From positions 6,447-70,446 of the forward strand of contig JBAZUO010000002.1 in the NCBI GenBank assembly GCA_041661345.1: a DNA stretch of 64,000 nt, read 5' to 3'. Positions 1-64,000 of the stretch are shown here, one piece after another. The translations under genes and the position numbers were made by a program. Within the stretch, counting starts at the first letter, position 1. Each line of letters opens with the position of its first letter. The notes beneath the pieces are model-generated. The model was not told where the DNA came from, made no database searches, and saw nothing but the letters and a program-made list of their open reading frames with translations. The DNA comes from Candidatus Omnitrophota bacterium. Lineage in GTDB: Bacteria > Omnitrophota > Gorgyraeia > 2-01-FULL-45-10.

Positions 1-1
1 C

Positions 2-556
2 ATACCGTTTCTTATATCGCTGTTAGCCGAACCCGGCGATGGTCAATTACTCATTGGCATAAGGGCTAACGGTGAGAAGTTTGAATGGGCACTTATTCTT
101 TTTTCCCTCTCTACCGGGAAACAGGATATCTCAATAGGTCAAAAATCAGCAATTGCACTTACCAAAATAGGAGAATCAGTCGTTGAGCCGCTAATCACGG
201 CTCTCAAGAATGAAGATTTTGTTGCTCGATTTAACGCTGTAGAAGCATTGGGCAATACAAAAGATAACCGTGCCCTCGAACCATTAATAGCAGTTTTAAA
301 AGATGAATATCCACCAGTTCGCTTCAATGCCGTAATAGCATTAGGGAAGATAAAAGGCCGGCGTGCAATTACTCCGTTAGAAGATCTTCTTAAAGATAGT
401 GATTATGCGGTTCAGCGGGCGACAGCGGAATCATTAAAAATGATAACCGGAAAAGATTACAAAACAAAATTGCCGAAACAGCAAGTCGAGCCGGCATGCA
501 TTACTTACCCTATCGATAAATACAAGCTCTGCTATAAAGAATTTAAATATATCTAA
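2..556 (+). CDS. HEAT-repeat (PBS-lyase-like) protein, 5' end outside window
   Basis: The frame is open from the window start, upstream of the track ATG at 248. It has repeated ~31-aa units: EPLITALKNEDFVARFNAVEALG, EPLIAVLKDEYPPVRFNAVIALG, TPLEDLLKDSDYAVQRATAESL. Confidence 0.75.
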   Translation: MPFLISLLAEPGDGQLLIGIRANGEKFEWALILFSLSTGKQDISIGQKSAIALTKIGESVVEPLITALKNEDFVARFNAVEALGNTKDNRALEPLIAVLKDEYPPVRFNAVIALGKIKGRRAITPLEDLLKDSDYAVQRATAESLKMITGKDYKTKLPKQQVEPACITYPIDKYKLCYKEFKYI

Positions 557-584
557 AGGCAGGTGCATGGAAAGGACATAAAAT

Positions 585-1139
585 ATGAAATATAGGATCT
601 TTTTTATAGCTTTTGTTGTATTGGCTGTATCATTTTTTGGAATTATTGAGACAACAGTAGCCAAAGATAACCAAGCCGATAATAAAACAGCCGCTGTAAT
701 AAGCGACGCGGCGGTATTTAAGTTGCTGCTATTAGACCTCGGTTATAACATAGTCGGGTTAGGATGGCAGGATAGGGGAGCCGTAGGCGCAGGTAAGGCT
801 GATGTTGAGGCAGCCTGGCATAAAGTTCTGTCAAAATACAACATGACCCCTAATTATGTATTTTCAAATGTTATGCCGGAGGACAATGACCTTCCGAATC
901 CGCCGGGATTATCAGGCAGTAAAACTGAAAGTGGGGTAAATATTTATCTTAGATTGCCTGATAAATGGTGCGAGGTGCTCTTAGTGAAACAATCCGGCAG
1001 TCTTCCCGATGTTAAATTTAAAAATGGCGGGATAGGTATAAATCTAAATACCATGAAAGTTACCTTCGAGGACAAGACCGAATGTGCGATTAATGGAAAA
1101 GAGTACATTTATAATAATGGAAAATGGTTTGAAAAGTGA
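585..1139 (+). CDS. hypothetical exported protein
   Basis: 184-aa ORF with a signal-like N-terminus (MKYRIFFIAFVVLAVSFFG). I recognise no family. The region is visibly AT-rich. Confidence 0.5.
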   Translation: MKYRIFFIAFVVLAVSFFGIIETTVAKDNQADNKTAAVISDAAVFKLLLLDLGYNIVGLGWQDRGAVGAGKADVEAAWHKVLSKYNMTPNYVFSNVMPEDNDLPNPPGLSGSKTESGVNIYLRLPDKWCEVLLVKQSGSLPDVKFKNGGIGINLNTMKVTFEDKTECAINGKEYIYNNGKWFEK

Positions 1140-1246
1140 TATGACTATGATAAAAAGACATTTCGCAGATTGGCAGCGGTGAGAAAACAAGTTATTGCCC
1201 ATATTTTAAAGCTGACTTATGGAAAGGGTTCCCAGAAAGGAAAAAG

Positions 1247-1528
1247 ATGACTCAAATAAAAATAATAACTCTGCTACTTATTAGTTTATGTATTTCATTT
1301 AACATGGTAGAGGCCAAAGAATCTAACGAATTTTTGGTGACGGACTTTACGCTAATAGATGTTAAACCAACGTTAACTGGGCATGAGAATAAGGCGTTTG
1401 TGGACACAGAGATGGTAGGCGAGGCAGACAAGAAAGAAATGACGGTTTTTTGGATTAAAAATGACTCGTCCTGTAAATTAGCGGCCAAAACAGGCGGTTT
1501 AACATGGGGGACGGTGGTTTTACGATAG
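1247..1528 (+). CDS. hypothetical exported protein (possibly the N-terminal part of a split gene)
   Basis: Signal-like N-terminus MTQIKIITLLLISLCISFNMVEA. The ORF ends inside the next ORF, and a G5 run at 1506-1510 lies in the overlap. Confidence 0.45.
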   Translation: MTQIKIITLLLISLCISFNMVEAKESNEFLVTDFTLIDVKPTLTGHENKAFVDTEMVGEADKKEMTVFWIKNDSSCKLAAKTGGLTWGTVVLR

Positions 1529-1836
1529 GATCAAACGGAGAGAGTATCTACTCAGGTAATTCTCACGTTGCTATTAATGGTGAAACTCAATTTTTTGGGA
1601 ATTTAGATTATGACGGTTCAGTCTACATGTTTATAGGAAAAGTACGTTTAGCAGGATATGTTTTTGATGGCAATACAAAGAATCCGCTGTCTTTTAAATT
1701 GTCCAAAAATACAGGTTTTGTTTATGTGTCAGGGGACGGAAGCGTGACTACAAAAGATGGAGCTGTCCATAATTTCAAAAATGGAACTATATCAGATGCG
1801 GGCGTTGACAAACTTAAAAAAATGTTCGATTTGTAA
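1504..1836 (+). CDS. hypothetical protein (possibly the C-terminal part of a split gene)
   Basis: 110-aa ORF that starts immediately after in-frame stops. One extra G in the G5 run would fuse it to 1247..1528. Confidence 0.45.
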   Translation: MGDGGFTIGSNGESIYSGNSHVAINGETQFFGNLDYDGSVYMFIGKVRLAGYVFDGNTKNPLSFKLSKNTGFVYVSGDGSVTTKDGAVHNFKNGTISDAGVDKLKKMFDL

Positions 1837-1928
1837 AATTCCCAGCAAATAGGGGCCATCCCATAAGGGGACACCCTACGAGATAAAATATTTTAAAATA
1901 ATTGCAACAAAATAGCCTCTTTTTGCAT

Positions 1929-1953
1929 CTTTATATATAGGAGATATATAAGG
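1929..1953. promoter_or_regulatory. AT-rich inverted repeat, operator-like, upstream of the TA promoter
   Basis: CTTTATATAT-aggag-ATATATAAGG. 9 of 10 arm positions are complementary. It lies 11 bp upstream of the -35 element. Confidence 0.4.
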
Positions 1954-1963
1954 CGTAAAAGCA

Positions 1964-1991
1964 TTGACTATTATAAGATATAGTGTATACT
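1964..1991 (+). promoter_or_regulatory. sigma70-type promoter of the toxin-antitoxin pair
   Basis: TTGACT (1964-1969), 16-nt spacer, TATACT (1986-1991). GGAGG at 2013-2017 precedes the ATG at 2026. Confidence 0.6.
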
Positions 1992-2025
1992 TATTTACGG
2001 AAAGTAAGGACAGGAGGTGTACACT

Positions 2026-2340
2026 ATGAAAAAGACAGTAGATACGCGTAAAAGACGAAAACATTTTATGGACGATGAGGTATCTTTCAGGATGGCTATA
2101 ATATCATCGAGAGGCCAGGTAACCATACCACAGGATGTTCGGGATATTATGCGCATAAAAAGAGGCTCCGTTATTGGTTTTGAACCCACAAAAAAAGGCA
2201 TACTGATGGTAGCGATGAAGGTTGAGCCGGAATATCCTTACACGGAAGCAGAATGGGAAAAGATTGAAAAACTCTCTAAAAGTAAGGGCAAGATTTATAA
2301 TAACGTGGAAGATGCCAAAAGACATATTGCTAACTTATGA
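2026..2340 (+). CDS. AbrB/SpoVT-family antitoxin
   Basis: SRGQVTIPQDVRDIMRIKRGSVIGFE is a swapped-hairpin AbrB/MazE-type motif. I prefer ATG 2026 with a GGAGG SD over the track GTG at 2017, which lies inside the SD. Confidence 0.75.
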   Translation: MKKTVDTRKRRKHFMDDEVSFRMAIISSRGQVTIPQDVRDIMRIKRGSVIGFEPTKKGILMVAMKVEPEYPYTEAEWEKIEKLSKSKGKIYNNVEDAKRHIANL

Positions 2341-2615
2341 GATATGAGTTTAAGGCGTCGTTTGATAGATCAATAAAACGTCTTTCAGATGACGCTAAGA
2401 TCGATATTAAGAAAGCAATCTTTGAAATTCTCGATCTCGTTTCTACAGGAAAGACGGCCTCGAAAGGGCAGGGCTTTACGAGATTGCGTAAAGACTATTG
2501 GGAAGCAAGAACGACAATTAGGGAACGGATATTATTCAAGCTTACGGACGATTTAATTCAGTTTATGATTGTCGGTAACCATGAAGACATTAAAAGATTC
2601 CTGAAGCGAATATAG
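2337..2615 (+). CDS. RelE/ParE-superfamily toxin
   Basis: 92 aa with an ATGA overlap onto the antitoxin. The C-terminal pattern YWEARTTIRERILFKLTDDLIQFMIVGNHEDI matches the RelE/StbE-type layout. Confidence 0.65.
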   Translation: MRYEFKASFDRSIKRLSDDAKIDIKKAIFEILDLVSTGKTASKGQGFTRLRKDYWEARTTIRERILFKLTDDLIQFMIVGNHEDIKRFLKRI

Positions 2616-2636
2616 CCCACCTATCGGCGAATAGGA

Positions 2637-2665
2637 TTGACTTTGCCTGCCTTTTATGCTATTTT
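2637..2665 (+). promoter_or_regulatory. putative sigma70-type promoter upstream of yggS
   Basis: TTGACT (2637-2642), 17-nt spacer, TATTTT (2660-2665). Confidence 0.4.
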
Positions 2666-2674
2666 ATCAAGCCA

Positions 2675-3337
2675 ATGATTGCCGAGAACCTTAAGTCCGT
2701 AACACAAAGAATAACAAGGTGTTGCGAGAAATCAGGACGGCCCGCGAATGAGATCACCCTCATATGCGTTACGAAGGAAGCTACTATAGAAGATGCGTCC
2801 GAGGCGGTGCGTCTGGGCGCAGTCAATCTGGGTGAAAACAGGGTCCAGGAATTAGTTTCCAAGCACAAGGCGATAGGCGATAAGGCACTCTGGCATCTGA
2901 TAGGGCATCTCCAGACGAATAAAGTTCGCGATGCCGTAGGAATAGCCTCGCTCATCCATTCGGTAGATAGCGATAGATTAGCCAAAGAGATCGATAAAGA
3001 AGCGGCTAAGCTCGGCAAGGTTCAGGATATATTGATTCAGGTAAATGTTTCAGGCGAGGCGAGTAAATTTGGCATAGCGCCGGAGCATTTGAGTCAATTA
3101 TTAAAAGAGGTCAGTTTATACCGTAATATTGCCGTTAAAGGGTTGATGACCATTGCGCCCGAGGCAGAAGATATCGAGAAGGTAAGGCCGTTTTTCCATA
3201 AATTGCGCGAGCTGAAAGATAGGGCAGGCTTACAGCTTCTTTCGATGGGCATGACGAACGATTTTGAGATTGCGATAGAGGAAGGTTCGGACATCGTGAG
3301 GATCGGCCGCGCGATATTCGGATGGGACAGATCATGA
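2675..3337 (+). CDS. yggS: YggS-family pyridoxal-phosphate homeostasis protein
   Basis: LICVTKEATIE, NLGENRVQE, HLIGHLQTNKV, LSMGMTNDFEIAIEEGSDIVRIGRAIFG. Confidence 0.9.
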   Translation: MIAENLKSVTQRITRCCEKSGRPANEITLICVTKEATIEDASEAVRLGAVNLGENRVQELVSKHKAIGDKALWHLIGHLQTNKVRDAVGIASLIHSVDSDRLAKEIDKEAAKLGKVQDILIQVNVSGEASKFGIAPEHLSQLLKEVSLYRNIAVKGLMTIAPEAEDIEKVRPFFHKLRELKDRAGLQLLSMGMTNDFEIAIEEGSDIVRIGRAIFGWDRS

Positions 3338-4146
3338 CAAATAAAAAGATCGGGATAATCGGCGGCGGGAACATGGGCGAGGCTATATTCAGCCGCCTGT
3401 CGAATGTCATCGAAAAATCTACATCGCTTATGCTTAGCGAACTCGATGTCGCGAGGCGTGATTATCTGCAGAAGAAATATAAGATCATAGTAGAGATCGA
3501 CAATAATGTCGTAGTCAAATACTCGGATGTTATAATACTTGCCGTTAAACCGAAAGATTTCGATAAGATATTGAAACAGGAAGTGTGCTGCGGCGTATCA
3601 AAAAATAAATTGCTGATATCGATAGCCGCCGGCATCACGACCGGGTATATAGAGAATATTGTGGGCAAAGATATCCCTGTGATAAGGGTGATGCCGAATA
3701 TGCCGGCACTCATAGGCGAGGGTATGTCGAGCATTAGCGCCGGCCGTTCGGCGAGTTCCGGGGATATGGAAACCGCGAAGGAGATATTTTCTTCTATCGG
3801 TGAAGTGATCGAGGTGGAGGAGAAACTGGTCGATGCCGTAACCGCCGTTAGCGGAAGCGGGCCCGCCTATTTTTTCTACCTGGTCGAGGCGCTCGTGGAT
3901 GCGGGCGTCAAACTTGGCTTAAATCTTGAAACGTCGAAAAAGCTCGTATTGCAGACAGCGTTGGGCAGTATGAAATTATTGGAGGCACTTAAAGAGGAAC
4001 CCGAGACGCTGCGGAAGAGGGTAACGTCGAAAGGCGGGACGACCGAGGCCGCTTTGAAGGTATTCGAAAAGAAGATATTAAAGAACGTGATCAATGACGC
4101 CGTCAGGGCGGCGCATAAACGTTCAAAAGAACTTACGGGGGGATAA
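3334..4146 (+). CDS. proC: pyrroline-5-carboxylate reductase
   Basis: KIGIIGGGNMGEAI Rossmann motif, VMPNMPALIGEG, TSKGGTTEAAL. ATG 3334 forms an ATGA overlap with the yggS stop; the track start 3322 is also possible. Confidence 0.9.
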   Translation: MTNKKIGIIGGGNMGEAIFSRLSNVIEKSTSLMLSELDVARRDYLQKKYKIIVEIDNNVVVKYSDVIILAVKPKDFDKILKQEVCCGVSKNKLLISIAAGITTGYIENIVGKDIPVIRVMPNMPALIGEGMSSISAGRSASSGDMETAKEIFSSIGEVIEVEEKLVDAVTAVSGSGPAYFFYLVEALVDAGVKLGLNLETSKKLVLQTALGSMKLLEALKEEPETLRKRVTSKGGTTEAALKVFEKKILKNVINDAVRAAHKRSKELTGG

Positions 4147-4149
4147 AAC

Positions 4150-4449
4150 ATGTTTGTATTTGGTAATTTCCTGTTTGCCGTAACCACGATCATCGATTAT
4201 GCTCTGACGATAGTCAACTGGCTGATAATAATAAGGGCGCTCATAAGCTGGGTCAATCCCGATCCGTATAATCCGATAGTTCTATTTCTATATAAGACGA
4301 CCGAGCCCATCATGGCGCCATTCAGGCGCATCATACCGACCTACGCTATCGGCCTTGATGTATCGCCGATATTCGCGTTGATATTTGTGTGGTTCCTTAA
4401 ACTATTTTTGGTAAGAACGCTTTTCGGTTTGGCGATGAGATTGGGATAG
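4150..4449 (+). CDS. yggT: YggT-family membrane protein
   Basis: 99-aa membrane protein with LIIIRALISWVNPDPYNPI. It sits in the conserved yggS-proC-yggT context. Confidence 0.85.
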   Translation: MFVFGNFLFAVTTIIDYALTIVNWLIIIRALISWVNPDPYNPIVLFLYKTTEPIMAPFRRIIPTYAIGLDVSPIFALIFVWFLKLFLVRTLFGLAMRLG

Positions 4450-4459
4450 GAGAATAGAC

Positions 4460-5329
4460 ATGAGCGGCAAGATAGGGATAATAGGCGGCAGCGGTTTTTA
4501 TAATATCGGCGGTATAAAGGATGTAAAGGCCGTTGCGGTAAAAACGCCATTCGGAGACCCTTCCGATAAATTCATGTGCGGTGTGCTGGAAGGCGTTGAG
4601 GTAGCGTTTCTCGCGAGGCACGGCGCGGGGCATAAGGTCCTGCCGAGCGAAATTAACTATCGCGCGAATATTTACGCCATGAAGAAGCTCGGCGTCGAGC
4701 GCATCATATCGGTTTCGGCATGCGGAAGCCTGAAGGAAGAGTTGAAGCCGCTGGACATAGTTATACCGGATCAGTTTTTAGACAGGACGAACTACGGCAG
4801 GCGTATGACATTCTTTGGCGACGGGATAGTTGCTCATATACCGTTCGCTGAACCGGTTTGCGAGCATTTATCCAAAGCGCTGTACGATGCCGGGTGCAAG
4901 GTTGGAGCCAAAATGCATCTCGGTGGCACTTACGTAAACATGGAGGGGCCGCAATTTTCGACCAAGGCAGAGTCCAATCTTTATAGATCGTGGGGGATGG
5001 GCATAATAGGCATGACGAATCTTGCCGAGGCGAAACTTGCCAGGGAGGCCGAGATCTGCTACGCGACACTTGCTTGCATTACAGATTACGACTGCTGGAG
5101 GATGGATCAGGTCAGTGAGACCGTATCGTTGGAGATGGTAATGGGTAATCTCCTTAAGAATGTAGATGTATCGAAGAATATACTCAAGATTGTATTGCCG
5201 AAACTTGCCGATGCCAGAGAATGTGCCTGCGTAACGGCACTCAAGGATTCGATAGTCACGGCGCCGCAATTCATTCCGGCCGAGACGAAGAAAAAATTAG
5301 AGCTCATAATAGGGAAATATATTAAATAG
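4460..5329 (+). CDS. mtnP: S-methyl-5'-thioadenosine phosphorylase
   Basis: IGIIGGSGFY, TPFGDPSD, FLARHGAGHKVLPSEINYRANIYAMKKLG, GMTNLAEAKLAREAEICY. Confidence 0.9.
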   Translation: MSGKIGIIGGSGFYNIGGIKDVKAVAVKTPFGDPSDKFMCGVLEGVEVAFLARHGAGHKVLPSEINYRANIYAMKKLGVERIISVSACGSLKEELKPLDIVIPDQFLDRTNYGRRMTFFGDGIVAHIPFAEPVCEHLSKALYDAGCKVGAKMHLGGTYVNMEGPQFSTKAESNLYRSWGMGIIGMTNLAEAKLAREAEICYATLACITDYDCWRMDQVSETVSLEMVMGNLLKNVDVSKNILKIVLPKLADARECACVTALKDSIVTAPQFIPAETKKKLELIIGKYIK

Positions 5330-8086
5330 ATGGAATACAAAAACACACTGAATCTTCCGCGAACCGATTTTCCGATGAAGGCGGATCTGCCGAACCGCGA
5401 ACCGAAGATGTTGAAAGAGTGGCAGGATTCCGGCCTTTACACGAAGATCCGCAATGCGCGAAAAGGCAGTAAAAAATTTATTCTGCATGACGGGCCGCCG
5501 TACGCAAATGGTTCCATACACATGGGCCACGCTTTAAACAAGATCCTGAAAGATATCGTCATGCGGTACAAGACGATGCGCCTTCTCGATTCGCCGTATG
5601 TGCCGGGTTGGGATTGCCACGGTTTGCCCGTAGAGCATCAGCTATTCAAAGATCTCAAGATGACGAAATACGACATCGATCAGGTTAAGTTCAGGAAGAA
5701 GGCTTATGACTACGCGATGAAATACGTGGGCATCCAGAGGGATGAGTTTAAACGCCTGGGTATCATGGGTGATTGGGATAATCCGTATCTGACCATCAAG
5801 ACGGCCTATGAGGCCGAGATCATCAGATCGTTCGGAAAACTCGTCGATAAGGGCTACATATATAAGGGCTTAAAACCGGTGAACTGGTGTACTACCTGCG
5901 AAACGGCGCTCGCCGAGGCCGAGGTCGAGTACGAGAATAAAGTATCCCCTTCGATCTATGTGAAATTTGAATCGGTATATGATAACGCGCCGGCGCATTT
6001 TATAATCTGGACCACGACGCCCTGGACGCTGGTGGCAAACGTTGCGATTGCCGTTCATCCGGAATTGGATTACGTCCTGGTGAAAGCCAATGGCGAGCGA
6101 TATATTGTGGCAAAAGCCCGTCTCGAAGCTGTTATGGAAAAATTCGGATTCGAAGTTTATGAGACGGTAAAGACATTTAAAGGGAAAGATCTGAACGGCC
6201 TCGAGGCGAGGCATCCATTTATTGACAGGATTTCCAAAGTGGTGCTTGCCGAATATGTTTCGATGGAAGACGGCACCGGCTGTGTTCACACGGCCCCGGG
6301 GCATGGGCAGGAAGACTATATGACGGGGAAGCGCTGCAAGCTTCCGATACTGATGCCGGTCAATTCAAGAGGCAAGTTCGATGAAACAGCGGGCGAGTTC
6401 GGCGGAATGGATGTTTACAAGGCGAACAGGCCCATAATTGATAAACTCAAACTCCTCGGGAAACTCGTTCGCGAGGAAGAACTGACACATTCGTACCCGC
6501 ATTGCTGGCGCTGTAAAAAGCCCATAATATTCCGCGCGACCGAACAATATTTCATGAAGATCGATCACGACGACTTGAGGCGCAAGATAATGGAGGCGAT
6601 CACCAAAACTATAAAGTGGATACCCGCCGCGGGCCAGGCGCGGATATCGTCGATGGTCGCCAACAGGCCCGACTGGTGCCTTTCGAGGCAGAGGTACTGG
6701 GGGGTTCCCATAATCGCGTTTTATTGCGAGGGCTGTAAAGCGGTGCTTCTTGACGCGAAGGTTATCGAGCACGTCGCCGGCCTCGTAGAGAAAGAAGGCG
6801 CCGACATATGGTTCTCGAAGAAAGAAGAGGAGCTTCTTCCGCACGGGACGGAGTGCAAAGTTTGTAAGGGCCGTAAGTTTAGGAAAGAGACCGATATCAT
6901 CGATGTCTGGTTCGACTCGGGCGTCAGCCATCAGGCGGTACTGAAGAATAATAAATCGCTTGATTATCCCTGCGAGTTGTACCTGGAAGGCTCCGACCAG
7001 CACAGGGGGTGGTTCCAGTCGGCGCTCATCACGGCGATGGGGATCGATAACATCTCTCCGTATAAGAATGTGCTGACCCATGGATTCGTTGTAGATGGCG
7101 AAGGGAAGAAGATGTCGAAGTCGCTTGGCAATGTGCTAACGCCGGCTCAGGTCATGAAGAAATACGGCGCGGACATTTTAAGGCTATGGGTCGCGTCCAG
7201 CGACTACTCCGAGGACGTAAGGTTATCCGACGAGATCCTGACGAGGCTTGCCGACGCTTACAGGAAGATACGCAATACCTATAAATATCTTTTAAGCAAT
7301 CTGTATGATTACGATCCCGCGAAAAATTCCGTACCTCACGACCGGATGCTCGAAATAGACAGATGGGTCCTGTCGAAACTGTCCGGGCTTATAAGGCAGG
7401 TGGAGGGGCATTACGATTCATACGAATTCCACAAGATTTACAGGGATGTCTACAATTTCTGTGTCTACGAAATTTCGTCGGTTTACCTGGACATTTTGAA
7501 GGATAGAATGTATACTTTTAAATCCGATTCGCTCGAGCGAAGAAGCGGCCAGACGGCGATGTTCGAGATATTGACAAGCCTGCTTAAGATAATGGCGCCG
7601 ATACTAGCCATGACTACGGATGAGGCCTGGGCCTGCCTTAAATATGAAGGAAAGGGCGATTCGGTGCACCTTGAAGAATGGCCGAATGCAAATTACGAAA
7701 AGCTTTTCGACGAATCTTTGAATGAAAAATGGAGCCGCCTCATCGCAGTCAGAGAAGCGGTATTGAAAAAGTTGGAGGAAAAGAGAGGCTTGGGCGTCAT
7801 AGGTTCGAGCCTTGAAGCCAGGGTAACGCTTTCAACCGATTCCGCGGATTACAAAAAACTTTTAAGTGACAATAAAGATCTTTTAAGGTATATCTTCATA
7901 GTGTCTCAGGTCGAGCTTAATGATTCTCCCGTCAAGGGAGGCGAGGCCCTCGGCGGCATTCCTATCGCTGTCTATATAGAGAAGGCGAAGGGCCAGAAGT
8001 GCCAGAGATGCTGGAACTACAGCGAGTTGGTCGGCGCTAATAAAGATCATCCGGCCATATGTGAAAGATGTATTAAATCAATATAG
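5330..8086 (+). CDS. ileS: isoleucine--tRNA ligase
   Basis: 918 aa with HIGH-type motif PYANGSIHMGHALN, KMSKS, and C-terminal Cys pairs CQRCWNY...CERC. Confidence 0.97.
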   Translation: MEYKNTLNLPRTDFPMKADLPNREPKMLKEWQDSGLYTKIRNARKGSKKFILHDGPPYANGSIHMGHALNKILKDIVMRYKTMRLLDSPYVPGWDCHGLPVEHQLFKDLKMTKYDIDQVKFRKKAYDYAMKYVGIQRDEFKRLGIMGDWDNPYLTIKTAYEAEIIRSFGKLVDKGYIYKGLKPVNWCTTCETALAEAEVEYENKVSPSIYVKFESVYDNAPAHFIIWTTTPWTLVANVAIAVHPELDYVLVKANGERYIVAKARLEAVMEKFGFEVYETVKTFKGKDLNGLEARHPFIDRISKVVLAEYVSMEDGTGCVHTAPGHGQEDYMTGKRCKLPILMPVNSRGKFDETAGEFGGMDVYKANRPIIDKLKLLGKLVREEELTHSYPHCWRCKKPIIFRATEQYFMKIDHDDLRRKIMEAITKTIKWIPAAGQARISSMVANRPDWCLSRQRYWGVPIIAFYCEGCKAVLLDAKVIEHVAGLVEKEGADIWFSKKEEELLPHGTECKVCKGRKFRKETDIIDVWFDSGVSHQAVLKNNKSLDYPCELYLEGSDQHRGWFQSALITAMGIDNISPYKNVLTHGFVVDGEGKKMSKSLGNVLTPAQVMKKYGADILRLWVASSDYSEDVRLSDEILTRLADAYRKIRNTYKYLLSNLYDYDPAKNSVPHDRMLEIDRWVLSKLSGLIRQVEGHYDSYEFHKIYRDVYNFCVYEISSVYLDILKDRMYTFKSDSLERRSGQTAMFEILTSLLKIMAPILAMTTDEAWACLKYEGKGDSVHLEEWPNANYEKLFDESLNEKWSRLIAVREAVLKKLEEKRGLGVIGSSLEARVTLSTDSADYKKLLSDNKDLLRYIFIVSQVELNDSPVKGGEALGGIPIAVYIEKAKGQKCQRCWNYSELVGANKDHPAICERCIKSI

Positions 8087-8105
8087 AAAAAGGAGTAACT
8101 TAAAA

Positions 8106-8579
8106 ATGGCGAAAGCGAAAAAGTCGAAATCGGTAAAAAAAGTAAAAAAGGTAAAGAGGCTATCTAGACCTAAAAAGGTCCGCGTATCAAAACCGAAGGT
8201 TAAGGCACTGCCTAAATCAGAGCTTAAGATCTACAAGGCGCTTCTTCTTAAGGAGAGAGAAAAGGTTGGCGGCGGGTTGTCCCACATAACGGAAGCCACT
8301 CTCAATAAGTCTCAGAGAGAAGCATCGGGCGACCTTTCAGGATATTCCTATCACATGGCCGATATGGCCAGCGATGACTACGAGAGGGATTTCTCGCTGG
8401 GCAGGGCAACCGACGAACAGCGCATATTATACTCGATCGATGAAGCGATGAAGCGCGTAGAGGATGGCACTTACGGGGCATGCCTGCAGTGCGGAAAATC
8501 GATCCCGAAAAAGAGGCTGAAAGTGCTGCCGTACACCGAAACGTGTATCGAATGTCAGAAGGCAAAAGAGCATAAATGA
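8106..8579 (+). CDS. DksA/TraR-family C4 zinc-finger protein with a Lys-rich N-terminal extension
   Basis: CLQCGKSIPKKRLKVLPYTETCIECQ. ATG 8106 follows AGGAG at 8091-8095. The track start 8061 would overlap ileS. Confidence 0.85.
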   Translation: MAKAKKSKSVKKVKKVKRLSRPKKVRVSKPKVKALPKSELKIYKALLLKEREKVGGGLSHITEATLNKSQREASGDLSGYSYHMADMASDDYERDFSLGRATDEQRILYSIDEAMKRVEDGTYGACLQCGKSIPKKRLKVLPYTETCIECQKAKEHK

Positions 8580-9019
8580 CCGTTATCATAGCGCTGGCTG
8601 TGCTGGCGCTGGATAGAGTTACTAAAATAATGGCGCTGAGCCTGTTGTCGCCGGGAGACTCGATCAGCGCGATACCCGGAATATTTCATTTAACGCTGGT
8701 TTTGAATAATGGGACCGCATTCGGCCTATTCAAAGGTATGAATGCGTTTTTTATTTTGATCTCCACAGCCGTTATTACCTATATCATACTTTATGCGTGG
8801 AGAAACAGGCCTCTCGGGTTCGCCTGGTCATTGATATTGGGTTTCATATTGGGCGGGGCCTCCGGTAATCTTTTCGATAGAATAAAATTCGGACGAGTCA
8901 TCGACTTTTTAGACTTCCGTATCTGGCCGGTATTTAACGTAGCCGATTCCTGCATAACGATAGGCATGATACTATTGGCCTGGAAGATATTGAGGCATAA
9001 ATGCACCCCATCCTCCTGA
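8576..9019 (+). CDS. lspA: lipoprotein signal peptidase II
   Basis: Four TM segments, NNGTAFG, and FNVADSCITIG. ATGA overlap with the upstream gene. ileS-lspA linkage is conserved. Confidence 0.9.
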   Translation: MTVIIALAVLALDRVTKIMALSLLSPGDSISAIPGIFHLTLVLNNGTAFGLFKGMNAFFILISTAVITYIILYAWRNRPLGFAWSLILGFILGGASGNLFDRIKFGRVIDFLDFRIWPVFNVADSCITIGMILLAWKILRHKCTPSS

Positions 9020-9714
9020 AGTTTGGACCATTTACAATATATTCCTACGGCGTGATGGTGGCGATGGGATTCGCCGTCGCGACATTTTTAGCCCATAAAA
9101 GAGCCGCGAGATTCAATATAGACCCCGGTAAGGTTATCGACATAGCGATCATCCTGATAGCCTTCGGGATACTGGGCGCGCGCCTTTTATATGTGCTGTT
9201 GAACCTGTCATTTTATATTGCCAATCCGATCGATATCGTAAAGCTTTCGAATGGCGGGCTCGTCTGGTACGGCGGGTTCATATCGGCCTTTTTCGCGGTC
9301 ATCATATATGTAAGAAAAGCGAAACTGAATTTTTGGGCCGTCGCGGATCTATTTGCCCCGTACGTGGCCCTGGCGCAGGCCTTCGGACGGATCGGTTGTT
9401 TTTTTAATGGATGCTGTTATGGTAAAGACGGTATCCCCGTGCAGATTTATTCTTCCATAGCTCTATTGATAATATTTATCATCTTAAGGGTATGGCAGGA
9501 TAATAAACATTTTGCAGGCGAGATATTCTTGGGTTACTGCGTCCTGTATTCGCTTAAAAGGTTCCTGATGGAATTTTTAAGAGGCGATAATCCGGCCGTT
9601 TTTCACGGGCTTACCCTGTCTCAGGTCATCAGCGTATTTGTATTTTTCTTATCGTCGGCGTATCTAGCATATAAGGCAGTCCAATGGAAAAAGGCTCATT
9701 CAGATTCGAGATAA
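9001..9714 (+). CDS. lgt: prolipoprotein diacylglyceryl transferase
   Basis: YGVMVAMGF, GGLVWYGG, GRIGCFFNGCCYG. Confidence 0.9.
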   Translation: MHPILLKFGPFTIYSYGVMVAMGFAVATFLAHKRAARFNIDPGKVIDIAIILIAFGILGARLLYVLLNLSFYIANPIDIVKLSNGGLVWYGGFISAFFAVIIYVRKAKLNFWAVADLFAPYVALAQAFGRIGCFFNGCCYGKDGIPVQIYSSIALLIIFIILRVWQDNKHFAGEIFLGYCVLYSLKRFLMEFLRGDNPAVFHGLTLSQVISVFVFFLSSAYLAYKAVQWKKAHSDSR

Positions 9715-10595
9715 CCGAGGCCGACAGGCATAAGAGGCTTGATAAATTCCTCGTAGAAAATCTTCCTAGAAGCATTTCCCGTACATTCATACAGAAACTT
9801 ATATCGGACCAGGATGTCACTGTAAGCGGTAAGCCCGCAAAGCGGCATCATAACCTTGCTGTCGGCGAAATAGTGGATGTAAAAATTCCGGAATCGAAAC
9901 CGTCGGTGATCGCGGCGGAAAAGATACCGCTTAATATAGTCTACGAGGACAAGGATCTGCTAGTAGTGAATAAACCGATCAACATGGTTGTTCATCCAGC
10001 CCCGGGTAATTACGAAAATACTCTCGTAAATGCGCTACTGGCTCATTGTAAGGATCTATCGGGTATAGGCGGCGTGCTGAAACCCGGTATAGTTCACAGG
10101 CTTGATAAGGATACCTCGGGCTTGCTGGTTGTGGCCAAGAATGATGAAGCCCATAACGCTCTTGCCGTGCAATTTAAAGATAGGACGACAAAAAGAATTT
10201 ATGTCGCCCTTGTAAAAGGTGTGGTTGAGCTCGATAACGGTGTGGTTGATCTTCCGATAGGCAGGTCCCATTACTCCAGGCTGAAGATGGCGGTAGATTT
10301 TGACAGCACTAAAAATGCTGTTACCAAATATAAAGTGGTAAAGCGTTTCAAGGATTTTACACAGCTCGAGGTGACGTTAGGGACCGGCAGGACCCACCAG
10401 ATAAGGGTCCATATGTCCTATGTAGGGCACCCTATATTGGGCGATGCTAAGTATGGTTCGCGGGGAAAGCTTAAAAGGCCGGCGCTTCACGCGATGATGC
10501 TCGGATTTACGCATCCGAGAACAGGCAAGTTTATGGAATTTACAAGCCCTCTTCCCGACGACATGAGGGCCTTGATAGCAGAAGGCCATTTGTGA
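9684..10595 (+). CDS. rluD: RluA-family 23S rRNA pseudouridine synthase (RluD-like)
   Basis: N-terminal S4 domain (RLDKFL), catalytic HRLDKDTSGLLVVAK, and TGRTHQIRVH. Confidence 0.9.
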   Translation: MEKGSFRFEITEADRHKRLDKFLVENLPRSISRTFIQKLISDQDVTVSGKPAKRHHNLAVGEIVDVKIPESKPSVIAAEKIPLNIVYEDKDLLVVNKPINMVVHPAPGNYENTLVNALLAHCKDLSGIGGVLKPGIVHRLDKDTSGLLVVAKNDEAHNALAVQFKDRTTKRIYVALVKGVVELDNGVVDLPIGRSHYSRLKMAVDFDSTKNAVTKYKVVKRFKDFTQLEVTLGTGRTHQIRVHMSYVGHPILGDAKYGSRGKLKRPALHAMMLGFTHPRTGKFMEFTSPLPDDMRALIAEGHL

Positions 10596-10608
10596 TACCA
10601 TGTAATAT

Positions 10609-11892
10609 ATGAAATCATACAAGATCAAACCGATAAAAAAACTGTCAGGCGATATAATCCTACCCGGAGATAAATCCATATCTCACAGGGCCGTTATGAT
10701 CGGGGCCATATCACAGGGTGAGACGAGTGTAAGAAATCTTCTTGACTGCGATGATTGCAATTATACCATTCGCGCCTTTAGGAATATGGGCATCCAAATT
10801 AAAAACCATAAGGATAGAACTATAATATCGGGCAGAGGCTTGAGAGGCCTGGTTAAACCGAAGAGTTCGATCAATGTCGGCAACTCCGGGACGACGATCA
10901 GGCTTTTGGCCGGAATTTTATCGGGACAAAATTTTGAAACGGTTCTCGAGGGCGATACGTCTCTATCCAATCGCCCAATGACAAGGGTAGCGGCGCCTCT
11001 GCAGGCGATGGGCGCCGACATAAAAGTTGCCACGGGAGGTTATCCGCCGCTTAAGATTAAGGGCGGCGAACTGCATGCGATCGATTACAGGATGCCGGTA
11101 CCGAGCGCCCAGGTGAAGAGCGCGATTTTGTTCGCGGGATTGTACGCGAAAGGGACGACGACGGTCGAAGAGGTATTCAAAAGCCGCGATCACACGGAGC
11201 GTATGCTTAAGTTGTTTGGTTCCAACATAAAGGTAGATGGTCTTAAGGTCTCGGTTACAGGCGGCGGGGAGCTGACAGGTAAGTCGCTCGAGATCCCCGG
11301 TGATATATCAAGCGCAGGCTTCTTCATGGTGCTCGCAACTCTCCTCGAATCTTCCGCAATTAAAATAAGCAACGTATGCATCAATCCAACGCGGGCCGGT
11401 ATTCTGAATATTATGGTGAGGATGGGTGCCAAAGTAAAGATCATTAACAAACGCGACGTCTTTGAACCGATAGGGGATATAGAGGTTAATTCGAGCGGCA
11501 CCAAGGGTATGGTGATCGAGGAAAATGACATCCCGGGCATTATAGACGAGCTTCCTATAATATTCGTCCTCGCGGCGCTTTCAAAAGGCAAGACCGTGAT
11601 ACGCGGCGCCGAAGAATTAAGGGTTAAGGAGACGGATCGTATTACATCGATGAAGATGAATCTCGAAAAGATGGGCGCCAGAATCGAAGTCAGAAAGAAC
11701 GAGATCGTCATAGACGGGGTTAGCGCTCTCAAGGCCTCGAAGACTTTGAGAAGCTACGGCGATCACAGGACGTGCATGGCGATGACGATAGCCGCGCTTA
11801 CCGCGGAAGGCGAAAGCGAGATCGACGATATTGAGTGTGTCAATAAATCATTCCCGGAATTCTTCAAATATCTGGAGAGGCTGGGAAGATAA
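10609..11892 (+). CDS. aroA: 3-phosphoshikimate 1-carboxyvinyltransferase
   Basis: LPGDKSISHRAVMIGA, NSGTTIRLLAGIL, LRVKETDRI. Confidence 0.95.
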   Translation: MKSYKIKPIKKLSGDIILPGDKSISHRAVMIGAISQGETSVRNLLDCDDCNYTIRAFRNMGIQIKNHKDRTIISGRGLRGLVKPKSSINVGNSGTTIRLLAGILSGQNFETVLEGDTSLSNRPMTRVAAPLQAMGADIKVATGGYPPLKIKGGELHAIDYRMPVPSAQVKSAILFAGLYAKGTTTVEEVFKSRDHTERMLKLFGSNIKVDGLKVSVTGGGELTGKSLEIPGDISSAGFFMVLATLLESSAIKISNVCINPTRAGILNIMVRMGAKVKIINKRDVFEPIGDIEVNSSGTKGMVIEENDIPGIIDELPIIFVLAALSKGKTVIRGAEELRVKETDRITSMKMNLEKMGARIEVRKNEIVIDGVSALKASKTLRSYGDHRTCMAMTIAALTAEGESEIDDIECVNKSFPEFFKYLERLGR

Positions 11893-11912
11893 ATTTTTCG
11901 ATAAATTTATGT

Positions 11913-11941
11913 TTGACATTGCCATTATTTTCTGTTAATAT
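11913..11941 (+). promoter_or_regulatory. sigma70-type promoter of the mre operon
   Basis: TTGACA (11913-11918), 17-nt spacer, TAATAT (11936-11941). Confidence 0.6.
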
Positions 11942-11968
11942 CCATAACACTACATTTTAGGAGAGGAC

Positions 11969-13042
11969 ATGAATTTTAAACGGGCTTTCGGCAAAATAAG
12001 CAAATTGTACAACGATGCCTTGGGATTACTCTCCAATGACATGGGCATCGACCTTGGTACCGCAACCACATTAATCTACCTAAAAAATCAGGGAATAGTT
12101 CTGTGTGAACCATCCGTTGTGGCCGTTCAGGCGGGCACAACTACCGTTCTTGCTGTCGGCGAAGAGGCCAAGCGTATGCTTGGAAGAACCCCCGGCAATA
12201 TAGTCGCGATAAGGCCGATGAAGCACGGCGTTATAACAGATTTTGAAATTTCCGAGTCGATGCTGCGTTACTTCATTAAAAAGGTTAATTCCGCCAAGCC
12301 GCTTGTCAGGCCAAGAATAGTCATAGCGATCCCGTCCGGCATAACGGAAGTAGAGAAGAGGGCTGTCAAAGATTCAGCTTTGCATGCCGGTGCAAGAGAA
12401 GTATTTATGATCGAGGAGCCGATGGCCGCCGCGATAGGGGTCGGGTTACCGATACAGGATCCGTCCGGCAATATGATAATAGACATAGGCGGCGGTACCA
12501 CAGAGATGGCGGTCATATCGCTGGCCGGTGTCGTATTTTCGAAATCGGTAAGGGTCGGCGGAGACGAGCTCGACGAAGCGATAATAAATTACCTGAAGAA
12601 GAATTACAATCTTATGATAGGTGAAAGAACGGCCGAGGATATAAAGATAAAGATCGGCTCGGTCTATCCCCTGGAAGAAGAATTGAAGATGGAAGTAAAA
12701 GGCCGCGATCTTGTTGCGGGATTGCCGAAGACGGTGACGGTCACAAGCGAAGAGATAAGAGAGGCGATGAGCGAGCCGGTGGCGCAGATCCTGGAAGCGG
12801 TAAGGATAACGCTTGAGAGGACGCCGCCCGAACTTTCGTCGGACCTGATCGAGAAGGGCATAGTGCTTGCCGGCGGAGGATCGCTTTTAAGGGGCATCGA
12901 CAAACTAATATCGGAAGAGACCGGGTTACCGGCGCACCTGGCGGAAGATCCTATGACCGCCGTGGCGCTTGGGACCGGAAAAGTCTTAAGCGAGATCAAG
13001 TATCTGAGGAAGGTTACGGTATCGCCGAGGCTTGAAAGATAA
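11969..13042 (+). CDS. mreB: rod shape-determining actin homologue MreB
   Basis: [41 protein letters not shown]. Confidence 0.97.
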
Positions 13043-13057
13043 CGTTACGAAATAGAT

Positions 13058-13837
13058 GTGCACACCCCAAACAGCAGAATATTTAAAGCCCTCATAATAA
13101 TATCCGTACTCGCGCTGCTATTAGCAGGTTCCCAAAAGATAACAAGTCATACCAGGATCGGGTTCGTCGATTTCCTTGCCGGATCGATGAAATCTTTTCA
13201 CTCGTTAAACACCTCGCTCGCAAGAATAATTCCATTCGCCTCGCTAAGGGAAGAGAACAGGATCTTACGCGAGCGCATCAACTTACTTAACAGGAAAATA
13301 GATGAGCTTAAGATCCTGTCGGTTGAGAATGACCGCCTTAAGGCATTATTGAATTTCAGAAAGACTATACCATATACAACTATTTCCGCTCAGGTTATCG
13401 GACGGGATCCCGCAAATTGGTCGAACTCGCTTATAATCGATAAAGGATTGTCGGCCGGCATAAGGGAGAACTCCGCTGTGTTTTTTACCCGAGGCCTTAT
13501 AGGCAGGGTCGTGGAGGTGGGAAGATACTCGGCGAGGATACTCCTTATCACGGACCCTAATTCGAGGGTAGGAGTCATGATACAGAGAAACAGGCAGGGC
13601 GGGATACTCGTGGGCAGGCCGGACGGCCGCTGCAAGCTCATCTACATATCCCTGGATTCGGATGTCAGACCGGGCGATAAAGTGATAACGGCGGGATTTG
13701 GCTCCGTATTTCCGAAGGATATCCTTGTGGGGGAAGTCGTTAGAGTCGACAAGGAGCCCGGGAGGCTTTATAAATATGCTATCGTTAAGACGGCTGAAGA
13801 TCTTTCGAAGCTAGAAGAGGTCCTGTGTATAAAATAA
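13058..13837 (+). CDS. mreC: rod shape-determining protein MreC
   Basis: N-terminal TM segment, coiled coil (ENRILRERINLLN), and a beta-domain (VITAGFGSVFPKDILVGEV). GTG start. Confidence 0.85.
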   Translation: MHTPNSRIFKALIIISVLALLLAGSQKITSHTRIGFVDFLAGSMKSFHSLNTSLARIIPFASLREENRILRERINLLNRKIDELKILSVENDRLKALLNFRKTIPYTTISAQVIGRDPANWSNSLIIDKGLSAGIRENSAVFFTRGLIGRVVEVGRYSARILLITDPNSRVGVMIQRNRQGGILVGRPDGRCKLIYISLDSDVRPGDKVITAGFGSVFPKDILVGEVVRVDKEPGRLYKYAIVKTAEDLSKLEEVLCIK

Positions 13838-14337
13838 AAAGGGCTCACGTATATCTGCTGATATTCGCGGCGCTCATCCTTCAGGCGGGAGTTCTAAACC
13901 ACCTAGAGATATTGGGTTCGAAGCCCGACCTGATGACTGCGCTTGTGATATTTTTCGGCTTATTTCTGGGTAGCGGTATGGGGCTGGGGTCCGGGCTATT
14001 GGCGGGTTTTTTGAAAGATATATTTGCGCTCGATTATTTTTGGATGAATACTTTTACGTTGGGCTTAACGGGCCTCGTTGTGGGCGCAATAAGCGCGAAG
14101 TTTTTTAAAGAATCAAAAAGAGCGGAGTTCATTATAGCGCTTGTCTTCACTGCCTTCTTCATGTCACTGCACTATTTTTTTACCCTGCTATTCTCAAAAT
14201 ATCTTGCGATCGGTTATCGGGAATATTTCTTCAGTTCCATTATCCCGGGTAGTATATATACGGGCCTTCTATCGATCCCGCTGTACGCGCTGTTGATCAA
14301 TTCATATAATCTGAAAGAGGTTGATGATTTTATATGA
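13825..14337 (+). CDS. mreD: rod shape-determining protein MreD
   Basis: 170-aa polytopic membrane protein between mreC and mrdA. GTG start. Confidence 0.75.
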   Translation: MYKIKRAHVYLLIFAALILQAGVLNHLEILGSKPDLMTALVIFFGLFLGSGMGLGSGLLAGFLKDIFALDYFWMNTFTLGLTGLVVGAISAKFFKESKRAEFIIALVFTAFFMSLHYFFTLLFSKYLAIGYREYFFSSIIPGSIYTGLLSIPLYALLINSYNLKEVDDFI

Positions 14338-16055
14338 GAGACAGGGTATTGACCACGCTGGTATCCGCGCTTTTTCTGTATATCTTGATCGGACTTTTTT
14401 ACACGCAGATAATACGCTATCCTCACTACTCGAGATTGTCGAAGAATAATTCTATCAGGGTAATTCCGATAGACGGGCCGAGGGGGAATATATTCGACCG
14501 TAACGGGAAGGTGCTCGTAACCAACAGGCTCTCCTTTGATGTCGTTATAGTTTATCGGGAACTGTATAAACGCTCCGGGATAATACGCTTATTGAAAGAC
14601 GTTCTCGGAATGTCCGGAGGCGACATCGCCGAGGCCCTGGAGAAGGCCAGCCTAAGGCCAAACTCGCCTTACACGGTAAAAGGAGATGTCCCCAAGGAAA
14701 AGGCGATCGCGTTTGAAGAAGAAAGCTGCGGTTTGAGCGGCGTGTCGGTTCAGACGCGCTCGAAGCGCAGCTACTTGTATAATAACAGCGGGAGCCATCT
14801 ATTCGGCTATTTAAGCGAGGTAAGTGAGGAGGAGTTGGAGGATCTAAAAGATCTAGGATATCGTCAAAGAGACCTCATAGGCAGATCCGGCCTCGAGAAG
14901 CAGTATAACGATTATTTGAAAGGTGTAGACGGTGGAACGCAGGTAGAAGTGGATAGCCGCGGCCGTCAGGTAAAATCGTTAGGATTGCAGGAACCCGAAA
15001 GCGGTAAGGACTTGTATCTGACGATCGATGTAAGGCTTCAGGCGGTATGCGACAAACTGCTTGGAAGTCGTAATGGTGCTGTAGTCGTGATAAACCCGAA
15101 GAATGGCGAGGTTCTTGCGCTGGCCAGCCATCCCGCGTTCGATCCGAATATCTTTGTCAAGACAGGGACCTCGAGTGAAAGATTCAGGCTGCTAAAAGAT
15201 AGGATCGGCCGGCCCATGTCGAATAGGGCAATATCCGGGCTTTATGCCCCTGGATCCGTATTCAAAATAGTCACGGCATCAGCTGCTCTCGACACAGGAA
15301 AGATAAATCATAACACAAGCTTCGTATGTACGGGAAGTTATAAACTGGGGCGAGGTAAGCTTGACTGTTGGAAGGCCGAAGGTCACGGCCCTCAAAATAT
15401 ACAGAATGGGCTCATGAATTCATGCAATGTGTTCTTTTGTAATATCGGCCGGCTCGCGGGGGTTGATGCCCTGGAATCGTACGCGAAGCTTTATGGTTAC
15501 GGGAAAAAGACCGGGATAGATTTGCCCGATGAGGTTGACGGACTGGCGCCCGGCAGGGCCTGGAAGATGTCGCGTAATAAGGGCAGTTGGTATGAGGGGG
15601 AGACGCTCAACTATGCCATAGGGCAGGGGTACCTAATGGTTACGCCCATCCAGGTTGCGAGGATGACGGCTGTGATCGCGAATAAAGGCTCGCTTGTAAA
15701 ACCTTTTGTGGTAAAACAGATCGACAAGGTTCATATTTCCGCGGAAAAAGAAAAAAATATAGGTCTTAAAGACCGTACGATCGAAGAGATCAGGCGAGGG
15801 CTTTTTGAGGTAATTAATAATGAGTTCGGCACCGGCAAGCGCGCAAAGGCGGAGGGTGTAGCGGCGGCGGGAAAGACCGGGACCGCGCAAAATCCGCAAG
15901 GCAGGACGCATGCATGGTTCACGGGATTTGCCCCGTATGATGACGCGAAATTATGCCTCGTAGTCTTTTTGGAACATGGCGGTAAGGGCGGCGTCGAACC
16001 GGCGAGCATAGCCCGCGGCATATTTGAAGAAGCCAAGCGTATAGGATATTTATGA
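14334..16055 (+). CDS. mrdA: penicillin-binding protein 2 (elongasome transpeptidase)
   Basis: SVFK (SxxK), SCN (SxN) and KTGTA (KTG) motifs. ATGA overlap with mreD. Confidence 0.93.
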   Translation: MRDRVLTTLVSALFLYILIGLFYTQIIRYPHYSRLSKNNSIRVIPIDGPRGNIFDRNGKVLVTNRLSFDVVIVYRELYKRSGIIRLLKDVLGMSGGDIAEALEKASLRPNSPYTVKGDVPKEKAIAFEEESCGLSGVSVQTRSKRSYLYNNSGSHLFGYLSEVSEEELEDLKDLGYRQRDLIGRSGLEKQYNDYLKGVDGGTQVEVDSRGRQVKSLGLQEPESGKDLYLTIDVRLQAVCDKLLGSRNGAVVVINPKNGEVLALASHPAFDPNIFVKTGTSSERFRLLKDRIGRPMSNRAISGLYAPGSVFKIVTASAALDTGKINHNTSFVCTGSYKLGRGKLDCWKAEGHGPQNIQNGLMNSCNVFFCNIGRLAGVDALESYAKLYGYGKKTGIDLPDEVDGLAPGRAWKMSRNKGSWYEGETLNYAIGQGYLMVTPIQVARMTAVIANKGSLVKPFVVKQIDKVHISAEKEKNIGLKDRTIEEIRRGLFEVINNEFGTGKRAKAEGVAAAGKTGTAQNPQGRTHAWFTGFAPYDDAKLCLVVFLEHGGKGGVEPASIARGIFEEAKRIGYL

Positions 16056-17152
16056 TGCAGGCATCAAAGCGTTTAAAAGATTTTGATATAATGCTCATAG
16101 GGATAGCGCTGTTGATATTTGCCATAGGCATTGTAACGATCTACAGCGCGACGATGGCCAGGGGGCTGGCGCTCGGAGAAAGTTTCGTGTTTAGACAGGT
16201 TAATTGGTTTATTATCGGTATCATATTTCTTGCTTTGACGGTAATGGTCTCATACCAGCGTTTTATAGATATCTCGTATATCATATATACCGTGAATGTT
16301 CTAATGCTCGTGCTTGTGTTGCTCCTGGGCCACGCACGACTTGGTGCGCAAAGATGGTTTTCGATAGGAGGTTTCGCGTTTCAGCCGTCCGAGTTCATTA
16401 AGTTTAGCCTGATACTGGCCCTGTCCAATTATGTCGGAGGGAAAAAAGATTCGATGAGGGACCTAAGGGACCTCATCGTCCCGTGCATATTGATTGGTAT
16501 ACCGTTCGTTCTTGTATTGATGCAGCCGGATCTTGGGACGGCGCTCCTTCTTATCCCGATATTCTTTTCGATACTTATCGTTGGCGGCGCGGACCTTAAA
16601 TATTTAGGCTGGATGATCATGATAGGACTTGCGGGCCTGCCGTTTTTTTGGCATTTCCTGCGTGATTATCAGAAACAGAGGCTCCTCGTATTTTTGAATC
16701 CCAGCGTGGATCCGCTGGGCGCGGGATATACTATCATACAGTCCAAGATCGCGGTTGGATCCGGCGGACTGTGGGGTAAAGGATGGCTATGTGGAACGCA
16801 AAATCAGTTGAACTTTCTTCCCGAGAGGCATACGGATTTCATATTTTCTGTTATAGGAGAGGAGTGGGGGTTATTAGGCGCGCTCGCGATCGTATTCCTA
16901 TATTTTCTTATCGTTAGGCGCGCCTTTACGATCACGACGCTTACGAGCGACTTGTATGGTCAATGTATCGCGACAGGCATCGGCATGCTGATAGCGTTTC
17001 AGGTGATAATAAATATCTCGATGACGATCGGGCTCATGCCGGTAGTCGGCATTCCGCTTCCGCTCGTTAGCTACGGCGGTTCAAGTCTCATCGCAACACT
17101 CGTGGCAATAGGACTGCTAGTGAATGTCGAAATGCGTCGGTCAACGTTTTGA
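16052..17152 (+). CDS. rodA: SEDS-family peptidoglycan polymerase RodA
   Basis: FtsW/RodA/SpoVE pattern: FQPSEFIKF, PDLGTA, LPERHTDFIFSVIGEEWG, PLPLVSYGGSS. Confidence 0.93.
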   Translation: MMQASKRLKDFDIMLIGIALLIFAIGIVTIYSATMARGLALGESFVFRQVNWFIIGIIFLALTVMVSYQRFIDISYIIYTVNVLMLVLVLLLGHARLGAQRWFSIGGFAFQPSEFIKFSLILALSNYVGGKKDSMRDLRDLIVPCILIGIPFVLVLMQPDLGTALLLIPIFFSILIVGGADLKYLGWMIMIGLAGLPFFWHFLRDYQKQRLLVFLNPSVDPLGAGYTIIQSKIAVGSGGLWGKGWLCGTQNQLNFLPERHTDFIFSVIGEEWGLLGALAIVFLYFLIVRRAFTITTLTSDLYGQCIATGIGMLIAFQVIINISMTIGLMPVVGIPLPLVSYGGSSLIATLVAIGLLVNVEMRRSTF

Positions 17153-17168
17153 TGGATATCTTACGATT

Positions 17169-18416
17169 ATGTCAAACAAAATCATAAACTGCATTATAAA
17201 TTTATCGATGTTGTTTTTTGTGATTATATTTATTCTTGTGTTTTTTGAAATATTTCTAAGGATCGCATATCCAAGGTACAGGAACGCGGCAGAAGCGCAG
17301 TTTAGTATGAATCAGTCTAGAATTTTTGAAAATCCTAAAAATACAACATTATCTCGGCAGCACCCTGATTCAAAGAAAAAACATTCAGTAATTCATAATT
17401 CCCTGGGATTTAGACAGCACAGAGAATTTTCAAAAAATAAACCGGAAAATGTAATTCGCATTGGTTTTTTTGGAGATTCGTTTGCGGAAAATTTGGCCAT
17501 GGAATCGCAGTTTTCATTTACAGAGCCTCTCGATTACCTTTTAAATAAGACGGGCGGGAAATACGAAGTAATGAACTTTGGGACTAACGGATATGGCACA
17601 GATCAGATATACCTCCAGTATCTACAGGAAGGCGTAGGATTGGGGTTAGATTTCGTATTCTATATTTATTGCAGCAACGATTTACGAAATATTAATGAGA
17701 ATGACTTATTGAAGCTTGATCAACATGGGAATATTCAGGCTCGGCAATACAGTAATAATAGGTTTATCAGTCTCATCAGCAAACTTTGCATAACCTATTT
17801 TGTTCTGGATCATAGCGAACGCCTGAGAAATAGCCTGAAAATATATCAGGAAAAGGAACAAAATAATCAGCAAAAGGAACAAAAGAAAAGATTTCGCAAT
17901 CCAAGATATGTTGCCATACAAATGGATTTTATAAATGGCGTGGTTACCGATGACCTCAATAAGACGTTAAAATTATTTCTTGCAATCCTTTCCGAAATGA
18001 AAAAAATATGTAATGAGCATAATACCAGATTTTATGTAATTACGCTCCCGAAGGAAAAGGAAAACAGTATGTGTGAATTTTTAGTAAAAAATGGATTTAA
18101 CGCGATAGGCCTTTATGACAAATTTAAAAATATTTATCCGGAAGAAAAAAATTATAGATTTATAAATGATGGTCATTGGAATGAGGAAGGGAATAAGTTG
18201 GCTGCAGCATTTCTATTTAGATTTTTAGCAAAAGAATTATCGATCAGATATTCCGGCGAAGAATTTATTGAGCAGTCTTTATTTGAGTATTATAGTTCTT
18301 TTGAGCCGGGTGTAGTAAATAGTTATTTGATAAAAAAACATAATGATTTCCCTCCAGCTTTAAACCATTACGTTGTATCCAGGTATCTTTCCTTGGAGAA
18401 GAGAGACTTCAATTGA
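17169..18416 (+). CDS. membrane-anchored SGNH/GDSL-type hydrolase family protein
   Basis: N-terminal TM segment, then block I GFFGDSF, block III GTNGYGTD, and block V NDGHWNEEG. I prefer ATG 17169 over the track start 17124, which lies inside rodA. Confidence 0.6.
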   Translation: MSNKIINCIINLSMLFFVIIFILVFFEIFLRIAYPRYRNAAEAQFSMNQSRIFENPKNTTLSRQHPDSKKKHSVIHNSLGFRQHREFSKNKPENVIRIGFFGDSFAENLAMESQFSFTEPLDYLLNKTGGKYEVMNFGTNGYGTDQIYLQYLQEGVGLGLDFVFYIYCSNDLRNINENDLLKLDQHGNIQARQYSNNRFISLISKLCITYFVLDHSERLRNSLKIYQEKEQNNQQKEQKKRFRNPRYVAIQMDFINGVVTDDLNKTLKLFLAILSEMKKICNEHNTRFYVITLPKEKENSMCEFLVKNGFNAIGLYDKFKNIYPEEKNYRFINDGHWNEEGNKLAAAFLFRFLAKELSIRYSGEEFIEQSLFEYYSSFEPGVVNSYLIKKHNDFPPALNHYVVSRYLSLEKRDFN

Positions 18417-20128
18417 AGGTTTCCGCACAAGACAAACTTAATGACTTGTTGTTGACCGTGCAGAAGCCGGGGCGATACGTCGGCGGGGAATGGAATGCCG
18501 TAAAGAAGGACTGGGCCGACGATAAATTGAAGGTCTGCCTCGCGTTTCCGGATGTCTACGAGATCGGTATGAGTTATCTCGGCATTAAAATACTTTATGG
18601 CATACTCAATAATCGCGATGATTGCCTGTGCGAACGGGTCTTCGCGCCGTGGAAAGATTTTGAAACGGTCCTGCGCAATAATGATATAAAACTTTTCAGT
18701 CTTGAATCCAGGCGTTCCCTAAAAGATTTTGACATCGTCGGATTCAGTCTTGCCTACGAACTTGGTTATACAAATCTCCTTAATATGCTGAACCTCGGCG
18801 GCATTCCAATTAACGCTATGGATAGAGGCGATGACGATCCGGTTGTTATAGCAGGCGGGCCGTCTTGTTACAATCCTGAACCGGTGGCAGAATTTATTGA
18901 CGCGTTTGTTATCGGGGACGGAGAAGACGTTATAAATGAGATAGTTGATGTCGTCAAGGCTTCCGGGCCAAGAGCGAAGCGTTCGAGAAAAGAGATTTTG
19001 AAAGAACTCTCTAAGATCAAAGGAGTTTATGTCCCGTCGTTCTATAAAACAGATTACAATCCTGACGGAACGATCAGTGGATTTTGTCCCACTGAAGCGG
19101 GTGTTCCCGAGAAGATAGAAAAAAGATTTGTAAAAAATCTGGACGAGGCATTCTATCCTACGAAACAGATCGTCCCGAATATCCAGATCGTTCATGACAG
19201 GATCGCCATTGAAATAATGCGTGGTTGTAAACATGCCTGCAGATTTTGTCAGGCGAGCGCTACATACAGGCCGTGCCGTGAAAGGTCACGAAAAAATATA
19301 GTAAGGCTTGCGAAGGAGTCGTACGCGATGACTGGATACGACGAGGTATCGCTTTTGTCGCTGTCAAGCATCGACCATTCCGAGCTCGTAGGGATCATAG
19401 AGGACCTGAACCGCGAGTTCAGCGGCAAGGCGGTTTCTATTTCGGTCCCGTCGCTTAGGATCGAAGAGAATGTTAGCAGTATACCCGTGCTCGTATCGAA
19501 GGTGAAAAAGTCCGGCCTCACATTCGCGCCGGAGGCCGGCAGTGACCGCATGAGAAAAATATTGGGAAAGAATATAAGCGTGGAAAAATTGTCTTGCGCA
19601 GCGCTGGAATCTTTCAGGGCGGGATGGAAACACGTGAAACTCTATTTTATGATAGGGCTGCCCGGCGAAGAAGAAGCCGACTTGTCCGGCATTGCCGCAA
19701 TGGTGCAAAAAATATCGGATCTGAAGAGGGATGTCGATGGGCATAGCGCTAATATCACATTGAGCATAAACGCCTTTGTACCCAAGCCGCACACAGATTT
19801 TGAACTAAACGCGATGGACAGGGTCGACACCCTTGAGAAAAAGAGAAATTTCCTGAGGAATTGCGTCAAATCCAAGATGGTAAAGATGGATTTTCACTCC
19901 TACAATATGAGCCGCCTTGAGGCTGTTTTTTCAAGAGGCGACAGGCGGCTGTCGTGCGTTATAAACAAGGCATGGGAAAAGGGTGCCAGGTTTGACGGAT
20001 GGCAGGATGTATTTAACTTTGATATTTGGGTTAACGCGTTCCAGGAAACAGGCCGGAACCCGGATTTTTATACCACCAGGCCGAGAGATAAGTCTGAAAT
20101 GCTCCCATGGGGCTTTATTCACACGTAG
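18413..20128 (+). CDS. TIGR03960-like B12-binding-domain radical SAM protein
   Basis: MRGCKHACRFCQA (CxxxCxxC) and N-terminal VQKPGRYVGGEWN. TTG start overlaps the upstream TGA. Confidence 0.8.
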   Translation: MKVSAQDKLNDLLLTVQKPGRYVGGEWNAVKKDWADDKLKVCLAFPDVYEIGMSYLGIKILYGILNNRDDCLCERVFAPWKDFETVLRNNDIKLFSLESRRSLKDFDIVGFSLAYELGYTNLLNMLNLGGIPINAMDRGDDDPVVIAGGPSCYNPEPVAEFIDAFVIGDGEDVINEIVDVVKASGPRAKRSRKEILKELSKIKGVYVPSFYKTDYNPDGTISGFCPTEAGVPEKIEKRFVKNLDEAFYPTKQIVPNIQIVHDRIAIEIMRGCKHACRFCQASATYRPCRERSRKNIVRLAKESYAMTGYDEVSLLSLSSIDHSELVGIIEDLNREFSGKAVSISVPSLRIEENVSSIPVLVSKVKKSGLTFAPEAGSDRMRKILGKNISVEKLSCAALESFRAGWKHVKLYFMIGLPGEEEADLSGIAAMVQKISDLKRDVDGHSANITLSINAFVPKPHTDFELNAMDRVDTLEKKRNFLRNCVKSKMVKMDFHSYNMSRLEAVFSRGDRRLSCVINKAWEKGARFDGWQDVFNFDIWVNAFQETGRNPDFYTTRPRDKSEMLPWGFIHT

Positions 20129-20144
20129 AAAGCATCCCGCCAAT

Positions 20145-20173
20145 TTGACAATCACATGTATATATAGTATACT
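20145..20173 (+). promoter_or_regulatory. sigma70-type promoter in front of the GGDEF/pilus locus
   Basis: TTGACA (20145-20150), 17-nt spacer, TATACT (20168-20173). Confidence 0.6.
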
Positions 20174-20204
20174 TTCGTTAATATTATAACGCGAGGAGGG
20201 TTCT

Positions 20205-21611
20205 ATGGGGTTTTTTAGGAAGTTGACCGTTATTAATAAAGGGTTAAGATACAAGCTTCTGATCGCCTTCTGTCTTATGTCCATAATACCGCTTTTGGCA
20301 TGTGTTTACGTGATGTCCACCTATCTTTTTCCTCAACTCGATGACCTGCAAACTGTAAGCGTTGTCATCGTCGCGTCGCTCTTCATCGCGTTGCTTGGGC
20401 TATTTTTCGCGAAGAGCCTGATAGATCCCGTTGTCGATATGGCTATAGAGGCAAAAATTATAGCAAGCGGTGATTTTAACAGAAAAGTCGCGGCTCCGTA
20501 CGAGGACGAAGTCGGCAATCTCGCTCAATCCATTAACAATATGACCCAGAAAATAAAGTCGAACATGGAAGAGCTGAAAAGTTATGGCCGAAGGATGAAT
20601 GATGTTAATAGTGAGATACAAAAGAAGATGTTGGTGCTCTCGAGCCTGTTGCAGGTGGGGGATATAATATCTACCGGATCCACCGGCCTGGATTCTACGC
20701 TGGAGGTTGCGCTGGAGAAGGCCGCGTCTATATTCGATACGGGCTATGGGGTGCTTTACGCATCCAAAGGGGAGGGCCTGGATTTTACGGCGAGGGCCTC
20801 CTGCAATTTAAAGAATGAAAATTTAATGAACCTGGTGATAAAGGCGGACGGCCAGGGCATACTCGAAGACGCTATCCGGACCAAGTCGGTAGTTATTATC
20901 GATAAGGCCTCTAAAGCGTCGAAAGAACTATCCGGCTTCAAGACCTCGTCGAATATCGAAAATGCCGTGATAATTCCGCTCTTCTCAAACAAGAGGAACC
21001 TGGGGCTACTGATCCTGGGCAACAGATTGGAAGATTATAAGTTCAAGAATGACGATGTGGACATGGTAAAGGTTTTCGCAAAGCAGATGTCCATTGCCAT
21101 AGAAACAGATGTTTTAAGCAAGAAGGCGACTGAGCTCTCGATAACGGATGACCTTACAGGCTTGTACAACAAGCGCTTCATTTCGACACGCCTGGAGGAG
21201 GAGATAAAAAGAGCGATATTTTATCAGAGGCCGTGCTCGTTTATCATATTCAGCCTTGATGACATAAATGGCTTGCGGCAGGCGCATGGCGAACTGGCGG
21301 TAGAAGAAGCGCTTAAAAAGGTGGCGAAGTCCATAAAGGATAACATACTGCCCATAGGCAAGGCGGCGAGAATTTCCGGATTCGAATTTGCCATATTATT
21401 GCCGGAAAAAAATAAGAAAGAGGCGTCGCACATAGCCGAAGAGATGCGGCATAGAATTGAGGCGACAAATGTGCTAAGGGATGGAAAGATTTCGATGAAA
21501 GTAACGATTGGCCTGGGTGAAAATCCGATCGACGGGGCAACCAGTGATGAGCTTTTTAGAAAAGCGGAGGAATCCATAAGGGAAGCCAGAAATGCTGCAG
21601 GTAAAAGATGA
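20205..21611 (+). CDS. membrane HAMP-GAF protein with a degenerate GGDEF domain
   Basis: Two N-terminal hydrophobic segments, a HAMP-like DEVGNLAQSINNMTQKIK, and a GAF-like middle region. The GGDEF fold (DDLTGLYNKRF) carries SGFEF at nt 21375-21389 in place of GG(D/E)EF. Confidence 0.75.
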   Translation: MGFFRKLTVINKGLRYKLLIAFCLMSIIPLLACVYVMSTYLFPQLDDLQTVSVVIVASLFIALLGLFFAKSLIDPVVDMAIEAKIIASGDFNRKVAAPYEDEVGNLAQSINNMTQKIKSNMEELKSYGRRMNDVNSEIQKKMLVLSSLLQVGDIISTGSTGLDSTLEVALEKAASIFDTGYGVLYASKGEGLDFTARASCNLKNENLMNLVIKADGQGILEDAIRTKSVVIIDKASKASKELSGFKTSSNIENAVIIPLFSNKRNLGLLILGNRLEDYKFKNDDVDMVKVFAKQMSIAIETDVLSKKATELSITDDLTGLYNKRFISTRLEEEIKRAIFYQRPCSFIIFSLDDINGLRQAHGELAVEEALKKVAKSIKDNILPIGKAARISGFEFAILLPEKNKKEASHIAEEMRHRIEATNVLRDGKISMKVTIGLGENPIDGATSDELFRKAEESIREARNAAGKR

Positions 21612-21623
21612 TCGAGGTGTTGC

Positions 21624-22688
21624 ATGCCGAATGATATAAACAAGCTGTTGAAATTGATGTTTGATAAGGGCGCTTCAGACCTTCATATAACCGCGGGTTC
21701 GCCGCCCCAACTGAGGATAGACGAGAATCTCGTGCCGGCAGACGATAAGATACTGACCCCAGCCGATTCCGAAGAACTTATTTACAGCCTGATCTCCGCC
21801 GAGCAGAAGGGGAGGTTCGAGCAGGACCTGGAGCTCGATATGGCATTCGGCGTTAAGGGGTTAGGCCGTTTCAGGGTTAATGTTTTTAAACAGAGGGGAT
21901 CTGTCGCGTCCTCTATCCGTCTTATACCCCATGAGATGTGGTCATTCGAACAGTGCGGCTTACCGGCCAATGTCACGCTGGATCTATGCAACAGGCCGAA
22001 GGGGCTTGTTTTACTTACCGGCGCTACGGGAAGCGGTAAATCAACAAGCCTTGCATCTATGATAGACTGGATAAATTCCCACAGGCCGTGTCATATCGTT
22101 ACGATAGAAGATCCGATAGAATTTGTCCATAAGAATAAGAAGGCGATCGTTAATCAGCGTGAGGTTTACAGCGATACGCATTCGTTCGCGGAATCGCTCA
22201 AGCATGTGCTGAGACAGGATCCCGACGTAATACTTGTAGGCGAGATGAGAGACCTGGAGACGATCGAAGCGGCCCTGATCGTGGCAGAGACGGGCCACCT
22301 GGTATTTGCGACACTTCATACGTCAGACTGCGTCCAGACCATCAATAGGATCGTGGACGTTTTTCCGGCATCCCAGCAGCAGCAGATAAGAACACAGCTG
22401 TCTTTTGTGCTTATAGGTATTATGTCCCAGCAATTGATACCGAAGTTAAAGGGCCCCGGCCGCGCACTTGCCGTGGAGGTTTTAATCGCTACGCCTGCCG
22501 TAAGATCCCTGATCAGAGAATCCAAGGCGCATCAAATATATTCGGTTATGCAGACATGTCAAAAGGACGGGATGAACACGATGAACCAGGCTCTGTATGA
22601 CCTCTATCAGAAGAAACTCATATCGTATGAAGAGGCTTTTGACAGGACGACCGATCAGGAAGATTTGAAGAGAATATTTAAAAAGTAA
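21624..22688 (+). CDS. pilT: type IV pilus retraction ATPase PilT
   Basis: 354 aa with Walker A GATGSGKST, DPDVILVGEMRD, and a PilT-type AVRSLIRESK motif. Confidence 0.92.
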   Translation: MPNDINKLLKLMFDKGASDLHITAGSPPQLRIDENLVPADDKILTPADSEELIYSLISAEQKGRFEQDLELDMAFGVKGLGRFRVNVFKQRGSVASSIRLIPHEMWSFEQCGLPANVTLDLCNRPKGLVLLTGATGSGKSTSLASMIDWINSHRPCHIVTIEDPIEFVHKNKKAIVNQREVYSDTHSFAESLKHVLRQDPDVILVGEMRDLETIEAALIVAETGHLVFATLHTSDCVQTINRIVDVFPASQQQQIRTQLSFVLIGIMSQQLIPKLKGPGRALAVEVLIATPAVRSLIRESKAHQIYSVMQTCQKDGMNTMNQALYDLYQKKLISYEEAFDRTTDQEDLKRIFKK

Positions 22689-22696
22689 GGGTTCAT

Positions 22697-23143
22697 ATGC
22701 CGCCGATCAAAAGGATAGTGACAAAACAACTGGGTGAGCTCCTGGTGGAGAGGGGTATAATTAATGAATCCCAGCTGGAGAAGGCCCTTAGGATCCAAAA
22801 AGATAAGGGCGGGTTGATAGGGCAGATACTCGTAATGCTTGGTTTTGCCAAGGAAGAGGAGATAGCTCAAGCCCTGACGGTCCAATATGGATTTCCATAC
22901 CTTCCGCTGGAGTGTTATGAGATGAATGCCGATGCCGTGAAGATGATACCGGAAAACGTCTGCGTCCAATACAATCTCATAGCGGTTGATAAGATAGGAG
23001 ACACGCTAACCATAGCGATGTCAAATCCGCTGAACTTCCAGGCCGTAGAGGATATAGAAACGCTCACAAAGTGCAAGGTTCAGGTATTTGTCAGTACCAT
23101 GACGGATATAAATAATTCTATAAAAAAACATAATAAAAAATGA
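22697..23143 (+). CDS. stand-alone T2SSE_N / MshEN-like domain protein
   Basis: 148 aa consisting only of a GspE/PilB N-terminal domain. It has the tandem 24-aa motifs QLGELLVERGIINESQLEKALRIQ, KDKGG, LIGQILVMLGFAKEEEIAQALTVQ. There is no ATPase core. Confidence 0.8.
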   Translation: MPPIKRIVTKQLGELLVERGIINESQLEKALRIQKDKGGLIGQILVMLGFAKEEEIAQALTVQYGFPYLPLECYEMNADAVKMIPENVCVQYNLIAVDKIGDTLTIAMSNPLNFQAVEDIETLTKCKVQVFVSTMTDINNSIKKHNKK

Positions 23144-24876
23144 GCGTTGACTTAAAAGATAAACTCACCAAGATACTCATAGAGCGGAAGCTTCTGCAAT
23201 CCAGCGACCTCGAGAAGGCGCTTTCCGTCCAGAAGCAGAGAGGCGGATCTTTAAGCGATATCCTCGTGGAATTAGGCCTCGTTTCAAAGAACGACCTGAT
23301 GGTAGCTATAAGCCACGGGCTGGGCATTCCGCTGATAAATCTCTCCCGGTATAAGATCGATCCCGATGTGATAAAGCTGATCCCAAGAAAGACGGTAAAA
23401 AATTATAAGATAATGCCGATTGCCAAGATGGGCACTACGCTGACGATAGCGATGGCCGATCCTCTGAATGTGTTCGCCTTGGACGACCTTAAGGTCCTGA
23501 CGGGACTAAAAATAAATCCCGTCATAACGACCGACAAGGAGATCTCCGAAGCCATAGGGCGCTATTATGATCAGGATTCTTACGCTGCTATAGAGAAGAT
23601 AGTGGATGACATGTCCACTATCAGCGACATCAAGCTGATCGAAGATGCCGTTCATGGCGTAGAGCAGAATTCGTCAGATATAATGAAGATGACGCTGGAG
23701 GCGCCAGTCGTAAAGATCACAAATCTTCTGCTGACGGAGGCTGTCAACCTGAGGGCGAGCGACGTATTGATCGAACCTATGGAGGACAAGCTGAGGATCA
23801 GGTATAGGGTCGATGGTATATTACAGGAAGGCAGAAATCCGCCCATAGCACTGCATAGCGCTATAGTTTCCAGGCTGAAGGTCGTGTCGGAACTCGACAT
23901 AGCGGAGCGCCGCCTTCCTCAGGACGGAAGATTTAAGGTCAAGCTTCACGGCCGGGAAGTGGATTTCAGAATCTCGGTGCTGCCGACAAGCATGGGAGAA
24001 AAGGTCGCGCTCCGAATACTCGATAAGTCGCAGGCCACGCTCGATATTGATAAGTTAGGTTTTGACCAACTGTCCATAGACCTGATAAAGAAGGAAGCGT
24101 CGAAACCGCACGGAATGATACTCATTTGCGGGCCGACCGGATGCGGTAAGACGACGACGCTTTACTCTGTGCTGGAATATGTTAACTCCCCGGCAAAGAA
24201 TGTGATCACCGTAGAGGATCCGGTTGAATATCAGATCGAAGGCATAAATCAGGTTACGGCCAGGCCCGAGATCGGGCTCAGTTTCGCGAACGCCCTTAGG
24301 TCCATATTGAGACAAGACCCGAACATAATAATGATAGGCGAGATAAGAGATTTTGAAACCGTTGATATCGCGATAAAGGCGGCCCTTACCGGCCACCTCG
24401 TCTTGAGCACACTTCATACCACAACGGCAACCGGATCGATAATCCGATTAGTGAACATGGGGGTGGAACCGTTTCTCATCACATCATCCTTGATTCTCGT
24501 CGGTGCACAAAGGCTCGTGCGTAAGATCTGTCAGCAGTGCAAAGAACCATATGAACTGAGTAAAGACGCTATAGACAAACTCAAGATAAAACCGGATAAG
24601 GGCAAGGTAATTTTCTACCGGGGCAAGGGATGCAGTGCCTGCGGCAATACGGGATATAAAGGCCGCATCGGTTTGTTGGAGGTATTGGTGTTAAGCCCAA
24701 AGATAAAAGCTCTTGTATTGGAAAACGCGCAGGAGTATGTCATAAGAGATCTGGCAAGGAGCGAGGGCATGAAGACACTCAGGGAAAACGGTATACAGAA
24801 CGTTCTGAACGGATTGACAACGATAGACGAAGTCCTTCGCGTTACCGTAGGGGAACAGGACATAGATACGGTGTGA
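23140..24876 (+). CDS. pilB: type IV pilus assembly ATPase PilB/GspE paralogue 1
   Basis: 578 aa with a T2SSE_N domain, Walker A GPTGCGKTT, DPNIIMIGEIRD, and tetracysteine CQQC...CSAC. ATGA overlap with the upstream gene. Confidence 0.92.
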   Translation: MSVDLKDKLTKILIERKLLQSSDLEKALSVQKQRGGSLSDILVELGLVSKNDLMVAISHGLGIPLINLSRYKIDPDVIKLIPRKTVKNYKIMPIAKMGTTLTIAMADPLNVFALDDLKVLTGLKINPVITTDKEISEAIGRYYDQDSYAAIEKIVDDMSTISDIKLIEDAVHGVEQNSSDIMKMTLEAPVVKITNLLLTEAVNLRASDVLIEPMEDKLRIRYRVDGILQEGRNPPIALHSAIVSRLKVVSELDIAERRLPQDGRFKVKLHGREVDFRISVLPTSMGEKVALRILDKSQATLDIDKLGFDQLSIDLIKKEASKPHGMILICGPTGCGKTTTLYSVLEYVNSPAKNVITVEDPVEYQIEGINQVTARPEIGLSFANALRSILRQDPNIIMIGEIRDFETVDIAIKAALTGHLVLSTLHTTTATGSIIRLVNMGVEPFLITSSLILVGAQRLVRKICQQCKEPYELSKDAIDKLKIKPDKGKVIFYRGKGCSACGNTGYKGRIGLLEVLVLSPKIKALVLENAQEYVIRDLARSEGMKTLRENGIQNVLNGLTTIDEVLRVTVGEQDIDTV

Positions 24877-24877
24877 T

Positions 24878-26599
24878 ATGGCTGAATCATTAAAAGAAAA
24901 ACTGATAGATATACTGATAAAGGGAAACCTTGTAAAGCAGAAGGATCTTGACAAGGCCCTCGAAGTTCAGAAGAAATCCGGCGGGAATCTCGGCAAGATA
25001 CTCGTATCAAAGGGGTATATTTCGGAAAAGGACCTTATGGTGTCGATATCGAGGCAGCTCAGTATACCGCCTATAGACTTATCCAAATATAAGATAACGC
25101 CGATGGTCATCCAGCTTATTCCCGAAAAGACCGCCAAAAAGTATTCGCTGATTCCGGTCTCCAAACTTGGTATGACGCTTACAGTGGCAATGGCCGATCC
25201 GTTGAACGTCCTGGCAATGGATGAGGTCAAGATACTTACCAATTACAAAATAGATCCGGTCATTGCCACGGAGAACGACATCAAGGAAGCGATAGCCAGC
25301 TATTACGGTACACATACCCAGGAGATATCGAAGCTTCTGGAAGAGATGCCGCAGGAGGACGTGGAGGTTACCGAGGAAGAAGAAGAGAAAATCGATGTAA
25401 GCGAGGTGGCTGAGGAGAGCCAGAAGGCACCCATAGTTAAGGTGGTGGGGCTTATACTTAATGAAGCGATGAAGCGCCGCGCCAGCGACATACACATAGA
25501 GCCATCCGAGAAATTTTTACGGGTCAGGTACAGAGTAGACGGTACCCTGCATGAGGCACTGACGCTTCCCAAGAAGAACCAGAACGCGGTTATAGCCAGG
25601 GTGAAGATCATGTCGAAGCTGGACATAACAGAAACGAGAATACCGCAGGACGGGCGCTTCAAAATAAGCTTCGAAGGAAAGGAAATAGATTTCAGAGTCT
25701 CTGTGCTTCCGATACAATTCGGCGGCAAGATAGTATTAAGAGCCCTCGATAAATCCAGCTTAAGTCTAGGACTTGAGAAGCTGGGATTTTTGCCCAAGCC
25801 TTTGGCTACTTTTCAAACAGCGCTTAAGAGGCCTTATGGAATGATATTGGTAACCGGTCCGACGGGAAGCGGAAAGTCAACAACTCTATATTCTATTATC
25901 AATCAACTTAATACGCTGGAGCGGAACATCGTGACGCTGGAGGATCCGGTTGAGTATGAACTTGGCGGGATCACACAGATCCAGGCCAAGCCGGAGATAG
26001 GGCTTACGTTTTCTAATGGGCTTAAGTCGGTCTTGAGACAGAGCCCGGATATAGTGATGGTCGGTGAGATTAGAGACTCCGAGACCGCCGACATAGCGAT
26101 AAAGGCGTCTCTTACCGGACAATTGATATTGAGTACGCTGCATACCAATGACGCCGCCGGCGCGATAACGAGGCTTATAGATATGGGGGTGGAACCTTTT
26201 TTGGTATCCACAAGCCTCGTCCTATCTTCAGCGCAAAGACTGATGAGGAAGATCTGCATGAATTGCAGAGAGGCTATCGAAATACCTAAAAGCGTTCTGG
26301 AGAGGATCGGATTAAAACCCGATGAACTTTCAAAAAAGGGCATAAAAAGTTTTTACAAAGGTAGAGGATGCACGAAATGCAATAATACCGGGTACTACGG
26401 CAGGATAGGCATTCTCGAAACACTGCTTCTTGATGATAAGGTCAGGGATATGGTAATGAAAAGAGTTTCCAGCGACGATATAAAAAATTATGCCATAAAA
26501 GAACTCGGCATGTTGACATTGAGGGATAACGCGCTGGAGAATTTTGTTAATGGCATAACGACTCTCGAGGAAGTCATGAGAGTAACTTCGGAGGACTAA
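24878..26599 (+). CDS. pilB: type IV pilus assembly ATPase PilB/GspE paralogue 2
   Basis: 573 aa with a T2SSE_N domain, Walker A GPTGSGKST, SPDIVMVGEIRD, and tetracysteine CMNC...CTKC. Confidence 0.92.
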   Translation: MAESLKEKLIDILIKGNLVKQKDLDKALEVQKKSGGNLGKILVSKGYISEKDLMVSISRQLSIPPIDLSKYKITPMVIQLIPEKTAKKYSLIPVSKLGMTLTVAMADPLNVLAMDEVKILTNYKIDPVIATENDIKEAIASYYGTHTQEISKLLEEMPQEDVEVTEEEEEKIDVSEVAEESQKAPIVKVVGLILNEAMKRRASDIHIEPSEKFLRVRYRVDGTLHEALTLPKKNQNAVIARVKIMSKLDITETRIPQDGRFKISFEGKEIDFRVSVLPIQFGGKIVLRALDKSSLSLGLEKLGFLPKPLATFQTALKRPYGMILVTGPTGSGKSTTLYSIINQLNTLERNIVTLEDPVEYELGGITQIQAKPEIGLTFSNGLKSVLRQSPDIVMVGEIRDSETADIAIKASLTGQLILSTLHTNDAAGAITRLIDMGVEPFLVSTSLVLSSAQRLMRKICMNCREAIEIPKSVLERIGLKPDELSKKGIKSFYKGRGCTKCNNTGYYGRIGILETLLLDDKVRDMVMKRVSSDDIKNYAIKELGMLTLRDNALENFVNGITTLEEVMRVTSED

Positions 26600-26600
26600 G

Positions 26601-27815
26601 GTGGCAAACTTCAAGTATGTCGCTAAGGATCAGGAGGGTAAGAGCGTCACGGGTGTTTTTGAGGCGGCGAACAGGCAGGAGGTTATCAACGCGCTTAGAA
26701 AGAAAGACCTCATAATAGTTTCGGTTGGCGAGGCGTCATCTAAATTTAGCAGCATATTGTCTTTTGGGAGTAAGAAGAAAATAAAACTTGAAGACCTGGT
26801 TGTTTTTTCGCGCCAGCTTTCAACGATGGTCGACGCGGGCATACCGCTCGTTGGAGCTCTCGATATACTTGGCGAGCAGATGGACAATAAGACGTTCGGC
26901 GCTATTATAATAGGTGTCCGCAACGATGTTGAGACGGGTTTAAGCCTTTCCGACGCAATAGGTAAGCACAAAGACGTATTTTCATCTCTTTATGTGAACA
27001 TGGTCAAGGCCGGGGAGTCGAGCGGTATGTTGGATGAGATACTTGATCGTCTTGCCGAATATCTGGAGAAGACGAGCGCTCTTCAACATAAAGTGAAGGG
27101 TGCGCTTGTGTATCCGGCGGTTATTAGCTCTATGGCGCTGGGCATAACATTGATAATGCTTTTAAAGGTTATACCTGTGTTTAAGGATATGTTCGAAGGT
27201 ATGGGTGCAAAGCTTCCGACGCCTACGGCGGTTCTTATAACGGTAAGCGATTTTTTACGGCACTATTTCATCCTTGGAGCCGCGGCCCTGGTGGGCATAT
27301 GGATACTCTTATCGCGATACATAAAAACAGAGAAGGGGCGGCTGCAAGTTGATTCGATCCTGCTTAAAATGCCCATATTCGGTATATTGTTCAGGAAAGT
27401 CGCCATAGGTAAATTTACAAGGACTTTATCAACACTTATCAAGTCAGGCGTTCCGATACTTGCTGCCCTTGAGATAGTGGGCAAGACCGCCGGCAATACG
27501 GTGGTGGAAAAGGCCATAGAAAACGTCCGCTCCAATGTCAGGGAAGGCGAAAACATAGCTGAGCCACTCGCCAGATCTAAAATATTCCCACCCATGGTGA
27601 CGAGGATGGTGTCGGTTGGTGAACAGTCCGGAGAGCTTGAAAAGATGTTGTCAAAGATAGCGGATTTTTATGATGAACAGGTTGATACGGCTGTCGGTTC
27701 TCTTACAAGTATGATGGAACCGCTCATTATAGCGTTCCTGGGGATAGTGATAGGTTCGATCGTTATATGTATGTTCCTGCCAATATTCAAGTTAAGCTCC
27801 ATTGTCAGTTCTTAA
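26601..27815 (+). CDS. pilC: type IV pilus platform protein PilC (GspF family)
   Basis: 404 aa with a duplicated T2SSF domain (FSRQLSTMVDAGIPL and FTRTLSTLIKSGVPI). GTG start after a GAGGA SD. Confidence 0.92.
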   Translation: MANFKYVAKDQEGKSVTGVFEAANRQEVINALRKKDLIIVSVGEASSKFSSILSFGSKKKIKLEDLVVFSRQLSTMVDAGIPLVGALDILGEQMDNKTFGAIIIGVRNDVETGLSLSDAIGKHKDVFSSLYVNMVKAGESSGMLDEILDRLAEYLEKTSALQHKVKGALVYPAVISSMALGITLIMLLKVIPVFKDMFEGMGAKLPTPTAVLITVSDFLRHYFILGAAALVGIWILLSRYIKTEKGRLQVDSILLKMPIFGILFRKVAIGKFTRTLSTLIKSGVPILAALEIVGKTAGNTVVEKAIENVRSNVREGENIAEPLARSKIFPPMVTRMVSVGEQSGELEKMLSKIADFYDEQVDTAVGSLTSMMEPLIIAFLGIVIGSIVICMFLPIFKLSSIVSS

Positions 27816-27853
27816 TACGCAGTGTCCTTAGATGACAAAGGCCTCTCGAGGGC

Positions 27854-27882
27854 TTGACAATACGGGTTTTGTAGGGTATACT
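27854..27882 (+). promoter_or_regulatory. sigma70-type promoter of the major pilin gene
   Basis: TTGACA (27854-27859), 17-nt spacer, TATACT (27877-27882). It implies a ~170-nt leader before ATG 28059. Confidence 0.6.
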
Positions 27883-28058
27883 AACAATGAAGGGTCTAGA
27901 GGAGAAGGGTAGAAGAAGGATATATAGCTATAATAAATAAATTAAAAGAATGTAAAGTCTCCAAATAGACCTGTTGTTTGTGAAGAGTTATATGGTCTTT
28001 TGGGGATTTTTTGTTGGTAAAAAGCACCCAATCTTGGGGGAAAGGCAGGTGATTTAAG

Positions 28059-28409
28059 ATGATGATCAGGATGAATAGGAAAGGCTTTACGCTCGTTGAA
28101 ATTATGATAGTAGTCGCAATTATTGGTTTACTCGCGGCGATAGCCATTCCGAACTTCGTCAGGGCAAGAACAAGAGCTCAACAGGAAGCTTGTATAGCTA
28201 ACCTGAAGCAGATTGAAGGCGCGATACAGGTTTGGGCCGTAGATACGGGTCAGGCCGAGACCGCGACTCCTGCTTGGAGTGCGTTGACTCCTACTTATAT
28301 TAGGACGAAACCGAGTTGTCCGTCAGCGGGAGCTACCGCTTATGACACACTCCCGGCTGTTAGTGGAAGGCCGACTTGCTCTGCCGGTGGAACACACGTT
28401 CTGCCATAA
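28059..28409 (+). CDS. prepilin-type major pilin (PilA / GspG-like)
   Basis: Class III signal MMIRMNRKG|FTLVEIMIVVAIIGLLAAIAIPNF with Glu at +5. 116 aa with C-terminal Cys pairs. It has its own promoter and a strong terminator. Confidence 0.9.
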   Translation: MMIRMNRKGFTLVEIMIVVAIIGLLAAIAIPNFVRARTRAQQEACIANLKQIEGAIQVWAVDTGQAETATPAWSALTPTYIRTKPSCPSAGATAYDTLPAVSGRPTCSAGGTHVLP

Positions 28410-28447
28410 GGCGAGGTTTGGTATGACTGCATAATTTCTGCAGCTTG

Positions 28448-28486
28448 CCCCGCGTTTTCTTTAGGAAAGCGCGGGGTTTTTATTTT
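28448..28486 (+). terminator. Rho-independent terminator after the major pilin gene
   Basis: CCCCGCGTTTTC (28448-28459), loop TTTAG, GAAAGCGCGGGG (28465-28476), then TTTTTATTTT. Confidence 0.85.
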
Positions 28487-28502
28487 AAGAGTACCGAATA
28501 GC

Positions 28503-28531
28503 TTGACAAAGCGCCCTTTATGTGATAAATT
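28503..28531 (+). promoter_or_regulatory. sigma70-type promoter (extended -10) of the minor pilin operon
   Basis: TTGACA (28503-28508), 17-nt spacer ending in TGa, TAAATT (28526-28531). Confidence 0.55.
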
Positions 28532-28562
28532 TATATAAATATTATATATTATATTTATATAA
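28531..28562. promoter_or_regulatory. perfect 12-bp AT-only inverted repeat between the -10 and the SD of the minor pilin operon
   Basis: TTATATAAATAT (28531-28542), 8 nt, ATATTTATATAA (28551-28562), followed directly by AAGGGG and ATG 28569. Confidence 0.5.
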
Positions 28563-28568
28563 GGGGTC

Positions 28569-28925
28569 ATGACAATAACTTCCCGTAGAGGTTTTACGCT
28601 AGTCGAAATAATGATCATAGTTGCCATCATTGCAATAACGCTTTCTATCGCCGTCCCCAATTATCTGACGATCAGCAAAATATCAAAGCGCACCGTTTGT
28701 ATAAATAACATCAAGAAAATACTGGGGGCAGTGGAACAGTACGTGATCGAAAATAATATCAGCGTAGGCACCGCACTTTCCTCTACTCAGGAAGATGAAG
28801 TGTATTCGAAATACTTAAGGGGTGGGGTTCCGGTATGCCCATCGGGCGGGGAATATACCATAGAGACGATCGGATCCAATCCGCAGGTCAGCTGCTCAAA
28901 GGAAGAAGATGGACATACGCTTTAA
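28569..28925 (+). CDS. prepilin-type N-terminal cleavage/methylation domain protein (minor pilin)
   Basis: MTITSRRG|FTLVEIMIIVAIIAITLSIAVPNY. Confidence 0.85.
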   Translation: MTITSRRGFTLVEIMIIVAIIAITLSIAVPNYLTISKISKRTVCINNIKKILGAVEQYVIENNISVGTALSSTQEDEVYSKYLRGGVPVCPSGGEYTIETIGSNPQVSCSKEEDGHTL

Positions 28926-28926
28926 T

Positions 28927-29376
28927 ATGAGTTCAACTAACCGGAGAGGTTTAACGCTGGTCGAAAGCGTGGTCAGTATATTTATACTGACCATCGTGTT
29001 GATCGGTTTATTAAGCACATTCTACGTGGCTAAATCAACATCATCGCATGCAAAACATAGAATGGCCGCGATAAACATTCTGCAGGTGTATATTGAGCAG
29101 GAAGTCCTGGCCGGGTATGATGGCGGCGGAGGAACGACAGGTAATTATTTCGTTACGGTAACATCCGCAAGTCCTGTCGCTGTAGTTATGGATGAAAATT
29201 TAAACGGCGCGATAACGCCGGATCCCTATTTTCCGGATAATATTAAGAGTGCGGATGGAACTCTGCTGACGTATAAAGGCATACCGTATAAAATAGTCGG
29301 ATTTGTCGTAAGCTGGACTGAAAAAAATGGTCAGGCTTGCTCTGAAAGGGCATGTTGTTATGTATCCTATCATTAG
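28927..29376 (+). CDS. prepilin-type minor pilin (GspI/PilV-like)
   Basis: MSSTNRRG|LTLVESVVSIFILTIVLIGLL. I prefer ATG 28927, just after the upstream stop, over the track start 28909. Confidence 0.8.
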   Translation: MSSTNRRGLTLVESVVSIFILTIVLIGLLSTFYVAKSTSSHAKHRMAAINILQVYIEQEVLAGYDGGGGTTGNYFVTVTSASPVAVVMDENLNGAITPDPYFPDNIKSADGTLLTYKGIPYKIVGFVVSWTEKNGQACSERACCYVSYH

Positions 29377-29377
29377 G

Positions 29378-29962
29378 ATGAGAGGCCGAAAAGGTTTTAC
29401 GCTTGTTGAAATCATGGTGGCCACATTCATAACTTTGTATACCCTGATGGCGGCATGGTCCTCATATATCATGTTCTGGACGTGGTGGCATGAGACGAGC
29501 CCTGAAGTTGAGGCTCAGAGGATGGCCAGGATCACCATATCAGCGATTGTAAATGGTAAAATAGATCCGACGGCCGGGACTTATACCATCGGAACCACGA
29601 CATTTCATAGGCGAAATGGTATAGCACAAGCTACGATGGAGCCATCATTTCCTTCAACGCAAGCTATAAATTTTGGATTGGAACCGGACACCGCGAATGT
29701 AAGGTCGTATTATCTCGGGGTGGATCCCGAGACGAATCATAACGTCGTATATTACAAAGACAGCACTAGTACCGTTAGTAAAATAGATTCAACAATCGGG
29801 ATAACGGATTTGACATTCACGAACGTTTTCAATGGGTCGATAACGACCAACATGATCACGGTTACCGTTACCGTGGACAGGGATGTGATCGATATGGGCG
29901 GTAGAACGCGCACCATACATGTTGTTTATAGTCAACTGGTCTTCTTAAGGAATGTCTCGTAA
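29378..29962 (+). CDS. prepilin-type minor pilin (GspJ/PilW-like)
   Basis: MRGRKG|FTLVEIMVATFITLYTLMAAW. Alternative starts are 29360 and 29327. Confidence 0.8.
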   Translation: MRGRKGFTLVEIMVATFITLYTLMAAWSSYIMFWTWWHETSPEVEAQRMARITISAIVNGKIDPTAGTYTIGTTTFHRRNGIAQATMEPSFPSTQAINFGLEPDTANVRSYYLGVDPETNHNVVYYKDSTSTVSKIDSTIGITDLTFTNVFNGSITTNMITVTVTVDRDVIDMGGRTRTIHVVYSQLVFLRNVS

Positions 29963-31325
29963 AATGAAAAATAAAAAAGGTTTTATACTTGTAATAACGA
30001 CGGCCTTCATTGCATCCCTTCTTGTGGTGGCATTAGCCATCATAGGGATGAGTTGCGGAGAGATTATCCAAACCAGGGTTTACAACGATCAGTCGACCGC
30101 CTATTATGTAGCGCGGTCCGGGGCTGAGATGATGTACAACTACCTTAAAGCCAAGGAGGGCGAAACTATAACATGGCCTCAATCGATGCCGTCGGGGGAT
30201 AGCGTTGTCAGGACTCGCGGCAGCGGCGGAACGATCGTAGGCAATTTTGTGGCAACAGCGGATACAATTTCATCGAATATGTTTGGCATCGTATCAACCG
30301 GCTCCGTCAATGGCAGGACCGCCAAAGTCACCGTTAAATACGGTTGCGATGCGGCATTTGAAAATGGCCGCCCGATCGGGTGTGCCGGCGCCATGTCGCT
30401 TAAAGGAGCCGGCTGGTGGATCTTCAAATCATATGTCCGGGCTGAGGGGCCGCTCGCGAGCGGCTCTGCGATAACATCGAATAATTTCGTCCAGATATCG
30501 GGTACTACCCTGCAGAATCAGACCTTTGAACCGACGAATTTTTGGTGGAAATATAATTCGGCTACAGGTACTTGCAGCACTCCTAAGGCAGTCGGTGATA
30601 CAAACGGCGATAATGCTTATCTGACAGATGCAAATGGTGATGGTAGTATAACGCTTGCGGACGCGGGCGAAAATATTGCGGCGCAGGAAGCCTTTATTAA
30701 CGATGATATCAATAGCGACGGCGTGGTAAACAACAAAGACGCGTTCATTTCTTATTATACGGTTGAGCTCAATCACCAGGGGCTGAATATAGGGAAGAAC
30801 GAGACGCGCTATTACGGCAGTAGCCAGAGTTTTAATTACAATAGTATCCCGACCGGAGTTCCTATAGTATTTGTGAATGGTGATGTTAACATAAGTTTTA
30901 ACAGCACGGCGTGGTGGGCGCAGAATAGTAATAACACCATAGTTGCGACAGGTGATATCAATATAGCTCAACCGACGAATACCGCCGGAAACACGTTAAC
31001 GCTGATATCTTATGGTGATGTGAATACAGGCGGGGTCAATTTTTTCGGCGGAATTAGCGGGAATCTGGTGGTATGTTCGGTGGGGGATTTTAATGCCTAC
31101 TATGGCGGGAAATCGAATGGCGCGATATTTTCCAATGGACAAGTCAATATCGACACCGTGTACCCTATCTCGGGCTTACTCAACCGTGATATTAAAAAGG
31201 GAACGACTAATTGGAGTGATTCCACTAACTGGCCGTTAGGCCTTCCTCAGAATTATGGCAGTTGGCCTTTAAAGTTTGCCATAAAGGCCGATAGCGTCGT
31301 TAAACCGATATGGCAAAGGGAATAA
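29952..31325 (+). CDS. large PilX/GspK-like minor pilin with EF-hand/dockerin-type Ca loops and a beta-helix-like C-terminus
   Basis: KNKKG|FILVITTAF lacks Glu+5. It has a PilX_N-like STAYYVARSGAE and the loops DANGDGSITLAD and DINSDGVVNNKD. The C-terminus has repeats GDVNISF, GDINIAQ, GDVNTGG. Alternative ATG at 29964. Confidence 0.7.
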   Translation: MSRKMKNKKGFILVITTAFIASLLVVALAIIGMSCGEIIQTRVYNDQSTAYYVARSGAEMMYNYLKAKEGETITWPQSMPSGDSVVRTRGSGGTIVGNFVATADTISSNMFGIVSTGSVNGRTAKVTVKYGCDAAFENGRPIGCAGAMSLKGAGWWIFKSYVRAEGPLASGSAITSNNFVQISGTTLQNQTFEPTNFWWKYNSATGTCSTPKAVGDTNGDNAYLTDANGDGSITLADAGENIAAQEAFINDDINSDGVVNNKDAFISYYTVELNHQGLNIGKNETRYYGSSQSFNYNSIPTGVPIVFVNGDVNISFNSTAWWAQNSNNTIVATGDINIAQPTNTAGNTLTLISYGDVNTGGVNFFGGISGNLVVCSVGDFNAYYGGKSNGAIFSNGQVNIDTVYPISGLLNRDIKKGTTNWSDSTNWPLGLPQNYGSWPLKFAIKADSVVKPIWQRE

Positions 31326-31333
31326 ATGATTAA

Positions 31334-31825
31334 ATGAAAAAGAATATCAGGAAATATATAATTACAGCAATTACAGTAGCCGCGGTTGTTATAGTTTTTT
31401 TCTTAGCCGGAAAGCACGGGCGATATGCTGTAAATAAGTTTGAAATAAAAAAGATATCGCATCCGATATTACCCAGAAGCGAAGTGCCTGAGCGTGTTAT
31501 CTATAGTATCAATGATGTGAAAAAACCTTTGGCGGATGGACCCGCGGAAAAGGTCAATGACCTTGAGTCGATGTATAAAAAATATCCCAAAGAACGCGCC
31601 GGTATAAACATGATAGAGGAATGGTCGAAGGTGAAGCCCGAAGACAAGGCCGAGATGGCTAAAGGCATCACGGGAGCCATAAAAGAATCGGAAGAGAAGC
31701 TGATGGAGAACCCGGATGACAAACGCGCGAAGTCGAAATTGATCATATCGCAGATGCTGCAAAAATTGATGGCCAGCAATTTTAATTACAAGATTAAAGA
31801 GCAAGAGGCGGGCGATGGCAGATAA
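31334..31825 (+). CDS. hypothetical membrane-anchored charged protein in the pilus locus
   Basis: N-terminal TM segment IITAITVAAVVIVFFLA followed by a K/E-rich region. I recognise no family. Confidence 0.5.
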   Translation: MKKNIRKYIITAITVAAVVIVFFLAGKHGRYAVNKFEIKKISHPILPRSEVPERVIYSINDVKKPLADGPAEKVNDLESMYKKYPKERAGINMIEEWSKVKPEDKAEMAKGITGAIKESEEKLMENPDDKRAKSKLIISQMLQKLMASNFNYKIKEQEAGDGR

Positions 31826-32816
31826 CAAGGCCGCCAGGGTGGGCCTGGATATAGGCACGGACGCTGTTAAGATAGTCGCGGCCTCCTCCGCGGCCGATAA
31901 GACTACGCTCATAGCCCTTGGTATGAAAGATATACGCGGTGTGTCACGCCAGGAACTGCCGGAAGTCATAAAACAGCTTGCAGCAACCGCCAAAATATCA
32001 CAAAAGGATGTAAACATATCTATCTCGGGCTCATCGGTGATAGCGAGATTCATAACGATGCCGAAGATGGACAAGGAGGCCTTAAAGGGCGCAATAAGGT
32101 TCGAGGCCGAGAAATTTATACCGTTCGATATAAATGACTGCATGGTGGATTTTCAGGTGATGGAGAGGGATAAGGCCGAAAATAAGCTTAACATACTTCT
32201 CGTAGCGGCTAAAAAAGAGGTTGTCCTGGAAAAGATAAAAATCGCGGAAGCGGCCGGATTTTCTGTACGGTTAGTGGACGTAGACGGTTTCGCGCTGGCC
32301 AACAGTTTTTTTAAGAATTTTCCTGCTCTCGAGCCGGACAAGGCATGCGCCCTTCTGAATATAGGCGCAACTTTTACGAACCTATGCATACTAAAAGGCG
32401 GTTCGCTTTATTTTTCAAGGGACGTGGCTTTGGGCACCAACGAATTCTCGACTTCGATCGCAAAAAAATTAAATGTGGATCGAAAGGCCGCGGACGAACT
32501 ATCGGTGTCTGCCGGGCCCAAGGCCGCGGAAGTAACGGATTGTATGAAAACGGTTTTTGGCAATCTTCTCGAAGAGGTCAAGCTCTCTTTTAATTATTAT
32601 GAAAATCAGGGCGGCAAGAATATAGATGAAGTATATATATCGGGTGGAGGCGGCAGCCTCTTAAGTATAGCCGAGGTATTCGCGGAGTCCTTGGGATCGA
32701 AGCCATCTATCTGGAAACCGCTTGAGTTTATGGGTAAGCCGGCTGCAGGTATCGATGGAGAGCTTTTGGCGCACGAAAGTTTCTTTGCGATAGCGGCCGG
32801 CCTTGCGTTGAGATAA
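31815..32816 (+). CDS. pilM: type IV pilus assembly protein PilM (actin-like)
   Basis: VGLDIGTDAVKIVA, an FtsA/PilM-like fold, and YISGGGGSL. Confidence 0.88.
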   Translation: MADNKAARVGLDIGTDAVKIVAASSAADKTTLIALGMKDIRGVSRQELPEVIKQLAATAKISQKDVNISISGSSVIARFITMPKMDKEALKGAIRFEAEKFIPFDINDCMVDFQVMERDKAENKLNILLVAAKKEVVLEKIKIAEAAGFSVRLVDVDGFALANSFFKNFPALEPDKACALLNIGATFTNLCILKGGSLYFSRDVALGTNEFSTSIAKKLNVDRKAADELSVSAGPKAAEVTDCMKTVFGNLLEEVKLSFNYYENQGGKNIDEVYISGGGGSLLSIAEVFAESLGSKPSIWKPLEFMGKPAAGIDGELLAHESFFAIAAGLALR

Positions 32817-32820
32817 CTAT

Positions 32821-33528
32821 ATGATAGAGATTAATTTACTACCGGAAGAGTACAGGAAGAAAGAGCCTAAGTTCAAGTCGATAGATTTTGGCGGCTTTAA
32901 CATCGCGGGAATACTGCCGAAAAAGCTGCCGCTTGCCAAAATAGGCATTGTAGCAGCTATCGCGCTAGTATCTTTTCATCTGATATTATTGGCAATAGGA
33001 ATAAACAGCAAAACGTCATTCGGCTCTCTTTCAAAGAAATACGATTTGCTCCTTCCGCAAAAAAAGGAAGCGGATTTGCGTAAAACCGATCTTGAGTTGA
33101 TAAATAAAAAGGTGAGCGCTATAGACGGGCTGATGGTAAAGCGTTTCAGTTGGGCCAGGAAACTTAACAGCTTAAGCGATTGCATGACTCCCGGCATCTG
33201 GCTTAACGATTTATCATACGAAGAGAAGGAAGGCGATAGGGTCGTCATGGTCAACACCAAGCCGCAGAACGGCAAGACCAAAAAAACCGGCTCCAAGGCT
33301 GTCGCGGAGAAGGTTGTTTTACGATATCTGACTTTGTCCGGGTATGCTTCGAGTATGGGCGAGCAGGGCACGGCATTGATAGGTAAGTTTATAAAGAGCC
33401 TGAAGGATAACAGTCAATTCTTTTCCGATTTCAGTGAAATAAAACTCGACTCCATCAAGAGTGAAAAATTTATGGATCAAGAAGTCATGAATTTCAAGAT
33501 CACCTGTCAATTTAAGGAAAGCGAATAA
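32821..33528 (+). CDS. pilN: PilN-like pilus alignment protein
   Basis: N-terminal MIEINLLPEEYR motif, one TM segment, and its position after pilM. Confidence 0.75.
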   Translation: MIEINLLPEEYRKKEPKFKSIDFGGFNIAGILPKKLPLAKIGIVAAIALVSFHLILLAIGINSKTSFGSLSKKYDLLLPQKKEADLRKTDLELINKKVSAIDGLMVKRFSWARKLNSLSDCMTPGIWLNDLSYEEKEGDRVVMVNTKPQNGKTKKTGSKAVAEKVVLRYLTLSGYASSMGEQGTALIGKFIKSLKDNSQFFSDFSEIKLDSIKSEKFMDQEVMNFKITCQFKESE

Positions 33529-33544
33529 TAGGGGTAGCAGAAGA

Positions 33545-34117
33545 ATGGCATTGCAAATAGACATAAAGAATCCGAAACAGCAGATGATGATATTGATGGC
33601 GCTCGGTGTAGTCTTAGGCGTAGTGCTTTACTTTAGCCTGCTGCTTAAGCCCCAGGTCTTTGGTGTTTTTAACATAGCTGTAAAAAATAACAAGATGAAG
33701 GGCGATCTTAAGAGTATCGAAGGTGATATTTCGAACATAGAGAGATATAAGAAGGATATAGCGAGTTACAAAGATAAGGTTGATAAATATGAACGCATGC
33801 TACCGGCTGAACAGGAAATACCAAGCCTTCTGGAAACCCTCTCAAGTATGGCAAGGGGGTCGGGCGTTAAAATTGTAGGCATAATGCCGGTGCCGGTAAA
33901 AGAAAGCAAGGTTAAAGACGAGCAGATATATCAGGAGATACCTATTCTTATAAGTGCTAAGTCCGGCTATCATGAACTCGGGAGCTTTCTGGCAAACCTT
34001 GAAAATTCAGACAGATTTATGAAGGTCGTGGACATAGGTATCAAATCAAATAAACTGACGCCGAAAAAACATGATGTCGAACTTCTGGTGTTGACATATA
34101 TACTTCTGAAAAGGTGA
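33545..34117 (+). CDS. pilO: PilO-like pilus alignment protein
   Basis: One TM segment, a coiled coil, and IPSLLETLSSMARGSGVKIVGIMP. It lies between pilN and pilP/Q. Confidence 0.72.
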   Translation: MALQIDIKNPKQQMMILMALGVVLGVVLYFSLLLKPQVFGVFNIAVKNNKMKGDLKSIEGDISNIERYKKDIASYKDKVDKYERMLPAEQEIPSLLETLSSMARGSGVKIVGIMPVPVKESKVKDEQIYQEIPILISAKSGYHELGSFLANLENSDRFMKVVDIGIKSNKLTPKKHDVELLVLTYILLKR

Positions 34118-34120
34118 ACA

Positions 34121-34486
34121 GTGAAAAGAACAATTCTTACATGCTTGCTGATTTGCTTAGGTATGGTCCCGATGGCCGAATCCCAAATTTTTAGATACGA
34201 GTCCCACGGTAAGCGCGATCCGTTTGTGCCGCTGATCGGCCAGGACAAGGCCGCGGCAGCGGGATTGATAGACGTAACCTCCGTCGAAGATATAAAGATC
34301 GAAGGTATCGCCGTAAGGGCGGACGGTAAAAGGACGGCGATCATAAACGGCGAGCTGATGAAAGAAAATGATAAGGTAGGAGAGGTCGAGGTGGTAAAGA
34401 TCGATCCGAGATCAGTAACTATTTTGATAAGCGGTAAAGAGTTTAAGGTAAAATTGCCCGAAGAAGGAGGATCAAAGAGTGAATAA
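34121..34486 (+). CDS. pilP: PilP-like small periplasmic protein
   Basis: Signal-like N-terminus, a KRDPFVPL motif, and its position directly upstream of the secretin. GTG start. Confidence 0.6.
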   Translation: MKRTILTCLLICLGMVPMAESQIFRYESHGKRDPFVPLIGQDKAAAAGLIDVTSVEDIKIEGIAVRADGKRTAIINGELMKENDKVGEVEVVKIDPRSVTILISGKEFKVKLPEEGGSKSE

Positions 34487-36188
34487 AAGGTTTAGGGCCT
34501 CAGTCATTTTGATAACGATACTATCATTTAGTTTATCGACGATATTTTCGGGTTACTCTATGGCACAGGATAAGAAGGAAGCCGTGCAGCAAGAAACGGT
34601 GAACGCATCAGCGGCCGTGCCGACAGCAGAAAAGGCCACGCCTCCGGTTCAGGCATCTGCCGAGCCTGCAACCGAACCTGCAAAAGAGGCCGGCGGCGAG
34701 CCTCAGGTGGTGGTGACTGTTCCTGAAGTTCCGGAAAAGGCCGACGAACCTAAAGAAGAGGCCGCTCCGCTGGTTGAAGCTGGTAATATAACCGTAAACT
34801 TTAAAGGCGCCGATATCAAGACGGTCCTTGCCTATATATCCGAGGTCTCAAACGTAGATATCGTGCCGGCGCCCGATGTGAAGGGTGTAGTGGACTTAAA
34901 GCTTACAAATAAACCCTGGAAGGTAGCCCTCGACATAATTTTAAGAAATTACGGTTTTGCCTATGAGAGGGAAGGCGACATCATAAGAGTGGTGACCGTT
35001 AATCAGCTGAAGCAGGAAGAATTGACCAGCCAGGCGTTCAATCTTAATTACAGCAAATCTAAAGACGTAGTGGAATCGATAAAGAACATTGTGAGTGAAA
35101 AGGGCAAGGCGGCATACGACGATAGGACAAACACTATAATAGTTACCGATATACCGACCAATATTTACAAGATAAGCCAGATAATCACAAGGCTCGATCG
35201 GCAAACCAAACAAGTTTTGATAGAGGCCAGAGTTATAGAGACCGTTCTTGACGATAGTGAAAAACTTGGCATAGACTGGAATGTCAAATTCTCGGCATCC
35301 GGCGCTAAGAGGCCTACGACTTTCCCATTTGACCAGGTATCGGTACCTGCCGGGCTTACACACTATTTTCCTCAGGTCCAGACCAATACTGACACGACTG
35401 TTGCCGACACTGGCGGTGGCGCGACGGGATCTTCGGTAGTGTCTGCCGCTGTCTTTCCTAATACATATGGAGGGTCGCAAGCCTTTCCGTATGCTACTTC
35501 TACCGACTTCCAATATGGAACTCTTGATTTTTCAGAGTTTAAAGCTGTGTTGGAAATGATAAAATCAAGGTCAAATACGGATATCGTATCCAATCCAAGG
35601 ATCGCTACTCTTGACAATAAGGAAGCTATTATCAACGTAGGTCAGACGCTCAACATGCCGAAGTATGAGAGGAATTCTTCGACCGGCAAGATGGAAATAA
35701 CCGGCTATGAACCGAAGATCCTCGGTGTCCTGTTAAAGGTCACTCCGCATATCAATGATAATAACGAGATAGTGGTGGACCTCCAGCCGGAGATAAGCGA
35801 CCTATTAAGATATGATACCCTTGACAAATCCAGTGGAGTAGTCGCGCCGGTTTTTTCCAATCGATTTGCCAAGACCCAGGCTATGATAAAAGACGGCCAG
35901 ACCATATTTATAGGCGGCCTTATAAAAGAGAACGATGTCGATACGAAGACGAAACTGCCGTTTATAGGAGATATGCTTGGAGACGTTCCATATCTGGGGC
36001 TGCTTTTTACAAAGAAGTCGAAAACGAAACAGAAGACAGAGATGATATTTTTCGTTACGGTAAATTTGATGGCCGATGGCAAGGATATAAAGGGTTCACC
36101 TAAGGCGGATAAGGCGCTGAATCCGGCGTATACTATAACTCAAGAACCCGATCCGGGTGTCAAAAAGAAAGTTAAAAAGAGGCAATAG
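34479..36188 (+). CDS. pilQ: type IV pilus secretin PilQ
   Basis: Signal peptide, a P/A/E-rich linker, and N0-like NVDIVPAPDVKGVVDLKL. The secretin C-domain has QVLIEARVIE and LPFIGDMLGDVPYLGLLF. Confidence 0.92.
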   Translation: MNKRFRASVILITILSFSLSTIFSGYSMAQDKKEAVQQETVNASAAVPTAEKATPPVQASAEPATEPAKEAGGEPQVVVTVPEVPEKADEPKEEAAPLVEAGNITVNFKGADIKTVLAYISEVSNVDIVPAPDVKGVVDLKLTNKPWKVALDIILRNYGFAYEREGDIIRVVTVNQLKQEELTSQAFNLNYSKSKDVVESIKNIVSEKGKAAYDDRTNTIIVTDIPTNIYKISQIITRLDRQTKQVLIEARVIETVLDDSEKLGIDWNVKFSASGAKRPTTFPFDQVSVPAGLTHYFPQVQTNTDTTVADTGGGATGSSVVSAAVFPNTYGGSQAFPYATSTDFQYGTLDFSEFKAVLEMIKSRSNTDIVSNPRIATLDNKEAIINVGQTLNMPKYERNSSTGKMEITGYEPKILGVLLKVTPHINDNNEIVVDLQPEISDLLRYDTLDKSSGVVAPVFSNRFAKTQAMIKDGQTIFIGGLIKENDVDTKTKLPFIGDMLGDVPYLGLLFTKKSKTKQKTEMIFFVTVNLMADGKDIKGSPKADKALNPAYTITQEPDPGVKKKVKKRQ

Positions 36189-36510
36189 CCTGATCGCGCA
36201 TGTTTTTAATAGTAAGCTTAAAATAATTTTTCAAAAAAGCGGCTTGTTGCGTTTCATATCGCACTTGGACCTGGTTCGGCTGTTTCAGAGAGCGTCCAGA
36301 CGTTCCGGCCTGCCTGTGACAATGACGAAAGGTTTTAGCCCGCGTCTTAAAATAAGTATATCCAGAGCGCTGAAACTTGGAGTGGAGAGCGATCACGAGG
36401 AAGCGATATTTAGCATGGATGAGCCTGTCAAACCTCATGATTTTATAAAGGCTATAAACGAAAAATTACCGGTTGGCGTTCTGGTAACCAGCGCAGAAGG
36501 GATGAATTGA
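36157..36510 (+). CDS. TIGR03936/DUF2344-like radical-SAM-associated protein, about half the usual length
   Basis: LRFISHLDLVRLFQRASRRSGLPVTMTKGFSPRLKISISRALKLGVES. The 5' end overlaps pilQ by 32 nt, and the stop overlaps the rng start. Confidence 0.7.
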   Translation: MSKRKLKRGNSLIAHVFNSKLKIIFQKSGLLRFISHLDLVRLFQRASRRSGLPVTMTKGFSPRLKISISRALKLGVESDHEEAIFSMDEPVKPHDFIKAINEKLPVGVLVTSAEGMN

Positions 36511-38027
36511 TGCAGAGAGAGATATTTATCAATGTTACGCAGCATGAAAAACGCGTAGCTGTACTTGAAAATAAGCGCCTCGAAGAGTTTTATATCGAAC
36601 GGCCGGATAGCGTAAGGAGTTTTGTCGGCAATATCTATAAGGGGCGGGTCGATTCGGTATTGCCCGGTATGGGCGCCGCGTTTGTCAATATGGGACTGGA
36701 AAAGAACGGTTTTCTCTATGTTACCGATGTTGTGGCAGGCGCTTCGGATTACGACAAGTTGTTCGAGGAAAGTGCGGCTGAGGAAGAGGCCGCACCAAGC
36801 GAGAAACATAAGGCCTTCCCGCCGATAAATGAGTTATTGAAAAAAGGCGATGAAGTGCTTGTCCAGGTTGTCAAGGAGCCTATAGGCACAAAGGGCCCGA
36901 GGCTGACTACCCATATAAGTATACCTGGAAGGTTTCTGGTTCTCATGCCATTCGATAATCACATAGGGCTTTCAAAGAGGATAGAGTCGAGGGAGGAACG
37001 GGACAGGATACGTAAAATAATCGAGGAGTTGAGGCTGCCAAAAGAGATAGGTTTTATAGTGAGGACCGCCGCTATAGGAGCAACCCTGAAAGATTTTCAG
37101 AGGGAATCGAGGTATCTCCTGAATCTGTGGCAGCATATAAAAGGAAGGGCGCGCCGTGTAAAGCCCCCATATCTGGTTCACCAGGAGTACGATATCATAC
37201 TCAGGGTGGCAAGAGATATGTTCACCAATGACGTGGCGAGGCTTGATGTCGATTCAAGGAACGAGTTCAGGAGGATATCGCATTTTTTAAGGATACTGGC
37301 CCCGCATTTGAGAGCCAGGCTAAAATTGCATAATGACAGGATTTCGCTTTTTGAAAAGTACGGCATCGAAACGCAGATCGAGAAGATATACAACAGGATA
37401 GTTCAACTCAAGAGCGGAGGATATCTTATATTCGACCAGACCGAGTCGCTCGTCGCAATAGACGTCAATTCAGGCAAGTTCGTCGGAAAGCGCAATCTGG
37501 AAGACACCGTATACAAAACCAACATTGAAGCCGCGGAAGAGGTGCCCAGGCAGCTTAAGCTCCGTGATCTCGGCGGGATAATAATCATAGACTTCATTGA
37601 TATGGAGTATGCCGAACACAGGAGGGGCGTATTTAAAACCCTGGAGAGAAATCTCGAAGACGATAAGGCCAAGACCAAGATACTTAATATATCTAGCATC
37701 GGCCTTGTGGAGATGACCCGCCAAAGGGTGCGTTCGAGCATCGAATCCAAGAGTTATCAGAAGTGCCCGTATTGCGACGGCCGCGGTATAGTTAAAGCGA
37801 TACAGACGATTTCGATAGAGCTTATCAGGAAGCTGGAGCGCTTGCTGCAGGATACGAAATCGAGGGAAGTATTTGTCTCTCTTCATCCGGACGTCGCATG
37901 TTATATCTTGAGCCCTGAAAGAAATATGGTTCGGCCGTTGGAAAAGCGTTTCAGGAAAGCCATAAGGGTCATAGAGGACCCCAATCTTCACATAGAAGAT
38001 ATAAAGATAGACCAGAAAAATCCCTAG
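36510..38027 (+). CDS. rng: Rne/Rng-family ribonuclease (RNase G-like)
   Basis: S1 domain VGNIYKGRVDSVLPGMGAAFVNMG, DVNSGKF, IIIIDFIDM, and a CPYCDGRG zinc link. I prefer ATG 36510 (TGATG overlap) over the track TTG at 36507. Confidence 0.92.
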   Translation: MQREIFINVTQHEKRVAVLENKRLEEFYIERPDSVRSFVGNIYKGRVDSVLPGMGAAFVNMGLEKNGFLYVTDVVAGASDYDKLFEESAAEEEAAPSEKHKAFPPINELLKKGDEVLVQVVKEPIGTKGPRLTTHISIPGRFLVLMPFDNHIGLSKRIESREERDRIRKIIEELRLPKEIGFIVRTAAIGATLKDFQRESRYLLNLWQHIKGRARRVKPPYLVHQEYDIILRVARDMFTNDVARLDVDSRNEFRRISHFLRILAPHLRARLKLHNDRISLFEKYGIETQIEKIYNRIVQLKSGGYLIFDQTESLVAIDVNSGKFVGKRNLEDTVYKTNIEAAEEVPRQLKLRDLGGIIIIDFIDMEYAEHRRGVFKTLERNLEDDKAKTKILNISSIGLVEMTRQRVRSSIESKSYQKCPYCDGRGIVKAIQTISIELIRKLERLLQDTKSREVFVSLHPDVACYILSPERNMVRPLEKRFRKAIRVIEDPNLHIEDIKIDQKNP

Positions 38028-38041
38028 ATCAATCCTTCGCG

Positions 38042-39799
38042 ATGAGAACAATTAAGATTTTGATAATTGCGCTTGCCGTCATGGTGTGTTTTATCCTGGC
38101 GTCGGCAGTATATTTGAAATATTTAGCGCGTACAAACCTCGCCGTAAATTCCAAAATGGCGGATATCACCGACAGGGTACATTCTGCCCGTACAATGGCC
38201 GCCCATAACATAGAAGAATTCAAAAAGCGAATGAAGTCTTCAGCTGCCGGGATCACACAAAAAATTACCCCCAAAGAAACTCCTGAAGAGGCGATTGTAC
38301 TCGTCCTAAAACATGGCGGCAGGGTCGAGGGCAAACTTTTAGGCAAGACCAAGAATGACTACACAGTACTGTGGAAGAATGAGAAGTTTGTGGTCAGGAT
38401 GGACCAGGTGGCGCGCATTGAATCCACGAGCCGTAAAGAATTGGAGTGGAAGTATAAGAATGACGTAGTGGTAAGAAAGGTAAATGGTATAGTTGTCGAC
38501 GGGAAAATTATCGAAGTGAAGAATGGCGGCATCGTGGTTTCGCTTGACGACCGCGGCGGCGCCGAGATGGGTATTGATTTAAAAGATATCGGATATCTTG
38601 AGTTTGCCCCGGTATATAATGAAGAGTCAAGAAAGACCGAGGAAGACCTTAAGAGGTTATTTCCTAAGATGAAATTTTACCGGGAAGGCAATATCGTGAT
38701 AGTGACGGACTCTTACGCAACCTGGGTTACCGCTTATAAGAAAACGCTTAGGACCGTTTACACGGATATATACCTCAAATCATTTCGTTTGTTTGACGGC
38801 AGAAAACCGATTGCACAGAATTTTGTAGTTATATTCGATAACCCTGTCGATTTTGCGGAGTACTGCCTGACGGATGGAGTGCCTTTCTGGTTAGTTCTCG
38901 GGTATTTTAAACCAACCGATAAGGTGCTGTACCTGTACAATGCCTTTGGTAAAGAGATGGAGAAATACGCGTTTGAGGTTACCGCGAAATGGCTTGGCAA
39001 GCTCGACGAGTTTATCGATAAGGTTAAGGATGCCCATAAAATAGATGATAGATACGATATATTCATAGATGGCCAGATAAAAGAGGTCAAGGATAAGTTC
39101 TGGAATGCGTACAATTTTTACAAGGGAGAATTAACGGAGAGGACGCTTTCGACGCTGCGGCATGAATTTACACATGAGGTTTTTCATAATTGGGGCCTTC
39201 AGAACATAGTTCTTTCCAGCCCCAAAATAGACAAGGCAAAACTTATAGCAAAGAAGAAAGAGTTTCTCGATACTACCGATCTGGAGAAGAAGAAAGAGCT
39301 TTTTAAGATATTGATGAAGATGTCTGATCGCGAAGATGAAGGTGTCGAGTTCGAGGCGTCGCAGTCATGGTTAAACGAGGGGCTAGCCACTTATTTCGGA
39401 ACGGAAATCCCAGGGACTGTTGACGAGAATTGGCTGTTTCTTTATCAGGATATGGATAGGAAAAATGAGGTGAACCCGATAGAGTTTATCACCAATTTCA
39501 GGATGGGTAGTTTCCCTGGGCTTTGCCACAAGGCACAGCTTGGTGCCTATGCCCAAAGTTGGGCTCTTACCAATTTTTTGATGGACAGGTATCCGGACCA
39601 ATTCATGATGTATCAGAAGCGTCTTGCCGAACAAACAGTGAAGAACGATGACGACAGGCTATCCTGGCTTCTGGAGGCGTTAGGGAAGGATCTGCCGACC
39701 CTGGAAAAAGAGTTCAGGGTATATATGGCCGGCTTCAGGCAGACGGACGATCCGGATGTAAGGCAGTTTATGAAATATGATGAGATATTCCGAAGGTAG
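38042..39799 (+). CDS. membrane-anchored protein with a peptidase-MA-like HExxH domain
   Basis: N-terminal TM segment. HEFTHEVFH (HExxH) is followed ~70 aa later by WLNEGLATYFG. Confidence 0.5.
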   Translation: MRTIKILIIALAVMVCFILASAVYLKYLARTNLAVNSKMADITDRVHSARTMAAHNIEEFKKRMKSSAAGITQKITPKETPEEAIVLVLKHGGRVEGKLLGKTKNDYTVLWKNEKFVVRMDQVARIESTSRKELEWKYKNDVVVRKVNGIVVDGKIIEVKNGGIVVSLDDRGGAEMGIDLKDIGYLEFAPVYNEESRKTEEDLKRLFPKMKFYREGNIVIVTDSYATWVTAYKKTLRTVYTDIYLKSFRLFDGRKPIAQNFVVIFDNPVDFAEYCLTDGVPFWLVLGYFKPTDKVLYLYNAFGKEMEKYAFEVTAKWLGKLDEFIDKVKDAHKIDDRYDIFIDGQIKEVKDKFWNAYNFYKGELTERTLSTLRHEFTHEVFHNWGLQNIVLSSPKIDKAKLIAKKKEFLDTTDLEKKKELFKILMKMSDREDEGVEFEASQSWLNEGLATYFGTEIPGTVDENWLFLYQDMDRKNEVNPIEFITNFRMGSFPGLCHKAQLGAYAQSWALTNFLMDRYPDQFMMYQKRLAEQTVKNDDDRLSWLLEALGKDLPTLEKEFRVYMAGFRQTDDPDVRQFMKYDEIFRR

Positions 39800-39807
39800 G
39801 CATATCC

Positions 39808-39836
39808 TTGACTATGACAGAGCGCTATGATACAAT
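39808..39836 (+). promoter_or_regulatory. sigma70-type promoter (extended -10) of rplU-rpmA
   Basis: TTGACT (39808-39813), 17-nt spacer ending in TGa, TACAAT (39831-39836). Confidence 0.6.
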
Positions 39837-39852
39837 GCTTAATCTAATTGTT

Positions 39853-39914
39853 GTCCCTCGCAGCCGATAGTGAAATGGTCGGTAGTTCGGGACGATTTTT
39901 ACTTCGTAAAAATC
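39853..39914 (+). promoter_or_regulatory. structured 5' leader of rplU (two hairpins abutting the SD)
   Basis: Hairpin 1 pairs GTCCC (39853-57) with GGGAC (39889-93), with an inner GCCGA/TCGGT stem. Hairpin 2 pairs GATTTTTAC (39894-39902) with GTAAAAATC (39906-39914), a perfect 9 bp. GGGGG SD follows at 39915-39919. Confidence 0.5.
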
Positions 39915-39926
39915 GGGGGTAATTAA

Positions 39927-40247
39927 ATGTACGCAGTTATAGAAACAGGTGCAAAACAGTACAAAGTAACCAAAAATGACGTAATTTTGGTGGAGAAGCT
40001 TGAATCCAAAGACGGCTCAGATGTTAAACTGTCCAAGGTGCTTCTTGTTAAGGATGGTAATTCCGTTCACGTGGGGAGTCCATACATTAAGGGTGCTCAT
40101 GTCATCTGCGAGGTAATAGGGCGGGTGAGGCAGCCTAAGGTGATAGCCTTTAAGTACAAGAAACGTAAATCCGAAAAGAAGAAAATCGGCCACAGGCAGG
40201 ATGTGACCAAGCTTAAAATCAAAGAAATAGCGATGGCGAAAGGGTAA
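39927..40247 (+). CDS. rplU: 50S ribosomal protein L21
   Basis: [14 protein letters not shown], and [10 protein letters not shown]. Confidence 0.95.
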
Positions 40248-40251
40248 TTCT

Positions 40252-40482
40252 ATGGCACACGTAGTCAATGGACGAGACGGTCAGCCCAAAACCAGGGGCG
40301 TTAAAAAATATGGCAGCCAGGCAGTCAAGGCCGGGAATGTGATTTTAAAACAATGTGGTATGAAATTCAAGGCTGGGCGGGGCGTCGGTGTCGGCAGGGA
40401 CGGAACGCTCTTTGCGCTTGTCGACGGTAAAGTGCTTTTCAGGCCGGACAAAACAGTAAGTATTGTGCAGCCAACCAAGTAA
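40252..40482 (+). CDS. rpmA: 50S ribosomal protein L27 with a shortened N-terminal tail
   Basis: [49 protein letters not shown]. The usual KKxGGST segment after MAH is absent. Confidence 0.9.
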
Positions 40483-40495
40483 TGAATACCCACGC

Positions 40496-41500
40496 ATGAC
40501 CCACAAAGAAGGCGCGTCTTTCATAGACGAGGCGAGAATATTCGTTAAAGCCGGTGACGGCGGAGACGGATGCAGCAGCCGATTCAGGACTATAATCAAC
40601 AGGATCGGCTCTCCTGACGGAGGCCCCGGCGGTGACGGCGCAGATATAGTATTCAGCGCGGATCAAAATATACACACCCTCCTCGACTTCCAATTCAGAC
40701 AGCATTTCAAAGCGTCTTGCGGCACAAACGGCAGTTCCAATCATAAGAAAGGACACAGGGGCGAAGATCTTATTATAAGGGTTCCGCCCGGTACCTTGAT
40801 AAGGGACGCAAATACCGGACTCATATTGAGAGACCTGGCGAAGGTCGGGGACTCGGTTATAATAGCAAAGGGCGGCCACGGCGGGCGTGGCAACTCAAGA
40901 GGAAGGGAATCTACTCCGGGCTCGAAAGGCGATGAGTTGACCCTCCTATTGGAGCTTAAGCTTATAGCGGATGTCGGGATAATAGGCTATCCTAACGCAG
41001 GCAAGTCTACGCTCATCTCTAAGATATCGGGCGCGAGGCCGAAGATCGCCAGCTATCCTTTCACGACCAAATCGCCCAATCTTGGCGTGATCAAACTGGA
41101 TGATGATTTAAGAGTGCTGGTGGCCGACATTCCGGGCCTGATAGAGGGAGCGCATAGGGGCCGGGGGCTGGGGCATAAATTTTTGCGCCATGTGGAACGA
41201 ACGAAAGTTTTGATACACCTTGTAGACATAGCGGCCACGGATGCGCGCTCTCCTTGTTCGGATTATCTGAAGCTGAATGAAGAGCTCAAGCTTTATTCAA
41301 AAGAGCTCGCAGAGAAATTGCAGATCATAGCGCTGAATAAGATAGATTCTCCCGAGGCCAAAGCGCATATAAAGGAATTTAAAAAACGGTTTCCCCGCAA
41401 AAAATATTATGAAATATCCGCTATTACCGGAAAAGGCGTGGATAAGCTGATGAAGGCCGTGTGCAAGAAACTTAAGAGCGTAAAAGATGAAAAAATATAA
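40496..41500 (+). CDS. obg: GTPase Obg/CgtA
   Basis: FIDEARIFVKAGDGGDG, G1 motif GYPNAGKST, and DIPGLIEGA. I prefer ATG 40496; the track start 40463 overlaps rpmA. Confidence 0.93.
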   Translation: MTHKEGASFIDEARIFVKAGDGGDGCSSRFRTIINRIGSPDGGPGGDGADIVFSADQNIHTLLDFQFRQHFKASCGTNGSSNHKKGHRGEDLIIRVPPGTLIRDANTGLILRDLAKVGDSVIIAKGGHGGRGNSRGRESTPGSKGDELTLLLELKLIADVGIIGYPNAGKSTLISKISGARPKIASYPFTTKSPNLGVIKLDDDLRVLVADIPGLIEGAHRGRGLGHKFLRHVERTKVLIHLVDIAATDARSPCSDYLKLNEELKLYSKELAEKLQIIALNKIDSPEAKAHIKEFKKRFPRKKYYEISAITGKGVDKLMKAVCKKLKSVKDEKI

Positions 41501-42578
41501 AAGGATAGTAATTAAGATCGGAACAAAGGTCATAGCTTCCAGAGAGAGCGGGCTCGACGCCGGCCGCATAGACGGGATCGCCTGTCAGGTAGAGGCGGTT
41601 ATGGCCCAGGGCATCGATGTTGTTCTTGTGACTTCGGGCGCGATAGGCGCCGGTATGAGGCTGCTTAATATGAAGAAGCGTCCGACGGATCTTGCCTCGC
41701 TTCAGGCCGCGGCGGCTATCGGACAATATCATATGATGTATATGTACGGGGAATTTTTAAAGAAGAAACAGTATAAGGTGGGCCAGATCCTTCTGACCCA
41801 GGAAGATTTTAACGATAGAAAGAGATATCTTAATATTAAACATACGATCAATGCGCTCCTGGAGCATAAGGCCATTCCCGTTATAAATGAAAATGATACC
41901 GTAGCTACAGATGAGATCAGGTGCGGAGATAATGATAGGCTGTCAAGCCTCGTAGCGGATCTATGTGAAGCGGATCTGCTCATGCTTTTGACGGATGTTG
42001 ATGGTTTACTCGACGGAGAAGGTAATCTTATCAGAGAGGTCCTTGAGATAACCCCTCAGATATTAAAGCTTGGCGGAAAGAGTCACTGCGATCTTGGCAC
42101 AGGCGGCATGACGACGAAGCTGGAAGCCGCAGGTAACGCCACCGCTGCCGGCATTGACTGCATTATAGCGAACGGCAAAAAAGACCACGTGATAGACGGA
42201 ATAGTTTTGGGTGGCGAAAAAAATGGGACCATTTTTGAGGGGAAGGGCGGGAAGACGCTCGCAAGGAAACGCTGGATAGCCCATTCGTCCAAGCCGAATG
42301 GAATAATATCTATTGATGATGGAGCGAAGATAGCCCTGGTCGAGAAAGATAGGAGCCTTTTAGCCTCAGGCATTGTCGGGCTTGATGGAAATTTTCGATC
42401 CGACAGCGTAGTCAGCATAATAGATAAAAACGGAAAAGAGATCGCCAGGGGAATTACAAGTTATTCGTCGGGGGATCTATCGAAAATAAAAGGCCTTAAG
42501 ACAGGTAAATTTAAATCCATACTAGGTTTTGAAGGCCCGGATGAAGTCGTACATAAAGATAATCTGGTTTTGTTATGA
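41487..42578 (+). CDS. proB: glutamate 5-kinase (with PUA domain)
   Basis: IVIKIGTKVI, LVTSGAIGAG, NENDTVATDEI, and a C-terminal PUA-like region. Confidence 0.93.
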   Translation: MKKYKRIVIKIGTKVIASRESGLDAGRIDGIACQVEAVMAQGIDVVLVTSGAIGAGMRLLNMKKRPTDLASLQAAAAIGQYHMMYMYGEFLKKKQYKVGQILLTQEDFNDRKRYLNIKHTINALLEHKAIPVINENDTVATDEIRCGDNDRLSSLVADLCEADLLMLLTDVDGLLDGEGNLIREVLEITPQILKLGGKSHCDLGTGGMTTKLEAAGNATAAGIDCIIANGKKDHVIDGIVLGGEKNGTIFEGKGGKTLARKRWIAHSSKPNGIISIDDGAKIALVEKDRSLLASGIVGLDGNFRSDSVVSIIDKNGKEIARGITSYSSGDLSKIKGLKTGKFKSILGFEGPDEVVHKDNLVLL

Positions 42579-43831
42579 AAACAGAAGAGACGGTTAAAAA
42601 AATATGCGAGGCCGCGAAAAAGGCCTCGAGGGCTCTTGCCCTGGTAGATCGAAAGACTAAGGATGAGGCCCTGGTTGCTATGGGTAAAGCCCTCATCGGG
42701 AACTCATCCCGCATTATCAGCGAAAACAGGAAGGATCTCGTTCTCGCCCGAAAGGCAGGCTTATCGAAAGCCCTGGCCGACAGGTTATTTCTTGATTCGG
42801 GAAGAATCTCTTCTATGGCCGAGTCCCTGTTTACGATTGCGAAATTGAAAGACCCCGTCGGCGAAACGATTTCTTCGGTGAAGAGACCCAACGGCCTGGT
42901 GATAAAAAAGGTCAGGGTTCCCATAGGTGTCATCCTGATAATTTACGAGTCAAGGCCCAACGTCACGAGTGACTGCATAGGCCTTTGCCTCAAGTCATCT
43001 AATGCCGTTATATTGAGGGGCGGAAGCATTGCGTTAAATTCCAACATTGCCATATTCAACGTGATGAATAAGGAAGCCGTTAAACACGGCTTGCCCGAAA
43101 ACGCCATATCGATAGTAAGAGACACCGACAGAAAGATCGTTGATGCCCTGCTTAAGCAAAACAATTTCATTGACCTGGTGATGCCTAGGGGTGGAGAATC
43201 CCTGATCAGGGAGGTTACAGAAAAATCGCGTATTCCGGTTATCAAACATTACAAGGGTGTATGCCATATCTATGTTGACGATAGCGCCGATAAAAGAAAG
43301 GCCCTGGAAATATGTTATAACGCGAAGGTCCAGCGCCCCGGTGTATGCAATGCTATGGAGACGATGCTCGTCAGCCGTAAGATAGCCAGGTCGTTCCTTC
43401 CTTTGATGATCGAACGCTTCAGGAAATTCGGCGTTGAGATACGGGGGGACGCCGAGACATGTCGTATCGTCAGCGGTGTGAAGAGGGCAACCGAAGCTGA
43501 CTGGTACACGGAATATCTGGATCTCGTGCTTTCTGTCAAGGTGGTCAAGGATGTCGATGAGGCGATCGGCCACATAATGAAGTATGGCTCGTACCATTCC
43601 GACGCGATTGTTACAAAAAATAAGAAGAACGCGGCAAAATTTTTAAAGGAGATCGATTCCGCCTGCGTCTATGTCAATGCATCGACAAGATTTACGGACG
43701 GCGGCCAATTCGGCATGGGCGCCGAGATCGGTGTTTCCACAGATAAGATACATGCACGGGGCCCGATGGGAGTAGGGGAGCTTACATCGTATAAATACAC
43801 GATATACGGCAATGGCCAGGTCAGGAAGTGA
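42575..43831 (+). CDS. proA: glutamate-5-semialdehyde dehydrogenase
   Basis: IYESRPNVT, VILRGGS, CNAMETMLV, ASTRFTDGGQFG. Confidence 0.93.
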   Translation: MKTEETVKKICEAAKKASRALALVDRKTKDEALVAMGKALIGNSSRIISENRKDLVLARKAGLSKALADRLFLDSGRISSMAESLFTIAKLKDPVGETISSVKRPNGLVIKKVRVPIGVILIIYESRPNVTSDCIGLCLKSSNAVILRGGSIALNSNIAIFNVMNKEAVKHGLPENAISIVRDTDRKIVDALLKQNNFIDLVMPRGGESLIREVTEKSRIPVIKHYKGVCHIYVDDSADKRKALEICYNAKVQRPGVCNAMETMLVSRKIARSFLPLMIERFRKFGVEIRGDAETCRIVSGVKRATEADWYTEYLDLVLSVKVVKDVDEAIGHIMKYGSYHSDAIVTKNKKNAAKFLKEIDSACVYVNASTRFTDGGQFGMGAEIGVSTDKIHARGPMGVGELTSYKYTIYGNGQVRK

Positions 43832-43841
43832 GGAGTTAGAT

Positions 43842-44411
43842 ATGCGAATAGGAATACTGGGCGGGACATTCAATCCGATACATATAGGGCATCTGATATT
43901 GGCCGAGGAAGCGCTGTCGAAGCTTAAACTCGACAAAATAGTATTCGTTCCCACCTTCATACCGCCGCACAAGAACGTGGAAGGCGGTGTTGCGCCTAAA
44001 GACCGGTTGAATATGACAAAGCTGGCCATCGGGGATAATAAAGCCTTCGATGTCTCTACATTTGAGCTGGATTCGAAAAAGAGGTCATATTCTGTGGATA
44101 CGCTGAGGGAGTTCAGGCATATTTACGGTGATGAGGCGCAGTTGTTCTTCATAACGGGATCGGACCTGCTTAAGGACCTCTTCTCCTGGAAGGATGTAAA
44201 CGATATATTCAAGATGTCCAAGTTCGTGGTTGCCAATAGAGCCGGATATCCCGTGGAAGATGTACCGAGTCAGGCGGAGACGGTCGTCATCACGCCGATC
44301 GAGGTTTCAAGCGAAGACATACGCAGGCGCATAAAAGAGGGGAAATCGATAAGGTATCTTGTGACGGAGCCTGTCAGAAGCTACATAACGGCCCACAAGC
44401 TGTACATATAG
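43842..44411 (+). CDS. nadD: nicotinate-nucleotide adenylyltransferase
   Basis: MRIGILGGTFNPIHIGH and ISSEDIRRRIKEG. I prefer ATG 43842 over the track start 43812. Confidence 0.9.
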   Translation: MRIGILGGTFNPIHIGHLILAEEALSKLKLDKIVFVPTFIPPHKNVEGGVAPKDRLNMTKLAIGDNKAFDVSTFELDSKKRSYSVDTLREFRHIYGDEAQLFFITGSDLLKDLFSWKDVNDIFKMSKFVVANRAGYPVEDVPSQAETVVITPIEVSSEDIRRRIKEGKSIRYLVTEPVRSYITAHKLYI

Positions 44412-44429
44412 GTTTTAAGCCTAAGGCCC

Positions 44430-44458
44430 TTGACCTTAAGCCCATTATAGTGTATAAT
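44430..44458 (+). promoter_or_regulatory. sigma70-type promoter upstream of the small zinc-ribbon ORF / rsfS
   Basis: TTGACC (44430-44435), 17-nt spacer, TATAAT (44453-44458). Confidence 0.6.
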
Positions 44459-44486
44459 TTGACAAATTTAAAAGGGGGTGAAATAA

Positions 44487-44630
44487 ATGGCAGAAATAGG
44501 ATATTGCGTAAAGTGTAAAGCTAAGAAAGAGATGAAGGATACCCAGAAGGTCACGATGAAAAATAAGCGTCAGGCAATGAAGGGTAAATGTTCTACATGC
44601 GGCACAGGCATGTATAAGATAATGTCATAA
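44487..44630 (+). CDS. 47-aa zinc-ribbon protein (DUF5679-like), absent from the ORF track
   Basis: MAEIGYCVKCKAKKEMKDTQKVTMKNKRQAMKGKCSTCGTGMYKIMS has CxxC...CxxC. AAGGGGG SD at 44472-44478, 8 nt before the ATG. Confidence 0.7.
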   Translation: MAEIGYCVKCKAKKEMKDTQKVTMKNKRQAMKGKCSTCGTGMYKIMS

Positions 44631-44640
44631 CGAAGAAGGT

Positions 44641-45111
44641 GTGAGGAGTTTTATAAAGCCTAAGAATAACGCCCTGGCGATTGCCGGGGCTGCGTCGGAT
44701 AAGAAGGCGCTCGACATAGTTCTTGTGAACATGCGGAAGGTGCCGAGCGTCTGTGATTGGTTTGTAGTATCTAGCGGTACTTCTACCACCCACGTCAGGG
44801 CCATTTCTGACAGTATAATCAGGAAACTTAAAGAAAAAGGTCAAAGGCCGTGGCATGTCGAAGGCGAGCCGGATGCTTCCTGGGTGCTTATAGATTACGG
44901 CGATGTCGTTGCACACGTCTTCTTGGAAGAGACGCGCCGTTTCTATAACTTAGAGAAGCTTTGGCGTGAGGCGCCGCAGGAACATTATAAGGAAAGAGCC
45001 CGCGGCAAAAAGGTAAAGGTTAAGGCAAGGGCTAAGGTGAAAGCGAAGGCGAAACCTAAGTCGAGATCCAAAATCAAAGTGGTACGTAAGCCGCGTAAGA
45101 AGAAAAGATAA
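44641..45111 (+). CDS. rsfS: ribosome silencing factor RsfS with a Lys/Arg-rich C-terminal tail
   Basis: Core DWFVVSSGTSTTHVRAISD and WVLIDYGDVVAHVF, plus a 40-aa tail KERARGKKVKVKARAKVKAKAKPKSRSKIKVVRKPRKKKR. GTG start. Confidence 0.88.
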   Translation: MRSFIKPKNNALAIAGAASDKKALDIVLVNMRKVPSVCDWFVVSSGTSTTHVRAISDSIIRKLKEKGQRPWHVEGEPDASWVLIDYGDVVAHVFLEETRRFYNLEKLWREAPQEHYKERARGKKVKVKARAKVKAKAKPKSRSKIKVVRKPRKKKR

Positions 45112-46793
45112 TGCAGCATGGCGGAATCGAAAAAGAATTATCCCACGCAATTGAACGCGCCGCGGGCGCTGTTCTAAAAGACCGCGGTGTCCATCCGGAT
45201 AAAATCCAGGAATTAAAAGCAGAACTCGAAATACCCAAAGAAAAATCTCACGGTGATCTCTCCACGAATATAGCGCTAAAGGCCTGTAAGTTTGCCGGCG
45301 CATCCCCGATCGACCTGGCCGCCCTAATTAAGGCCAGGATCGAGATAGATACTCTGCATCAATTGAAGAATGAGATAGAGACTGTCGATATAAAGGCCCC
45401 TGGTTTCATAAATTTTTTCCTCAAGAGAGAATACCTGTGCAAACTTCTTCTGGATATAAAAAGAAGGAAGAATAGATATGGAAGCTCGAGTATAGGGCGC
45501 GGTATAAAGCTGCAGGTGGAGTTCGTCAGCGCCAATCCTACAGGGCCTCTTACCATAGCCCACGGCAGACAGGCCGCCATAGGCGATAGCTTAGCCAACA
45601 TATTGGAATTTCTCGGATACAAAGTAACCAGGGAATATTATTTAAACGATGAAGGCACGCAGATGGATAACCTCGGCAAGTCCATACGCGCGAGATACCT
45701 TGGATTGTTGGGTAAAGATGAGCCGTTTCCACAGGATGGGTACAAGGGCGCCTATGTGGCCGATATCGCGAAAGATTTCAAAAAGAAATTTCGTAATAAA
45801 CATATCGATACAACAGATATAAAGGTATTCAGGGAGTTTGGGCTTAAATGGATGCTCGTCGATATCAAGAACGACCTTAAGGATTTCGGCGTCAGATTCG
45901 ACGTCTGGTACAGCCAGAAGGGCTTAAGAAAATCGGGGAAGGTTGAGGCCGTTGTAAATATCCTGAAAGGGAAGGGATATATTTACGAGAATGAAGGCGC
46001 CGTATGGTTCAAATCCACCGCATTCGGCGATGATAAAGACAGGGTTATATTCAAATCCGACGGAAGCGCGACATATCTTACGCCGGATATAGCCTATCAC
46101 CTGGAAAAGTTTCGGAGAGGCTACAAGAAGATCATAGATATATGGGGCCCGGATCATCATGGCTATATCCCGCGCATGAAGGCGGCGATAAAGGCCCTCG
46201 GCTTTTCGGATGATTCGCTTACGGTGCTTATTGTGCAGCTTGCCACTCTTTACAGGGCAGGGGCGGTCGTTTCCATGTCCACGAGGGCGGGTGAATTTAT
46301 TACGCTGCGTGAAGTTATGGACGAGGTCGGCAAGGACGTTTCGAGATTCTGCTTTATGATGCGCAGGATCTCAAGTCATCTTGATTTTGATATCGACGCC
46401 GTGAAAAAGGAATCCCAGGAGAACCCCGTCTATTACATACAATATGCGCATGCAAGGATATGTTCGATCTTGGATCATGGCAAAAAGGAACACATACACG
46501 TCACGAAATTCGATTCCAATCTCCTGAAAGAAAATGAAGAGTTGGAGCTTCTAAGGATGTTAAGGCAGTTCCCTACGATAGTCACGATGGCGGGTAAATC
46601 CTGCGAACCATATATGGTGATGCAGTATTTGCAGGACCTGGCGACGGTATTCCATTCATTCTACAATAAACACAGGGTGGTGAGCGATGATCTGCCGCTT
46701 ACCAAGGCAAGGCTGGTCCTGGTCGATTGCGTCAGAATAGTTCTTGCCAACGGCCTGGATCTGCTCGGAGTCTCTCTTCCTAAAAAGATGTAG
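45111..46793 (+). CDS. argS: arginine--tRNA ligase
   Basis: VEFVSANPTGPLTIAHGR (HIGH-type), MSTRAGEF, and a DALR anticodon-binding C-terminus. Confidence 0.95.
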   Translation: MQHGGIEKELSHAIERAAGAVLKDRGVHPDKIQELKAELEIPKEKSHGDLSTNIALKACKFAGASPIDLAALIKARIEIDTLHQLKNEIETVDIKAPGFINFFLKREYLCKLLLDIKRRKNRYGSSSIGRGIKLQVEFVSANPTGPLTIAHGRQAAIGDSLANILEFLGYKVTREYYLNDEGTQMDNLGKSIRARYLGLLGKDEPFPQDGYKGAYVADIAKDFKKKFRNKHIDTTDIKVFREFGLKWMLVDIKNDLKDFGVRFDVWYSQKGLRKSGKVEAVVNILKGKGYIYENEGAVWFKSTAFGDDKDRVIFKSDGSATYLTPDIAYHLEKFRRGYKKIIDIWGPDHHGYIPRMKAAIKALGFSDDSLTVLIVQLATLYRAGAVVSMSTRAGEFITLREVMDEVGKDVSRFCFMMRRISSHLDFDIDAVKKESQENPVYYIQYAHARICSILDHGKKEHIHVTKFDSNLLKENEELELLRMLRQFPTIVTMAGKSCEPYMVMQYLQDLATVFHSFYNKHRVVSDDLPLTKARLVLVDCVRIVLANGLDLLGVSLPKKM

Positions 46794-46802
46794 TTATCTC
46801 AA

Positions 46803-48695
46803 ATGTTTGAATCTATAAAGATCTACCTTAAAGAAGAGATCGATTTAGAAGAGATATCCCTTAAACTGGTGGAGTACGGCTACCGTGCCTCCAAAAAAGT
46901 TTCCGAGGAAGGTGATTTCTCACGCCTCGGAGACACACTTACAATATATCCCGCGACATTTGAATATCCCCTGAGAATCGGTTTTTTGCATGATAAAGTC
47001 GAACGCATAACGAGCGTAGACCCAATCACCTATGAGAATGTTGAAAACCACGATGTCGCTATAATACTCCCGATAAAAGGTATTGCCAGAAAGAGGATCC
47101 GCCGCAAAGAGCTGGACACTGCCGAACAATCTCCGATCGATAACTTCGTTGACATAGAAGCCGGCGACTACATTGTCCACATAGAACATGGTATAGGTAA
47201 ATATCTCGGCGTAGAGAAGGTTAAGATAGACAAGAAGTATGTTGAGCATCTGGCGATAGAGTACGCATCCGGCAGCAGGCTCTATGTGCCGTTTACCGAT
47301 CTGGATAAGATACACAAATATTTCGGATTTGAGAAGAGACTTCCGAAGCTCCATAAGCTGGGTGCCAAATTGTGGAAAGCCCAGAAGGAGAGGGCGAAGG
47401 AAGGTGTATATAAAATAGCGGCTGAGCTTCTCGAACTGCAGGCAAAACGTTCATCGGCCCCCGGATTCAGATTCTCAACCGATACCGAGTGGCAGGCGAA
47501 GCTCGAGAAAGAATTCCCTTACAAAGACACGCCCGATCAGATGCGCTCGGCGATAGAGGTGAAGAAAGACATGGAGTCTTCCAAACCGATGGACAGGCTT
47601 CTCTGCGGAGATGTCGGTTATGGAAAGACGGAGGTTGCGATAAGGGCCGCCTTTAAGGCGGTGATGGACAATAAGCAGGTAGCGATCCTTGTACCTACCA
47701 CTATCCTCGCCGAACAGCATTTTAATACATTTACTAACCGCATGAAGAACCTGCCTGTGGTTGTAGAGATGCTATCGAGGTTCAGATCTAAGGATGAGCA
47801 GAATAGAATAGTGAAGGGTGTAGCCAGCGGCACCGTTGATATAATCATAGGCACACATCGTCTTCTTTCACAGGATATAAGATTTAAAGACCTGGGGCTT
47901 GTGATCATAGATGAAGAGCAGCGCTTCGGAGTAAAACACAAGGAGCATCTAAAAAAGATGCGGTTATCTGTCGATGTCCTGACGCTGACTGCCACACCCA
48001 TTCCGCGTACACTATACCTTGCGCTGATGGGCGGCAGGGACATATCGGTTATCAATACGCCGCCGTCCGAGAGGCTGCCTGTAGAGACGAAAGTTACACA
48101 CTATGACGACGCGCTTGTGCGGGATGCGATCATGAAAGAGAAACGTCGCGGAGGCCAAGTATTTTTTGTCCACAACAGAATAAAGGGGATAGAGAAACTC
48201 GCCAGGGACCTTGCCGCCCTTGTGCCCGGAATAAGCATTGCCGTCGGCCACGGGAGGATGAACGAGAGACAGCTCGAGGACTCCATGATCAAATTTATAG
48301 ACGGCAAGATCGACTGCCTTGTTTCGACGACGATCATAGAGAGCGGCATAGATATTCCAAACGCGAATACGATAATCATAAACAGGGCTGATACGTTTGG
48401 GCTATCGGAGCTTTATCAATTGCGCGGCAGGGTGGGCAGGTTCACGAGGGCGGCGTATGCGTACCTGCTTATTCCGAAGCATTTTGTCTTAAGCTCCGAA
48501 TCCCAGAAGAGATTGACTGCAATAAAGAAGTTTCAGGAACTCGGCAGCGGGTTCAAGCTTGCAATGGAAGATCTTCAGATCAGGGGCGCGGGCAACCTTC
48601 TCGGCGTCGAACAGCACGGCTATATCAACGCGGTCGGCTTCGACCTATACTGCCGCCTCCTCAAATCCGCGATCGATTCCTATAAGAAAAAATAA
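46803..48695 (+). CDS. mfd: minimal Mfd-like transcription-repair coupling factor (630 aa)
   Basis: UvrB/Mfd domain-2-like GDFSRLGDTLTIYP...PLRIGFLHDKVERITSVDP, CarD/RID GDYIVHIEHGIGKY, and SF2 motifs GDVGYGKTE, DEEQRFG, QLRGRVGR. TRG-like LQIRGAGNLLGVEQHG. It ends ~25 aa later. Confidence 0.8.
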   Translation: MFESIKIYLKEEIDLEEISLKLVEYGYRASKKVSEEGDFSRLGDTLTIYPATFEYPLRIGFLHDKVERITSVDPITYENVENHDVAIILPIKGIARKRIRRKELDTAEQSPIDNFVDIEAGDYIVHIEHGIGKYLGVEKVKIDKKYVEHLAIEYASGSRLYVPFTDLDKIHKYFGFEKRLPKLHKLGAKLWKAQKERAKEGVYKIAAELLELQAKRSSAPGFRFSTDTEWQAKLEKEFPYKDTPDQMRSAIEVKKDMESSKPMDRLLCGDVGYGKTEVAIRAAFKAVMDNKQVAILVPTTILAEQHFNTFTNRMKNLPVVVEMLSRFRSKDEQNRIVKGVASGTVDIIIGTHRLLSQDIRFKDLGLVIIDEEQRFGVKHKEHLKKMRLSVDVLTLTATPIPRTLYLALMGGRDISVINTPPSERLPVETKVTHYDDALVRDAIMKEKRRGGQVFFVHNRIKGIEKLARDLAALVPGISIAVGHGRMNERQLEDSMIKFIDGKIDCLVSTTIIESGIDIPNANTIIINRADTFGLSELYQLRGRVGRFTRAAYAYLLIPKHFVLSSESQKRLTAIKKFQELGSGFKLAMEDLQIRGAGNLLGVEQHGYINAVGFDLYCRLLKSAIDSYKKK

Positions 48696-48776
48696 AATTT
48701 CATGGCTCCTAAAAATGTGCTGTGTCGAGTGGCTCACAGGGACGCTCGGCCGCTCCAGCGGCGGCCTCGCTCCAGG

Positions 48777-48830
48777 TAAATTTTTGTGCCGCCGCTATTT
48801 AACAATAGCGGACCAATCCACAAAAATTTA
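48777..48830 (+). repeat. two-tier perfect hairpin H1
   Basis: Outer 12 bp TAAATTTTTGTG (48777-88) / CACAAAAATTTA (48819-30). Inner 8 bp CCGCTATT (48792-99) / AATAGCGG (48804-11). Loop TAAC. Confidence 0.9.
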
Positions 48831-49010
48831 CAGGCCCTGTTCACCACATTGCCACATCACATTCTGTAATCCGTAAAATTTTCCGACTCTCCTCAGGATT
48901 TTTTTTGCTTCTTAGTATCGGCGGAACTTTTGTATGCCTTATTATTCTTATACAGCCGCCCGGGGCAGTGGGGTTGAGCCGTGAAATTTTACGGGTGACC
49001 CTACTGAACG

Positions 49011-49086
49011 TAGAGACGCTTTCCGTGACCATCGGGAAACTGCCCCATTTATGACACTTTCCCGATTACCTCCGAAAGCGTCTCTA
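49011..49086 (+). repeat. two-tier perfect hairpin H3
   Basis: Outer 13 bp TAGAGACGCTTTC (49011-23) / GAAAGCGTCTCTA (49074-86). Inner 9 bp ATCGGGAAA (49031-39) / TTTCCCGAT (49058-66). 7x7 internal loop and 18-nt apical loop. Confidence 0.9.
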
Positions 49087-49126
49087 TCCCCCGATGTTCT
49101 CCCTAAGAAATTTTTCGATTCCTAAA

Positions 49127-49233
49127 GAGTCCCCCAAAGCGTTCGCGCCCAACCATATCTTCAAGATGTGATGTGGTGAACCACTCGACACATCACATCT
49201 TACGAATGGCTTGGGCGTGGAAGATGGGGGCTC
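49127..49233 (+). repeat. 107-nt extended imperfect hairpin H4
   Basis: Apical 13 bp perfect stem 49163-75 / 49189-201 around the loop GTGAACCACTCGA. Lower helices are 49151-56/49206-12, 49142-50/49213-21 (two G-U pairs on the + strand) and 49127-35/49226-33. Confidence 0.8.
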
Positions 49234-49261
49234 GAAGACAAAAAATTTCCCCATAATCCGT

Positions 49262-49291
49262 TTGACGTTATATTAGTATATATGTTACAAT
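49262..49291 (+). promoter_or_regulatory. sigma70-type promoter (extended -10) of the DHS-like/LPS gene block
   Basis: TTGACG (49262-49267), 18-nt spacer ending in TGt, TACAAT (49286-49291). Confidence 0.55.
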
Positions 49292-49315
49292 ACACACTTC
49301 GAAAGGGCGAAATAG

Positions 49316-50254
49316 ATGAATAGATGCAGGGCTGACCTGACCAAGATCAGGACGATACCGCTTAATGCGCGTAAGTGCAAAGTGGCCATAAAAGACTTTG
49401 CCAAGCTTACAAAAAAGGGCTCCAGTTTCAAGAGTTTCTACGAATCACTTCCCGATATACTCGCAAGCCAGAATTTTCGTGTTCTTGTCGATAGAATAGC
49501 CGAATCCTACAGAAAAGATAAGATGGTTATATTGATGATGGGTGCACATGTCATAAAATGCGGCCTATCGCCGCTTATCATAGATCTCATGAAACGCGGG
49601 GTGGTTAAGGCGGTCGCGTTAAACGGCGCGGGCGTTATTCACGATACAGAGATAGCGATGATCGGCAGGACGAGCGAAGACGTCGGTGAAGGAATACTCG
49701 ACGGGTCGTTCGGTATGGCGAAGGAGACGGCGAGCTTCATAAACGGCGCGATAAACGCCGGATTCGGCGATGGTATAGGGATAGGCGAGGCGGTCGGTTC
49801 GGCCATTGTAAATAATAAGCTGCTCCATAAAAATTTAAGCATACTTGCCAACGGATACGAATTGAACGTCCCCGTAACGGCGCACGTCGCGATAGGCACG
49901 GATATAATTCACCAGCACCCGTCGGCAAACGGTGAGGCGATCGGAGAAGGTTCGCTTCTGGATTTCAGGAATTTCATATACAGTATTTCGCGGCTCGCGG
50001 GAGGCGTGGCAATCAATCTAGGCTCCGCAGTGATCCTTCCCGAAGTATTTTTGAAGGCGGTTACTGTCGCCAGAAACCTCGGTAATAAGTTGGACGTATT
50101 TACTACCGCGAATTTTGACATGATAAGCCAGTACAGGCCGTATCAGAATATACTATCGCGGCCGACATCCAAGGGTGGCAAAGGCTACAATATCACCGGG
50201 CATCATGAGATAATGATACCGCTTCTTTACCGTTCCATTATCGAGAAGATCTAA
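49316..50254 (+). CDS. uncharacterised protein with a deoxyhypusine-synthase-like (DHS-like) pattern
   Basis: VILMMGAHVIKCGLSPLIIDLMKRGVVKAVALNGAGVIHDTE parallels the DHS segment GYTSNLISSGIRE...VDVLVTTAGGVEEDL as I recall it. NVPVTAHVAIGTDIIH and GVAINLGSAVILPE also parallel it. The assignment is by eye only. Confidence 0.35.
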   Translation: MNRCRADLTKIRTIPLNARKCKVAIKDFAKLTKKGSSFKSFYESLPDILASQNFRVLVDRIAESYRKDKMVILMMGAHVIKCGLSPLIIDLMKRGVVKAVALNGAGVIHDTEIAMIGRTSEDVGEGILDGSFGMAKETASFINGAINAGFGDGIGIGEAVGSAIVNNKLLHKNLSILANGYELNVPVTAHVAIGTDIIHQHPSANGEAIGEGSLLDFRNFIYSISRLAGGVAINLGSAVILPEVFLKAVTVARNLGNKLDVFTTANFDMISQYRPYQNILSRPTSKGGKGYNITGHHEIMIPLLYRSIIEKI

Positions 50255-50258
50255 AAGC

Positions 50259-51257
50259 ATGAAAACGCAAAATATGAATACGATAAGAAAGACGATAGCG
50301 AATTTTAAAGGCGTCAGAGTCATGGTCATAGGCGACCTGATACTCGACGAATTCCTGTGGGGGGATGTCTCCAGGATATCACCGGAGGCACCCGTGCCGG
50401 TAGTCTGGGTGAAGAAGGAAAGTTTCATGCCGGGTGGGGCTTCGAACGTCGCGAATAACCTAAGCTCTCTGGGCGCCAAGGTGTTTTTAGTCGGAGCGAT
50501 CGGGGATGATGAACGTGGCGCGATATTAAAGACTGAACTTGAACAGAAGGGCATTGACACGTCCGGAATATTTGTTGATGAGTCGCGCCCCACTACGCTC
50601 AAAACGCGGGTTGTTGCCCAGCATCAGCAGGTTGTGCGTATCGATAAAGAAAAGGTCGGCCCGCTAAGCCAGGACATCGTTTCCGAGATGATGAATTTTG
50701 TGCACGACAATATTAAATCGATGGATGCTTTGGTGATAGAGGATTACGGCAAGGGGGTTATATCGCCAAGGCTTTTGGCCAAGGTGGTGCCTTTCGCCAA
50801 GCGATGCAACAAGATCATATCCGTGGATCCAAAAGAAGAGCATTTCAAGTATTATAAAGGGATAACAGTTATCACGCCGAACAATCACGAGGCCGCCAAG
50901 GCCGTCGGGTTTGAGATTAAGGATGATGTGACGCTGCGCAGAGCGGGGCAGGCCTTATTAAATAGGATGCATTGTAAGATCGCGCTCGTGACTTTGGGCG
51001 AGAATGGTATGGCGGTATTTCAGAAAAATAAGCCGATGAAACACATACCGACGGTTGCTCAGGAAGTTTTCGATGTATCCGGGGCGGGCGATACGGTTAT
51101 TGCAAGCTACACATTATCATTAGCCGCCGGGGCAGATCCCATACGGGCTGCGCATATCGCGAATTACGCGGCAGGAATAGTTGTAGGCAAGGTTGGGATC
51201 GCGGTGGTTACACCGGAAGAACTCATAGATAGAATAAAAACGGAGTACGATAAATGA
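50259..51257 (+). CDS. hldE: D-glycero-beta-D-manno-heptose-7-phosphate kinase (RfaE/HldE domain I only)
   Basis: VMVIGDLILDEFLWGDVSRISPEAPVPVV, PfkB-type TPNNHEA, and DVSGAGDTV. No adenylyltransferase domain is fused. Confidence 0.85.
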   Translation: MKTQNMNTIRKTIANFKGVRVMVIGDLILDEFLWGDVSRISPEAPVPVVWVKKESFMPGGASNVANNLSSLGAKVFLVGAIGDDERGAILKTELEQKGIDTSGIFVDESRPTTLKTRVVAQHQQVVRIDKEKVGPLSQDIVSEMMNFVHDNIKSMDALVIEDYGKGVISPRLLAKVVPFAKRCNKIISVDPKEEHFKYYKGITVITPNNHEAAKAVGFEIKDDVTLRRAGQALLNRMHCKIALVTLGENGMAVFQKNKPMKHIPTVAQEVFDVSGAGDTVIASYTLSLAAGADPIRAAHIANYAAGIVVGKVGIAVVTPEELIDRIKTEYDK

Positions 51258-52003
51258 ATGCAATAGGCGTAATACCGGCGCGATGGGGCGCCACAAGGTT
51301 TGAAGGCAAGATCCTAGCTAATCTTCTCGGTAAGCCCGTGATACAGCATGTCTGGGAGAACGCCAAACGCGCGAAGACCCTGGATGATCTTATAGTAGCG
51401 TGCGATGATGAGAGGATACTGAAGGTTGTAGAGGCGTTTGGCGGAAAGGCGGTTTACACCTCTCCGGATCAACCCTCCGGCACAGACAGGATCGCCGAGG
51501 TAGTGAATCCTTTGGACGTCGCGATAGCGGTTAATATACAGGGCGACGAACCGCTGATCAAACCGATAATGATAGATTCCCTGGTTTTGGCGTTGGAAGA
51601 TGAAAAGGTCGCTCATATGGCGACCGTGATAAAAAAGATCGATGACCAGGAAGAGCTTACCAATTCCAATGTTGTTAAGGCTGTGATCGACAAAAATGGA
51701 TATGCGTTGTACTTTTCCAGATATGCGATACCGTATAACAGGACCGGTGAAACTGATCCGAAGAAGCGCCCCGTTTATTACAAACACGTGGGCCTTTACG
51801 CATACACAAAGGATTTTTTATTTACGCTTCGAAGCCTGTCCGTATCGCCCCTGGAGAACGCCGAGAAGCTTGAGCAGTTAAGAGTGCTTGAAAACGGTTA
51901 TAAGATAAAGACGGTGGAGACGAAATTCGACACTGTTGGTATAGACAGGCCGGATGACTTAAAGAAGGCCGAAGACCAACTGCTTAGAGAAAGAGAAAAA
52001 TAA
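51254..52003 (+). CDS. kdsB: 3-deoxy-manno-octulosonate cytidylyltransferase
   Basis: IGVIPARWGATRFEGK, VNIQGDEP, YKHVGLYAY. Confidence 0.93.
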   Translation: MNAIGVIPARWGATRFEGKILANLLGKPVIQHVWENAKRAKTLDDLIVACDDERILKVVEAFGGKAVYTSPDQPSGTDRIAEVVNPLDVAIAVNIQGDEPLIKPIMIDSLVLALEDEKVAHMATVIKKIDDQEELTNSNVVKAVIDKNGYALYFSRYAIPYNRTGETDPKKRPVYYKHVGLYAYTKDFLFTLRSLSVSPLENAEKLEQLRVLENGYKIKTVETKFDTVGIDRPDDLKKAEDQLLREREK

Positions 52004-52821
52004 TGGTAAAGGCAATCTCCATAGGTAAGATAAAGATAGGCGGTGCCAATCCGTTCGTGCTGATAGCGGGCCCGTGCGTCATAGAGTCTGAGGCTAGCGC
52101 CATAAGGCATGCCAGGGCGCTAAAAGAGATCGCCAGAAAGATAGACGTATCGCTGATATACAAATCAAGTTACGATAAGGCAAACCGCACCTCAATAAAT
52201 TCCTACAGAGGCCCCGGCCTCACGAGAGGTTTGAACATATTAAGACAGGTCAAAAAAGAGGTCGGCGTTCCCGTGCTTTCGGATGTTCACAGCACCGATG
52301 AGATAGAAGAGGCTGCTGATGTTCTTGATGTGATACAGATCCCGGCATTCCTATCGCGCCAGACGGACCTGATCCTGGAAGCGGCCAAAACAGGTAAAGT
52401 GGTTAATATTAAGAAGGGGCAGTTCCTGGCGCCGTGGGACATGAAGCATGTAATTAAAAAGATCGAATCCACGGGGAACAGAAAGATCATAATAACCGAG
52501 AGGGGCGTAAGTTTCGGCTACAATAATCTCGTGAGCGATTTCAGGTCGATATTGATCATGAAAGAATTTGGTTACCCGGTTGTATATGACGCGACGCATT
52601 CGGTACAGATGCCCGGAGGGCTTGGGGATAAATCAGGCGGGGAGAGGCGTTTCATACCGCATCTTTCAATGGCCGCGATAGCGTGCGGTGCTGATGGAAT
52701 ATTTGTCGAGGTGCACGAAGATCCCGACAAGGCGTTAAGTGATGGGCCGAACATGGTGCGGCTTAAAGACCTCGGCAAAATTCTTGCGAGGCTAAAAAAA
52801 ATAGAGAAAGCTATTTCCTAA
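52003..52821 (+). CDS. kdsA: 3-deoxy-8-phosphooctulonate (Kdo-8-P) synthase
   Basis: LIAGPCVIES, YKSSYDKANRTS, IQIPAFLSRQTDL, DATHSVQ. Confidence 0.93.
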   Translation: MVKAISIGKIKIGGANPFVLIAGPCVIESEASAIRHARALKEIARKIDVSLIYKSSYDKANRTSINSYRGPGLTRGLNILRQVKKEVGVPVLSDVHSTDEIEEAADVLDVIQIPAFLSRQTDLILEAAKTGKVVNIKKGQFLAPWDMKHVIKKIESTGNRKIIITERGVSFGYNNLVSDFRSILIMKEFGYPVVYDATHSVQMPGGLGDKSGGERRFIPHLSMAAIACGADGIFVEVHEDPDKALSDGPNMVRLKDLGKILARLKKIEKAIS

Positions 52822-53781
52822 ATGTCTAAGATGATAGCCAGGAAGGTTTTGAGGATAGAACGGGACGCGATATCGAGCCTCGAGAAGAGGATAGATTCTA
52901 ATTTTGAAAAGATCGTAAACGTTATCTGCAGGGTGAAGGGGCGGATAGTTGTTACCGGTATGGGCAAGCCCGGATTTATCGCGCAGAAGATATCGGCTAC
53001 GCTTTCATCCACCGGCACGCCGTCGTTATATCTGCATCCGGCGGAGGCCCTGCATGGAGACCTGGGAAGGGTGACGAAAGACGACCTTATTCTTGCTCTT
53101 TCAAACAGCGGTGAAACCGAGGAGGTTGTGAAGCTTCTCCCGATCGTAAAGAAGATAGGCGCAAAACTTGTCGCTATGACCGGTAATACGCTCTCGACGC
53201 TCGCAAAATTTTCCGATTACACGATCGATGTATCTGTCAAACGTGAAGCCTGTCCCCTGGGGCTCGCGCCCACGACATCCACCACCGCGATGCTGGCGAT
53301 GGGGGATGCGCTTGCAGTAGCGCTATTGGATAAGAAAAAATTCAAAGAGAAAGATTTTGCGTTCTATCATCCGGGCGGAATATTGGGAAAGCGCCTCATA
53401 CTGAAGGTCGGTGATATTATGCGTAAGGGCGCCGGCAATCCGATCGTGAAGAAGAATGCAAAAGTAAAGAAGGTTCTTCTCGCGATCACAAAGGCCCGCG
53501 CGGGAAGCGCCAGCGTTGTGGATTCGAATGGCAGGCTTATAGGTATATTTACGGACGGAGATTTGAGGCGTCAGCTTGAATTGACGCCGAACCTGGTGGA
53601 AAAAGAGGTCGGGTTTGTGATGACAAAAAATCCAACCGTGATAGACAAGGAACGCCTGGCCGCGGAGGCGTTTGATATTCTACGCTCCAAGAGGATAGAC
53701 GAGCTTCCGGTGGTAGACCATAAGTATCGCCCGATCGGGTTGATCGACGTTCAGGATTTATTGAAGGCGGGCCTGGTATGA
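52822..53781 (+). CDS. kdsD: arabinose-5-phosphate isomerase (KdsD/KpsF, SIS + 2 CBS)
   Basis: GRIVVTGMGKPGFIAQKISATLSSTGTPS, LSNSGETEE, and tandem C-terminal CBS domains. Confidence 0.92.
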   Translation: MSKMIARKVLRIERDAISSLEKRIDSNFEKIVNVICRVKGRIVVTGMGKPGFIAQKISATLSSTGTPSLYLHPAEALHGDLGRVTKDDLILALSNSGETEEVVKLLPIVKKIGAKLVAMTGNTLSTLAKFSDYTIDVSVKREACPLGLAPTTSTTAMLAMGDALAVALLDKKKFKEKDFAFYHPGGILGKRLILKVGDIMRKGAGNPIVKKNAKVKKVLLAITKARAGSASVVDSNGRLIGIFTDGDLRRQLELTPNLVEKEVGFVMTKNPTVIDKERLAAEAFDILRSKRIDELPVVDHKYRPIGLIDVQDLLKAGLV

Positions 53782-54305
53782 TAGGTCAGGATATTCTGGA
53801 TAGGGCCAAGCGTGTTAAGATTCTGATACTTGATATAGATGGGGTGATGACCGACGGCCGGATAATATATTCCGTTTACGGTGATGAGCTCAAGTTTTTT
53901 GATGTACAGGATGGTTTCGGCATATCGCTTTTAAACAAGGCCGGCATAAAGAGCGTAATAATCACCGCCAAGAAGTCCAGGATAGTAAAATTACGCGCCC
54001 GTGATATGAGGGTGGCAAGGGCATATCAGGGATTCGTTGACAAGACAATTCCCTTCAATGATGTAGTAAGGCGTTTTAAAGTGAAACCCGAAGAGATATG
54101 TTTCATGGGAGACGATCTTATAGACATCCCCGTGTTGAGGCGCGTGGGCTTCGCGGTAGCTGTTCCGAATGCGGTTGATGAAGTGAAGCGCTCGGTGCAT
54201 CACATTACATCTAAAATGGGCGGTCGTGGGGCCGTGCGCGAAATCTGTGATCTCATCCTCAAATCCCAGGACAAATGGGACCTTGCCGCTAAAAAATTTA
54301 TTTAG
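53778..54305 (+). CDS. kdsC: Kdo-8-phosphate phosphatase (HAD family)
   Basis: LILDIDGVMTDGRI, FDVQDG, MGDDLIDIP. Confidence 0.9.
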   Translation: MIGQDILDRAKRVKILILDIDGVMTDGRIIYSVYGDELKFFDVQDGFGISLLNKAGIKSVIITAKKSRIVKLRARDMRVARAYQGFVDKTIPFNDVVRRFKVKPEEICFMGDDLIDIPVLRRVGFAVAVPNAVDEVKRSVHHITSKMGGRGAVREICDLILKSQDKWDLAAKKFI

Positions 54306-54308
54306 AAT

Positions 54309-55199
54309 ATGAAATTCAAGTTAAGAAGATATTACCTGTACTATCTTGGCCGATCACTTGCCTTCGTTTTCTACCTTATCCCGCTCAATGTGGGAATTCA
54401 TATGGCGGAGGCCCTGGGCCGCGCCGCCTTTAACCTGCTCCCCAAATACAGGCACCTTACTATAAATAATCTTAAAGCCGCGTTTGGGTCCGAAAAGACT
54501 GAAGCCGAGATACAGCAGATAGCAAAGGGCGTATTTATAAATCTGGCGAAGAGCGCGGCGGAATTGGTTAACTTCCCAAAAATAAACGAAAGCAACATAC
54601 GCGATTATGTTACGCTGAAGAACCCCGAGATATTGGATTCGGCTTTTAGCAAGGGCAAGGGTGTGATAATAATAACGGCCCACATCGGCAATTGGGAGTT
54701 GATGGCTGCGGGCCTGAGGTTGTACGGTTATCCCGGCGTTACCGTGGGAAGAAGGATCTATTTTCACAAGTATGACAAGTATCTTAATTATTTAAGGAAG
54801 ACACATGATGTTAATGTCATATACAGGGACGAGTCGCCGCGAAAGATATTAAAGGTCCTTAGGGAAAATAGGATAGTGGGCATCGTTGCCGATCAGGATG
54901 TTGACGCCGTAGAGGGGGTATTTATCGATTTTTTTGGAAAAAGCGCTTATACACCGGCCGGTCCCGCGATGATAGCGGCAGTCAGTAAGGCAAGCCTGGT
55001 GCCGGTCTTTATAGTGCGAGAGGGTAGTCGCCATGAGCTTATCGTGGAAAAACCCATAGAGCTGACCGATACCGGCAACAAAGAAGAGGACCTAATTAAG
55101 AATACACAGAAATGGTCGAATGTGGTAGAATCATATATAAGAAAATATCCCGACCAGTGGGTGTGGATGCATCGAAGATGGAAGACCAAAAAATCTTAA
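54309..55199 (+). CDS. lipid A biosynthesis (Kdo2-lipid IVA) acyltransferase family protein
   Basis: LpxL/HtrB-type HX4E motif in ITAHIGNWELMA, VADQD, and PDQWVWMHRRWK. Confidence 0.8.
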   Translation: MKFKLRRYYLYYLGRSLAFVFYLIPLNVGIHMAEALGRAAFNLLPKYRHLTINNLKAAFGSEKTEAEIQQIAKGVFINLAKSAAELVNFPKINESNIRDYVTLKNPEILDSAFSKGKGVIIITAHIGNWELMAAGLRLYGYPGVTVGRRIYFHKYDKYLNYLRKTHDVNVIYRDESPRKILKVLRENRIVGIVADQDVDAVEGVFIDFFGKSAYTPAGPAMIAAVSKASLVPVFIVREGSRHELIVEKPIELTDTGNKEEDLIKNTQKWSNVVESYIRKYPDQWVWMHRRWKTKKS

Positions 55200-55204
55200 A
55201 GCCG

Positions 55205-55990
55205 ATGAAAAAGATCATCATATATCTTGTGCTTGTCTGTGCCGTCGTTTACGGCTGCGCGAAGAAGGAAGCGCCGAAACCGGTGGAGCCTCCAAAACAG
55301 GCGGCTGTCGAAACCCCGCCGGCGGATTTCGTAAAACATAAGGTCATGTCATTTGACCTGGAGGGGCTTAACGACAACGGTTCGAAGAAGTGGGATGTCA
55401 AAGGCGAGTCGGCGGAGGCCATTGCCGAAAATCAGGTGCAGTTAAATAATGTAGTTGCCAATTCCTACGGCGAGAATGATCAGGCGACGATCAGCGCGAA
55501 TAAGGGTATCTATGACAAGGTCAATAATAGCGTACGCCTGGAAGAGAATGTTAAGGCGACGATAGAGAATACCGGCCAGAATCAGGCGCCGGACATAATG
55601 AACTTCTCGGGATTGACGAATAGTTCCCCGGATCCAAAAGAACAAAAGGTCGACAAGGGAAAGAAGACGAGGACCCAGATCACATGCGATGGAGAGGCTC
55701 AGTTTAATTACGAAAAAAATTTGGCATATTTCAATAAGAACGTTAAGGTAGTGAATGAAGAGGGCTACATAAATGCGGATAAGATAACGGTCGATCTGGA
55801 CCCAGTTACGAAGAAGGTGTATCAAATCGTGGCCGAGGGTAATGTCAAAATTCAGAGGGGTGAGAATACGACGTACAGCAATAAGGCTACATACGTGGAA
55901 GCAGATAAGAAGATCATCCTGGAAGGCCAGCCGAGGCTTGTCATATATCAGGAAGGCAATCTCCAGGATAACGTATTCGGAAAGAAATAA
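55205..55990 (+). CDS. LptC/LptA-like (OstA-fold) lipoprotein
   Basis: Lipobox-like LVCAVVYGC. OstA-type strands include ADKITVDLDPVTKKVYQIVAEGNVKIQRGENTTYSNKATY. I prefer ATG 55205 over the track start 55112, which lies inside the upstream gene. Confidence 0.7.
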   Translation: MKKIIIYLVLVCAVVYGCAKKEAPKPVEPPKQAAVETPPADFVKHKVMSFDLEGLNDNGSKKWDVKGESAEAIAENQVQLNNVVANSYGENDQATISANKGIYDKVNNSVRLEENVKATIENTGQNQAPDIMNFSGLTNSSPDPKEQKVDKGKKTRTQITCDGEAQFNYEKNLAYFNKNVKVVNEEGYINADKITVDLDPVTKKVYQIVAEGNVKIQRGENTTYSNKATYVEADKKIILEGQPRLVIYQEGNLQDNVFGKK

Positions 55991-55991
55991 T

Positions 55992-56714
55992 ATGCATCTA
56001 TTGGAAGCCACAGGTCTTGTAAAACAGTACGGTTCGCGGCGTGTTGTTAACTCTATCGATATCGATGTCAAGAGGGGCGAGGTTGTGGGCCTTCTGGGGC
56101 CGAACGGCGCCGGCAAAACGACGACCTTTTACATGATCACGGGAATAGTGAAGCCGGACCAGGGAAGAATAGTTTTCGATAAACAGGATATAACCGACAT
56201 GCCGCTTCATGTGAGAGCACGGTATGGTATAGGTTATCTCTCTCAGGACCCTTCGATATTTAGAAAGCTTACCGTGGAAGAAAATATCATGGCTGTTCTT
56301 GAAACGCTGGAGTTCTCACCGCGCGAACGCAGGCGAAGATGCGATGAATTATTGAATGAACTGAAGATATCGCACTTGGGAAAGAACAAGGCGTACACGC
56401 TGTCCGGTGGGGAGAAGAGGCGGGTCGAGATCACGCGGGCCCTTGTAACGAATCCGCTATTTATTCTTCTCGATGAGCCCTTTAGCGGCATTGACCCGAT
56501 AGCTGTAGCGGAGTGTCAGGAGATAATCAAGGAACTTAAGGCAAAGGGTTTAGGGATTCTCCTCACTGATCATAATGTCAGGGAGACTCTTACCATCACG
56601 GATCGGTCCTACCTCATGGCGGGTGGGAAGATCCTGATCTCCGGCACAAAGGATGATCTTATATCCAGCCCCAAAGCCAGGGAATTATATCTCGGCGAAA
56701 AATTTACAATGTAG
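55992..56714 (+). CDS. lptB: LPS export ABC transporter ATP-binding protein LptB
   Basis: GLLGPNGAGKTT, LSGGEKRRVEI, ILLDEPFSGIDP. ATG 55992; the track start 55842 lies inside the upstream gene. Confidence 0.93.
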   Translation: MHLLEATGLVKQYGSRRVVNSIDIDVKRGEVVGLLGPNGAGKTTTFYMITGIVKPDQGRIVFDKQDITDMPLHVRARYGIGYLSQDPSIFRKLTVEENIMAVLETLEFSPRERRRRCDELLNELKISHLGKNKAYTLSGGEKRRVEITRALVTNPLFILLDEPFSGIDPIAVAECQEIIKELKAKGLGILLTDHNVRETLTITDRSYLMAGGKILISGTKDDLISSPKARELYLGEKFTM

Positions 56715-56731
56715 GATTTTTGTGATATAAT
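56703..56731 (+). promoter_or_regulatory. sigma70-type promoter (extended -10) of tig-clpP
   Basis: TTTACA (56703-56708), 17-nt spacer ending in TGa, TATAAT (56726-56731). It overlaps the lptB 3' end. Confidence 0.55.
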
Positions 56732-56761
56732 GCTTTTTCTTTAAATTTGAAAAAGGATACA

Positions 56762-58036
56762 ATGAAATCTAAATTGAAATCGATAGAAGAATGCACGACG
56801 CTATTTGAGATAGAAGTCCCCGCTAAAGATATCGCCACAGCATTCGAAGAGGTATACAACGAAATCACGAAGGTCGCGAACATCCCCGGCTTCAGGGTGG
56901 GTAAGGCGCCCAAGGAATTGGTAAAGAAGCATTACTCAAAGAACGCGAAGGATGAGGTTCTCCAGCGCCTCATCCCGGAGGCTTACAGGATGGCGCTTAC
57001 AGAGCACAAGGTAAATCCGGTGGGGCTACCCGAGATAAGCGATGTCAAATTTGAAGAAGAGAAACTTCTGTCATTCAAGGCGAAGGTCGACACGAGGCCT
57101 AAATTTAAGCTCAAGGATTACAAGGGTATAAAGGTGAGCAGGAAGAAGGTCAATATTTCCGCGGAAGATGTCGACAAAACGCTTCAAAATCTCCGGGAAC
57201 TTAACGCAACATACGTAACCGCTGAAGATAGGCCGGTACAGATGGGAGATTATGCCGTGAGCGACATGGAATGTTTTGTTGACGGCAAACCGCTCCATCA
57301 GAAAAGAGAGAACCTGTGGCTCTTCGTGGATAAGGATTCCACAGTGCCGGGGCTTTCCGAGCAGATGGTTGGCATCAAGAAGGGCGAGTTGAAGGACATA
57401 GAGCTTAACTTGCCGAAAAATTATCCTGATAAGTTTGCTGCCGGAAAGAGCGCCAAATATCATATCCTCGTGAAAGACATAAAGGTTCGCAAACTTCCCG
57501 AGATCAATGATGACCTGGCTAAGGGGTTGGGCAAGGATAGTATTGAAGATGTGAAAAAAGAGATATCCAAGGAACTCGAATACCGGGGTAAGATAAATGC
57601 CGAGGTCGAGTGCGAAAACGAGCTTCTCGGTAAGCTTATGGATGACAACGTTTTTGAGGTGCCATCCAATTTTGTTAATAGGCAGATCGAATACATGGTA
57701 GAGGATGCAAAGCGGCATCTCATGGAAAAAGGATTTAAAAAAGAAGATCTCGATAAAAAGAACGACGAATTGAAGGATAAATTCAAGAGCGATGCCGTAA
57801 GGCGAGTTAGGCTTTTATTTATACTCGATGACATAGCAAGAAACGAGAAGATAGAAGTGTCCGACAGCGATGTGCAGGATGCGTATAAATCGATCGCGAC
57901 CCAGACCGGCAAGGCTGAAGATGCCGTTAAAAATTACTACGAAAAGGAAGAGCTGGTTGACGGTTTGAAAGATAAAATAAAAGAAACTAAAGCAATACAA
58001 TTTTTGCTTAAAGCAGCTGAGATAACCGAAAAATAG
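56762..58036 (+). CDS. tig: trigger factor
   Basis: FEIEVPAKDI, IPGFRVGKAP (ribosome-binding signature), and a central FKBP-type region. I prefer ATG 56762 after AAGGA over the track TTG at 56747. Confidence 0.92.
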   Translation: MKSKLKSIEECTTLFEIEVPAKDIATAFEEVYNEITKVANIPGFRVGKAPKELVKKHYSKNAKDEVLQRLIPEAYRMALTEHKVNPVGLPEISDVKFEEEKLLSFKAKVDTRPKFKLKDYKGIKVSRKKVNISAEDVDKTLQNLRELNATYVTAEDRPVQMGDYAVSDMECFVDGKPLHQKRENLWLFVDKDSTVPGLSEQMVGIKKGELKDIELNLPKNYPDKFAAGKSAKYHILVKDIKVRKLPEINDDLAKGLGKDSIEDVKKEISKELEYRGKINAEVECENELLGKLMDDNVFEVPSNFVNRQIEYMVEDAKRHLMEKGFKKEDLDKKNDELKDKFKSDAVRRVRLLFILDDIARNEKIEVSDSDVQDAYKSIATQTGKAEDAVKNYYEKEELVDGLKDKIKETKAIQFLLKAAEITEK

Positions 58037-58048
58037 GGAGGTACGTTT

Positions 58049-58645
58049 ATGAGTATACTGGTTCCTATGGTAATCGAGACCACCGGAAGATCGGAAAGGG
58101 CTTACGATATCTATTCAAGGTTGCTTAAAGACAGGATAATATTCATCGGGACGGCGATCGATGATAACGTCTCGAATATCATCATCGCACAGCTTTTGTT
58201 TTTACAGATGGAAGATGGCGATAAGGATATAAGTGTATATATCAATACGCCGGGCGGATCAGTGACGAGCGGGCTTGCGATCTACGATACGATGCAGTTC
58301 GTAAAACCTGACGTAAATACCTATTGTGTTGGGCAGGCGTCTAGTATGGGAGCGCTTCTTCTCGCGGCCGGGACGGCAAAAAAGCGTCACGCGCTTCCGC
58401 ACGCGAGAATAATGATACACCAGCCATGGGGCGGCTTCCAGGGGCAGGCCACAGACATAAGCATACAGGCCCAGGAGATCCTGCGGCTGCGTGCAAGGAT
58501 AGAGGAGATACTGGCGAAACATACGAAGCAGCCTCTCGATAAGATCAAAAAGGATACGGACAGGGATTACTTCATGTCGGCCGAAGAGGCGAAGGATTAT
58601 GGAATAGTCGACGAAGTGATAGCTAACATTGCTAAGAAAAAATAA
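58049..58645 (+). CDS. clpP: ATP-dependent Clp protease proteolytic subunit
   Basis: [25 protein letters not shown] (catalytic Ser), IMIHQP. Confidence 0.96.
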
Positions 58646-58665
58646 AATAAGATAAGAGGACCCAG

Positions 58666-59799
58666 ATGAGCAAGAAATATTTGATGACGCCCGGCCCGAC
58701 GCCGGTGCCGGAAGAGATACGTAATGAGATGGCCAAGCCTATAATTCACCACAGGACGAAGGAGTACCAGGGGATATTCAAGGAAGTGACCGAGGGATTG
58801 CAGAAGATATTCAAGACCTCGGGCGACGTCTTCACATTTACTTCGAGCGGAACGGGGGCTATGGAAGCGTCGATCGTCAACGTGCTTTCACCGGGGGACA
58901 AGATCATAGTCGTGCGCGGCGGAAAGTTCGGCGAAAGATTCGGCGACATAGCCAAAGCATATAATGTCGAAGTGATACCGGTGGACGTGGAATGGGGATC
59001 GGCTCCGAAGCCGGAAGTGATCGCGGATGTTTTAAAGAAAAATCCGGATGCGAAAGCCGTTTACGCCACACTGTGCGAAACTTCGACCGCAACTGCGTAT
59101 GATATAAAGGCGATCGGAGAGATATTAAGAAAGACGAGCGCGCTTTTCATAGTGGATGCGATAAGCGGCCTGGGTGCCGACGATTTCGAAAATGACGCGT
59201 GGGGCGTCGACATCGCAATTTGCGGTTCTCAGAAGGGTCTTATGATACCTCCGGGTCTGGCATTCTGTACCGTGAGCCCCAAGGCATGGAAGGCGATCGA
59301 GACTTCGCAGCTGCCGAAATTTTATTTCAATTTCAAAAAATACAAAAAGGCGTATGCCGATACCGATACACCGTTTACCTCGGCAATAACACTGGTTATA
59401 GGATTGAAGAAAGCGCTGGAGATGATTAATACGAAAGGTGTCGATAATGTTATAGCCGAACATCGGAATCAGGCGAAGGCATTTCGCGAGGCGATGAAGG
59501 CGATGGGGTTGGGCATATTTTCAAAATCACCGTCCAATGCCGTCACCGGTGTAAACGCGCCTTCCGGGATCAATGCCGATGACATCATTAAATTGTTGAA
59601 GACCGAATACGGTGTTACTTTCGCGGGCGGGCAGGGGGATCTTAAAGGTAAGATCTTCAGGGTTGCCCACATGGGTGGTATCGATAAGGAGCACACGATT
59701 GAGTCTATCAGGGCTCTGGAACAGGCACTCGTTAAGTTGGGATATAAGTTTAAGGCGGGCAGCGGATTAACCGCGGCGCAAAAATTATTGAGAGGCTAA
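58666..59799 (+). CDS. class V PLP aminotransferase (serine-pyruvate / phosphoserine aminotransferase-like)
   Basis: LMTPGPTPVP, DAISGLG, CGSQKGLMIPPGL (PLP lysine). It is adjacent to serA. Confidence 0.8.
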   Translation: MSKKYLMTPGPTPVPEEIRNEMAKPIIHHRTKEYQGIFKEVTEGLQKIFKTSGDVFTFTSSGTGAMEASIVNVLSPGDKIIVVRGGKFGERFGDIAKAYNVEVIPVDVEWGSAPKPEVIADVLKKNPDAKAVYATLCETSTATAYDIKAIGEILRKTSALFIVDAISGLGADDFENDAWGVDIAICGSQKGLMIPPGLAFCTVSPKAWKAIETSQLPKFYFNFKKYKKAYADTDTPFTSAITLVIGLKKALEMINTKGVDNVIAEHRNQAKAFREAMKAMGLGIFSKSPSNAVTGVNAPSGINADDIIKLLKTEYGVTFAGGQGDLKGKIFRVAHMGGIDKEHTIESIRALEQALVKLGYKFKAGSGLTAAQKLLRG

Positions 59800-59801
59800 A
59801 G

Positions 59802-61388
59802 ATGGCATTTAAGGTTTTGATAAGCGATTCTCTTTCGAAGGAGGCCGTAGATATACTGCAGAAGGAAAAAGAGTTCAAGGTAGATGTCAACACCAAGCTT
59901 ACGCCGGAAGAGCTCAAAAAGGTAATTAAGGATTATGACGCGCTTCTGGTGAGAAGCGCTACAAAAGTAACCAAGGATATCATAAGCGCTGCCGATAAGC
60001 TTAAAATAATCGGCCGCGCAGGTGTCGGCCTTGACAATGTTGACGTGGAAGCCGCATCGAAGAAAGGTGTCATTGTAGTCAATACGCCGGGCGGAAATAC
60101 GATATCTACCGCGGAACATACATTCTCCATGATGCTCGCGCTTTCACGGAATATTCCGCAGGCCGATCTTTCTATGAGAAAAGGCGAATGGGAAAGAAAA
60201 AAATTCATGGGCGTGGAATTATATGGCAAGACGCTGGGTATTGCGGGCTTAGGAAGGATAGGTACAGAGGTTGCGAAGCGTGCGTTAAGTTTCGGGATGA
60301 AGGTGCTGGCGTACGATCCATACCTTTCTGCGGAGAAGGCCAAGGATTTGGGGATCGAGCCCGCAGATTTAAATCATTTATTTAAAGAATCCGACTATAT
60401 TACAGTTCACACGCCGCTGACGGATGAAACGCGGCATATGATCTCAGATAAAGAATTCGGTATTATGAAAAAGGGTGTACGAATACTCAACTGCGCGCGA
60501 GGCGGTATAGTAGATGAAGAGGCGCTCGCACGGGCTATAGAATCCGGGAAGGTGGCCGGTGCGGCATTTGACGTATACGAGGAGGAGCCTCCAAAAAATT
60601 CGAAATTGTCGAAATTCGAGAAAGTTGTTATGACTCCTCATCTTGGCGCTTCGACCGAAGAGGCCCAGGTTAATGTCGCGATAGATGTTGCAAATACCGT
60701 AAGAGATGCGCTTCTGGGCCGCGGCATCAGAAATGCGGTCAATGTACCGTGTGTTGACGCCGAGATGTATAAGGTGATAGAGCCGTATCTGAAGCTTGCG
60801 GAAAACATCGGATCGATGCATGCGCAATTGGCCGAAGGGCATGTTAAGCGTGTTAAGATCAGATATGTCGGCGATTTGGTTAAGTATGATCTGGCGCCTT
60901 TTACCGTATCGATAATGAAGGGCATGCTTACGCCGATACTTCAGGAAACCGTAAATTATGTCAATGCGCTGGTTATTGCGAAAGAACGCGGCATGAATAT
61001 AATCGAATCGAAGACCGCGGAACTGCGGGATTTTGCCAGCCTTATCGTGGTAGAAGTGGAGACGGACAAAGCCACTTCTGTGATATGCGGCACGCTCTTT
61101 ACAAAAGTGGATCCGAGGATCGTGAAGATAAACGAATTTTATGTCGATTGCGTTCCTACCGGGAATATGCTCATTGTATTTAATAAGGACGTTCCCGGTA
61201 TAATAGGCCAGCTTGGGACTATATTTGGTAAGAATGATATCAACGTGGCGAGCGTATCATTTGGCCGCGAGGAGAAGGGCGGCAGGGCGATCAGCGTATG
61301 GAATGTTGATAGCGATGTCCCGAAGAAGGTGTTGGATGATATGCGAAGCGCCAAGAATGTCGAAGCGGTAAAACTCGTTAAGCTGTAG
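59802..61388 (+). CDS. serA: D-3-phosphoglycerate dehydrogenase (with ASB and ACT domains)
   Basis: GIAGLGRIGTEVAKR, NCARGGIVDE, TPHLGAST, and a C-terminal ACT-like region. Confidence 0.93.
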   Translation: MAFKVLISDSLSKEAVDILQKEKEFKVDVNTKLTPEELKKVIKDYDALLVRSATKVTKDIISAADKLKIIGRAGVGLDNVDVEAASKKGVIVVNTPGGNTISTAEHTFSMMLALSRNIPQADLSMRKGEWERKKFMGVELYGKTLGIAGLGRIGTEVAKRALSFGMKVLAYDPYLSAEKAKDLGIEPADLNHLFKESDYITVHTPLTDETRHMISDKEFGIMKKGVRILNCARGGIVDEEALARAIESGKVAGAAFDVYEEEPPKNSKLSKFEKVVMTPHLGASTEEAQVNVAIDVANTVRDALLGRGIRNAVNVPCVDAEMYKVIEPYLKLAENIGSMHAQLAEGHVKRVKIRYVGDLVKYDLAPFTVSIMKGMLTPILQETVNYVNALVIAKERGMNIIESKTAELRDFASLIVVEVETDKATSVICGTLFTKVDPRIVKINEFYVDCVPTGNMLIVFNKDVPGIIGQLGTIFGKNDINVASVSFGREEKGGRAISVWNVDSDVPKKVLDDMRSAKNVEAVKLVKL

Positions 61389-61411
61389 ATCATAAGAAGA
61401 GGAAAAGTGAG

Positions 61412-62650
61412 ATGAAAAAACAGAATAAAATATACATTGTCGATGTTACCAACAGGGACGGTGTGCAGACTTCGCGGTTGGGGTTGGCAAAGCTTCAGAA
61501 GACGATGATCAACATGTACTTGAATGAAATGGGCGTTACCCAGTCTGAGTTCGGATTCCCAGTGACGAGACACGAGACAAATTATTTAAATGCTAACGTT
61601 GAGCTCACCAAGATGGGTGTTTTGAAGCCGATAATTTTGAGCGGATGGATAAGAGCCATTAGCGAAGACGTCGAGAAGGCCCACAAGATGACGAAGGTAG
61701 AGAATCTGAACCTGTCTATTTCGACATCAGACCAGATGATAAACGGCAAGTTTCAGGGCCGCATGAATAAAGACGATGTGATAAAAGAGATGGTCGAAGC
61801 CGTGCATACCGCAAAAAGGCTTGGATTTAAATATGTGGCCGTGAATGCCGAGGATGCGTCCAGGACGCACATCGACTATCTCATAAAGTTTTCCAGGGCC
61901 GCCAAAAAGGCCGGGGCCCAAAGGATAAGGTATTGCGATACGCTCGGATATGACGACCCATTTACAATTTACGAAAGAGTCAAAGTTCTTGCCGAGGAAG
62001 TCAGGCTTCCCATAGAACTTCATTGTCACAATGACCTCGGCATGGTAGTCGCCTGTTCGGTTGCGGGTGCCAAAGCCGCCATAGACGCAGGTGTCGATGC
62101 TTATATTAACACCACTGTCAACGGGATGGGTGAAAGAGCCGGTAATGCGGATTTAGTAAGTGTCATTCTCGCGTTAAAATATTCAAGCGGTTTTCACGGT
62201 AAGTACATTCTTGATGAGCGGGTGAAGCTCAGTCATGCGTGGAAAATAGCGAAATATGCCTCATATGCCTTCGGTGTGCCGATACCGATAAACCAGCCTG
62301 GTGTAGGCGCCAATGCGTTCGCTCATGAATCAGGGATACATGCGGACGGTGCGCTTAAGGACAGGAGAAACTACGAACTTTATGACTTCGAAGAGCTTGG
62401 CAGGGGTGAGCCCGAGATAATAGATACGGGCCGGCAGATCACGGCGGGCGAATATAGCGGCATAAAAGGGTTCAGGAACGTCTATGATAAACTAGAGGTG
62501 AAATTCAAGGATGATAAAGAGGCTACTAAGATACTGGAGCTTGTCAGATACGCAAATGTTCATACCCAGGAGCCTCTCACGGAAGACGAGTTGATATTTA
62601 TAGCGAAGTACCCGGAGATAGCGCGTAAAATTTTCACGATGTCGCCCTAG
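61412..62650 (+). CDS. HMGL-like 2-oxoacid:acetyl-CoA condensing enzyme (LeuA/NifV/CimA family, specificity unassigned)
   Basis: IVDVTNRDGVQT occupies the position of DTTLRDGEQ. It also has HCHNDLGM and HESGIHADG. Confidence 0.7.
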   Translation: MKKQNKIYIVDVTNRDGVQTSRLGLAKLQKTMINMYLNEMGVTQSEFGFPVTRHETNYLNANVELTKMGVLKPIILSGWIRAISEDVEKAHKMTKVENLNLSISTSDQMINGKFQGRMNKDDVIKEMVEAVHTAKRLGFKYVAVNAEDASRTHIDYLIKFSRAAKKAGAQRIRYCDTLGYDDPFTIYERVKVLAEEVRLPIELHCHNDLGMVVACSVAGAKAAIDAGVDAYINTTVNGMGERAGNADLVSVILALKYSSGFHGKYILDERVKLSHAWKIAKYASYAFGVPIPINQPGVGANAFAHESGIHADGALKDRRNYELYDFEELGRGEPEIIDTGRQITAGEYSGIKGFRNVYDKLEVKFKDDKEATKILELVRYANVHTQEPLTEDELIFIAKYPEIARKIFTMSP

Positions 62651-62659
62651 CGAACGGGC

Positions 62660-63307
62660 ATGAGGGCATTAATGCTTAAAAAAACAGTTGTTCTAACCGT
62701 CATTTTCGGATTTATTTTTTACTCATCCCTTTCTTTTGCCGAAGAGAAAAATGGGATATTTAAAAAATTAATCGATTTCAAGAATAAGGCTTTTGTTAAA
62801 AAGGATACGGTTGCGGCCGCAAAGGCCGAGACAAAAAAACCCGCCGCTATAGTCCCGGCGCCGGCAGCGGCTCCGAAGACAGCCTTCCCTGCGAAGATTT
62901 ACACAAGGGAAGAGATGATAGCTGATGTGAAAGAGATATTGGACGACGAGGAAGAGATACTGAATTTTGTACCCGGCCTGAAGAAGAGTGTGGCAGAGAA
63001 GGACAAATCGCTATACACTTACGAAGGTTTGAAACTGGAAGACCTTGATAAAGAAAAACTTAAGAAGATGTTTACGCGAGTGCGTCAGGAAGCTGCGAGG
63101 CTAAGGGCGAATAGATTAAATGAACAGATCGAGAACATAAGGCGCAACCAGCAGCTCACTGCCACAGCGGGAGGTGGTGCGCCTAAAGTGCCAGTTACGC
63201 CGCCCTCACCGCCGCGAATTTACAGTGCGCCAAGCGTGCCGAGAGTACCTACTCCGGTACCGCAGCCGCCGAGACCGCCGGCACCGCCGGTGACGCCTCG
63301 ACGCTAG
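62660..63307 (+). CDS. hypothetical exported protein with a coiled-coil middle and a Pro-rich C-terminus
   Basis: Signal-like LKKTVVLTVIFGFIFYSSLSFA. The C-terminus is PKVPVTPPSPPRIYSAPSVPRVPTPVPQPPRPPAPPVTPRR. Confidence 0.5.
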   Translation: MRALMLKKTVVLTVIFGFIFYSSLSFAEEKNGIFKKLIDFKNKAFVKKDTVAAAKAETKKPAAIVPAPAAAPKTAFPAKIYTREEMIADVKEILDDEEEILNFVPGLKKSVAEKDKSLYTYEGLKLEDLDKEKLKKMFTRVRQEAARLRANRLNEQIENIRRNQQLTATAGGGAPKVPVTPPSPPRIYSAPSVPRVPTPVPQPPRPPAPPVTPRR

Positions 63308-63312
63308 AATAA

Positions 63313-64000
<688 letters not shown>

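Follow-up and report, generated by a model that had tools for sequence, protein, structure and literature searches.

The gap between mfd and the downstream DHS-like gene in the window (the whole 64-kb stretch of Candidatus Omnitrophota DNA analyzed here) is probably a mosaic array of non-autonomous, hairpin-forming interspersed repeats of the REP/REPIN-BIME/MITE kind, which are multi-copy in Candidatus Omnitrophota. On the best reading, they constitute a new family of REPIN/BIME/MITE-like non-autonomous mobile palindromes, with a possible role at the RNA level. The first-pass annotation had offered a choice between an RNA switch and a MITE; in its place we describe a 548-bp mobile mosaic that forms part of the mfd 3' tail, has exact boundaries, and can be checked against an empty-site control.

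This control comes from two loci, L166 and L167, which share the argS-mfd-DHS gene order and encode a DHS-like protein 95% identical to that of the window; they were used instead of L001 and L002, which are too diverged to define the junctions. The mfd-DHS gap is 72 bp in these relatives as against 620 bp in the window, and both flanks are collinear. The empty site reads ...GTAAAATTTC|CCCACAATCC... and the window ...ATAAAATTTC[548 bp]CCCATAATCC... This alignment shows the whole 548-bp block (48702-49249) to be an insertion, acquired in one or more events, at TAAAATTT|C, overlapping the mfd stop codon. The TAA stop (48693-48695, + strand) of the truncated mfd gene (46803-48695, from the ORF list and Pfam) overlaps the A-run of the target, and the insertion point is TAAAATTTC|CCCA, with the same TAAAATTTC context at the mfd stop in both empty-site relatives. 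When both junctions are aligned with the empty site, the 8-bp repeat AAAATTTC (the target, A4T3C) occurs once in the empty site and on each side of the block in the window (48694-48701 and 49242-49249, the right copy lying within the block). The first-pass annotation had proposed looking for an empty site in relatives and for a target duplication in the flanks; the closest relative indeed provides the former, and as to the latter, AAAATTTC flanks the insertion as a direct repeat. Since A/T runs make up both the target and the ends of the element, a duplication of 0 to 8 bp fits the junctions, in the window and across the family. Such an ambiguous junction is compatible with DDE, HUH, and site-specific mechanisms alike. 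A fixed 8-bp target duplication was considered as a family rule and rejected, since copies of the form A3T5...A5T3 cannot arise in that way.

The inverted repeat that first drew attention to this region is real and beyond chance. All three segments lie where the first-pass annotation had placed them: 48715-48737 (ATGTGCTGTGTCGAGTGGCTCAC) agrees with the reverse complement of 49176-49198 in 21 of its 23 nt, and adding the flanks lengthens the repeat to 26 nt with an 88% match (48712-48737/49176-49201). At up to three mismatches, the 23-mer matches only these two sites in the 64-kb window, and 100 shuffles gave 0 matches. The third segment (48840-48862) pairs in two registers, one with 49166-49176 over 11 bp, as had been noted, and the other with 49171-49181, likewise over 11 bp rather than the 10 bp (49171-49180) given earlier. 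H4 is a perfect 13-bp hairpin (49163-49175/49189-49201), and the 620-bp gap folds much better than its shuffles on either strand (z = -10.6 on + and -11.9 on -). What does not stand is the interpretation of the 23-mers as termini. The insertion boundaries, 48702 and 49249, lie 13 nt and 51 nt outside them, and the unit that recurs elsewhere is a hairpin of about 190 bp (48694-48882), in which the supposed left terminus is paired with the supposed internal copy. These two segments are thereby shown to be the two P1 arms of a single complete copy of what we term module A. The supposed right terminus is shown to be a collapsed module A copy that runs the other way and forms the apex of a neighboring hairpin module. 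The impression of inverted termini thus arises because two copies of one repeat lie in opposite orientations. A suggested genome-wide search with the 23-mer is also answered in the affirmative: its core sequence is multi-copy in related genomes.

From left to right, the array begins with the complete module A copy (48694-48882, +), which is of subtype A2 and comprises P0 (48694-48705/48871-48882), P1, P2, and a three-way junction with two hairpins. An nhmmer search with a 47-copy profile recovers it at full length (48690-48885, E = 4.9e-34). Its P1 5' arm (48714-48737, +; family core AATGTGCTGTGTCGAGTGGTTCGC) and P1 3' arm (48839-48863, +; family core CTCACCACRTCGCCACATCACATT) pair with each other in both the MFE and the consensus structures, at a pair probability of 0.97. 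The two inner hairpins on the junction (48744-48831, +; individually 48748-48766 and 48776-48831) recur in a further 17 copies of subtype A2, with compensatory variants. Next comes the middle of the array (48883-49106), which folds in the MFE structure into hairpins at 48920-48960 and 48961-49093, the latter with sub-hairpins at 48966-49006 and 49010-49087. It contains fragments resembling other module types (CGGCGGAACTTTTGT; GGGGTTGAGCCGTGAAATTTTAC; AAATTTTACGGGTGAC), with only short similarities to L137, L154, and L160. The right part is module D (49107-49249, -), a 143-nt long hairpin closed by GAAATTTTT/AAAAATTTC, with MFE helices at 49107-49115/49241-49249, 49131-49136/49225-49230, 49142-49152/49211-49221, and 49163-49175/49189-49201. 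Its apex (49163-49201, -), which combines H4 and the supposed right terminus, is the collapsed inverted module A copy, recognized by nhmmer and by direct reading of the sequence. Here GTTCAC marks the fusion point between the P1 5' arm and the end of the P1 3' arm, and the nhmmer match (49207-49176, -; E = 0.002) covers only profile positions 25-56, i.e., the P1 5' arm. The motif AAATTT occurs seven times in 48695-49243 as against 43 times in the rest of the 64 kb. Beyond the array, a promoter-like site of the DHS-like gene found by a promoter scan (TTGACG-18-TACAAT; 49262-49291, +) is host sequence, conserved in L001, L166, L167, and L169 with or without an insertion. An assembly of the same strain (L165) breaks within the array.

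Across the family, module A is an imperfect palindrome and conserved hairpin repeat of about 190 bp, whose ends AAAATTTTTCG and CGAAAAATTTT pair with each other as stem P0; P1, P2, and a three-way junction bearing two hairpins follow inward from there. The P1 core stem is almost invariant and its pyrimidine-pyrimidine mismatches are fixed, whereas P2 is variable. The P1 core and junction nucleotides are identical in subtypes A1 and A2, which differ in their hairpins. A search with a 20-nt core pattern yielded 77 metagenome stretches. Among 81 pattern matches examined, about 60 looked genuine by eye, the remainder being chance matches in coding sequence, and 55 have a 3' arm downstream. Some 55 module A copies occur in metagenome and Omnitrophota contigs, and their hosts are Omnitrophota. 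Exact-core copies number five on an 830-kb contig, five on a 328-kb contig, and two in 7.4 kb. Copy number is uneven among genomes, with one array in this 64-kb window versus four in 11.7 kb of L093, and internally deleted derivatives are seen in L088 (61 nt) and L156 (90 nt). In 27 of 38 copies, the ends AAAATTTTTCG and CGAAAAATTTT are exact inverted matches down to the length of each run (left AnTm against right AmTn), as compared with only 4 of 38 in the direct sense. The left A-run and the right T-run thus co-vary in length across the family, which points to insertion at the center of AnTn palindromes. Several unrelated module interiors share these same ends. Among them are modules B and C, whose profiles give 15 and 23 matches, respectively, with no significant match in the window. 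The site upstream of the DHS-like gene carries a different module in L169 and none in L001; L168 has an A+C array upstream of this gene, but with a different upstream gene. Presence or absence varies between close relatives at housekeeping loci. Three genomes (L135, L170, and L171) carry module A at the spoIID-queA site, and the identity among their QueA proteins is only about 80%; long retention or function fits this distribution as well as repeated insertion does. Neither the window nor 14 array-rich loci gave an Rfam 15 match at the gathering score, and a scan of the region at E up to 10 returned only chance miRNA-type matches with E > 1. No tRNA or tmRNA genes were found, and a 17-nt core scan of viral contigs gave seven matches, all by chance in coding DNA.

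In the consensus fold of module A, 18 of 50 pairs have changed on both sides. Watson-Crick, G-U, and A-C cells in the helices number 1103, 6, and 6 in subtype A1 and 827, 3, and 6 in A2; there is no excess of G-U (9 versus 12 A-C among about 1970 helix cells). We propose that the modules may spread as DNA via a folded single-stranded intermediate that an enzyme would recognize. The stems would keep their Watson-Crick pairing by double changes, and single copies would decay, with G-U as frequent as A-C mismatches. Given this equal decay and the double changes, what selection seems to maintain is the capacity for being copied rather than each resident copy. Locally, the insertion would give mfd a highly structured 3' tail from the stop codon onward and would push the promoter of the DHS-like gene 548 bp downstream. 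Several points sit less easily with the mobile mosaic, among them the ambiguous junction and the spoIID-queA distribution. The sense bias and stop-codon abutment described below are unexpected for symmetric DNA insertion, and a mobilizing enzyme was not found near module A copies: no HUH-like ORF lies within 1.5 kb of those examined, and of the 81 ORFs of 90-260 aa in that range, five have an HxH-type motif and none is Y1-transposase-like by eye. In 1.1 Mb of loci, we found no protein-coding element or autonomous IS with module ends, the stretches examined between ends being host genes. Two candidate autonomous elements were rejected: in L119, an ORF follows a solitary 5' arm, but this is a host gene next to a truncated copy, and the genes in the 2.2 kb between ends in L115 look like amtB and glnB in translation.

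Three other accounts of the region deserve weighing. The earlier suggestion of a single MITE of about 484 bp (48715-49198), with the 23-nt inverted repeats as transposase-binding ends, was correct in that the region is indeed inserted repeat-family DNA and the inverted repeat is significant. The three segments, however, are not the ends of one 480-bp element. Besides the discrepant boundaries, the right 23-mer is the loop-proximal tip of the separate 143-nt hairpin, and no other locus compared has the 484-bp unit in common. Moreover, the partner of the 5' arm in the roughly 55 other copies is a 3' arm at a distance of 60-170 nt, and a further, inverted 5' arm beside a full copy was not noticed in passing at the other loci examined. 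We accordingly give the single-MITE account very little credence. Even less probable is the proposal that mutually exclusive long-range helices between the left arm, the internal copy, and H4 act as a conformational switch in an mfd/DHS-like intergenic transcript. The three segments can pair in several registers, but these helices are not of comparable stability. Forcing the long-range alternatives raises the energy from -234.5 kcal/mol to between -213.1 and -209.9, each forced pairing costing 19-25 kcal/mol, and the mean pair probability is about 4e-14 for the terminus-terminus helix, whereas the local helices reach 0.97-0.99. The elements are also not conserved, L166, L167, L169, and L001 lacking them upstream of the same gene, and wherever copies of a repeat lie in both orientations, alternative pairing follows automatically. 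A third account, which would explain both the stop-codon position and the co-orientation, takes the modules as sites at which a folded single strand recombines, either like integron attC or within another core-sharing site-specific system. Consistent with it are the imperfect palindromes with fixed mismatches and a variable tip, the start of modules at the stop codon in co-orientation with the upstream gene, and the same short core flanking the inserted DNA. No integrase was seen, however; reading the ends and the alignments revealed no RYYYAAC/GTTRRRY boxes; the neighbors are housekeeping genes (mfd, argS, queA, argH, pgk) rather than cassettes; and the copies are dispersed over hundreds of kilobases without forming cassette arrays. 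This account too is therefore very unlikely.

A weightier alternative is that, regardless of how it arose, module A (and perhaps B) works chiefly as a cis-acting RNA element at mRNA 3' ends; we regard this as possible, though on balance somewhat unlikely. A long hairpin starting 0-2 nt past the stop codon could keep 3' exonucleases off the mRNA upstream, provide a site for intercistronic processing, or make the ribosome stall at termination. Ribosome stalling has reportedly been seen in E. coli with REPs located at most about 15 nt from a stop codon. The orientation of the modules speaks for such a role. The copy starts at most 2 nt from the stop codon of a sense ORF in 26 of 53 copies, as against one in antisense, and the upstream gene is co-oriented with module A in 41 of 48. 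Co-oriented and opposed copies number 30 to 6 for module A and 8 to 0 for B, but 5 to 4 for C, which remains unbiased when one-flank cases are included (8 to 7). That C lacks a bias in the same arrays implies that the insertion machinery need not be strand-specific, and the retention of A and B, but not C, in sense orientation suggests orientation-dependent selection via the transcript. Replication direction is unlikely as the sole cause of the bias. One contig carries copies oriented -,+,+,-,- within 230 kb, with two flips within about 100 kb, and L159 has both orientations 3.7 kb apart inside an all-minus run of genes; replication direction alone is therefore no explanation. On the contig with the flips, at the four sites with clear flanking genes, three copies match the local gene direction and L160 is reversed. 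The RNA interpretation also gains from the shared P1 core and junction nucleotides of A1 and A2 and from the retention of module A after spoIID in three diverged genomes. Against it stand the missing wobble signature in the helix cells, the differences in presence between close relatives at housekeeping loci, the existence of reversed copies (L160, the + copy in L159, and the collapsed copy in the window), and the widely different copy numbers between genomes.

The mobile-mosaic interpretation has several consequences. It documents repeats in Omnitrophota, an uncultivated phylum, that form a system of which we found no description in the searchable literature, nor anything relevant on Omnitrophota repeats, MITEs, or non-coding RNAs. 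This system fills intergenic space in otherwise compact genomes and breaks metagenome assemblies, as where L165 ends inside the array. It also offers three testable regularities: AnTn-centered insertion, stop-codon abutment, and a sense bias that holds for two module types out of three. Should this bias have a functional cause, the modules would be natural devices controlling mRNA ends in not-yet-grown organisms; if it reflects mechanism, they would point to a new transposition enzyme.

Among known systems, classical DDE MITEs resemble the modules in being short, non-coding, multi-copy elements with inverted ends, internal deletions, presence/absence polymorphism, and a short flanking repeat; module A itself has dispersed copies, terminal inverted repeats at its ends, and empty-site polymorphism. 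However, its interior stems are under a pairing constraint that DDE MITEs do not need, a fixed-length target duplication is unsupported (the A3T5/A5T3 class), and we know of no parent IS for the modules. HUH elements of the Helitron/IS91 and IS200/IS605 types use a precise short target without obligatory duplication (between A and T in Helitrons) and have subterminal hairpins and strand bias. The module data fit insertion at the ApT center of AnTn, but the modules are near-symmetric palindromes rather than elements with two different ends, module C has no strand bias, and no HUH protein was found near module A copies. BOX (boxA-boxB-boxC) of Streptococcus pneumoniae, ERIC, and Correia are modular or mosaic intergenic repeats of 100-300 bp, which are non-coding, form stable stem-loops, and are co-transcribed with their neighbors. 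The Omnitrophota modules are likewise intergenic stem-loop repeats without coding capacity. They differ in belonging to another phylum, in showing no sequence similarity, in their unfixed module order, and in the strong sense-orientation and stop-codon rule of module A, a rule for which, to our knowledge, BOX, ERIC, and Correia offer no counterpart.

Close parallels also exist with the REPINs and REP-BIMEs of Pseudomonas and enterobacteria, which are mobilized by RAYT/TnpA-REP Y1 transposases; some REPs lie directly after stop codons and affect the upstream mRNA. REPINs are extragenic, multi-copy elements in which two highly conserved inverted arms and a variable spacer form a long hairpin, often with compensatory changes, and they can build clusters or mosaics of higher order (PMC3116915). 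Module A shares this plan of arms and spacer hairpin, with invariant P1 arms, a covarying P2 and hairpins, and mosaic arrays. It differs in its size and shape, being about 190 bp with a three-way junction as against two REPs of about 20-40 nt, and no RAYT was seen by eye among the ORFs within 1.5 kb of its copies. Unlike a REP, its conserved arm of about 24 nt lies inside the 190-bp hairpin and lacks a conserved GTAG-like 5' tetranucleotide, the nucleotides before the P1 arm varying (CAGTAG, CACTAG, CAGCCG, and others). Its ends, A4T5CG/CGA5T4, lie at the center of AnTn sites. More speculatively, and as a proposal that we consider rather doubtful in its full form, modules A, B, and C might represent a new hairpin-dependent mobile class in Omnitrophota, whose enzyme would insert exactly at the AnTn center and whose sense copies at stop codons might have been co-opted as RNA structures at translation termination or mRNA 3' ends. 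They would then be a REP-like system of independent origin with a targeting rule of its own.

The 620-bp gap between a truncated mfd homologue (46803-48695; 630 aa, with UvrB-interaction, CarD/TRCF-RID and helicase domains by Pfam) and an unannotated 312-aa ORF, here termed DHS-like (49316-50254; no Pfam match), is a mosaic of hairpin-forming repeats, a new interspersed family of Omnitrophota. Relatives of the DHS-like protein come nearly all from Candidatus Omnitrophota MAGs. The mfd homologue begins at the UvrB-interaction domain, and neither the usual N-terminal part nor the C-terminal autoinhibitory domain seems to be present; its equal length in the related stretch L166 indicates that this shortness is not an assembly artefact. 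The gap shows extraordinary folding on both strands (z = -10.6 and -11.9), and it holds no match to an Rfam family and no tRNA or tmRNA gene. The first-pass annotation had marked in it two 23-nt inverted termini (48715-48737 and 49176-49198) and a third, internal copy (48840-48862). All three segments are as described: the termini are complementary at 21 of 23 positions (with flanks, 26 nt at 88%), and 48840-48862 can pair with 49166-49181 in two registers. With up to three mismatches allowed, the 23-mer is found at no other place in the 64 kb, and not once in 100 shuffles.

Sequences like the left 23-mer and the internal copy recur in two MAGs (L012 and L013) at another locus, 3' of a gene that we take, from its translation, to be glycosyltransferase-9 (GT9)-like. 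There the two are complementary to one another, and their differences are compensatory (ATGTG/CACAT versus ATGCG/CGCAT, and CAGGG/CCCTG versus CAAGG/CCTTG). In the metagenome collection, the 20-nt core TGYGCTGTGYCGAGTGGYTC picked out 77 stretches; by eye, about 60 of 81 pattern matches look genuine, the remainder being chance occurrences in GC-rich coding DNA, and the 3' arm lies downstream in 55 of the 81 examined. Five core copies each are present on Ga0082335_1000010 (830 kb) and Ga0209514_10000038 (328 kb), pairs on three further contigs, and two within 7.4 kb of L159; named relatives of the QueA protein of the 830-kb contig are from Omnitrophota only. Viral contigs scanned with a 17-nt version of the core gave chance coding matches only, and literature searches found no description of this repeat, module A, or of modules B and C, which have the same ends.

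The layout of module A emerges from an alignment of 47 distinct copies. It starts with TAAAATTTTTCG, at or no more than 2 nt from a stop codon, followed by a short variable stretch that pairs with a 3' counterpart (stem P0) and by the 5' arm of stem P1, AATGTGCTGTGTCGAGTGGTTCGC. Thereafter AGGGACGC opens stem P2 and the junction, two hairpins follow, and the 3' side runs from CCCT through the P1 3' arm, CTCACCACRTCGCCACATCACATT, to ...CGAAAAATTTTAC. P1 is near invariant, with fixed pyrimidine-pyrimidine mismatches and a purine bulge read from the same alignment. The interior subtypes A1 and A2 have P1 and the junction nucleotides in common and differ in their hairpins. The window copy belongs to A2, and the consensus fold of 18 A2 copies, this one included, has 50 pairs, 18 of them with pair-preserving changes on both sides. 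Internal-deletion derivatives also occur (61 nt from P1 to P1 in L088; 90 nt in L156). In the copies of L013 (1690-1712/1798-1825), L140 and L171 (745-770/855-880), symmetric extra segments on both P1 arms (AAACCTCGGGGTTGTGC... / ...GCACGAACCCCTCGGTTT) lengthen the stem, as if a smaller palindrome had been inserted into it.

Read against this layout, the gap takes on a different aspect. The 47-copy profile aligns from end to end with 48690-48885 of the + strand (E = 4.9e-34), and the MFE fold joins the left 23-mer and the "internal copy" as P1 of this module A (48694-48882). A second match, to the P1 5' arm only, lies on the - strand at 49207-49176 (E = 0.002). In the same fold H4, the hairpin at 49163-49201 that carries the right terminus, forms the tip of a hairpin of its own, 143 nt long (49107-49249; closing pair GAAAUUUUU/AAAAAUUUC). 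On the - strand this tip reads ATGTGATGTGTCGAGTGGTTCAC directly joined to CACATCACAT, a P1 5' arm fused to the end of a 3' arm at a common GTTCAC, and is thus a collapsed module A copy in reverse orientation. Together, these observations identify the "inverted termini" as two copies of one repeat arm in opposite orientations. The hairpins between the two A copies (48920-48960 and 48961-49093) have short similarities to modules elsewhere and nothing longer. AAATTT occurs seven times in 48695-49243, as against 43 times in the other 63 kb of the window, and five of the seven form the joints between the array's four segments in the MFE fold.

Comparison with relatives shows that the array was inserted. 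The nearest ones recovered through the protein database, L166 and L167, encode a DHS-like protein 95% identical to that of the window and keep the argS-mfd-DHS order, with an mfd-DHS gap of 72 bp. Their empty site reads ...AAGAAGTAAAATTTC|CCCACAATCCATTTGACG..., and the filled site of the window reads ...AAAAAATAAAATTTC, the insert ATGGCTCC...GAAGACAAAAAATTTC, and then CCCATAATCCGTTTGACG..., which gives an insertion of 548 bp (48702-49249). The target was an A4T3 site overlapping the mfd TAA, with AAAATTTC on either side. Hence, the earlier proposal of a ~480-bp MITE-like element was right in kind, this being inserted repeat DNA with an empty site in relatives, and wrong in unit and boundaries. 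L001, the closest relative in the genome collection (DHS-like protein 86% identical), keeps mfd upstream and a promoter-like TTGACG...TACAAT stretch in a gap of just 188 bp without the element. L169 (86%) carries a different ~300-bp module at the same position, with ends AAATTTTACGGGTGA...CCGTAAAAATTT, and in L168 (87%) an A+C array lies between a different gene and the DHS-like gene downstream of it. In L165, which comes from a separate assembly of the window's strain, a contig ends inside the array, at window position 48962, as expected of repeats; such arrays fragment metagenome assemblies of this group.

At other loci, module A is preceded or followed by repeated modules sharing AAATTTTTCG...CGAAAAATTT ends, namely module B (~225 nt; 15 profile matches) and module C (~230 nt; 23 profile matches). 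L093 packs four of these arrays into 11.7 kb, and Rfam matched nothing in these other-locus arrays. Module B copies (L093:3346-3572, L139:5225-5448, L121:5249-5464, L105:8925-9146 and others) run from AAATTTTTCGGGTGACGCG to GCGGCAGGACCCGAAAAATTT; the interior is complex rather than a simple hairpin, and most end 3-40 nt upstream of the next gene's start. It is conceivable that module B is a structured RNA by itself, or else a mobile promoter or 5'-UTR element. One genome has an AbiGi-family (abortive-infection) gene between modules A and B in the spoIID-queA spacer (L171:958-1704), so that arrays may also be landing sites for accessory genes. In the window, TAAATTTTTCGATAAATTT at 11889-11908, right at the stop codon of the gene at 10609-11892, exactly matches the 10-nt module end AAATTTTTCG (chance expectation in 64 kb, ~0.1). 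It stands there without a module and may be an element footprint or remnant.

Two further stretches are also of note. Between the GT9-like gene and ychF, six Omnitrophota MAGs conserve ~70 nt (GGAGGTGATAGGCCTCAATGGCTTTCGCTATCATTTCCCTCTC on the + strand; approximately L012:2110-2250, L013:2215-2340, L002:2110-2240, L005:3170-3300, L008:2125-2250 and L014:1865-1990, minus strand) adjoining a bidirectional terminator-like hairpin (AAAAAAGACCnnnnnnnGGGTCTTTTT). This looks like a minus-strand small RNA gene; Rfam had no match for it in L012 or L013. A hairpin-rich leader at 39850-39925 of the window (GTTGTCCCTCGCAGCCGATAGTGAAATGGTCGGTAGTTCGGGACGATTTTTACTTCGTAAAAATCG), 3' of a promoter-like TTGACT...TACAAT and also without an Rfam match, may be a ribosomal-protein leader; the ORF that follows is, from its translation start, presumably ribosomal protein L21.

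The ends of module A bear on how it inserts. A left AnTm is mirrored by a right AmTn in 27 of 38 copies with clear ends; the ends match directly in only four, all symmetric. Compared as inverted ends, the run lengths correlate (r = 0.65 and 0.58); compared directly, they do not (r = 0.08 and -0.09). Inner runs are constant (T5...A5), and outer runs co-vary (A3...T3, A4...T4, A5...T5). This mirroring fits an insertion point in the middle of an AnTn palindrome. The ends are compatible with a symmetric duplication of 0 to ~8 bp, provided that its length is even, these lengths being indistinguishable within A/T runs; a fixed 8-bp duplication is ruled out by the A3T5/A5T3 class. Since 37 of the 43 AAATTT motifs outside the array fall within genes, with a stop-codon overlap in just one of the 43, we infer that viable targets are scarce and that TAA+AATTT at gene ends is a natural one.

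Of 53 distinct A copies, 26 start no more than 2 nt from the stop codon that ends a long sense-strand ORF, the TAA overlapping the A-run in 22 (TGA and TAG are also seen), and four more lie within 8 nt; the mirror case, in which an antisense ORF terminates at the 3' end of the element, was seen once, and a further time at a distance of 8 nt. A and its upstream gene run in one direction in 41 of 48 copies. Among modules with flanking genes that both point the same way, A is co-oriented in 30 cases versus 6, B in 8 versus 0 (12 versus 1 with one-flank cases) and C in 5 versus 4 (8 versus 7). Replication direction as the sole cause is made unlikely by the 830-kb contig, whose copies run -,+,+,-,- at ~183, 233, 270, 287 and 410 kb, and by L159, with A in both orientations amid genes all running one way. 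As module C is unbiased, arrays per se are not strand-specific, and for A and B the probable source of the bias is selection acting through the transcript, or else something particular to these modules.

The specific switch proposed earlier, built on mutually exclusive long-range helices, finds no support: with the left-right arm or internal copy-H4 pairing forced, the folding energy is -213.1 to -209.9 kcal/mol, as against -234.5 kcal/mol unforced; the terminus-terminus helix has a mean pair probability of ~4e-14 against 0.97 and 0.99 for the local helices; and in L166, L167, L169 and L001, all close relatives, these elements are absent 5' of the same gene. A more general RNA-level role of retained copies, which is compatible with mobility, is favored by the sense orientation and stop-codon rule and by module A following spoIID in three genomes whose QueA proteins are ~80% identical. 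Selection on the structure of every RNA copy should tolerate G-U and purge A-C mismatches. However, while the helix cells are Watson-Crick almost throughout (1103 and 827), the rare single mismatches comprise 12 A-C versus 9 G-U. The near parity suggests neutral decay of resident copies, with pairing enforced at the time of copying. We regard an RNA-level role as possible, though less likely than not.

No HUH-like ORF lies within 1.5 kb of the module A copies examined, and no coding element with these module ends was found among the loci examined. Three regularities stand out, namely AnTn-centred insertion, as the ends would have it, stop-codon abutment and sense bias. The closest known systems are REPIN/BIME, BOX and MITE elements. 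REPINs have conserved arms and a hairpin-forming spacer in which compensatory changes are common (PMC3116915), and module A presents the same pattern.
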